DNA of 37,524 nt from IMG/VR virus record IMGVR_UViG_3300035533_000068, positions 1 through 37,524 of that record, one strand, 5' to 3'. Position numbers and translations under genes: made by a program. Under the pieces are notes generated by a model. It worked only from the letters and a program-made list of their open reading frames with translations. It ran no database searches and was not told the DNA's origin. Shown here in pieces: positions 1 to 37,524 of the stretch (positions are counted from its first letter, which is position 1; each line of letters begins with the position of its first letter). Source of the DNA: a virus. Taxonomy: Duplodnaviria > Caudoviricetes.

Positions 1-651
1 ATGAAAAATAAAGAAACCTCCGTTAAAGATCAAATCAAAAAAAACATATTATCCTCGCTTTCCGATTTTGTATTTATTTTATCCACAGAAGGTTATTATA
101 TTGATATCATTTCCAATCATCAACATGATTTATTCCTGAATCCGGAAGAGACGATTAACAAACATTTTAAGGAACTTAATTTTAATGATAATTTTACGAT
201 AAATTTAGATAAAGCATTGTCAAATATAAAAAACACCAGTATTACGCAGGTATTCAATTTCTCATCGAATCATCAATTTTATAATGCTAAAATTTCCGAA
301 ATCATATCCGAAAAGGAGGAATTATTAGGTTATGTCATTTTAATCAGAGATGTTTCGGATTTAAAAAAAACAGAACTACAACTGTTAAAACAAATAGAAG
401 AAAATAACCATAAAATTAATGAGCTCAATCGGGATATAGATTTTTATATTAAACAGGGCGATGTAATTACCAGCCAAAGAACTAAAATACAAAAACAAAG
501 AGATCAACTGGCCGTTGAAAAGAAAGATATTGCCAGGCAAAAAGAGTTGATGGAACAAGATCTGGATTTTATCATGAAACAGGGAGATAAAATTGCAGAA
601 CAAAAACATAAAATAAAAATACATAAGGGCGTTAATACGAATTGTACATAA
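1..651 (+). pseudogene. Host PAS-domain + coiled-coil signalling protein, probably 3'-truncated by the prophage
   Basis: PAS/PAC-like N-terminus (SLSDFVFILSTEG...GYVILIRDVSDLKK) and a coiled coil with a 42-aa internal repeat (DIDFYIKQGD at 433, DLDFIMKQGD at 559). No output domain is present, and the last codons overlap a motif repeated in the phage end region. Confidence 0.6.
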
Positions 652-715
652 TTGATTTTGTGATTTGCGCAATTAATGAGTGTTTTCAGATTGCTGGGTT
701 AAAACGAATTGTACA
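637..715 (+). repeat. Direct repeat ACGAATTGTACA (637-648, 704-715), candidate transposase-binding sites of the left end
   Basis: Exact 12-bp repeat at the host/phage junction. Function is inferred from position. Confidence 0.6.
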
Positions 716-868
716 AAAAATTAAAAACAACTTCAATTTGACTTTAATTTAATATATCGTTTTTTTAATAATTTTAGGCACCTTTTTAATTATAATGTAA
801 AAATAGCTAATTAACTTTAATTATAAGGTATTAAAGCAATAAAAAAGCCTAAAAAATGCATTTTATCA

Positions 869-894
869 AGCCTCTTTAGGAGGCTATTTTTTTT
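869..894 (+). terminator. Putative intrinsic terminator blocking read-through from the host gene
   Basis: AGCCTC-TTTAG-GAGGCT hairpin followed by A and 8 T. Confidence 0.5.
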
Positions 895-931
895 GATTTT
901 AGAATAACTGTTTTTTTAGTTTTTAAAACAA

Positions 932-964
932 TAGGGGCGGTAACGGGGGCGAAGCGGGGGCGAA
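932..964 (+). repeat. Three 11-bp G-rich tandem units (TAGGGGCGGTA / ACGGGGGCGAA / GCGGGGGCGAA)
   Basis: Read directly; a GC-rich island in very AT-rich non-coding DNA. Confidence 0.75.
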
Positions 965-1177
965 AAATAATATTTAAAAACAAGGAACTTAAATAGGTAT
1001 CTTATTAATTTTAGTCCGTTTTATAAGATGTTTATAAACAAATATAGACCGTTATTCTATCTGAAAAATATATTGTTTTTATCAGTAAGTTGTTGATATA
1101 CAAAAAATAAGAAAAAATATTGTTTTTTTTGAAGATAGTATGGCGTGTGGGAGATGTTTTATTTGTATATTTTGATA

Positions 1178-1861
1178 TTATTCCAATCTTATTGTACCAA
1201 TAACCAAGGCAATTCCTGTTATTTCTTCTTTTGGTATAAGAAACGGGTCGTAATCTTTATTATCGGACAATGCAATTAAGTAGTTTTTGTCTTTTGCTTG
1301 TTTTATCCTTTTTATTAAAATACCTTGTTCTGCTGTAGAAATTACATGAACTTTATTCCATTGTATAAACTGACTCTCTTTTATTATTCTGCACGCTACA
1401 ATATCTCCACTATAATATTTAGGAACCATACTGCTTCCTGTAACTCGTAGCATAAAATCTATATTGCTAAAATCAGGGATAACATATCTATCCTCGATAT
1501 CTTTAGCCTCTATTTTAAAATTAACATTCCCAAAACCTCCAACAGCTTCAATGTTAACTAATGGTATGCCAATTTTTTTTACAACATATTCTTCTACTGG
1601 CACTTTTTCGGCTCTTTCGGTTATCCTAAAATCATTCATTCTTCCCTTGCCGGTAATTAGCCAATCGATATTTATGAAAGGATATTTTTTTACAGTATTC
1701 TGTATTACTTTTATTCCAACATTACTTCTGGATTTCAATATTTCATTCATCATGGACGTACTAACAGAAATTTCTTTAGCAAAATCACTTGGACTTTTTA
1801 TTTTTTTTTGATTTAAAAGACTCTCATAAACCTTTATAAATCTTTCTGTTATATCGTTCAT
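1178..1861 (-). CDS. CI/LexA-like phage repressor (HTH + S24 peptidase)
   Basis: N-terminal HTH (SDFAKEISVSTSMMNEILK), INIDWLITGKG linker, S24 motifs RVTGSSMVP and ILIKRI; divergent from the early operon. Confidence 0.92.
   Translation of the reverse strand: MNDITERFIKVYESLLNQKKIKSPSDFAKEISVSTSMMNEILKSRSNVGIKVIQNTVKKYPFINIDWLITGKGRMNDFRITERAEKVPVEEYVVKKIGIPLVNIEAVGGFGNVNFKIEAKDIEDRYVIPDFSNIDFMLRVTGSSMVPKYYSGDIVACRIIKESQFIQWNKVHVISTAEQGILIKRIKQAKDKNYLIALSDNKDYDPFLIPKEEITGIALVIGTIRLE
1687..1704. promoter_or_regulatory. Third operator copy inside the repressor CDS (TTTTTACAGTATTCTGTA)
   Basis: 17/18 identical to 1900-1917; core is the palindrome TACAG-N4-CTGTA. Confidence 0.6.
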
Positions 1862-1873
1862 TCTAATGTTTTT

Positions 1874-1917
1874 TACAAAATACTGTAAAAAAGATTTGGT
1901 TTTTACAGTATTTTGTA
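1874..1917. promoter_or_regulatory. Repressor operator pair: perfect 18-bp inverted repeat (1874-1891 / 1900-1917)
   Basis: TACAAAATACTGTAAAAA and TTTTTACAGTATTTTGTA, 8-bp spacer. The right copy fills the spacer of the early promoter. Confidence 0.75.
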
Positions 1918-1925
1918 TAAATTTG
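1895..1925 (+). promoter_or_regulatory. Early (lytic) promoter, Bacteroidota primary-sigma type
   Basis: TTTG 1895-1898, 19-bp spacer, TAAATTTG 1918-1925. Confidence 0.75.
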
Positions 1926-1941
1926 TATAGTCATCAATACA

Positions 1942-1974
1942 CAAAAATACGGAAAAATGAATCTAAATGTCAAA
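1942..1974 (-). promoter_or_regulatory. Repressor (lysogenic) promoter facing the early promoter
   Basis: Minus strand: TTTG (1974-1971), 21-bp spacer, TATTTTTG (1949-1942). Confidence 0.65.
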
Positions 1975-2163
1975 TTATTCTCAGAAAAACAACTTACTCC
2001 TTATCAGGAGATAGCTAAGAAATATAATGTATCACCGGATTATGTAGGAGTTATAGCAAGAGGAGAAAGAAAAGCAATTAGAGGAAAGGCTTTAAAAATA
2101 AAGAAAGAGTTGATTGCAATGGTAGAAGAAAAGGAAGCAAGGAAGTTTGATACTAAAAAATAA
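1957..2163 (+). CDS. Ner/Cro-like small HTH regulator
   Basis: YQEIAKKYNVSPDYVGVIARGER HTH; first gene of the early operon. Confidence 0.8.
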   Translation: MNLNVKLFSEKQLTPYQEIAKKYNVSPDYVGVIARGERKAIRGKALKIKKELIAMVEEKEARKFDTKK

Positions 2164-2177
2164 CAAAAGGTAATTCT

Positions 2178-4217
2178 ATGTCTCCATTTGAATACCATAA
2201 TAATATATTAGGAGTGCAATCAAGATATCTTTTCTATGGCAGAAACTCGTGCAATGATAGCATGAAGTTTATTAGCGATAGAGCTTTCAGGGATAGGGTT
2301 AAACAGGAAAAAATAATCCGTTTACGTTATACCGGACCAAATTCACCATCATTAGTCATTTTTGAAAGTTTACCTATTGATTGGCAGAATAAACTAATAG
2401 AAAAATTCGGCGACCCGCCGGAGCAGGCCCGACAATCTTTGTTCAGTAAGTATTACGAGCGCGATAAAACCGCTTATGATTACTACATGAAATATCAAAA
2501 ACCTGATGGAACTTTCCTGGATGACGACAAAATCGAAGAGTACACCCTAAATGCTTCCGTGCTTAACTTACTGAACAAAATTCGGGCCATGCGAAAGTCA
2601 TTCAGGAAGGAGTTAAGAGGCGGAACGGCTGACGTTTGGGAGACAATTGTAACCGATTGTGTTAATTTTAAAAGAGAAGTGAGGCATACTTTACCAGAAA
2701 AGCCGAGGCCGCTTTATAATAAGCTAACAAAGTATAATAAGGAAGGATATATTTCTATTATACACAAAGGCGTTAGCAATAAGAACCGTACAAAGGTGAA
2801 TCCCGAAATAGAACAATTTTTAAACGATATGTTTGCCGAACAGGCAGATAAACCAACAGCTACTGAAATAGCCAGACAATATGAAGGTTTTTTAAACGGG
2901 TATGTTACAGTAGTAAATAGCGACACCGGAGAGCTTTACGATCCTAAAGGTTTTCCAAAACTTGGAAAATCTACTGTAAAAAATTATTTAAACGAATGGA
3001 GAAATAAAATAGCTACTCACACTAAGCGCTCAGGGAACCGACAAATTTTAATGAGTAAATTCAAACCTTATCATACACTCATTCAGCCTGAATTTGCCAA
3101 TAGCATAATATCTGTAGATGACCGTCAACCACCTTTTGAATATGCAAACAGTAAAAGAGCATGGTTTTACAATGCTATTGATCTTGGCAGTGAAGCTTTT
3201 ACAACATGGGTATATGGAAAATCGAAAGAGGGAATTATTATAGATTTTTATAGGCAAATGATTCGTAATTATACCGAATGGGGCTTGAATTTACCTGCGG
3301 AGATAGAATGCGAAATGTCATTAAACAGCTCTTTTAAAGATACTTTTTTAAAAGAAGGTGCCATGTTTCAGTTTGTGCGAATTGAACCAAATAACGCACG
3401 AGGTAAACGAATTGAGGGATATTACCGGCCACTAAGATATCAGCTTGAAAAGAAACGCGAAGGATGGCTGGCGCGTCCGTTTGCATTGGCCGAAAGTAAC
3501 CAGGCTGGCAGTAATAAAGTGCCACAATTGGGATATGATGAAATTATACAAGGTTCTTTAAAGGATATTGAAACTTGGAATAATATGCCGCATTCCAAAA
3601 TTAAAAATATGAGCCGTTGGGAGGTGTTTCTTGCAACTCAACACCCGAGCGTACAACCAACCAACTGGCGTGCTTTTTTGCCGCACTTAGGTTACAAAAC
3701 AGAAACAAGCTGCCGTGCAGGAATTATTAAGCTTCAAAATTCCGAATTTTTGTTGGGAGAGAACAGCCTGATAAGTTATTCTGACGAATTAATAAAATTA
3801 ATGGATATAGTTGAAGGGAAACCGCTTGATGTTTATTGGATAGATGGTAATGACGGCAAAGTGCTCAAAGCATTGGTTTATTTGCGTGGCACATCGAAGT
3901 ATATATGCGAAGCGGTTGCTAAACCTGGTTATAAAAAGGCACGAATTGAGCAAAAACCGATTGACCTGGCAAACCGTGAGGCAATGGTGAAATATGTAAG
4001 TACGGTTGAAGGTTACCAACGCCGAAGGGCTCGAAGTATTAATAAGATAACTGTTATTGATGAACGTCCGGTAACGCTGAACAATAAGTTTACCATCCCT
4101 GAACTGCATAAAAATAAAACATTAAATACCGAACCGGAAGCATTACCAGATGCTGAAGAGTTCGAATTAAACACCGTTGAAACACCATTTAATAAAAGTT
4201 TAGGCGATAGATTTTAA
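2178..4217 (+). CDS. MuA-like DDE transposase/integrase
   Basis: 679 aa, located between the Ner-like gene and the AAA ATPase. RNase H-fold signatures: ISVDD, AIDLGSEAF, NARGKRIEGYY, IETWNN. Confidence 0.88.
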   Translation: MSPFEYHNNILGVQSRYLFYGRNSCNDSMKFISDRAFRDRVKQEKIIRLRYTGPNSPSLVIFESLPIDWQNKLIEKFGDPPEQARQSLFSKYYERDKTAYDYYMKYQKPDGTFLDDDKIEEYTLNASVLNLLNKIRAMRKSFRKELRGGTADVWETIVTDCVNFKREVRHTLPEKPRPLYNKLTKYNKEGYISIIHKGVSNKNRTKVNPEIEQFLNDMFAEQADKPTATEIARQYEGFLNGYVTVVNSDTGELYDPKGFPKLGKSTVKNYLNEWRNKIATHTKRSGNRQILMSKFKPYHTLIQPEFANSIISVDDRQPPFEYANSKRAWFYNAIDLGSEAFTTWVYGKSKEGIIIDFYRQMIRNYTEWGLNLPAEIECEMSLNSSFKDTFLKEGAMFQFVRIEPNNARGKRIEGYYRPLRYQLEKKREGWLARPFALAESNQAGSNKVPQLGYDEIIQGSLKDIETWNNMPHSKIKNMSRWEVFLATQHPSVQPTNWRAFLPHLGYKTETSCRAGIIKLQNSEFLLGENSLISYSDELIKLMDIVEGKPLDVYWIDGNDGKVLKALVYLRGTSKYICEAVAKPGYKKARIEQKPIDLANREAMVKYVSTVEGYQRRRARSINKITVIDERPVTLNNKFTIPELHKNKTLNTEPEALPDAEEFELNTVETPFNKSLGDRF

Positions 4218-4239
4218 TATTAATTAAACCTTAATTATT

Positions 4240-5136
4240 ATGTTACAAATTAGTTCTGAATTTAAACAAAAAGTTGCTACTGCTCTTTTAAATGACCGTA
4301 ATAATTACGGCGGTAGCGATGCTTCATTTGCTAAAAAATGGAGCATTAACAAGGCTATATTTAGCCGGATAAAAAAAGGTGAAATACAGGGCATATTAAG
4401 CGATGCTGCCTGGTTAAACATTGGTTCAAAGCTGGATGTTACCATGAACAACAAAAAATGGAAAACCGCCCGGACTGATGTATTTAACATTGTGGAGGAA
4501 GAAGTAACTTTCTGCAAAGAGTATAGCAAAAGCTTAATTATTGCCGATGAATGCGGTATTGGTAAAAGCCACACAGCAAAATACCTGAGCCGCACCCTTC
4601 CAAATTGCTTTTATATCGATTGTAAGCAGGCAAAATCAACACAATTATTTGTTAGAACATTGGCCAGAACGATAGGTGTTGATAGCCAGGGACGTTTTGC
4701 CGAGGTAAAGCAAAATTTGAAATATTACTTATCGATACTTGAAAAGCCAGTAATTATTGCCGATGATGCCGGATATTTACGTTACCAGGCATATATGGAA
4801 TTATTAGAACTTATTGACGCCACTGAAAATGTTTGCGGTTGGTACCAAATAGGTGATGATAGTTTACGCGAGAAGATAGAGCGAGGAATTAATTCAAAAA
4901 AAGTTGGTTACCGTGCTATGTTTAGTCGTAATGGTAATCGATATACATCAGTTATTCCGACAAATAACAATGAAAAGCTGGCATTTTATAAAAAAATGTT
5001 GCGCGATGTTTTGGCGGTTAATGCAAAAGAAGGAACTAATGTAGATGAATTAGTAATGAAATGTATTCGCTCTGATAACAATCAACTAATAGGTGATTTA
5101 CGCAGAGCTGAAAGTGTTTTAAGATTATCGCAATGA
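4240..5136 (+). CDS. MuB-like AAA+ transposition ATPase with N-terminal HTH
   Basis: Walker A CGIGKS, Walker B IIADDAG, C-terminal GDLRR; follows the transposase. Confidence 0.88.
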   Translation: MLQISSEFKQKVATALLNDRNNYGGSDASFAKKWSINKAIFSRIKKGEIQGILSDAAWLNIGSKLDVTMNNKKWKTARTDVFNIVEEEVTFCKEYSKSLIIADECGIGKSHTAKYLSRTLPNCFYIDCKQAKSTQLFVRTLARTIGVDSQGRFAEVKQNLKYYLSILEKPVIIADDAGYLRYQAYMELLELIDATENVCGWYQIGDDSLREKIERGINSKKVGYRAMFSRNGNRYTSVIPTNNNEKLAFYKKMLRDVLAVNAKEGTNVDELVMKCIRSDNNQLIGDLRRAESVLRLSQ

Positions 5137-5783
5137 AAAAACGAAGCTTAACAACAAAAAATCTGTTCGACAAAAAACCTGGTAAACTTGTAAAGTTTGC
5201 TTCCGATGCTTTTAAAGAATTAATTGGAACAGAAGCAGAACTAAAAGGTTGCTGGCTGATTTACGGGCCTGAAAAAAACGGAAAAACGTGGTTATCATTG
5301 CGGCTTGCCAAAGATTTGGCGGTAAATCATAAGATAACTTATATAAGTGCCGAAGAGGGAATGGACGTATCATTTAAGTTAGCTTGTAAAAGAGCAGGGA
5401 TAACACGAGGTGATAAAATTTTGTTTGACGAATATATTCCTGTTCCTGAGCTTATAGATAAATTCCAAAAGCAAAAATCATCGGAGGTAATTATCATTGA
5501 TAATTTGCTCATTTATAAAGATGATTTTCGCTATTTACGAATTATTGACTTTTTGGCACAATTAAGTAATAAGCTGGTGATTTTTATCGGCCACGAAGAG
5601 CGCAAAGAACCTTATCCTTCTGTTGCGCGCGAAGCAAAAAAAGTATGTAAAGCATACATCCACGTTTTAGGACTTCGTGCATTTATAGTAAGCCGGTATA
5701 GTAAAGGCGGGTATGTTGATATTGATATGGAGAAAGCAGAACTGTACTGGGGCAGTGAACTTGAAGAAACTAAAAAAGAATAA
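5133..5783 (+). CDS. Second P-loop ATPase (RecA/KaiC-like)
   Basis: Walker A GPEKNGKT, YISAEEG, Walker B IIIDN. Confidence 0.8.
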   Translation: MKKRSLTTKNLFDKKPGKLVKFASDAFKELIGTEAELKGCWLIYGPEKNGKTWLSLRLAKDLAVNHKITYISAEEGMDVSFKLACKRAGITRGDKILFDEYIPVPELIDKFQKQKSSEVIIIDNLLIYKDDFRYLRIIDFLAQLSNKLVIFIGHEERKEPYPSVAREAKKVCKAYIHVLGLRAFIVSRYSKGGYVDIDMEKAELYWGSELEETKKE

Positions 5784-5786
5784 GCC

Positions 5787-6212
5787 ATGTTGATAGCAGA
5801 AAAAAGAGTACTTGTGCATAAGCTGCTTTGGAAATTAGGAGCTTTGGAAAATAAAGCTGATTTTCTTAAGGAGTATGGAGCAGCAAGTACTACTGAATTA
5901 TCTGATGATGAGATAGACCATCTTATTATGCGGCTCCAAAAAAGCGTTGAATGTAAATTCAATAATGATAATGAAATTCGCATTTGGCGTTCTAACGCAC
6001 TAACTCTTATTAATAAGCTTGGTATATATGTTACCAATAACGATTGGAGTAATGTAAACAAGTTTATGCTTGATAAGCGAATTTGCGGCAAAATGCTATA
6101 TGAGTTGAATGTTGATGAGCTTAAAAAGCTATGTAAAAAGCTCCGAAGCATAGTTGCTAAAAAAGAAGGATATGATAAATCTAATTTAATTAACGGAATA
6201 AGTCTGAACTAA
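5787..6212 (+). CDS. GemA/DUF1018-like early protein
   Basis: STTELSDDEIDHLI motif and C-terminal LNVDELKKL...LRSI; Mu-like position. Confidence 0.5.
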   Translation: MLIAEKRVLVHKLLWKLGALENKADFLKEYGAASTTELSDDEIDHLIMRLQKSVECKFNNDNEIRIWRSNALTLINKLGIYVTNNDWSNVNKFMLDKRICGKMLYELNVDELKKLCKKLRSIVAKKEGYDKSNLINGISLN

Positions 6213-6406
6213 TGGAGAGAGATTATAAAATTACAAACATAGAAATTTGCCGCCGTTGCCAGGGCGATGGTATTATAATAGATGAAGAAACGGGAAAAGA
6301 AACTATTTGCCCTGTTTGCAACGGTAACGGCATGGTGGTAGTTGAAAAAGATTTGCGAATCAGGATATTTCCAAAAACACCAAAGCCTTATGCAGGAAGC
6401 AGATAA
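6212..6406 (+). CDS. Small DnaJ-type zinc-finger protein
   Basis: Two CxxCxGxG motifs: CRRCQGDG and CPVCNGNG. Confidence 0.75.
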   Translation: MERDYKITNIEICRRCQGDGIIIDEETGKETICPVCNGNGMVVVEKDLRIRIFPKTPKPYAGSR

Positions 6407-6608
6407 AGAGTATATAAAAAACGTTGAAAAGCAACTTGATTCTTTTCATAAAAAGAAAACAGCCCTAATTCTATGGCTTAAAAAACACCCTTACAGCCAT
6501 CCCGATTATGATTTGAAAAAGCGGGAATTGAATAATGTAGAATGGAAAATAAAACAATTAATTGAAAGAAAATCAATAAAAAAAAGCTATGACTACCAAG
6601 ATTTTTAG
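6390..6608 (+). CDS. Hypothetical phage protein (start moved to ATG 6390)
   Basis: Tightly packed ORF in the early operon. Confidence 0.6.
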   Translation: MQEADKEYIKNVEKQLDSFHKKKTALILWLKKHPYSHPDYDLKKRELNNVEWKIKQLIERKSIKKSYDYQDF

Positions 6609-6792
6609 AAATAAAAAAATAGTAAATGCGGAAATTAAAACGCTTTCGGATCTCATTGATAAGCGTGAAAAGTGGCTGAGAGATCCGAATAATAAAAATC
6701 GTAGTACCTATTCAGCCGTTAAGCTGGATACGCTCGAAATGCAGGAAAAAAAACATGCATTAATTGAAGAACTTAATAATTTGGAGGATTAA
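6589..6792 (+). CDS. Hypothetical coiled-coil phage protein
   Basis: Overlapping operonic ORF. Confidence 0.6.
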   Translation: MTTKIFRNKKIVNAEIKTLSDLIDKREKWLRDPNNKNRSTYSAVKLDTLEMQEKKHALIEELNNLED

Positions 6793-6795
6793 TTT

Positions 6796-7155
6796 ATGGA
6801 AACAAAATTTTTAGTTAAAGATATTGATTCCCGTGATGGAGATGTTGCACTACAGCTAAACAATTTCAGTAAAAGTGGCTGGGAATTGGTAGCAACATCT
6901 ACCAAGATAAACAAAAACAATCTCTTAATAATTACGTGCATTTTTAAAATGGGCAGTAAAATGACTGTTTTAGATTTAAAAAAGCAGCTGAACAATTTTA
7001 TCCTGGATAATAAAAAAGTGCTGGAAGATATACATTTTACAATGATGTATAGCGAAAAAAAACAGCAGGATAAAGAAATGGACAGGCTTTTTATGCAAAC
7101 CAAAAAGGTAATTGTAAAAGCACAACAATGTATTGATATACTAAACGAAATTTGA
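6796..7155 (+). CDS. Hypothetical protein with DUF4177-like N-terminus
   Basis: LNNFSKSGWELVA resembles the DUF4177 motif; operonic spacing. Confidence 0.5.
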   Translation: METKFLVKDIDSRDGDVALQLNNFSKSGWELVATSTKINKNNLLIITCIFKMGSKMTVLDLKKQLNNFILDNKKVLEDIHFTMMYSEKKQQDKEMDRLFMQTKKVIVKAQQCIDILNEI

Positions 7156-7156
7156 T

Positions 7157-7393
7157 ATGGACAAAGCGACAATATTTTTAATAGCATTATTATTAATAAT
7201 GGCCATAGCATTTATATTATTAATAATACAGTTGCATAAATTAAATGTTGAATTTATACAGCTTACCGAAAAGCAGCAAAAAGCATTGGAAGAGGTACAC
7301 CAAAATGCTAAAAAGATACAAAAGAATATTGAGCACTTCCAAAAAAGAAAAGGATATGCGCAAAAAATAAAACAAATCAGTTATCAACTTTAA
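7157..7393 (+). CDS. Small membrane-anchored coiled-coil protein
   Basis: N-terminal hydrophobic helix followed by a Q/K-rich coil. Confidence 0.6.
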   Translation: MDKATIFLIALLLIMAIAFILLIIQLHKLNVEFIQLTEKQQKALEEVHQNAKKIQKNIEHFQKRKGYAQKIKQISYQL

Positions 7394-7405
7394 ATTTTAT
7401 CAAAA

Positions 7406-8023
7406 ATGGGACATCAAAAATCAAATCAGGAGTTCTGGATTGACGAAAGTGGGAATAAGGTTCCTTATTCCAGGACCACCAAGACCGAAAGGTTAATGGA
7501 ACGAACAGCAGCTAAACTATTGAAAGATGCAAAACAGCTGAACGAAAAGCTTAAACAGTATAAAGAAGCTTTTGCCGAAGCTTGTAACGCAGTTTATCAA
7601 TCTTTTTTGCAAGAAAAAGAAATCTCTACAGACCGAAAAGGTAATTTTACATGGTATAATTTTGATCGAAGCATCAAAATTGAGCTTTCTATTAATGAAC
7701 GAGTTACTTTCGATGACTTGCTAATTACTTCTGCACGTGAAAAACTAAATATGTTTTTAACAGATAATGTTTCCGGTAAAACCGAATTTATAAAAGAGAT
7801 GGTAATTGATGCCTTTAAAACAAGTAAGGGACAACTCGATTCTAAGAAAATTATGAATCTATTAAAGTATAAAGGAAAGATAAAAGATAAATTATTCCAA
7901 AGTGCTATGGAAGATATTGAAAGTTCAATTCGCAGACCTTCATCTCGCAAATATTTCCGAATATCTGAACGCCAACCGGATGGCGAATATAAGGCAATTG
8001 ATTTAAACTTTAGCAGCATTTAA
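7406..8023 (+). CDS. DUF3164 family protein (Mu-like early region)
   Basis: FWIDESGNKVP, KGNFTWYNFDRSIKI, RRPSSRKYFRI and IDLNFS signatures. Confidence 0.8.
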   Translation: MGHQKSNQEFWIDESGNKVPYSRTTKTERLMERTAAKLLKDAKQLNEKLKQYKEAFAEACNAVYQSFLQEKEISTDRKGNFTWYNFDRSIKIELSINERVTFDDLLITSAREKLNMFLTDNVSGKTEFIKEMVIDAFKTSKGQLDSKKIMNLLKYKGKIKDKLFQSAMEDIESSIRRPSSRKYFRISERQPDGEYKAIDLNFSSI

Positions 8024-8025
8024 AA

Positions 8026-8244
8026 ATGGCACATAAGTACCGAAAAAACACCTTGTTAAAAATGATACGTGTTCAGGAAATTACCCTTGAACATACCAGA
8101 AAGGGTATCACCCAGGAGTGGGTTTTTCAGCATATCATTAAAGAAAAATTTTTTATTAACAGGAGTGCATATTATAAATATTTAGGTACTAACGCCAAAA
8201 AGCTGATTAAAAAGCAGTATCCCGAAGCACTTAATGAAACGTGA
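8026..8244 (+). CDS. Small HTH-like protein, possible transcriptional regulator
   Basis: FFINRSAYYKYL resembles a recognition helix. Confidence 0.5.
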   Translation: MAHKYRKNTLLKMIRVQEITLEHTRKGITQEWVFQHIIKEKFFINRSAYYKYLGTNAKKLIKKQYPEALNET

Positions 8245-8575
8245 AAAGGTATATATAGCAGGCCCTGTCACCGGAATTGAAAGAAAAGCAGTGATAAACA
8301 CTTTTACTACCTGGGAAAATTACTTGTTAACCCTGGGATACGAAGTGATAAACCCTGTTAAAATAGTGGAGACGGATACCGAGTGGCAGGAAGCAATGTA
8401 TATATGCCTTTTTCATTTAGCGCAATGCGATAAAGCGCTGTTTATGCAAAACTGGATACACAGCAAAGGCGCTTCTATTGAAATGGAGTTTTGTATAAAA
8501 AATGGTATAACGCTGCTTTCGCGAGGATTAATTGAAAGCGCATATTTTAATAAAGTTTATAAAAAAATACTATGA
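8234..8575 (+). CDS. DUF4406 / nucleoside 2-deoxyribosyltransferase-like protein
   Basis: VYIAGPVTG, VINP, NWIHSKGASIE. Confidence 0.85.
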   Translation: MKREKVYIAGPVTGIERKAVINTFTTWENYLLTLGYEVINPVKIVETDTEWQEAMYICLFHLAQCDKALFMQNWIHSKGASIEMEFCIKNGITLLSRGLIESAYFNKVYKKIL

Positions 8576-8904
8576 ATGATTTTTTAAACGCTCAAATTAC
8601 AGAGCATTGTAGTTTAATTCGTAAAGGCTGCAAGCCGGCCAGCTTAATTCCATATCAGGAGAGGTACCACGAAGAGGTAACTGAAATAGTTAAGGATGCC
8701 GGTTTACTTTTCCATGCCACCGTAAACGATAATGGTTGGGCTAAAATTTATATTTTTAAAAATCCCATACTTCGTTATGTTATTAATGATTTGCCAAAAA
8801 AGCCAAAAACACCTGCCGACCACTTTTTATTAGGTTCTTTTTTTGGCTATGATGTAGATACTATCTGTCATTTTATCACAAAAAATATTATGAACTATGA
8901 ATGA
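8572..8904 (+). CDS. Hypothetical phage protein
   Basis: ATGA-type overlap with the preceding gene; LLGSFFGYD motif. Confidence 0.6.
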   Translation: MNDFLNAQITEHCSLIRKGCKPASLIPYQERYHEEVTEIVKDAGLLFHATVNDNGWAKIYIFKNPILRYVINDLPKKPKTPADHFLLGSFFGYDVDTICHFITKNIMNYE

Positions 8905-9085
8905 GTTAATTGACTTTTTGCAAGGGAATATAGCCAGTATAGAAAATGAAAATGAAGAAATACAGGAACGCATAGATATTGGCTTTTATACAGATGATAA
9001 ATTTTGGTACACCCAAATGAGAGAAAATCGAGAGCTTATAAGGCAAATGCGTAAAGCAATAAAAATGTTTAAAACATTAGATTAA
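8897..9085 (+). CDS. Hypothetical protein
   Basis: Operonic ORF. Confidence 0.55.
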   Translation: MNELIDFLQGNIASIENENEEIQERIDIGFYTDDKFWYTQMRENRELIRQMRKAIKMFKTLD

Positions 9086-9086
9086 A

Positions 9087-9491
9087 ATGCGAGAATACTT
9101 GTTTACATCCCGGCAGTTTACCGGTTATATGAAATTTGGCTACGACCAGGAAGGCGTGTTGGTAAAATTTGAAAACAATGCCGTGCTTTCCGATCTGCAA
9201 CTTCGGTTTCTTTCGAATAACTTTCCTTTTGCCCAAAGCGATTTGCCCAAAATAGTAAACAAGGGCAAAATTGAAGAGTGTACCGACCTTACATTTGAAC
9301 ACTTCTGGAACGAGTATGGCCATAAAAAGGATAAGATAATGGCCGAGAAGTACTGGCGCAAAATGACCGATGCCGAAAAAGCAATAGCTATTGCTGGAAT
9401 AAAAAGGTACCGGTATGATTGCAAAATGCATAACCGCGAAATGGTATATGCTATTCGTTATTTGCGAAATAAACGTTATATGGATGAATAA
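9087..9491 (+). CDS. Hypothetical protein with helical C-terminal domain (FEHFWNEY...YLRNKRY) resembling phage replication-associated domains
   Basis: Motif resemblance and operonic spacing. Confidence 0.55.
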   Translation: MREYLFTSRQFTGYMKFGYDQEGVLVKFENNAVLSDLQLRFLSNNFPFAQSDLPKIVNKGKIEECTDLTFEHFWNEYGHKKDKIMAEKYWRKMTDAEKAIAIAGIKRYRYDCKMHNREMVYAIRYLRNKRYMDE

Positions 9492-9497
9492 ATATTT

Positions 9498-9557
9498 TAA
9501 CAAACCGAATATGTTTAGTGCGGAGCGGAGCGGAGCATTGAACATGATTCGGAGTTA
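9498..9557. other. Long imperfect hairpin with attC-like geometry
   Basis: TAAC...CCGAAT-ATGTTTAGTGC-(GGAGC repeats)-GCATTGAACAT-G-ATTCGG...GTTA. Confidence 0.45.
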
Positions 9558-9590
9558 GCGGGAGTTTTGACAACCATAAAAATTACTATT

Positions 9591-10001
9591 ATGCCGATAA
9601 AGCCCGAAAATAAGAAACTTTACCCGCCCAACTGGGATCAGATATCATATGATATCCGAACCAACAGGGCAAAGGGCCGTTGTGAAGTGTGTGGTGTAAA
9701 AAACCACAGCATTATTAAGCGAAACCCTGATGGCACCTTCCGGTATATAAACAGTGTTGACTGGGACATGATAAACGCCCGCATAAAGTGGAACTCTTCT
9801 AACCTGTCTGAAAGTTTGCGTTACCATGGCTTTGTTCGTGTAGTGCTAACCGTGGCACATTTAGACCACAACCCGGCAAACTGCGATTACAATAACCTGA
9901 AAGCTATGTGCCAGCGTTGCCATAACCGTTACGACAGACACCACCGGAACCAGACCCGCCGAAAAAGTAAATTAAAAGGGCAATTAACTATTAATTTTTA
10001 A
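9591..10001 (+). CDS. HNH endonuclease-like protein (start moved to ATG 9591)
   Basis: YPPNW, CEVC, LTVAHLDHNPANC, NLKAMCQRCHNRYD. Confidence 0.85.
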   Translation: MPIKPENKKLYPPNWDQISYDIRTNRAKGRCEVCGVKNHSIIKRNPDGTFRYINSVDWDMINARIKWNSSNLSESLRYHGFVRVVLTVAHLDHNPANCDYNNLKAMCQRCHNRYDRHHRNQTRRKSKLKGQLTINF

Positions 10002-10049
10002 CTAATTTTAACTACCGTTTAAACCAATATTAATCTAAAATTAAGTGTT

Positions 10050-10613
10050 ATGAAAAAGTTTTTTAAAGTATTAATGTATGTGATTTTAGGAATCATAGGA
10101 TTGTTTATTATTCTTTTTATTGCTACCATTTCAGGTAACTCTGATTATGAACCTTTACCAGAAAAAGAACTATCTCAAGCAGAAAAGGATAGTATTGCTA
10201 AAATTGAATTAACTGAGAAAATTGATGAATTGGAGAAGCAAATTGAATACCAAGAGAATTATACTTGGGATGCTAATAATTTGTTGCATTATTATGAGCA
10301 AAATGAAGTGAAAGCTGATAATAACTTCAAAAACAAAAAAGTTTATATTAAAGGGAAAATACAAGATTTTGGCAAAGATGTAGTAAATAGGCCTTATATT
10401 ACAATTGGGTTATATGATTATGTATCTTCTGTACAATGTGTATTTCCTGAAAATTCATCAAGTGTTATAGCTGAATTACAAAAAGGTCAAAATGTTGTTG
10501 TCAAGGGAGTATGTAAAGGCAAGCTTTTAAATGTGTTATTTGAAGATTGTGAGTTGATTAAAGATGTCCCTGAATTAAGAAAAGAATTAAGTAATTTGAA
10601 AAATCAGATTTAA
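10050..10613 (+). CDS. Membrane-anchored OB-fold protein (tRNA_anti-like family)
   Basis: N-terminal TM helix; YEQNEVKADNNFKNKKVYIKGKI and LQKGQNVVVKGVCKG. Confidence 0.75.
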   Translation: MKKFFKVLMYVILGIIGLFIILFIATISGNSDYEPLPEKELSQAEKDSIAKIELTEKIDELEKQIEYQENYTWDANNLLHYYEQNEVKADNNFKNKKVYIKGKIQDFGKDVVNRPYITIGLYDYVSSVQCVFPENSSSVIAELQKGQNVVVKGVCKGKLLNVLFEDCELIKDVPELRKELSNLKNQI

Positions 10614-10625
10614 TAGTTATATTTG
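10595..10625 (+). promoter_or_regulatory. Promoter of the antirepressor unit
   Basis: TTTG 10595-10598, 19-bp spacer, TATATTTG 10618-10625. Confidence 0.75.
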
Positions 10626-10685
10626 TCCTTGGATTACAGATTTAACACAAGGGCAAAATCCTTGAACAATGTTATTTAAAATAAA

Positions 10686-10773
10686 GCAAAGCTGCTATGG
10701 TGGTGCGATTCGAAAGATAGCACTGGTTCAACGCCCGACGTTAAACTGTAATCCACACCTAAGGCAGCTTTGC
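10686..10773 (+). ncRNA. C4-like antisense RNA in the antirepressor leader
   Basis: Closing stem GCAAAGCTGC/GCAGCTTTGC, inner GAAA-capped hairpin, and segments complementary to both upstream and downstream sites. Confidence 0.6.
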
Positions 10774-10801
10774 CCGTATTATTAACTTAAATTCTTTTAA
10801 A

Positions 10802-11647
10802 ATGGATTACAAAAAGAATGAACAAAAAAACGGACTGGAGTTGTTTAATTACAACAACAGTTCAATTGCCTTCCGAACATCGGACGGTAAAGTAATGGTA
10901 AATGCCACGCAAATGGCTAGAAATTTTGGTAAGCAACCAAGTGATTGGACTAAGACTAAACAGGCAGGTGATTTACTTAAAGCGATGCAAATTAAACGTT
11001 CGGAAAATATTCCGAACGGTAAATTAATTGAAGTTGTACGTGGAGGTAATGCAAAATATCAAGGCACATGGATGCACGAAGATGTTGCCTTACTTTTTGC
11101 CCAGTGGCTAAGCCCTGAATTTTACCTGTGGTGTAACGACAGGGTTAAAGAAATGCTTTTAAAAGACAGCCAGCCTAAAGAAATTAGCCGGAATGCAACC
11201 GATTACCCCGAAAATACAGTAATAACTGTTAAAATGGGTAAACTCTCTAACCAAATTTACATCAAGGGCGGAGTTATTTATGCAAAATTTAGCACTATCG
11301 CTAAGGCTATGGGCTATGAAACACAACCTAATTATTATTTAAAACGCTGGGGTAATAATAACAGTTTAAAAGTTGCCATTGGCAAACACGAAGCATGGTT
11401 TATTAACTCCACAGCTTTCGACCAAATGGTAAAACTCCGCAACAATATTCCGTTTACTACTATTGCCACTATTTATAGAGATCTGTTTAATATCGAAAAG
11501 CAAACCGATGGCGATGAGAATCCTTATACTTACCAGTATACCGACCGTGAAATGCTGGATGTAATTACAGCTTTAAACCAAAAACCCGTGCACAAAGAAA
11601 AGGTAATGAGTCTTTTACTGGGTGGTAAGAAAGGAGGTTTGTTATGA
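10802..11647 (+). CDS. KilA-N domain antirepressor-like protein
   Basis: VMVNATQMARNFGK and QGTWMHEDVALLFAQWLSPEFYLWCN. Confidence 0.9.
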   Translation: MDYKKNEQKNGLELFNYNNSSIAFRTSDGKVMVNATQMARNFGKQPSDWTKTKQAGDLLKAMQIKRSENIPNGKLIEVVRGGNAKYQGTWMHEDVALLFAQWLSPEFYLWCNDRVKEMLLKDSQPKEISRNATDYPENTVITVKMGKLSNQIYIKGGVIYAKFSTIAKAMGYETQPNYYLKRWGNNNSLKVAIGKHEAWFINSTAFDQMVKLRNNIPFTTIATIYRDLFNIEKQTDGDENPYTYQYTDREMLDVITALNQKPVHKEKVMSLLLGGKKGGLL

Positions 11648-11856
11648 TAACTTTTAACGGAAAAAACGAGTATATTATTACAGCAAAAGGCGATACCAGC
11701 GAATATCTTGCTACAATGCGGGCTATTCTGAGATTGGTTGCCACTCGCGATGAAGATTATAATACCCGCGAGGCGGTTTATTTTGCATTAAATTTAGTGG
11801 ACGAAATGCTCCCGGATGAACATCAGCTCGATGAGCTGAAAAAAATCTCGTTATAG
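11644..11856 (+). CDS. Hypothetical protein coupled to the KilA-N gene
   Basis: ATGA overlap; ends just before the terminator. Confidence 0.65.
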   Translation: MITFNGKNEYIITAKGDTSEYLATMRAILRLVATRDEDYNTREAVYFALNLVDEMLPDEHQLDELKKISL

Positions 11857-11861
11857 ATAAG

Positions 11862-11892
11862 AAAACCCTGACATTTATCGTCAGGGTTTTTT
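11862..11892. terminator. Bidirectional intrinsic terminator between convergent operons
   Basis: Perfect stem AAAACCCTGAC / GTCAGGGTTTT with A and T tracts. Confidence 0.85.
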
Positions 11893-11894
11893 AT

Positions 11895-12443
11895 TTATTG
11901 CATGGTTTCAATATCCGGCGGAGAAGGGATATCAGCTTTTGTTTTGGGTTCAAAATCTTTGGTGTAATCTTCCAATTCAACGTTATCCAGCTTCCCTTTG
12001 GTTAACGAATCATCAACTTTGTCTATAAAGCAGCGGTAGCTTACAATGTGATAACGAAAGTAAGGTGTTATGGCAGGCCTTTCGCCGGCATAGCTCAATC
12101 CTGATGTATTGTTTGCACGTAGATGGTTAAGTATATATTTACAGGTGGCAATCATGTTCAAATATTCAATATTTTCCGACAATCGGTCAGAAAAATTTTC
12201 CGTTCCGGCCCCGGGATATTGCAAAATATGAAAATCAAGTGTCAGCAAACTGGGTTCGTTGCTGTTTTGCTCGGTAATTTCCCAGCTTATGAAGATAGAT
12301 GGAAAAAATATCTCAAATTCCTCCGGTCTGTCAGTTTGCCCGTAGTTAATATCAATTTGCTTAATGGCCGGCAACCCTTTGTCGGTAAAAACAGCTTTGT
12401 TGTTATTAAATGTTTCAACTATTTTTTTATAAATTGTTTCCAT
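11895..12443 (-). CDS. Putative tail-completion/terminator protein (Mu gp37-like)
   Basis: IDINYGQ...FPSIFISW pattern; located after the gpG-like gene. Confidence 0.5.
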   Translation of the reverse strand: METIYKKIVETFNNNKAVFTDKGLPAIKQIDINYGQTDRPEEFEIFFPSIFISWEITEQNSNEPSLLTLDFHILQYPGAGTENFSDRLSENIEYLNMIATCKYILNHLRANNTSGLSYAGERPAITPYFRYHIVSYRCFIDKVDDSLTKGKLDNVELEDYTKDFEPKTKADIPSPPDIETMQ

Positions 12444-12471
12444 ATTTTATCAAATTTCAAATTTACTAGTT

Positions 12472-12972
12472 TCAAATACCTTTTATTGCCCGCATTATTT
12501 CAGCAGTTATCAGCCTTTGTATTCGTTTTTCCAATATAGCTGAGCTGCCTATAAACTGTCGTTGCGGAATGTGCTGGTTAATAATCCTGGTAAAGCTTTC
12601 AACTTTATGTCCGTTGCGAGTATGCGCACGTACGCGTTGGCTTACTCGTCCGCGAAAACCTTCGTTATGTATCCGGGCATAAGGCACATCGGTTCCTATT
12701 TTGGCCATATCTTTATCTACATACGTAGTTCTTATGCTTCGGCGTAACCGGCCGCTTTTAACCAAAATTGCTCGTTGCGAACTTCGGCGGCTTTCGCTTT
12801 TTATTGGTTTCCTTTTTTTCCACGGGTGGGTGGCTGTATCAACCCAGTTTTGTTGTTTAAAGCGCTCTTTGCTAAAATTAACTGCTTCGGTAGCAGCGCG
12901 CCTGGGCAGGGTATCAACTGTCCGGCTAACACGGTCTAATAAATCATAATATTTGTTTAATCCATGAACCAT
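12472..12972 (-). CDS. Virion morphogenesis protein (Mu gpG-like); start moved to ATG 12972
   Basis: ILVKSGRLRRSI, VPYARIHNEG, IPQRQFIG. Confidence 0.88.
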   Translation of the reverse strand: MVHGLNKYYDLLDRVSRTVDTLPRRAATEAVNFSKERFKQQNWVDTATHPWKKRKPIKSESRRSSQRAILVKSGRLRRSIRTTYVDKDMAKIGTDVPYARIHNEGFRGRVSQRVRAHTRNGHKVESFTRIINQHIPQRQFIGSSAILEKRIQRLITAEIMRAIKGI

Positions 12973-12973
12973 T

Positions 12974-14986
12974 TTAATATGATAATTCAGTATTACGAAC
13001 CACACGCATCAGCATTTTTGAGAACCACTCTTCCAACTCCTGAGCATCCATTCTTTGAAGTGTTGTATTTTCAGTATTAATATTGCCTTTATTCAAAGCG
13101 TCAATATTTATGGTAATATTACGAATTTGTTTGGCACTTCCGGTAATTTTATTGATGCCCAGGTCTTTTTGTGTAGGAATACCTCCATTGAGCGAATTAG
13201 GGGCTTCGTTGTTATCTGTTGAAAAAGGACTTACCTCTGCATCAGAACTTTCTTCTTCATCAGATTTCTTTTTCCAAGCATCATTCCAAATATTTTTAAG
13301 CTTAACTTCGCTTAGCTTCCTTTCCATGTAGTAAGCTGTTCTATTAGCTTCTTGTAGCTTTTTTAATTGTTCCAGCTCTTGTGATGCATCAGTTACTATA
13401 TTTTTTGTTAATGCTTCTTTAGCACCTGAAAAATCGCCTTGAAATGCTAACTTTATAGCTTGACCTACATTTTTAAAGAGTCCTTTTATATATTGTCCAA
13501 AACTCTTAAACTTTAATTGCAATTTTGTTATTCCAAAGGCAATTGTATCTCTTAAAAATTCCCAATCCCTTTTAGCTGATTCCCATACAATGTTTATTGC
13601 TTTTTTTACATGCTCCCATTTTTTAACCAAAATTGTAACAAGTCCTACTATGCCAACTATTAACATATATATAAGGCCAAAAGGGTTCTTTTTTGCCACA
13701 GCATTAAAAACAAGCATAGCTACTTTTGCTGCTCCTAAGGCTCCAACCGTCCATTTTACAGAAGTTGTAATTGTATCAAGGTTTGCCCAAACAAATTTTA
13801 GAACGTTATTAAACTTTTCAAGTGTAACTACCCATAATGGAAGGAATTTTTCTCCTATTCTTTCCATTATCGTTCCTAACCTGTCTCTTGCCATGTTGGA
13901 CAGAATGGTAAAATCACCTTTTGCGTTTTCCATGGCTTTGTCCAGGTTAAAAGCAGAATCATCATAGGCTTCTAACGTATTAAAAAAATCATCGGCCCCG
14001 GTTTTTAATTTTATAAATAAGTTTCTCAATCCTTCGGGTCCGCCAATTTTTGCAATTATGGCATCTATTTGTTCGGAAGTCATTCCCTTAAACCGTTCGG
14101 AGGTTTCTTTTAGTACATCGCTTAAATTACGCATATTGCCCGTAGCATCATACATAGATATGCCCATGGATTTTAATCCTTCAATAGTTCCTCGCTGGGT
14201 TAGCCCTTCGAAAGCTGTTTTTGTCATGGTAGCGGCTGTTCTGGAATCTTTTGCAATAGAAGTAAATGCAGCAAATACCTTATTGGCTGTATCGAGGCTC
14301 TGCCCTGCTCCTGCTGCAGCTCCCAAAAATTCAGTTTGATATTGTGCCAACTCTTTAAATGTGGTAATACCTACCTGTACGGTTTTGGCGTTGCTATCCA
14401 GCATGGCATCAATATCCTGCACGCCCAAACCCATGGCTTTCATTGCTTTTACAGTTTGGTTTACGGCATCGGGCAGCTCAGCACCAGTGGCAATAGAAAA
14501 TTTTCCTACTTTCTTGGTTATATCGGCCACATCCTGTCCGTACAATCCTGTAGCTGATTGAATGTCGTAAAAAGCTTTAGCAGTATCTTTGCTTGAAAGG
14601 CCTACATCAAAAGCTACATCTCTAACCTTAGAGCGGTATTTATCCAGCTCTTCGTTCGATTTGTCTAAGTTAAGTTGCCGGATATTCAAAAATTCGTGAT
14701 TAAATTCCGCAGCCCGTTTTGTACTATTGGTAAATGCTACGCCAAGCCCTACCACTCCGGCAGCTAATAGAACATACGGATTTTTCAACATTCTTAATGC
14801 TTTATCGAGCAATGGCACTTCGTCCCGCATAGCCCGGAATGCTTTTATATGGTGATTTTTCCAATCGGTAATATTTGATTTTATTTCATTAACATTTTGA
14901 TTAACAGCTTTTTTTGCTTTTGCTATACCGCTTGTTACACGCTCTTTCATTTCAAGTATCAGCTCTATCTTTGCCTGTCCGGTCAT
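12974..14986 (-). CDS. Tail tape measure protein (TP901-family core)
   Basis: AFYDIQSA, TVQVGITTFKELA, MGISMYDATGNMRNLSDVL; hydrophobic segments (NPFGL); C-terminal ITINI. Confidence 0.88.
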   Translation of the reverse strand: MTGQAKIELILEMKERVTSGIAKAKKAVNQNVNEIKSNITDWKNHHIKAFRAMRDEVPLLDKALRMLKNPYVLLAAGVVGLGVAFTNSTKRAAEFNHEFLNIRQLNLDKSNEELDKYRSKVRDVAFDVGLSSKDTAKAFYDIQSATGLYGQDVADITKKVGKFSIATGAELPDAVNQTVKAMKAMGLGVQDIDAMLDSNAKTVQVGITTFKELAQYQTEFLGAAAGAGQSLDTANKVFAAFTSIAKDSRTAATMTKTAFEGLTQRGTIEGLKSMGISMYDATGNMRNLSDVLKETSERFKGMTSEQIDAIIAKIGGPEGLRNLFIKLKTGADDFFNTLEAYDDSAFNLDKAMENAKGDFTILSNMARDRLGTIMERIGEKFLPLWVVTLEKFNNVLKFVWANLDTITTSVKWTVGALGAAKVAMLVFNAVAKKNPFGLIYMLIVGIVGLVTILVKKWEHVKKAINIVWESAKRDWEFLRDTIAFGITKLQLKFKSFGQYIKGLFKNVGQAIKLAFQGDFSGAKEALTKNIVTDASQELEQLKKLQEANRTAYYMERKLSEVKLKNIWNDAWKKKSDEEESSDAEVSPFSTDNNEAPNSLNGGIPTQKDLGINKITGSAKQIRNITINIDALNKGNINTENTTLQRMDAQELEEWFSKMLMRVVRNTELSY

Positions 14987-15001
14987 TTTTTACTGTTTTT
15001 T

Positions 15002-15033
15002 ATTGATTTTTCAAAAAAGTTGTTATATATTTG
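15002..15033 (+). promoter_or_regulatory. Promoter opposite to the morphogenesis operon, driving a short RNA
   Basis: ATTG 15002-15005, 20-bp spacer, TATATTTG 15026-15033. Confidence 0.6.
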
Positions 15034-15037
15034 TATT

Positions 15038-15095
15038 GGTTAGGGATGCGTCCCAGACCTCCCAAAAAAGGCAGTTGTTTATAGCTGTCTTTTTT
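15038..15095 (+). ncRNA. Candidate ~58-nt small RNA convergent with the MuF-nuclease gene
   Basis: GGU..GGGA-UGCG-UCCC..ACC hairpin followed by a terminator; no ORF; promoter immediately upstream. Confidence 0.5.
15064..15095 (+). terminator. Plus-strand-specific intrinsic terminator
   Basis: GGCAGTTG-TTTA-TAGCTGTC followed by T6. Three G-U pairs on the plus strand become A-C mismatches on the minus strand. Confidence 0.65.
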
Positions 15096-15097
15096 GT

Positions 15098-16333
15098 TTA
15101 TAATCCAAAATCTTTTCTATTATATATAAATAATTTATTATTATCATCAATTATCCAAAGTTCTAATATATTTTTGTTATGATTAAGTTGTCCTTTTATT
15201 ACATTTTTCATTTTATCGTTAAAATTAGTTCTTAATTTAAGAACCATTTTATTGGCTTGTTTGCCTGCTCTTCTTATAGCATTTCTAACAGATGTATTTG
15301 ATGTACCGGCTAATTTTAGTTCAAATAATCTATTATTTGTTAATGAATCAGGATTTTTGCCTTTGATAAAATCATCAGTTCCATATATCATTTTACGAAT
15401 TTTATCATCTTTCTGTCCTAATATCGGTAATAAATCAACATTACAATTATTATCGGCTAATATTTTTGAAATCATAATATTATCTTTCATTTCTTTTGTC
15501 CCGTGCAGCAGATGCATTTTTACTCTTCCATTTTCTGCAGTATAAATATCTTTATATGCTGCATCGGGCGGCAAGTAATGGATAGCTTTTCGTAATGTAT
15601 TTTGAGGTATACCATTATAATATGGGTGTCCTTTCGGATATACCAATCCTGTTTTTGCCAAATTTGTTTCAAACATTTTTGGAATGCGGACATCTGGAAT
15701 TTCTTCTGTTTCCTTGGCATAGCTGGAAGCTATCTGGTTCACGCTGCAACGGCATCCCCACCCATTGGGAGGATAATACCTGTCCCAAAATCGGTCGGTT
15801 ATCTTTTTTACAATCCCGTCCAATAGCTGATGCTCATCTCTTACGTTATTATCGCCTACCGTGTCATACTGCAAATAGGGCATAATGTCCGCATTCTTTT
15901 CGAAATCGTTCCATCGTGCGGCCATGGTGCTGGCACCAACTGCCTGGTTATATTCTGTTCGTAACCAGCGGCGGTATTTTTCATCATCCAGTTTGGCGGC
16001 ATCTCTGAAATCTTCGAAGCTCCGCAATTTGCCTGTTTCATCTTTTAACAGCAAACTCATATCTCTGAGTTGCTGGTAATCTTTAGCAGCTGCAAATTGC
16101 CAGGTATCACGTGTTAACCGGGTAAGCATTGCTGCATCGGGAGTATCAAAATCAACCTGGGCAAATGTTTGTCCAAATCCTGCGGTTACCTGGCTTTCCA
16201 ATGCCGTACCGATATGTTTCAATAGTTTGCTGTCAATGTCTCCTGCGGTAATATTCCCGGCATATACATCTTTTATAATGCGGGTAACTTCACGTTTTAT
16301 TTTCAAAGTTACCGATGCCGGAAGGTCATCCAT
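15098..16333 (-). CDS. MuF (gp30) minor head protein with C-terminal CdiA-CT-like PD-(D/E)xK nuclease extension
   Basis: MuF motifs WLRTEYNQA, YDTVGDNNVRDEH, YYPPNGWGCRCSV. C-terminal NPD...FELK...AIRRAGKQA. Confidence 0.85.
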   Translation of the reverse strand: MDDLPASVTLKIKREVTRIIKDVYAGNITAGDIDSKLLKHIGTALESQVTAGFGQTFAQVDFDTPDAAMLTRLTRDTWQFAAAKDYQQLRDMSLLLKDETGKLRSFEDFRDAAKLDDEKYRRWLRTEYNQAVGASTMAARWNDFEKNADIMPYLQYDTVGDNNVRDEHQLLDGIVKKITDRFWDRYYPPNGWGCRCSVNQIASSYAKETEEIPDVRIPKMFETNLAKTGLVYPKGHPYYNGIPQNTLRKAIHYLPPDAAYKDIYTAENGRVKMHLLHGTKEMKDNIMISKILADNNCNVDLLPILGQKDDKIRKMIYGTDDFIKGKNPDSLTNNRLFELKLAGTSNTSVRNAIRRAGKQANKMVLKLRTNFNDKMKNVIKGQLNHNKNILELWIIDDNNKLFIYNRKDFGL

Positions 16334-16384
16334 AGCTGCAGGATGCTTTTCACCACAATGCGGGCAAACATCAGCGTAAAGTTC

Positions 16385-16438
16385 GGGCTTATGTTTGGCA
16401 GTAATCGTTGCCCCCGGATTACTGCCTACCGAAAATTT
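16385..16438 (-). other. Putative -1 programmed frameshift signal joining portal and MuF
   Basis: A_AAT_TTT (16438-16432) in the portal frame, 5-nt spacer, perfect 10-bp stem (16426-16417 / 16406-16397); the -1 frame is open into MuF. Confidence 0.7.
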
Positions 16439-17661
16439 GCAGCTAAACCGCCACCAAAGGATGGCTTTTCTTTTTTTCCTGTAATAGGCACGTTAAACGT
16501 TTTGCTTATCCATTGCTCATCTACTTCATGAGTAGTAAGCACACCCTGTACTATTTCCCAGTGCTCTTTTAACGAAAGCTCCTCGCTTCGGTCAAACACA
16601 AACCGCTCATTATCGTTAAAGCGGAAACCGTGCATCCTGAGCAGCGGGATGAGTTTATTGTTAACGGTAAATTCTATCATTCGCCGGTCCTTTTCGGCAA
16701 TCTTTTCGTCCAGTGTACGTTCGTGCACTTCCGACTGGCTTCGAGAGCTACCGTCATCGGTTATCATGGTTCCACCGATGTAATGTTTGGCCATTTCATC
16801 GTTGGTGGTTTTTATCTGCTCGGCAAAAATCTTGTGCGGGTCGCCCTTAGTAGAACTGTCATGGATAGTCACTTTTGTGCCTTCGGGTAATACAGCATTT
16901 GCCGCCTGCCCTAAGTTGTTTAAAGCACCCTCTATTTCATCCAGCTTCTTTTTGTCCGTAGTAATAGTTTCGGCAGTTACCAACGGAATGCCAAAGCGTT
17001 CTGCAAAATCAGCCCATACCTGTTGGGCATTTCTTTTCCATATCAGTTGCGGAATGATATCATTCATTATCCCGTAAGGATGAATATTTTCTATGGAGAT
17101 AATGTTTTTTTGAAATTTCGGGTCGGTATAATTTACAAACTTATTACCTCCTACTTCGAAGTAAATGCGTTTGAATTGAGGGCATACATTCCGGCGAGGT
17201 ATGAGTTTCCAGTCCATGGTTACCGGGTTGACAAGTTCTATAACGGAATATTTGCGATAAATACTGTCCAGAAACCATTCCATGATATTGTAAAACCATT
17301 CGGTGCGGAGCTGCTGGGTGGCTTCTTCATTCTCGTTGCCATCCTTATCCATGATATAGAAGTGATTGCTTGTAACCGCAGCTTTCCTTATCTGTACCAG
17401 TGCCTGTAAATGTCCATCGGTAGAAAGGTTGTCGTACAAATCCTGTAAAATAAACCAGCGCGGGTCTTCGTAATTATCGGCAGCATCTAAGGCACCTCTC
17501 CACTTCTTAATGTCAGAGCGGGTTTTATCTTTGAATTCGCCCACAATTTGAGCAATTAGCCCTTTGCTGTTTATCCCTTTGGCTGCTGCCCTGGGTATTT
17601 TTACTTCTTTTTTAATTAATCCCCAGAGGTATGAATTGGATTTAATGTCGTAATTTTCCAT
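16426..17661 (-). CDS. Portal protein (Mu gp29 / DUF935 family)
   Basis: WADFAERFGIP, GSSRSQSEVHE; lies between the gp36-like gene and MuF. Confidence 0.88.
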   Translation of the reverse strand: MENYDIKSNSYLWGLIKKEVKIPRAAAKGINSKGLIAQIVGEFKDKTRSDIKKWRGALDAADNYEDPRWFILQDLYDNLSTDGHLQALVQIRKAAVTSNHFYIMDKDGNENEEATQQLRTEWFYNIMEWFLDSIYRKYSVIELVNPVTMDWKLIPRRNVCPQFKRIYFEVGGNKFVNYTDPKFQKNIISIENIHPYGIMNDIIPQLIWKRNAQQVWADFAERFGIPLVTAETITTDKKKLDEIEGALNNLGQAANAVLPEGTKVTIHDSSTKGDPHKIFAEQIKTTNDEMAKHYIGGTMITDDGSSRSQSEVHERTLDEKIAEKDRRMIEFTVNNKLIPLLRMHGFRFNDNERFVFDRSEELSLKEHWEIVQGVLTTHEVDEQWISKTFNVPITGKKEKPSFGGGLAANFR

Positions 17662-17663
17662 AG

Positions 17664-18104
17664 TTAAAATCTGTTATCTTCGGGTTCATGCTTACTCCAA
17701 ATGCGTATATCTGTAAGGGTGTTGCCCTCTTCATCGGTTAGCAAAGGAAGGTTGCAGGGTGCTCCTTTCTGAACCGCTTTTAGCCATTCCAAACAATCGG
17801 CATATCGTTCGCTTCGTGTTTGCGGAATATTATTGCCCCCTTCTTTGCTCCACAGGTGATATAATGCCATATCAATGGTTATCATTATAATGTAAGGGTC
17901 GCGGTTATCTTCATCATCTCCTGTGGCCGGAGCATCAACAAACACTTTATCCATATCATATTGGCCCCCCAGGTAATTTTTTATCTGGGCAACAGCCATA
18001 TCAATGGCTTTTTTCAACTTCAACTTTTCGGTGGTAGGGTCGATAATTTTTGCTATCTCATTACGCACCTGTACGTCATAATCATTATCTGTGATAAATG
18101 GCAT
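17664..18104 (-). CDS. Mu gp36-like (DUF1320) head-tail adaptor
   Basis: YLGGQYD, DMALYHL, ERYADCLEWLKAVQKG. Confidence 0.85.
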   Translation of the reverse strand: MPFITDNDYDVQVRNEIAKIIDPTTEKLKLKKAIDMAVAQIKNYLGGQYDMDKVFVDAPATGDDEDNRDPYIIMITIDMALYHLWSKEGGNNIPQTRSERYADCLEWLKAVQKGAPCNLPLLTDEEGNTLTDIRIWSKHEPEDNRF

Positions 18105-18106
18105 AA

Positions 18107-19633
18107 TTAAAATCTGTTTTTCGAATTAATATATAAGCTCGCTTTACTACGCGTGCGGATAGAGCTGTAATTTTCAGCTCGTATGTATGTTCCAAGTTGG
18201 TTTAATGCTTGCTCATCAGCATCGGGACTATCGTCGTGGGTTTTATAACCCGGTTCAATGCCTTTCAATTGAGCAATTCCAACCTGCATATCGTTGTTTG
18301 CTTTTTCTTTTTCGTTGTAATAAATGCGACCGTTTTGATAATAAGGATGCAATCCGGCAACTATCCGGTCATATTTGTTTTGCCGCGGCCGTTCAACAAT
18401 AGTAATATTTAGAGGACGTCCTTTTTCCTGTTCAACCATTCGCAGGGCATCTTTCAGCGGGTCGTTCCAAAACTGGCTTTCTACTTTCCAGTGTACCACC
18501 ACTGTTTCCGGCAATCCTTCATTATAATCGTAAATGAAGCGTATAGCATCAACCATTTTACATTGTCGTACAAAAGCTTTTAATAGCCAGAAATTACGTT
18601 CATGCAACCCCCAGACTTTTACGGCGTTGTAGTCGCTTTTGCCGGAAAAGGCTACATCCCAAAATCCAATAATTACTTTAAAGTGATTCATTGCCGGAGG
18701 CTTGGCCCATTGTATGTGTTCGTCGGTAAATATTTTGCCCTCCACATGCTTTTCGTGGTTGTATTCGGCACGTGCAGCAATTGAACCGATATCAGCTTCT
18801 ATTTCTTTGTAGTAATTAGGAGGATATTTTTCTTTCCATGCCGGCTCATAGGTAACCTGGTTATATGCTTTTACTTCATGCACTTTCCATGATGGGTGCC
18901 GCTCTTCCAGTTGATTTTGAATGGAGCGTGGCCATGGGTCATTGTTTGGATGCAGGTATCTTCTAACCTGCCCGTCCATGGTTGGAATTAAATCGCGTTC
19001 AATCCATTTTATTACATCATCCTGTCGTTTGGGATTTCGAGAAGTATCTTTATCTTCCAGGTCGTCTGGAACAATAAGGTTTGGACGTAATTTGCCTTTT
19101 CTTAAGCCACGGGGGCTTTGTCCCATACCCAATGCTTTGCCTAAAAAACGGTTGTCACGGGTACAGAAATCGCCATCCGTCCAACTGCCTTCCAGTTTTT
19201 GTTCACCAAAATCGTGAATTAATAATTGGTTGGCTTCGAATTCTGCCTGTATATCTCCCAGGAGTATTACTGCTTTATCATAATTGTTGCCAACAATTAC
19301 CAGGTAAATGTTTTCGTTGTTTATCCACAACCATAAGGGAATAAGTGTATCACAAACAACTGATTTTGCTAACCCGCGCCCCCATCGTACCAAATAGCGG
19401 CAGGTTTTATTTTTCTTTACTCTGTTGGCTAAATTAACGTGAAACTGTGGTGTAGGAGCATCAGCATAATGCTTGAAATAAGTTTGAACAAAAAAACTAA
19501 AATCATTTTTAGCCTTCTCAATTCTTTCTTTTTGCTCTTTTTTTGTTTCATTAGGATTTACCGATTGCCCGGAGCGAACCAATATGAGTTTATCTCTAAA
19601 TCGTTGAAGTGCTTGTTTGTCTTGAAATTTCAT
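18107..19633 (-). CDS. terL: Terminase large subunit
   Basis: RGLAKS (Walker A variant), GQSPRG, RPNLIVPDDLED; nuclease motifs FWDVA and HDDSPDA. Confidence 0.9.
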   Translation of the reverse strand: MKFQDKQALQRFRDKLILVRSGQSVNPNETKKEQKERIEKAKNDFSFFVQTYFKHYADAPTPQFHVNLANRVKKNKTCRYLVRWGRGLAKSVVCDTLIPLWLWINNENIYLVIVGNNYDKAVILLGDIQAEFEANQLLIHDFGEQKLEGSWTDGDFCTRDNRFLGKALGMGQSPRGLRKGKLRPNLIVPDDLEDKDTSRNPKRQDDVIKWIERDLIPTMDGQVRRYLHPNNDPWPRSIQNQLEERHPSWKVHEVKAYNQVTYEPAWKEKYPPNYYKEIEADIGSIAARAEYNHEKHVEGKIFTDEHIQWAKPPAMNHFKVIIGFWDVAFSGKSDYNAVKVWGLHERNFWLLKAFVRQCKMVDAIRFIYDYNEGLPETVVVHWKVESQFWNDPLKDALRMVEQEKGRPLNITIVERPRQNKYDRIVAGLHPYYQNGRIYYNEKEKANNDMQVGIAQLKGIEPGYKTHDDSPDADEQALNQLGTYIRAENYSSIRTRSKASLYINSKNRF

Positions 19634-19635
19634 CG

Positions 19636-20139
19636 TTATTTAAACCTTAATGAAACGTTGTTTAAATGCAATTCTTGAAAATCTAATGTTTGTAAATAAA
19701 GTGATTCGTCAAATTCTTTCATCGCATCAAAAATCATCTCCATAACAGCAATGTAAGTTGAAAGGGTTATCTGGTTATCTTTATCAATAGATGATAATGT
19801 TTTATTCCATTTTGCAACCGCATCATCTATCCGGGCAATAGATTCCCGTAATCGGGTGGTTTCTTCCAAATCCTGGTTGGCTTCGGCTTGTTTAAGTTGA
19901 GTGTTTAACGTAATTCGCTGTTCGCTAAGGTCGTTGATTATTTGCTCAATATTATCGGTTCGTACTTTCGGGCTGCTAATTCGTGCATTTCTTTCCTTTT
20001 TCCATGCAGCATTATTTTCATTTACCCATTTGCTTAAAGTAACTTCGCTTACATTGATAAGCTTACTTATTTCCTTTGCATCTTTGCCATGTACGACATA
20101 CAATATTTTTGCAATTTTCTTCTCTCGTTCTTTTGCCAT
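19636..20139 (-). CDS. Putative terminase small subunit (HTH, DUF1804-like)
   Basis: AKEISKLINVSEVTLSKWV HTH; directly upstream of the large terminase. Confidence 0.75.
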   Translation of the reverse strand: MAKEREKKIAKILYVVHGKDAKEISKLINVSEVTLSKWVNENNAAWKKERNARISSPKVRTDNIEQIINDLSEQRITLNTQLKQAEANQDLEETTRLRESIARIDDAVAKWNKTLSSIDKDNQITLSTYIAVMEMIFDAMKEFDESLYLQTLDFQELHLNNVSLRFK

Positions 20140-20291
20140 ATTCAATCTGTTTTATACAAAGGTGCTTTATAATGCTTTTATTTAATATTATTTATGTAAA
20201 ATATGTATAAAATATTATAAATCATGGACTTATAATAGTAATATTGAACAAATCGTGCTAAAATTGTAAATGATTTTTTAGCATATTTTAG

Positions 20292-21437
20292 ATGTTCAGA
20301 CTTGAAAAATTATCAGACAAAGCAGTTTTAACCATTTATGGTTATATAGGTGGAGCATATCTTGATTTCAGGGCAGTTGAAAATGCGCTTTATGAAATTA
20401 AATCGTCTGGATTACGACATGTTGATTTCTGGTGCCACACTTACGGAGGAGATGTGTTTGAAGGTAATTTAATGATTACTTTTATTAATGAATTCCAGAA
20501 GGCCGGAGGAACAGTTGATTTGTTTGCGCCGGGGGTAATTGCTTCGATGGGTGTTCCTATTGCCATGGCTTGTGATAAACGCTACATTGCCGAAAATGGT
20601 TTAGGCATGATACATACTGCCAGAGGTGGAGCTTATGGCACGGCAAAAGATATGGAGCAGACAGCTAAATTACTTCGATCAATTGAAAAGCAATTCAAGA
20701 AAAGACTTTTAGAGGTAACAAATAAAACAGAAACTCAGGTTAATGAATGGTTGGATGGTACCGATTACTGGTATGATGCCGATGAGTTGATTGAAATGGG
20801 TTTGTTTGATGATAAAATACCTTCTACCGTAAAGGATATTTCCATATTGGACAAAGAAGAAATTGAAACATTAGGAGCTAAAGGCGTTTATGAGCGCTTT
20901 GCAGCAATATTGATGCCTGAATTGAAAAATCAAAATAAAAATGAAATGGACAAAAAAACATTGATAGCCAGGTACGGGCTTACAACAGTTACCGAAGCCA
21001 GCTCTGAAGAAGAGATTATGGTTGCAATTGATGCTAAAATAAAGGCTGGCGACGAAAAAGCAGCCGAAGCTGAGAAAAAGCTCAAAGAATCGCAAAAAGC
21101 ATCAATCGAAGCATCGGTTGATAATGCGATTAAAGAGGGTAAAATTACTAAAGAAAAAAGAGATGAGTATGTTGCCCGTGGCGAGAAAATCGGATTAGAG
21201 GAATTGAACGCCATTTTTGCCGACATGAATGTTTATCAGCCTATAACTGATAAATTGAAAGGTAAGAAAGGAGAAGAAGAATCTACCGACCGAAAGAATT
21301 GGGACTGGGATAAGTGGCAAACTGAAGCTTCTAAGAACAAAGCCATAGAAGCAGAATTAGAGGCTATGCCCAAAAAAGACCCGGAAACTTTTAAAGCTTT
21401 GTATAAAGGGAAATATGGTGTTGAACCGGAATTATAA
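20292..21437 (+). CDS. ClpP-like prohead protease with C-terminal scaffold region
   Basis: YGGDVFEG, IASMG (Ser), MIH (His), WYDADE; charged coiled-coil C-terminus. Confidence 0.88.
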   Translation: MFRLEKLSDKAVLTIYGYIGGAYLDFRAVENALYEIKSSGLRHVDFWCHTYGGDVFEGNLMITFINEFQKAGGTVDLFAPGVIASMGVPIAMACDKRYIAENGLGMIHTARGGAYGTAKDMEQTAKLLRSIEKQFKKRLLEVTNKTETQVNEWLDGTDYWYDADELIEMGLFDDKIPSTVKDISILDKEEIETLGAKGVYERFAAILMPELKNQNKNEMDKKTLIARYGLTTVTEASSEEEIMVAIDAKIKAGDEKAAEAEKKLKESQKASIEASVDNAIKEGKITKEKRDEYVARGEKIGLEELNAIFADMNVYQPITDKLKGKKGEEESTDRKNWDWDKWQTEASKNKAIEAELEAMPKKDPETFKALYKGKYGVEPEL

Positions 21438-21456
21438 ACAAAAAATTTGATATAAA

Positions 21457-22374
21457 ATGCCAGGAGTTAGAAAAGAAATTTGGACAGGGAAAGTGATCGA
21501 AGAATTTTCCGCGCTTGAAAAAGATACATTCCTTCAGGGAATTGAAGACTTTAGCCGCTATGTTAGCAACGTGGGCGATGAAGCTCAGGTAATTCATGCA
21601 GTATATATGGGAGTTGCTCCCGATGTATTGATAAACAATACTACTTATCCTATTCCGGTACAAACTTTGGGTGAAGAGGATGTTACAATTCAGTTGGATA
21701 AGTATCAAACCAAGCAAACACCCGTAACGGATGATGAGCTTTACGCACTCACCTACGATAAAATTGCTACGGTAAAAAGTAAGCATGCAAAATCGATTGC
21801 ACGTAATAAAATTAAAAAAGCTATCCATGCTTTAGCTCCCAATGGAGCAACTGCTGCCATGCCTGTTTTATTAACTACAGGTGACGATGATGGAACCGGC
21901 CGCAGAAGGTTGGCTCCTGCTGATTTAATTCTGCTGAAAAAGAAGCTGGATGATTTGGAAGTGCCTGAATTTGGCCGCCGTATTGTTCTTTGTAATGATC
22001 ACGTAAATGATATTTTGAGCTGGGAACAAAAATTTGCAGAGCAATATTACAATTACAAAAGTGGTAAGGTTTCGGAATTTTTTGGATTTGAAGTGTTTGA
22101 TTACACCGGCAATCCTTATTTCAAGCCATCAACCAAAGAAAAATTAGCTTTTGGAGCTGTTCCAGAAGCTACTGACCGTAAGGCATCCGTATTTTTCAGC
22201 TTGGAACGTGCTGCTAAAGCGCAGGGATGGACTAAAATGTACTATTCCGAAGCAGCTAAAGACCCTGCCTATCAACGTAATATGATGAACTTCCGTCATC
22301 ATTTTATTGTAATGCCAACACGCGAGGAAGCTCGTGGGGCAATTGTTTCAGACAATTATGTTGCACAAAACTAA
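21457..22374 (+). CDS. Major capsid protein
   Basis: 305 aa after the protease; EIWTG, PDVLINNTTYPI, LDDLEVPEFGR, FFGFEVF. Confidence 0.8.
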   Translation: MPGVRKEIWTGKVIEEFSALEKDTFLQGIEDFSRYVSNVGDEAQVIHAVYMGVAPDVLINNTTYPIPVQTLGEEDVTIQLDKYQTKQTPVTDDELYALTYDKIATVKSKHAKSIARNKIKKAIHALAPNGATAAMPVLLTTGDDDGTGRRRLAPADLILLKKKLDDLEVPEFGRRIVLCNDHVNDILSWEQKFAEQYYNYKSGKVSEFFGFEVFDYTGNPYFKPSTKEKLAFGAVPEATDRKASVFFSLERAAKAQGWTKMYYSEAAKDPAYQRNMMNFRHHFIVMPTREEARGAIVSDNYVAQN

Positions 22375-22385
22375 AAATTGAGGAT

Positions 22386-22838
22386 ATGAGATTTTTCAAA
22401 TTATTATTTGTATGCCTGGTGTCCATGGTAATGTTCACCACAATGGCAAATGCTCAGGATGCTATCCTGAGCCAGGGAACGTATAAAAGCGTTACGGCAA
22501 TTTATGATGGTGATACCATAGAGGGAACATCAATGGAGGTTGGTAAAACTATCCTGGTTGATAAATCGCAAGGTTATGGATATCGTTACCAGGCATCAGC
22601 CGATAGTTTAAATGCTGCAGGAACGGTGTTGTTTATTCTAAAAGGAGGAATAACCGAAGATAATATGCAGCCTATTGATACAGTTACCTGGTATTTGACA
22701 TCAGCCGATACAACAGTGTTGTTTGACCAACGAAATGATACTGAAAATTGGAGATATATAGGAGTGTTTATAAAAGGAACCGATGCAGGAACTAAAGCGA
22801 AACTTGGTACTCAACATTTGAAATTATTATTAAAGTAG
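22386..22838 (+). CDS. Beta-rich hypothetical protein with Sec-like signal peptide
   Basis: MRFFKLLFVCLVSMVMFTTMANA|Q. Confidence 0.65.
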   Translation: MRFFKLLFVCLVSMVMFTTMANAQDAILSQGTYKSVTAIYDGDTIEGTSMEVGKTILVDKSQGYGYRYQASADSLNAAGTVLFILKGGITEDNMQPIDTVTWYLTSADTTVLFDQRNDTENWRYIGVFIKGTDAGTKAKLGTQHLKLLLK

Positions 22839-23080
22839 TGATAAAAAAAGAGGATGAGATAATTGATAAAAGGAAGCTCACACAGCGTGAGCTTCTTATC
22901 CTGCTTTCCGAGCAGATGGAACGAATGAATGCCGATGTTTCTGATTTTAAAAAAGTATTCCCGCAACTATCTGAAAGGGTAACAAAAATTGAAACAAAAA
23001 TGATAATGATAGCTGGTTCATTCAGTGTATTATCTATTCTAATTACAATAATTATAAACGTGTTTGAATTTTTTAATTAA
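22838..23080 (+). CDS. Coiled-coil protein with C-terminal TM helix (holin/XhlA-like)
   Basis: ERVTKIE followed by a hydrophobic C-terminus. Confidence 0.5.
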   Translation: MIKKEDEIIDKRKLTQRELLILLSEQMERMNADVSDFKKVFPQLSERVTKIETKMIMIAGSFSVLSILITIIINVFEFFN

Positions 23081-23086
23081 AAAAAG

Positions 23087-23431
23087 ATGAATAAAAAAAA
23101 TAAAGAAGATCTGAGAAAAAATTTGGATGAAGCTAAAGAGCTTTTGAAAAAAGCAAAAACCGATAAAGAAAAATCGGAAGCAGAAGAGCTTGTTAAATCA
23201 GCCGAAAAAGAACTTGCTGAATTGGAAGGTCCAGAAAAAAAGCCAAGCCAGGCAAAAGTAAAAAAAGCCGAAAAAGAATTGGAAATAATGAATAAGTATG
23301 GTGTTGATGCTTTATATATCAACTCCAAAGGTGCTTATTTCACTAATCCTAATTTGGCCGAACTCTCTGAAAAAGACAAATCGAAAATAAAAACGATTAC
23401 CCGCGAACTGGTTGAATCAATTATAAAATAA
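23087..23431 (+). CDS. Hypothetical K/E-rich protein
   Basis: Operonic ORF. Confidence 0.65.
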   Translation: MNKKNKEDLRKNLDEAKELLKKAKTDKEKSEAEELVKSAEKELAELEGPEKKPSQAKVKKAEKELEIMNKYGVDALYINSKGAYFTNPNLAELSEKDKSKIKTITRELVESIIK

Positions 23432-23437
23432 CTCTCC

Positions 23438-23644
23438 ATGAAAATATTAAAAATTATTCAATTTCTTTTTTCATATAGAGGTATACTTGACGCGCTATAT
23501 GAAACAATAGATTATTTGGTTAAACGAAATAAATTGAAAAATGATGACAATGGTTTAACCGCGGAAGACAAGAATGAGTTAAAAGAAGAACTCTGGGATA
23601 TTGCAAATGCATTTTTAAAAATCACAAAAAAAGAAAAAAAATGA
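23438..23644 (+). CDS. Hypothetical protein
   Basis: Operonic ORF with ATGA overlap to the next gene. Confidence 0.55.
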   Translation: MKILKIIQFLFSYRGILDALYETIDYLVKRNKLKNDDNGLTAEDKNELKEELWDIANAFLKITKKEKK

Positions 23645-24102
23645 AAAAAATTCATGTTATTTTAATTTTAGCAGTTTTGCTAATAATGCCGGCAGTTGTT
23701 TTTGCTGCTGGAGATAGTGGAGCAGAAGAACCTTCTAATTTAGTTAAATGGATCAGTGGAGCAGGATTAACTCTTGTTAGTGGTATTGTTGTTTGGGCAA
23801 GAAAGAATTTCAAAAATGTATTTCAGAAAATAAAAGAAATCATAGAAATTCCGATTGCTATTATGAGTGGACTTTCGAAGATATCAACAGAAATTGCTCA
23901 GGCTTCTGGATCTGTCACAACATTACTTAATTTAATTGAAAGTTTTGCGGAAAATGATTCCATGACAGTAAAAGAATTAGTTGAAAGAATAAAAGCACAG
24001 AAGGATGAAGTAGTCAAGGAAATGAAAGATATACCTGCTTCAATAGATGAAGCTATTGATAAAGTAAAAGATGAAATTAATGATTTAACTAAAAAATCAT
24101 GA
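23641..24102 (+). CDS. Membrane protein (signal/TM + second TM + coiled coil), possibly lysis-related
   Basis: Two hydrophobic segments followed by an amphipathic helical region. Confidence 0.55.
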   Translation: MKKIHVILILAVLLIMPAVVFAAGDSGAEEPSNLVKWISGAGLTLVSGIVVWARKNFKNVFQKIKEIIEIPIAIMSGLSKISTEIAQASGSVTTLLNLIESFAENDSMTVKELVERIKAQKDEVVKEMKDIPASIDEAIDKVKDEINDLTKKS

Positions 24103-25394
24103 GCAATTTACGAGGAGTAATTATAACCAAAGGAAAAGTAGGCGCTAATGTCGAGAATCTCGATGGCGTTTCGGCGTTGTTAACAAATGCTCCTGCAATA
24201 GCTCAGTCGGGTGATAATTTAGGAATTGCCCTGGCTACGGTAAAAGAAATTAAAAGCCCTAATGATGCGGAAAATTTGGGAATAAATGAAGCATACGATT
24301 TAGCAAATGATGTAAGATTGTACAGACACATTACGGAATTCTACCGTATGGCCGGAGAGGGTACCAAATTATATATCATGTTGGCAGATCCAACAAAAGA
24401 TATGGCAACGATGCTATCCGACCATGGTGAAGCTCTATTGAATGGTGCCGATGGGGAGATAAGATATTTAAGCGTAACTTATAATCCACCATCAACTTAT
24501 GCACCAATTTATGTTGATGGACTGGAAGAAGTAGTTGGAAATGCTATTCCTGCTGCACAAACATTAGCCGATTGGGCCTTTGCTCACGACTGTCCGATAA
24601 ATGTATTTATCGAAGGACGTGGTATAAATGGAACTGCAGCCGCAACTCAAGACCTTAGAGAAATGATTGTTTCAGAAGTAGTGAAAGAATATGGTTATGT
24701 TTCAGTTATTTGTAGCCAGGATTGGAATTATGCTGAAACGCTGACTGGAGAAGCACAAAAATTCGCTGATGTAGGTACTTTTATGGGCACAAAAGCAGGT
24801 ATAAAGGTTAATGATAATCCTGGCGAAGTTGGAGAAGAAGGTGATGAAGATAGTTTGGATATTAGCGACCCAGTTCGTGAAATTTGGCTAACTGCTGGAT
24901 TATCAAATCATACTAAAATTAAAGAGATTGATGATACCGACTTGCAAACATATAATGACAAAGGGTATATTTTTGCTATATCTTATACCGGTTTTGCCGG
25001 ATATAGATGGAACGATGATCATGTTTGCGCTCCTATTATTATTGATGCCGATAATAACCAAAACATTCATAGTATTGCTATTGGTGCCACGCTTAATAAA
25101 TTGGCACGATTAATTCGCAAAAATCTTTTACCAAAAGTAAAAAGCACTGTTCCGGTAGATACTGAAACGGGTAAGCTTACACCAGGAATGGTGAAGTACT
25201 TTGAGGGATTTGCAAATGAGGCATTCATTGAGATGCTAAAAGCTGGAGAAATTAGCGGAGGAGGAGCTATTGTAGATCCTAATGCCGATTTGAAATCAGG
25301 CGACAAAGAATTGCCTGTAACTTTCAATATGGTTGATACCGCAACACTCGGTCAGATTTCTGCTAAAATTAACGTTAAAAAATCATTAGCATGA
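24099..25394 (+). CDS. Tail sheath protein (DUF2586-like)
   Basis: HITEFYRMAGEGTKLY, DKGYIF, GYRWND; precedes the tube gene. Confidence 0.82.
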   Translation: MSNLRGVIITKGKVGANVENLDGVSALLTNAPAIAQSGDNLGIALATVKEIKSPNDAENLGINEAYDLANDVRLYRHITEFYRMAGEGTKLYIMLADPTKDMATMLSDHGEALLNGADGEIRYLSVTYNPPSTYAPIYVDGLEEVVGNAIPAAQTLADWAFAHDCPINVFIEGRGINGTAAATQDLREMIVSEVVKEYGYVSVICSQDWNYAETLTGEAQKFADVGTFMGTKAGIKVNDNPGEVGEEGDEDSLDISDPVREIWLTAGLSNHTKIKEIDDTDLQTYNDKGYIFAISYTGFAGYRWNDDHVCAPIIIDADNNQNIHSIAIGATLNKLARLIRKNLLPKVKSTVPVDTETGKLTPGMVKYFEGFANEAFIEMLKAGEISGGGAIVDPNADLKSGDKELPVTFNMVDTATLGQISAKINVKKSLA

Positions 25395-25810
25395 GTTTAA
25401 TTAAGAGAAATGGAAAAGCATACGATAGTGGTGATGTTACTATAGCTATGTTTGGAAGCATTGATTATGAAGTTACCGAAATTGAATACAATACTGAGCA
25501 AGAACATCAGAAAAATTATTCATTAGGTAGTAATAAGGGAACTTCATGGAGTATGGGTAACATTGAGGATACTGCCTCAATGACACTTCGGCTGGCTTCT
25601 ATATCCGCAATTGAAAAAGCAGCAGGTGGCAACCTTTTAAAAATTAAGCCATTTGATATAAATGTAACATTTGTGAATGAATTTAATGACATTATAAATG
25701 ATACGTTGACTGTTAAATTTCAAAACCAGGGTAGAACCGTTGATGGTGCAATGGATTTGAAAAAACAATTTACTCTCTTTGTTCTTGATATTGATTTTAA
25801 TAACGCTTAA
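25391..25810 (+). CDS. Tail tube protein
   Basis: 139 aa, NGKAYDSGDV; directly after the sheath. Confidence 0.78.
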   Translation: MSLIKRNGKAYDSGDVTIAMFGSIDYEVTEIEYNTEQEHQKNYSLGSNKGTSWSMGNIEDTASMTLRLASISAIEKAAGGNLLKIKPFDINVTFVNEFNDIINDTLTVKFQNQGRTVDGAMDLKKQFTLFVLDIDFNNA

Positions 25811-25827
25811 AAAAACATTTAAAAATT

Positions 25828-26184
25828 ATGGAAAATACAGTAAAAAAAGAAAAAGTATTACTTCCTAACGGAGTTACAGAGGAGATGGTGAAAGCGTGGA
25901 AAGAACGTTATGGAGATAATAAGGTTAAGCTGGCAACGCTTAGCGATGATAATGATTCGTTTGAACCTTTTGATGTAGTGATAAGGGTGCCCGACCGGGT
26001 AACGATGGGCGAATTTGAAAAGTGGCTGGATAAAAACCCGGACAAATCAAAGCAAATTATTGTAAAAGCTTGCTTGCTTTCAAGCAAGGATGAAGTTCTT
26101 GCACATGATGACAAGTTTTTGGCAGCATTTAATGCAATTGCCGAAATACTTCCTATTCGAAAGGCAATAATAAAAAACTTATAA
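25828..26184 (+). CDS. Tail assembly chaperone (lambda gpG equivalent)
   Basis: Follows the tube gene; ends in slippery A_AAA_AAC. Confidence 0.75.
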   Translation: MENTVKKEKVLLPNGVTEEMVKAWKERYGDNKVKLATLSDDNDSFEPFDVVIRVPDRVTMGEFEKWLDKNPDKSKQIIVKACLLSSKDEVLAHDDKFLAAFNAIAEILPIRKAIIKNL

Positions 26185-26411
26185 AGCATTATCCACGCAT
26201 TGACGTAGTTGATGACGAGGAGAGTTATGAGCGTTGGGTTTCCAATTACATCAGGCAGGGTAATGCTTTAATAAGCTTATTTTTTCATATCCCTTTTCCT
26301 GAAAAACTAACCGATAATGTTTGGTTTGAAAAAATGAGACAGATAGAATGGTTGGCTGAAAAGGGATTATTAGGAGTTAAATTTGATATTGATAATGCCA
26401 CAAACGCTTAA
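26178..26411 (+). CDS. -1 frameshift extension of the tail chaperone (gpT equivalent), missing from the ORF track
   Basis: A_AAA_AAC at 26172-26178. The -1 frame is open for 77 codons (LIKHYPRID...LFFHIPFPEKLTDNVWFEK...) to TAA at 26409-26411. Confidence 0.75.
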   Translation, partial: LIKHYPRIDVVDDEESYERWVSNYIRQGNALISLFFHIPFPEKLTDNVWFEKMRQIEWLAEKGLLGVKFDIDNATNA

Positions 26412-27033
26412 TATATCAGACATTTTTCAACGCTACGACCGCGCTTTTGGGTATGCTGCCATGAAGGTAACACCACGCTTAATTCAGGCAGGATTTAATC
26501 CAAAATGGTATTTGAACATACCGGTGTATGATAAAACGGAGAGCGTTTATGCTGAAATGGAATTTGAAAATACAAAATCTGGTGATAAGTATTCATTTGG
26601 CATTGATGCTTTAGAAGATGGCACTCCTGCACTTCCTTTTATGAAGCAGGAAGTTAACGAAAGCAGATTTTTAGCTCCGCCACCTATGGTATCCTTCCGA
26701 AGAAGTAAACACAAGGTTATCACTCCTATCGACCGTTCAGAATATGAAGTAATTGAAAATTTTGGTAATAAAGGTTACCGAATATCTTTGAACGGTATTT
26801 TAATTGACCAGGAAAAACATCAATACCCTTCGGCACTGGTAAAGGCTGCTCATAATATGTTTGGAGCTCCCGGAACTTATAAGGTGAACGGACAGATTTT
26901 TGAAGACCTGGAAATTTATGAGCTCTTTTTCGAGGATGATTTTCGCGTGGAGTTTGTCGAAGGGTTTGTTGATACCGTGAAATTTAGTGTAATGGCAATG
27001 GCTGTTCAGTCAGCAGTATTTCGACTAACATGA
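26395..27033 (+). CDS. Putative tail tube initiator / baseplate protein (DUF6046-like); start moved to ATG 26395
   Basis: SKHKVITPI...VIENFG...YRISLNGIL; precedes the hub gene. Confidence 0.6.
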   Translation: MPQTLNISDIFQRYDRAFGYAAMKVTPRLIQAGFNPKWYLNIPVYDKTESVYAEMEFENTKSGDKYSFGIDALEDGTPALPFMKQEVNESRFLAPPPMVSFRRSKHKVITPIDRSEYEVIENFGNKGYRISLNGILIDQEKHQYPSALVKAAHNMFGAPGTYKVNGQIFEDLEIYELFFEDDFRVEFVEGFVDTVKFSVMAMAVQSAVFRLT

Positions 27034-27998
27034 AAGAAAAACAACGGTTATATTTCGAACCCAATGCAAGGGTAACTGTAGGGTCGATTGTTTTTGACCA
27101 GGTAAATGCCGTTGTTATTAATGAAAGTGTACTTAATTTAAGCAATAGTGCAACAGTTACATTGCCTCGTAATTTCAAAGAGATGGATGGCAAAAGTCCG
27201 CTTGATTTTATGAACGTTGGCGATAAAGTAATTATTGAACTAGGATATGATGAAAATTATTCTGTTGAATTTACCGGCTATCTTGCCGAAATAGAAGCGG
27301 GTATTCCTCTTATATTACATTTCGATGATGAAATGTATCCTTTAAAACAAAACCGTTTTAAAAAGACCTTTCCTTCCATTAAATTAAAAGAACTACTTAT
27401 CTATATAGCTCCTTCTTATACTATTGAATGTTCTGATGTTGAACTTGGACAATTTCAAATTGCCAATGTCAGCACATTTAGAGTGTTAGAAGCTTTACAG
27501 CAACAATTTGGTTTTTACACAAAGTTGAAAAATGGCGTGTTAAGATGCTTTTACCCTTTTGATTTCGAATATTTTCAAAATCATAAATATCAATTTGCTG
27601 TAAATATAAAAAAGCAGGAAGGTTTGACATGGCACCGTGCCGAAGATGTAAAGATAAGGGTAAAAGGAATAGCTAACCAACGAGATGGTGAAAAGCTAAC
27701 TTATGAAACAGGTAGTGAAGACAGTGATGCATCGCGACGAACCTTAAACTATGGCGACATAAATTATAACGAGTTAGTTGAACGTGTCGAAGCTGATTAT
27801 AAACGTTTTGCTTTTGATGGTTATTCTGGTGATGTCAACGGGTGGGGTATTCCCGAAACACATGCCGGTGATATTCTGACAATTATAGATAATGACGAAC
27901 CTGAACGAGAAGGTGATTATTTAATTGAAAAAGTGGTAATTACTTATTCGTTAGATCAGGGATTTAACCGAAAAAATACATTAAGCTATAAAGTATGA
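27030..27998 (+). CDS. Baseplate hub (P2 gpD / Mu gp44-like)
   Basis: VGDKVIIELGY, FTGY, GDYLIEKVVITY. Confidence 0.8.
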   Translation: MKEKQRLYFEPNARVTVGSIVFDQVNAVVINESVLNLSNSATVTLPRNFKEMDGKSPLDFMNVGDKVIIELGYDENYSVEFTGYLAEIEAGIPLILHFDDEMYPLKQNRFKKTFPSIKLKELLIYIAPSYTIECSDVELGQFQIANVSTFRVLEALQQQFGFYTKLKNGVLRCFYPFDFEYFQNHKYQFAVNIKKQEGLTWHRAEDVKIRVKGIANQRDGEKLTYETGSEDSDASRRTLNYGDINYNELVERVEADYKRFAFDGYSGDVNGWGIPETHAGDILTIIDNDEPEREGDYLIEKVVITYSLDQGFNRKNTLSYKV

Positions 27999-28474
27999 CC
28001 AACGAATTTCAAAGAGCGGTTGAGATCATTGTAAGAAAGAATATACCATTGTTACTTACAGAAGGTGTTGTGTCTGCTGTTGATAAAGATACCAACACCT
28101 GTAATGTTGACCGTGGCGACCTGCCTGAATTGCTTAATGTACGATTAGATGCTATTTTGAAAGCAGGTGATAATAAGATAACCATATACCCAGAGAGAGG
28201 CAGCAAGGTACTTTGCATCCTGGTTGAAAACAATCCTACAGATGCATATATCCTTGCTGCCAATGATATTGAAGAAATTAAAGTGAAAATTGATACCTCT
28301 GAATTTATTATTAACAAAGATGGATTTTTAATCCAACGAGGAGATAATAATTTGAAATCATTGATTAGCGATTTTATCAGTGAAGTTCAAAATATCATTG
28401 TTGTGCAGGGAACAGGCCCAAACGTGCCTGTACTTGAAAATATTAAAACAAAAATCACTAATTTATTAACATAA
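27995..28474 (+). CDS. Baseplate spike (gpV / gp45-like)
   Basis: OB-fold N-terminus with PERGSKV; follows the hub gene. Confidence 0.7.
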   Translation: MTNEFQRAVEIIVRKNIPLLLTEGVVSAVDKDTNTCNVDRGDLPELLNVRLDAILKAGDNKITIYPERGSKVLCILVENNPTDAYILAANDIEEIKVKIDTSEFIINKDGFLIQRGDNNLKSLISDFISEVQNIIVVQGTGPNVPVLENIKTKITNLLT

Positions 28475-28686
28475 TGGCACTGGATAAAGATGCATTGAAA
28501 TTGAAAATCAAGCAGGCCTTTGATGACGAATCGGATGTCGAAGTTGACCCTGCCGAAGCAAGGGAGCGAATTGCCCAGGCAATAGCAAATGCAGTAGACG
28601 ATTATGTAAAAGCAGGTACAGTGAATGTAAGTGTATCGGTAGATCCAAGTACCCATGTTGGAACAGGAACTGGAAGTATATCATAA
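28474..28686 (+). CDS. Small baseplate-associated protein
   Basis: IANAVDDYVK...GTGTGSIS; follows the spike gene. Confidence 0.6.
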   Translation: MALDKDALKLKIKQAFDDESDVEVDPAEARERIAQAIANAVDDYVKAGTVNVSVSVDPSTHVGTGTGSIS

Positions 28687-28992
28687 ATGGAAGTTAGAAA
28701 AGACATATTGCTCGATAACAATTTTAACATGCAGGCCGATGGCCGGGATATACTTATTGGTGACAGCGATGCACAGCATGTTAGTTTTTTGTTGATGAGC
28801 CCTAAGAATTCATTTAAGGAATTTCCTGCAGTAGGTGCAGGACTGGAAGCCTGGAGAAAAAAACCATATAGTTCCAAGGCATCGATGCGTAGAGAGATTA
28901 TTGAGCAATTGAAAAATGATGGGTATAAAGCAGTTGATTTAAACATTAGTAACATTGGAGAGGTGTTGTTGAATTACGATAATATTTATTGA
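28687..28992 (+). CDS. gp25/gp46-like baseplate wedge protein
   Basis: FKEFPAVGAGL motif and position. Confidence 0.65.
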   Translation: MEVRKDILLDNNFNMQADGRDILIGDSDAQHVSFLLMSPKNSFKEFPAVGAGLEAWRKKPYSSKASMRREIIEQLKNDGYKAVDLNISNIGEVLLNYDNIY

Positions 28993-28993
28993 T

Positions 28994-29431
28994 ATGTACA
29001 CATATAGCAAAACATCATTAGAAAGATTACAAACAGCAAATGACCCTTTGCCTGAGCTTTTTAAAAGGGCTTTGAAAAACAGCCCTATTGACTTTGGCAT
29101 TGCACGTGGTAAATCAACAGCCAAAGAGCAATTTGAATTATTCAAAAAAGGGCGCCGCGAGGTGGATGGCGTTTGGATCATTGAAAATCCTCGTGAAGTT
29201 GTAACTTTTAAAGATGGGTATAACAAAGAAAGCAATCATCAAACAGGAAATGCTGTGGATGTATATGCGTGGGTGAATGGACGTGCCAGCTGGGATAAGA
29301 TACACTTATCTATAATAGCAGGGGTAGTTTTAGCTACTGCCGCAGAAATGGGTATTAAATTGCGCTGGGGTGGTACGTTCGGAAGCCATGTGTTTAAAGG
29401 ATGGGACAAACCACATTATGAACTGATATAA
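28994..29431 (+). CDS. Endolysin, M15 family (L-Ala-D-Glu peptidase-like)
   Basis: SNHQTGNAVD, LRWGG, DKPHYEL. Confidence 0.88.
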   Translation: MYTYSKTSLERLQTANDPLPELFKRALKNSPIDFGIARGKSTAKEQFELFKKGRREVDGVWIIENPREVVTFKDGYNKESNHQTGNAVDVYAWVNGRASWDKIHLSIIAGVVLATAAEMGIKLRWGGTFGSHVFKGWDKPHYELI

Positions 29432-29432
29432 T

Positions 29433-29717
29433 ATGAAAACAGTAGCTATAGCCGTTGAGCAAAATATTTACGATATCGCTGTACAAGAGTATGGAAGTAT
29501 TGAAGGCATTTTACAGCTACGGCAGTTAAACGATTTTTCTTTTAGTCAGGATATACAACCAGGTGATGATGTTGTAATAGATAATAATGTTGTGGACAAA
29601 AATATTAAAGAAATTTTACAGCTATATCCTAAGATAGCAACCGGTAATGATTTTGATAAACAGGTACTTGAAGGTATTGGTTATTGGGCAATAGGAGTTG
29701 ATTTTGTAGTAAGCTAA
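29433..29717 (+). CDS. LysM / tail-X-like baseplate protein
   Basis: QNIYDIAVQEYGSIEG...LN and GIGYWAIGVDFVVS. Confidence 0.72.
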   Translation: MKTVAIAVEQNIYDIAVQEYGSIEGILQLRQLNDFSFSQDIQPGDDVVIDNNVVDKNIKEILQLYPKIATGNDFDKQVLEGIGYWAIGVDFVVS

Positions 29718-29723
29718 AAAAAT

Positions 29724-30695
29724 ATGGCACGAAGTATATCGCAAATTAAACAATCGATTACACAACAGATACTTAACAACGGAGTATTAGTGGAGTTGTT
29801 GAATTTAGATGCAACTCTATCGTGGGATGAACATTTACAGCAGGGGCTCATTAGCCGTACCAGTTTTATTAATTTGATAGTAATAATTATAGCAACATCT
29901 ATCTGGACCTTGGAAATTCTCTTTGATGATCATAAAAAAGAAACAGAGGAATTGCTTCGCAATCAGAAAGTGCAACGTTTGAAATGGTATGAGCAAAAGG
30001 CGCTTGATTTTCAATATGGGCATACATTGAATGACATTTTTGAAGGCGAAGAGGATTATTACGATAATAGCAATAGAACCGAAGATGAAGTTGAAAAAGC
30101 GAAGGTGGTTAAAAAAGTGTCGGTAAACGAGTTGCCTGCCAACGATGATAATGATATACAGATGAAAATTGCCGGTATGGATGACGATGGTAATTTAATT
30201 CAATTATCCAACGATCCTGCTACTCCTTATTACGATGCATTTGTTGCATATATAAAAAAAATAAAAGGGGCTGGTATATACATCGAAATTATTAACAGAG
30301 TTGCCGACAAATTGAAATTAGATATACGCGTTTATTACGACCCACTTGTGTTAACTTCTGCCGGTAAACCAATTACCGGTGGAGATGATGAACCTGTAAG
30401 AGATGCTGTGGCCGATTTTCTTAAAACAGGAATCGATTTTGACGGCATATTAATTCTGAACCAGCTGGTTGATAAATTACAGAATGTAGAGGGTGCTTTA
30501 ATTCCTGAAATTACAAATGCTCAATATGAAGATGCTGAAGGGGGCTTCCTTCCGTTGGTTACTAAAAGGCAACCATTTAGCGGGTATTTCACGACGGCAG
30601 AAACGGATGCTGATGAATTAATTGTTGAAGAAACAGAGGAAGGCACCTGGACGAAAAAAGGCTTTTTAAACATACTTTATATACCCAATAATTAA
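29724..30695 (+). CDS. Baseplate J-like wedge protein
   Basis: MARSISQIK, WYEQKALDFQYG, IKGAG, LVDKLQNVEG. Confidence 0.75.
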   Translation: MARSISQIKQSITQQILNNGVLVELLNLDATLSWDEHLQQGLISRTSFINLIVIIIATSIWTLEILFDDHKKETEELLRNQKVQRLKWYEQKALDFQYGHTLNDIFEGEEDYYDNSNRTEDEVEKAKVVKKVSVNELPANDDNDIQMKIAGMDDDGNLIQLSNDPATPYYDAFVAYIKKIKGAGIYIEIINRVADKLKLDIRVYYDPLVLTSAGKPITGGDDEPVRDAVADFLKTGIDFDGILILNQLVDKLQNVEGALIPEITNAQYEDAEGGFLPLVTKRQPFSGYFTTAETDADELIVEETEEGTWTKKGFLNILYIPNN

Positions 30696-30703
30696 CGTTT
30701 AAA

Positions 30704-31207
30704 ATGGGGAAATTTGAACTGAATTATAATAAGTTAATATTTTGGCTAAATCATCCACATTTAACCAAATCAAACTTTTATGATTTTTTAAGAGCATTAA
30801 TAGCTCCTATTTCCCAATTAAAATCGGAATTTGACAAGTTTAGAAAGCAAACAGCTTATAAAATAAAAATCACAGGACAGGTAGTTTATTTAGAAAGAGC
30901 GCTAAATGATGAGTTCGATTATAGCGAAAGAAGGATATACATTGAAGATATTTTTAAACACCAGGTTGTAAATTTATACGATCGTGCTGATTGGGATCAA
31001 TTGGCCGAAAGTGAAAAGGTCTATTTATACGATCGTGATGATGATATTCCTGTTGATTTGTATGATAGAGGCAGCGGGACAGATGCCGGTGGATTTGTAA
31101 TTCATGTTCCGTTCATGCTTAGCGAGCAGCAACGAATAAAAATGCACGCCCTGGTGCGATATTATAAATTGCCAGGAAAAAATTATATGATTGTTGAAAA
31201 TGTTTAA
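30704..31207 (+). CDS. Baseplate protein (gpI / gp48-like)
   Basis: GQVVYLERALNDEFD and YYKLPGKNY; follows the J-like gene. Confidence 0.68.
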   Translation: MGKFELNYNKLIFWLNHPHLTKSNFYDFLRALIAPISQLKSEFDKFRKQTAYKIKITGQVVYLERALNDEFDYSERRIYIEDIFKHQVVNLYDRADWDQLAESEKVYLYDRDDDIPVDLYDRGSGTDAGGFVIHVPFMLSEQQRIKMHALVRYYKLPGKNYMIVENV

Positions 31208-31218
31208 ATTATAAAAAG

Positions 31219-32133
31219 ATGAAGTATCATAAAATTCCAGCAATAGGTACCCGAATGGGGCTAGATAAACAAGATTTGGATTGGATGCAGTCAGGATTAC
31301 AGGAAGCTGTTAACGGTTTGTTAAATTTGCTGGGGGATGGAAATTATATCATCAACGGGGTGCAAGTGTCTGGAACACAACTAACCGACGGGTGGATTTA
31401 CTACAACGGGGAGCTTTTAAAATTTAAGGGAGGAGCTATAAATAGTAAATTCATTATTGTCAACGAAGAAGTAACAGAGGATACAGGTGACTTTGAAAAA
31501 TATGCAATGCCAGGGACAGGGGTTGGAGATATCGCCCTTTCGTCGCTTGAAAGGGTGAGCCAATTAATTAATTTAGTAACTGTCCAAAATGATTTGTCAA
31601 ATTTACAGATACTTGTTAATGGTTTGTTCAAGACAGGAATGATTATGCCTTTTATGGGCACAGTTGCCCCATCAGGATGGATGTTATGTGATGGTAGATC
31701 AATTCCGGATGATGAAGAACATGCTGCATTACGATCTTTAGTTGGTAATAATACTCCTAATTTAAACGAATTGACCATTGTTGGTGCAGGCACTCGTAAT
31801 GTTGGAAGTATATTGGGAAATAATGAAATAAATCTTTCTGTTGAACAATTGCCAGCTCACAAACATGAAGCTGGTACGCTTAAAACTACAGAGGCAGGAA
31901 ATCATTATCATCAAATTGCTGGCGAAATTATGCAAAAAGATGGAAGTTCAACAAAAGAGGTTGCTGCTTTAGATACTAGGGGTGATCCAGGTTTTGGAAC
32001 ATATTACAAAAACACTGGTAGTGCAGGAAATCATTTGCATTATATAGATGGAGAAACTGCTTCTGCAGGGAGTGGAACTGCGATTGACATTAGGAACCCA
32101 AGTTTTGCAGCAAACTTTATTATAAAAATTTAG
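31219..32133 (+). CDS. Tail fibre protein with collar domain and HxH metal-binding motifs
   Basis: TGMIMPF...APSGWMLCDG collar; LPAHKH, HYH, HLH; C-terminal NFIIKI. Confidence 0.85.
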   Translation: MKYHKIPAIGTRMGLDKQDLDWMQSGLQEAVNGLLNLLGDGNYIINGVQVSGTQLTDGWIYYNGELLKFKGGAINSKFIIVNEEVTEDTGDFEKYAMPGTGVGDIALSSLERVSQLINLVTVQNDLSNLQILVNGLFKTGMIMPFMGTVAPSGWMLCDGRSIPDDEEHAALRSLVGNNTPNLNELTIVGAGTRNVGSILGNNEINLSVEQLPAHKHEAGTLKTTEAGNHYHQIAGEIMQKDGSSTKEVAALDTRGDPGFGTYYKNTGSAGNHLHYIDGETASAGSGTAIDIRNPSFAANFIIKI

Positions 32134-32135
32134 TT

Positions 32136-32495
32136 ATGGCAGCACAAGATCGCAATACACTAAAACAATGGTTTGAAACACTCGATAAACCAACACAGGA
32201 GCAATTTGCTGACCTGATAGATTCGTTTTTGTTAATTACTGAAAATCTACCCGCAGAAAGAGTGGAAGGGCTAGCAGCATTGTTAGCTAATAAATCGGAT
32301 AAAGGACATTTACATACCGGCGATATCGATTTTGCTGCAGTTACTTTTGATGAAAATGGAGTGAGCAACCAAGCCATTGCCAGCGATTACTCTTTTTCTG
32401 TTGATGCTAATTTTATTTACATCAAACGAACGGACAACTTCTGGGTTCGTTCGAAGATACATAAAGAAGCTAATTTGGATACATTACCTGAATAA
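32136..32495 (+). CDS. Small tail-fibre-associated protein
   Basis: TLKQWFETLDKPTQEQFADLIDSF resembles fibre N-terminal modules. Confidence 0.55.
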   Translation: MAAQDRNTLKQWFETLDKPTQEQFADLIDSFLLITENLPAERVEGLAALLANKSDKGHLHTGDIDFAAVTFDENGVSNQAIASDYSFSVDANFIYIKRTDNFWVRSKIHKEANLDTLPE

Positions 32496-32504
32496 ATTAA
32501 GATT

Positions 32505-33518
32505 ATGAAAAAATCAATAATTATATTATTAGTTCTGTTCGCTCAAATTTCTTTTGGGCAAAACGTAGTGAAATTAACAGATGGCGAACCGGCTTATATA
32601 CCAAACTATCTAATTATCGAAGGAAATTTGTATTTTAAAAATACGGCCGGATATACCAGCCTTGGAGACACTTTATATGGGTATGTAAGTAAAGCTGATA
32701 GTACTATATTGTTTTACACTCATCGCCAAATTGACAGCATTTTAGCTATCAACAACACGTTTGATGGCAATCTTAACATTACACGAACAGATTGGCCGGT
32801 TGGTGAGCAAATAGGAGGAACTACTATAAAGGAAGTATTAAACAACTTGCTTTATCCATCTGTCCCGCCAACATCTACTATAAGCAGTTCATTAGCAACT
32901 ACCCAAGAATATATGGCCGATGGTACTGATCTATCTGTTGATTTATTATGGACAGCAACCCGACCCGAAGCATGCCTACCAATAATATCTATTTTAGTTG
33001 ATGGTGTATCACAAATATTAGATTCTCCTTTTGACGAAGGACATACACAAAGTGGAACATTAACAGGACGGTCATTGCCTCGAAATATTCAAACATCTTA
33101 TATTATTGAAGTTAATTCAGAGGATAAATCAAATAGCAGCTCTGTAACAATAGTATGGCGATGGAAACGGTATTGGGGAGCTTTTGCCAGTGCAGTACCT
33201 CCAACCGATGGGAGCTTTACAATAACCGATGCAGATATATTAGCATTAACAGGTGCCGGCATAGGTACAGGAAGTGAATTTGCAACCAGCAGGCAAAAAA
33301 ACTATAATGGCATTAACGGGGCAGGAAATTACCTGGTATTTGCTTTTCCATCTTCATGGGGTACTCCTACATTTAAGATTAATGGATTAACTTCTACTGC
33401 ATTTACAAAAGTAAGAGATGATATTTTTGTAAATGCAAGTGGTGGTTCAAATACTTATCAAGTATGGGTAACTAATAGTGAAATGAATTCACCTATTAGT
33501 GAATTTGAAATTGAATAA
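32505..33518 (+). CDS. Beta-rich putative virion appendage protein with Sec-like signal peptide
   Basis: MKKSIIILLVLFAQISFG|Q; Ig-like segment; RYWG...YLVFAFP...NASG...YQVW. Confidence 0.6.
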   Translation: MKKSIIILLVLFAQISFGQNVVKLTDGEPAYIPNYLIIEGNLYFKNTAGYTSLGDTLYGYVSKADSTILFYTHRQIDSILAINNTFDGNLNITRTDWPVGEQIGGTTIKEVLNNLLYPSVPPTSTISSSLATTQEYMADGTDLSVDLLWTATRPEACLPIISILVDGVSQILDSPFDEGHTQSGTLTGRSLPRNIQTSYIIEVNSEDKSNSSSVTIVWRWKRYWGAFASAVPPTDGSFTITDADILALTGAGIGTGSEFATSRQKNYNGINGAGNYLVFAFPSSWGTPTFKINGLTSTAFTKVRDDIFVNASGGSNTYQVWVTNSEMNSPISEFEIE

Positions 33519-33520
33519 TT

Positions 33521-34375
33521 ATGGGAAATGCTAAAGAATATTTATCATCTAACGAAATAGTTGATGTAATTCTCGAAGAAAAAGACAATATTTATGGTTA
33601 TTTCTATAGGCTTTTTCATAGTATTAATACAGATTTTCAAACCTTCCTTATAAAAAAATATAGTAGTTATAACCTGGTTAGAGAAGAAGTGTTACAAAAG
33701 GCAATATATACAATGCTTGAAAAAGCAATAAATTTAAAAAAAGAAGCTGTATTATTTACATATTTTAATTATGTGAAATTTGCTCTTTTTAATGAAACCA
33801 GGTATTCGGCAGCTAAAGAAGTTTATGATTTTAAGGTTTTTAAGGAATCTGGTAACAATGAGAGTTTTCTTGAAATGCAGGAAGATGATACTAATCCGGA
33901 AATAGATTTTATTAATAATGAATTAAATGAATTACTGAAATCATTAATTGAAGGTTCGTTTAATCGATTTTCAAAAAAAATAGGCCTTACAGAAGAGGAT
34001 AAGCAGATTTTGAAGCTGAAATATTTTAATAATAAAGAACTTTCTTATAATGAAATGTGTGAGAAATTTAATATTAGTTATAATTATCTCGTTAGAAAAC
34101 TTGTACATATAAAAGATAAATTACGCGAATATTATATTATAAATTATTATCATTTGGTAGAAGAATTCATACCTAAACGAGGAAAAATTACAGATAATAG
34201 AAAAAATAAAAAAAACAACAAAAATTTTTCGGTTTACGAGGATGTTGTTATTTCTAAATATTTTAAAAAAGTAGAACCTTTTAAGATTTTAGAAATCTTA
34301 AACTTCAAAAGATCAAATCCTGTTACATTTGAAGATGTTTCAAACCGATATTATAAAATTCGTAAGCGACCATGA
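33521..34375 (+). CDS. Sigma-70-family-like factor with C-terminal extension
   Basis: Region 2-like EEVLQKAIYTMLEK...FTYF and region 4-like LTEEDKQILKLKYF...SYNEMCEKFNIS. Confidence 0.6.
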   Translation: MGNAKEYLSSNEIVDVILEEKDNIYGYFYRLFHSINTDFQTFLIKKYSSYNLVREEVLQKAIYTMLEKAINLKKEAVLFTYFNYVKFALFNETRYSAAKEVYDFKVFKESGNNESFLEMQEDDTNPEIDFINNELNELLKSLIEGSFNRFSKKIGLTEEDKQILKLKYFNNKELSYNEMCEKFNISYNYLVRKLVHIKDKLREYYIINYYHLVEEFIPKRGKITDNRKNKKNNKNFSVYEDVVISKYFKKVEPFKILEILNFKRSNPVTFEDVSNRYYKIRKRP

Positions 34376-35310
34376 AAAAAGCCATAATATTCATATTTAT
34401 TTTTTTTAAAATATCCGCTTTCGGACAAATTGATCCTGTTTTTCAGAGTTATTACAATGATTTTTTAATCGATGCACAAGTAAGAGGTGTTAATTTAACT
34501 CAAAGATATCCAGTTTCTATTCAATTTAGTAAGCATGAATTAAAAAGTGCTTCTGCTATATCTTATATTAGTCATTATAATAAAACATCTAATATAAAAG
34601 TTGATCCTATTGACTGGTATGATGCATCTGATACAAAAAAGAAAATGATGATTTATCATGAACTTGGGCATTGTTTGCTATTTAGGCCTCATTGTACACA
34701 TACATTGTCATTAATGAATGATCCACTGATTTCTGAAGATGTATTTGTAAATAATGAAGCTGCAATCTTAGAAGAGCTTTTTATCCCTTTTAGTGATCCT
34801 TCAATACAATTACGATATCCATTAGGGCATAATGACGATACCGTTTTGATAAAGCATGGAGATCTTATATTACTTTTTTATGAATTTGGTGATACCCTAA
34901 AGCCATTTATTTTTAACGGTAGAGATAAATATAGCAAATTAAGGTTTTGGATGAACAATAGACATGTTGGCATTTATAGTATTATTGACTTGACAGATCA
35001 GGATAAAATGGTAATTTTAAATAGAAGAATTGTTCAAATAAATAGTACCAGGGCAGGTATTTCATTAATTCAAATGGAAATAGACAAACAACCAAAATGG
35101 ACATATGGTGGGAACATCTTTTTTGACACCGATGATTATCTTATTTTTCATTTTGATAAATTGAACAGTCACTTCGACCCAACTCCTTTTCCCGATGCTG
35201 ATATTCCATCCTCTTATCATACACTTTCCGGCCAGGTAAAGATAGATGAAAGGATAACTAGCATAGCTAAAAGAATAGTTGTTATAACTCTTAATAAGCA
35301 TCCCAAATGA
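34372..35310 (+). CDS. Secreted zincin-like metallopeptidase
   Basis: Signal peptide ending AFG|Q; HELGHCLLFRPH followed by SLMN (Met-turn-like). Confidence 0.7.
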   Translation: MKKAIIFIFIFFKISAFGQIDPVFQSYYNDFLIDAQVRGVNLTQRYPVSIQFSKHELKSASAISYISHYNKTSNIKVDPIDWYDASDTKKKMMIYHELGHCLLFRPHCTHTLSLMNDPLISEDVFVNNEAAILEELFIPFSDPSIQLRYPLGHNDDTVLIKHGDLILLFYEFGDTLKPFIFNGRDKYSKLRFWMNNRHVGIYSIIDLTDQDKMVILNRRIVQINSTRAGISLIQMEIDKQPKWTYGGNIFFDTDDYLIFHFDKLNSHFDPTPFPDADIPSSYHTLSGQVKIDERITSIAKRIVVITLNKHPK

Positions 35311-35633
35311 AACATTTTTTTACAATTATATTGATTTTATTTTCTTTTGAAATTTCATTTTCTCACATTGAAATAAAACCAGAAATTGGTTATCAATATT
35401 CTAAAGGAGTAGCAAATAACATACAGCTATCTATTTGTTCATGTGTCGATTTTGGTGATACGCTCAAAATTTTTTCTTCATCATTTGTAATTTATAACGA
35501 ACCCTATGAGCTTTGTCAAAGGGTTTTTATTAACAATTTGATGCCTGATAAATATTTTGTTGAAAGTGGTACTTATTCAGACAGTATAATTATACCTCCA
35601 ACACAAGTAATTTATATAAAAAAAGAAAATTAA
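35307..35633 (+). CDS. Small exported hypothetical protein
   Basis: N-terminal hydrophobic signal-like segment; ATGA overlap. Confidence 0.55.
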   Translation: MKHFFTIILILFSFEISFSHIEIKPEIGYQYSKGVANNIQLSICSCVDFGDTLKIFSSSFVIYNEPYELCQRVFINNLMPDKYFVESGTYSDSIIIPPTQVIYIKKEN

Positions 35634-35634
35634 C

Positions 35635-37524
35635 ATGAAAAGGATTTGTTTAATATTTTTAATTTTGTTTGTTGCTATAAGTGTAAAAGCGCAACAAATA
35701 AGCGGCACTCAAATAACTTCGCCGGTAGTTCCTAACGATCTGTTAGATAATTATCCAACCCATATAGATACTTTAGGATATGGAGGTTATCGAATACTTC
35801 CTGATACTGTAAGCAGAAATAATATAAAGCCATCTCGCAGGGCGAAAGGTATGCTTGTTTATACCCTTTCCGATAGTTCGCTTTATCGTTTAAAAGATGT
35901 GAATAATAATAAATGGGAAAAAGTTGTTGGTGATGTAAATGATATAGATACTATTCCTCATGATTTGACAATAATGGGGCCTTTGAATATTATTGGAAAT
36001 CCACCGCTATATAGTCCTGAGCTTTTATTGAATGTTAAAAATAATGAAGAATTTCATCGTTTTTTTGTTTCAAAAAATGGATTATTAATGGCCGGTCGGT
36101 TACATGATAATCCTATTAATGTTGATGGGTTATATATAATTGGAGCAAACAACTATTTGAATGGTATCAACTCTTCATCTGCTGGATATACAGTATATAA
36201 CAATGCAGATACCAGTCAGGCATATGGCAATTTTTTAAACGTCGCAGGTTATGATAATTCTGTTTTAATTGGAACAGGGAAGTCGGAATTCGAACCGCTA
36301 AGTTTAGACAGAGCTAACTCAGTTCAGCTTGGAGCAAATTCCACATCTCCAAATATCATTTTGACGGAAGATACTACTCGTATATATGGTGATGTTTTTA
36401 CATACGGAGATATCAATAGTAACTCTATTTATAGTAGTTATATAAATGTATCTGACACTTTAAAAACAAAATATTTTCAAATATCTGATAGTACTGTAAC
36501 TTCAGTAACAGCGGGTGATACGTTGTCAACAAAAGAATATGTTGATTTAATAACTGCTAACTATGTTTCTTTATCTGTTGGTTCTGAACAACAAATACCT
36601 TTTGTCAACATTGATGGGAATGATTTTGAATATTCAGATAATTTGAAATATGATTTGGATAAAAATGTGTTTACGGCAGGATTTAGAATAGGAATAATTG
36701 GAACAAATAGTGTTGTTTTTGGAGGTAGTAATGGATATGAAAATGTAGCAAGTGGTTATAGTTCAGCAGCTTTTGGAATTAATACAACAGCAAGTGGTTA
36801 TAGTTCAGCAGCTTTTGGAAGTAATACAACAGCAAGTAGAGATTATTCAGCAGCTTTTGGAATTAATACAACAGCAAGTGGTTATAGTTCAGCAACTTTT
36901 GGCGTTGGCTCAACAGCAAGTGGAGATTATTCAGCAGCTTTTGGCTATTCTACAACAGCAAGTGGTTATATTTCAGCAGCTTTTGGTCGTAGTACAACAG
37001 CTCATGATTATTTAGAATTAGTTTTAGGACAATATAATATAATTGGAACAGGTTCGGCTACATCGTGGAATGAAACTGATAATCTGTTTACAATAGGTAA
37101 TGGAACTAGTACTGCTCGTTCAAATGCTTTCCAAGTTAAAAAGAACGGAAACACAACGATATCCGGAACATTGCAAGCAAAAGGGACAATGCATATAGCC
37201 AAAGCAGAGGTATTATACACCGACACAACACAAACAACGATTATAACATTGCCGGCCGGTGCTGTGATTTGGGACGTTGGAATAGATGTAGATACAGCAT
37301 TCAATGATTCTGGTACTGATTTGTTAGATATAGGCATAACATCAACCGCAAATGATATACTGAACGATTACGATGTTTCAACAACATCATTTACTAATCA
37401 ATTATTGTCGAATAGTCCTTATAAAGTTACAACATCAACAAATATAACATTTCAATTTACAGGACAAAATTCAGATGCCAACCAAGGGCAAGCATATATC
37501 TACATTCATTATAGTTTGCATTAA
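35635..37524 (+). CDS. Fibre/adhesin-like protein with signal peptide and YadA-head-like 14-aa repeats
   Basis: MKRICLIFLILFVAISVKA|QQ; ASGYSSAAFGINTT repeats; LFTIGNG...RSNAFQVKKNG neck. Confidence 0.75.
   Translation: MKRICLIFLILFVAISVKAQQISGTQITSPVVPNDLLDNYPTHIDTLGYGGYRILPDTVSRNNIKPSRRAKGMLVYTLSDSSLYRLKDVNNNKWEKVVGDVNDIDTIPHDLTIMGPLNIIGNPPLYSPELLLNVKNNEEFHRFFVSKNGLLMAGRLHDNPINVDGLYIIGANNYLNGINSSSAGYTVYNNADTSQAYGNFLNVAGYDNSVLIGTGKSEFEPLSLDRANSVQLGANSTSPNIILTEDTTRIYGDVFTYGDINSNSIYSSYINVSDTLKTKYFQISDSTVTSVTAGDTLSTKEYVDLITANYVSLSVGSEQQIPFVNIDGNDFEYSDNLKYDLDKNVFTAGFRIGIIGTNSVVFGGSNGYENVASGYSSAAFGINTTASGYSSAAFGSNTTASRDYSAAFGINTTASGYSSATFGVGSTASGDYSAAFGYSTTASGYISAAFGRSTTAHDYLELVLGQYNIIGTGSATSWNETDNLFTIGNGTSTARSNAFQVKKNGNTTISGTLQAKGTMHIAKAEVLYTDTTQTTIITLPAGAVIWDVGIDVDTAFNDSGTDLLDIGITSTANDILNDYDVSTTSFTNQLLSNSPYKVTTSTNITFQFTGQNSDANQGQAYIYIHYSLH
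36739..37002 (+). repeat. About six 42-bp coding tandem repeats
   Basis: Unit AATACAACAGCAAGTGGTTATAGTTCAGCAGCTTTTGGAATT; copies start at 36739, 36781, 36823, 36865, 36907 and 36949. Confidence 0.9.

Follow-up and report, generated by a model that had tools for sequence, protein, structure and literature searches.

A conserved opposite-strand RNA unit behind a MuF-fused nuclease gene of a transposable phage: a candidate tRNA-acceptor mimic with a predicted immunity function

A small non-coding RNA, predicted in the gap between a MuF-nuclease gene and the tape-measure gene of a transposable phage, is probably a mimic of the tRNA acceptor end and the immunity factor of the neighbouring MuF-fused predicted tRNase, whose substrate site it would occupy. 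The DNA under study, termed the window, is a virus record of 37.5 kb (37,524 nucleotides) with genes for transposase, terminase, Mu-type portal, MuF and tape measure. The MuF toxin gene lies in the head-packaging module of this temperate phage, as the terminase, Mu portal and transposase genes indicate. The nearest named relatives reside in Marinilabiliaceae genomes, thus a Bacteroidota host is likely. The original prediction had placed a candidate RNA antitoxin, a decoy or ligand of the nuclease, in the gap. This interpretation is supported by comparative, not experimental, evidence, and the decoy idea gains a specific form: the RNA appears to copy the acceptor end of tRNA, the part cut by the closest solved relative of the toxin. 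The tape-measure gene (12974-14986, minus strand) follows directly after MuF, apart from the plus-strand tail genes, an order kept in close relatives. The window also encodes an OB-fold 'tRNA_anti-like' protein (10050-10613, plus strand) with a superinfection-exclusion PHROG as second match.

The gap extends from 14987 to 15097 and thus has the 111 bp announced for it. The following features were assigned:
12974-14986, minus strand: tape-measure gene, next in the late operon, its start 52 nt from the predicted 5' end of the RNA
15002-15005, plus strand: -33-like element ATTG (consensus TTTG, PMC7366714), read directly, conservation in relatives by eye only
15026-15033, plus strand: Bacteroidota -7 promoter box TAnnTTTG, here TATATTTG, read directly
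15038-15059, plus strand: hairpin of 4 bp, an A-A 1x1 mismatch, 4 bp and a UGCG (UNCG-type) loop, from fold, covariation and tRNA-Cys likeness
15060-15062, plus strand: unpaired U-C-C, equivalent of tRNA N73-C74-C75, the CC register shared with relatives
15063-15096, plus strand: predicted intrinsic terminator, 15-pair stem including three G-U pairs, U-rich 3' arm, from the fold
15098-16333, minus strand: gene of the MuF head protein with C-terminal toxin extension, 411 aa (Pfam Phage_Mu_F and CdiA_C; PHROGs minor head protein)
15101-15565, minus strand: PD-(D/E)XK nuclease domain, predicted tRNase of the CdiA-CT 1026b type, from profile, model and catalytic residues

The promoter was present as claimed, with a 20-nt spacer between ATTG and TATATTTG. 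The TAnnTTTG box is reported to span -12 to -5 (PMC9723704), thus +1 is predicted at 15038, the first base of the hairpin. Protein genes located behind the same kind of box in related phages start most often at offset 4 and none earlier (8 of the 24 starts listed). The box by itself occurs 43 times in the window and is thus common; its significance rests on the conservation in relatives. The region 15036-15100 folds with -25.8 kcal/mol (z -5.2, 0 of 200 shuffles as stable). The GC-rich hairpin was recovered at the predicted place, its outer stem resembling tRNA pairs 1-72 to 4-69; by itself it is weak evidence (z -2.0, 9/200 shuffles). The terminator stem ends at 15096, 2 nt before the toxin stop codon, in agreement with its proposed position. 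Its three G-U pairs were confirmed, but the view that it folds on the plus strand only was overstated: the minus strand still forms a weaker stem (-8.6 versus -16.5 kcal/mol on the plus strand) followed by U6. Among the relatives the cassette strand had the more stable terminator fold in 44 of 53 cases. From +1 to the stem end the predicted non-coding RNA has 59 nt, close to the ~58 nt expected.

The absence of an immunity ORF was borne out: only four short ORFs of 21-59 aa touch the gap, all TTG-started and none credible as an immunity gene, and both on the plus strand begin upstream of the promoter box. None of 53 cassettes has an ATG at +1, and ATG frames of at least 40 aa, present in six, have scattered offsets. 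A coding role of the cassette was rejected on these grounds. No Rfam family reached its gathering score (best weak match 18.8 bits, cut-off 52). The window holds one copy of the cassette (53 bits; next score 12.9). An attachment-site remnant was rejected by reasoning, since both acceptor strands flank a new loop and the phage is transposable.

The MuF gene product matches Phage_Mu_F (PF04233) with an E-value of 1e-15 and CdiA_C (PF18451) with 1.4e-6. A single-sequence search of solved structures with the toxin domain gave nothing relevant; a profile of 81 homologues matched the CdiA-CT of Burkholderia pseudomallei 1026b (4G6V_A, E 1.7e-6). The domain was modelled with a pLDDT of 97.7, and the model superimposes on 4G6V with a VIA-align Z of 11.9 and an rmsd of 2.8 over 117 residues, followed by the E479 tRNase as second-best match (Z 6.5). 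The catalytic residues E25, D73, E82 and K84 (domain numbering) are kept in the window in conserved columns, D73 aligning with the NPD of 4G6V. CdiA-CT 1026b is reported to cleave tRNA-Ala at the acceptor stem and to be blocked at the active site by a protein, CdiI (PMC9086364). By analogy with this closest structure only, the MuF-fused domain may be a tRNase that cleaves the acceptor stem. Stand-alone homologues of 140-190 aa exist as well; one of them (P0036) had no match in an annotated phage collection.

The association of cassette and toxin was surveyed in MuF loci collected via the N-terminal part, blind to the tail. Each of two large scans contributed the best 80 of ~600 matches; 163 of 168 sequences had a complete gene, and removal of two copies of the window's own locus and of duplicates left 149 loci. 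Tails were classified by profile, Pfam (78 tails) and hand. A convergent box at a distance of 45-125 nt from the stop codon was present in 57 of 60 loci with CdiA_C-like tails, in 23 of 30 with LPD3/PBECR-like tails, in 2 of 25 with protein-modifying tails (a hand-assigned class, five of its members classed after their ORFs had been seen), in none of 7 with other tails and in 3 of 27 toxin-less MuF loci, here as chance boxes. Thus the check proposed with the original prediction, presence behind nuclease tails and absence behind toxin-less MuF genes, came out in its favour (57/60 versus 3/27). Phylogenetically independent pairs from a FastTree tree agree but are few: five pairs for the CdiA_C-like class (median p 0.0625), eight for both nuclease classes (median p 0.016). 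The box accompanies every one of the 55 domains in which both catalytic acids are present. Three domains (L034, L135, L328) each miss one catalytic acid and each lack the cassette; these degenerate tails are possibly kept as inactive domains. A further degenerate site (L144) retains, by eye, a cassette-like hairpin. Near-identical MuF N-termini carry different tails together with different slot contents in L006/L009, L060/L066 and L098/L102/L104.

Broad nuclease alignments were too diverged for a DNA scan; a narrower alignment yielded eight loci. A later sample of 401 Bacteroidota genomes gave 13 matches, 11 of them new. Six of the new loci have the canonical box and three a variant box with another RNA (by eye); the remaining two (L340, L341) have the domain, no MuF match and a same-strand ORF in place of the cassette, thus the nuclease domain is not always served by an RNA. 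Four loci (L335, L336, L338, L339) represent a nuclease subfamily with its own shared RNA motif on the opposite strand after the stop codon, with the variant box in three. One genome (G001) harbours two prophage nucleases with different cassettes, L330 (Asn-like by eye) and L342 (Cys). In L116 a second, orphan cassette (3855-3924, minus strand) is located ~230 nt past the cognate one; its promoter region is duplicated, its hairpin differs, and it would be an RNA counterpart of poly-immunity loci.

The exact hairpin geometry of the window follows the box in 26 of 53 cassettes, compared with 15 of 729 boxes elsewhere and 230 of 10600 shuffled sequences; the remaining 27 cassettes have hairpins of other shapes. 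A MAFFT alignment of 41 cassettes split the hairpin with gaps, therefore covariation was counted on 19 chosen same-register relatives: 90% of the cells pair, two-sided changes occur in 8 of 8 pairs, and covariation reached 0.78 in this chosen set (shuffled 0.21, slid at most 0.28). Unfitted, all 52 distinct RNAs were paired to 56%, compared with 37-48% after sliding. Of 60 held-out nuclease loci, a covariance model of the 19 chosen sequences, promoter included, detected 16 at E<0.01 and 27 at E<0.1. It had no match at E<0.1 among 93 control loci, so that the covariance check suggested at the outset also turned out positive. Two motif scans of IMG/VR gave 28 matches. Twelve had hairpin and terminator and all of these face a MuF-CdiA_C gene, seven on contigs already in the set and five new; none of the other 16 faces such a gene.

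For the comparison with tRNAs, positions 1-4 and 69-73 of the tRNAs of three Bacteroidota genomes, the only ones with known host tRNAs, were matched to the 52 RNAs; ~2 of 58 tRNA-end motifs look mis-registered and were kept. Eight of the 52 RNAs match a real tRNA end at 9/9 positions, compared with 2.0 +/- 1.6 in a column-shuffled null (0/150 as high), and cover six distinct ends: Cys, Thr, two Gly, Trp and Leu. With the tRNAs of one genome, eight matches were again obtained (null 1.35, 0/200). The other 44 RNAs are not perfect matches, and the mean match is barely over the null (7.33 versus 7.11 +/- 0.10, 3/150). RNAs of the LPD3/PBECR class gave no perfect match (0/23). A CC in the exact N73-C74-C75 register is present in 23 of 52 RNAs versus 0 of 23 of this other nuclease class. 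The stems of the 20 RNAs ending in U-C-C, which are related sequences, fit U73 tRNAs better than equal-sized random tRNA sets (6.85 versus 5.56 +/- 0.40, 0/5000). The RNA of the window agrees with the tRNA-Cys end at 8/9 positions; its stem alone equals a tRNA-Asp stem, with a discriminator wrong for tRNA-Asp. Two RNAs (L092, L095) copy the G4-U69 wobble of tRNA-Thr(GGU), and the later-found L342 matches the tRNA-Cys of its own genome in five pairs plus UCC. The acceptor type tracks nuclease subclades, an agreement that is descriptive only since kin share labels. The cultured phage TCUEAP3 (L329, 3167-3240) has nuclease and cassette with a tRNA-Trp-like end (7/9).

Behind protein-modifying tails (deamidase, zincin-like and similar) the slot holds a convergent ORF of 64-92 aa in 23 of the 25 hand-classed loci, the box lying ahead of the ORF, 150-300 nt from the stop codon. 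Ten deamidase-linked slot ORFs form one family. For one ORF-toxin pair (L076) a binding score of 0.73 was predicted, with 0.01 for the best control; the runs agree in 96% of contacts and the partner has a pLDDT of at least 86. The binding-score mark was reached by 116 of 157 solved pairs and 2 of 215 mismatched pairs. In the predicted complex the ORF product covers the invariant C25 and H120 of the toxin's active site. A glutamine-deamidase MuF toxin was likewise modelled with its small ORF in the Bxa study (PMC11699363). The hankyphage has a convergent, unannotated gene in the same slot, hp22 (L354, 3899-4168), with a box of the same kind ahead of it. Normalised reads of hp22 in the control lysogen at 6 h were 1452-1779, the highest of 46 genes, and those of the MuF gene 1-2.3 (PMC12135933, S6 Data); hp22 is likely the immunity protein of the papain-fold tail of the hankyphage MuF. 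Slot ORFs, predicted binding, hp22 expression and tail swaps together give the picture of an immunity position that is expressed in the lysogen and moves with the tail. Three loci with zincin-like tails (L085, L148, L150) have cysteine-rich convergent slot ORFs of 76-78 aa, a candidate second immunity family.

LPDs are listed as domains of unknown function in PMC5512222. The LPD3 tails were modelled weakly onto BECR RNases, the top nine rows having Z 4.3-5.6 with each match individually weak. LPD3-tailed MuF genes (L006, L013, L014, L024, L103) face a different opposite-strand RNA, several with a tRNA anticodon arm (Cys, Arg, Ser): the RNAs of L006, L013 and L014 match the anticodon arm of tRNA-Cys at 15/17 positions and that of L024 holds the Arg(UCU) loop. 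Most LPD3 RNAs lack a clear anticodon-arm match. Raw counts gave a mixed result, with an anticodon-loop match of at least 6 in 4 of 15 LPD3 RNAs versus 3 of 53 of the acceptor class and a match of 7/7 in 2 of 15 versus 0 of 53.

Two phyla other than the Bacteroidota also yielded PF18451, one in 2 of 401 genomes and the other in 8 of 301. In six loci there with phage-type CdiA_C (L345, L348-L351, L353), inspection by eye showed a long hairpin downstream of the gene together with a convergent -10-like element; in three with secreted-type toxins (L344, L346, L347) there is an ORF on the same strand and the cassette is missing. In L345, one locus picked by eye, a paired end with CCA resembles the host tRNA-Met at 11/12 positions (2/150 shuffles), and comparison with host tRNAs out of register gave nothing (188/200). 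L352 was discarded as a false PF18451 match. The odds are about even that a family of tRNA-fragment decoy RNAs immunises temperate phages of at least three phyla against their own virion-borne tRNases, the PD-(D/E)XK tRNases being countered by mimics of the acceptor end and the LPD3 (BECR-like) RNases by mimics of the anticodon arm. Such an RNA would replace the protein immunity gene in a swappable slot, could accumulate as orphan copies and would name the target tRNA by its sequence.

In the proposed mechanism the host sigma factor would transcribe the RNA constitutively in the lysogen, by analogy with the slot gene of the hankyphage. The 5' end would be flush with the stem, like G1 of a tRNA, and the RNA would present a four-pair acceptor stem and N-C-C to the tRNase, which would bind it as a decoy. 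The nuclease may take stem and U-C-C for a U73 tRNA, likeliest tRNA-Cys, the stem alone also fitting tRNA-Asp. Two features may render the RNA a poor or slowly released substrate, namely the mismatch at pair 5 and a 3' end that is taken up by the terminator helix instead of being free. Candidates for its survival are the mismatch, the 3' terminator helix, or an RNA that is cut and held; a substrate mimic could instead be cut and lost. The RNA would shield the lysogen from toxin that leaks, is made in the lytic cycle or arrives in virions, and non-lysogens would lose the target tRNA.

Other roles of the unit have to be weighed against this decoy function. It may act on the late mRNA, as antisense or by convergent transcription, and lower leaky toxin expression without protein binding. 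We regard this as unlikely. In its favour, the intergenic part of the MuF-tape-measure transcript is complementary to the RNA over its full length, many relatives have a terminator that extends across the toxin stop codon, and a strong convergent promoter is, by analogy, likely active in the lysogen. Against it, all 52 RNAs have hairpin and NCC outside the toxin frame and far from the toxin start, and 52 nt separate the beginning of the RNA from the tape-measure start. The antisense alternative named in the original prediction thus kept its complementarity and was weakened by the position of the conserved part. Moreover, cis-antisense does not call for a conserved shape, whereas shape and tRNA likeness persist and vary with the nuclease class, and the predicted binding protein in the slot behind other toxins would be left unexplained. 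An RNA that binds the nuclease as cofactor, guide or packaging partner, licensing or aiming the enzyme instead of inhibiting it, would show the same co-occurrence and tRNA likeness, and an RNA identity that tracks nuclease subclades would suit it. This role is nevertheless improbable: the CdiA-CT 1026b monomer binds tRNA one to one, the available part of the report mentioning no RNA cofactor (PMC9086364), the secreted homologues L344, L346 and L347 lack the cassette and have an ORF on the same strand, the equivalence of the slot favours immunity, and a lysogen without inhibitor has no evident protection.

A tRNA decoy against host anti-phage defences that target tRNA, located beside MuF for reasons of layout, has precedents in phage tRNAs that counter such defences (PMC11555353) and could account for the orphan cassette of L116. 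However, within the same phage groups the RNA is absent behind toxin-less MuF genes and behind other classes of toxin, it is also missing from the three nuclease loci with degenerate sites, and it swaps together with the toxin tail, which makes this role very improbable. There is hardly any chance that the unit is an ordinary terminator with the left-over promoter of a lost immunity gene and that the hairpin is incidental. The box is common (43 in the window) and the hairpin by itself reaches only z -2.0, but its geometry recurs after the box of cassettes (26/53) far above other boxes (15/729) and shuffles (230/10600), and perfect tRNA-end matches exceed the null. Covariation in 8 of 8 pairs largely refutes an incidental hairpin.

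The cassette is real, conserved and apparently unreported, and part of a polymorphic toxin system. A full-text literature search, mostly without subscription papers, revealed no RNA immunity for MuF- or CdiA-type toxins and no tRNA-fragment antitoxins. Immunity in polymorphic toxin systems is taken as protein-based; an RNA antidote acting by substrate mimicry would, if true, be a new principle there, and type III-like antitoxins would have a further origin, new and unrelated. The MuF nuclease genes that seemingly have no immunity gene, a gap hindering tests of MuF toxins, would thereby be explained. The RNA would predict the target tRNA for dozens of uncharacterised tRNases (Cys, Thr, Gly, Trp, Gln and Asn types), for instance Thr for L092, Gly for L016, Trp for L118 and Gln for L107. 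LPD3 is proposed to function as an RNase, and nuclease-inhibitor pairs that are very small and orthogonal might become available for laboratory use.

Among known systems, the described MuF polymorphic toxins (PMC5576092; Bxa, PMC11699363) are alike in the MuF protein with variable toxic tail, the head-packaging module and the adjacent immunity slot. MuF domain and C-terminal toxin domain are present in the window (PF04233, PF18451), the tails vary among relatives, and the tail is predicted to be toxic to bacteria. The immunity described for MuF toxins is by proteins, a small ORF following 89.4% of 191 toxin genes (PMC5576092; PMC11699363). Unlike there, the slot in the window holds an opposite-strand non-coding unit and no small immunity ORF. 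With CdiA-CT/CdiI 1026b (4G6V, PF18451) the domain has fold, profile and catalytic pattern in common; that system comprises two-partner secretion and the CdiI inhibitor (PMC9086364), whereas the window has a phage head fusion and no CdiI-like gene.

The RNA would bind and inhibit its toxin like a type III antitoxin, outside the known type III families. In type III systems (ToxIN, CptIN, TenpIN) the antitoxin is encoded upstream in the toxin's operon as tandem repeats, which are cut into pseudoknots, and the toxins are MazF-like. In contrast, the RNA of the window is present in one copy, downstream and convergent, is a putative tRNA-end mimic and faces a PD-(D/E)XK toxin; the domain belongs to the CdiA_C family and not to ToxN, CptN or TenpN. 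The inhibition of an RNase by a small RNA would be the shared principle (PMC13682666). A type I assignment does not fit the window either, where the RNA ends before the stop codon and the conserved part lies outside the frame in 52/52 RNAs. Type I antitoxins pair with the translation start or the coding region of the toxin. AbiF-ncRNA (RCd22; 10.1101/2025.04.15.648962) is alike in that a prophage toxin is neutralised in trans by direct RNA binding. It belongs to an Abi_2/Cas13-linked family with repeated abiF motifs and no head-protein fusion, tRNA mimicry being unmentioned in the abstract (10.1101/2025.04.15.648962); the domain of the window is of another fold and family. Phage tRNAs that evade defences (PMC11555353, PMC12409363) are likewise phage RNAs with tRNA features set against a tRNA nuclease. 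They are reported as whole tRNAs that replace the host tRNA and counter a host enzyme, whereas the window encodes a 22-nt putative fragment mimic beside the phage's own enzyme.
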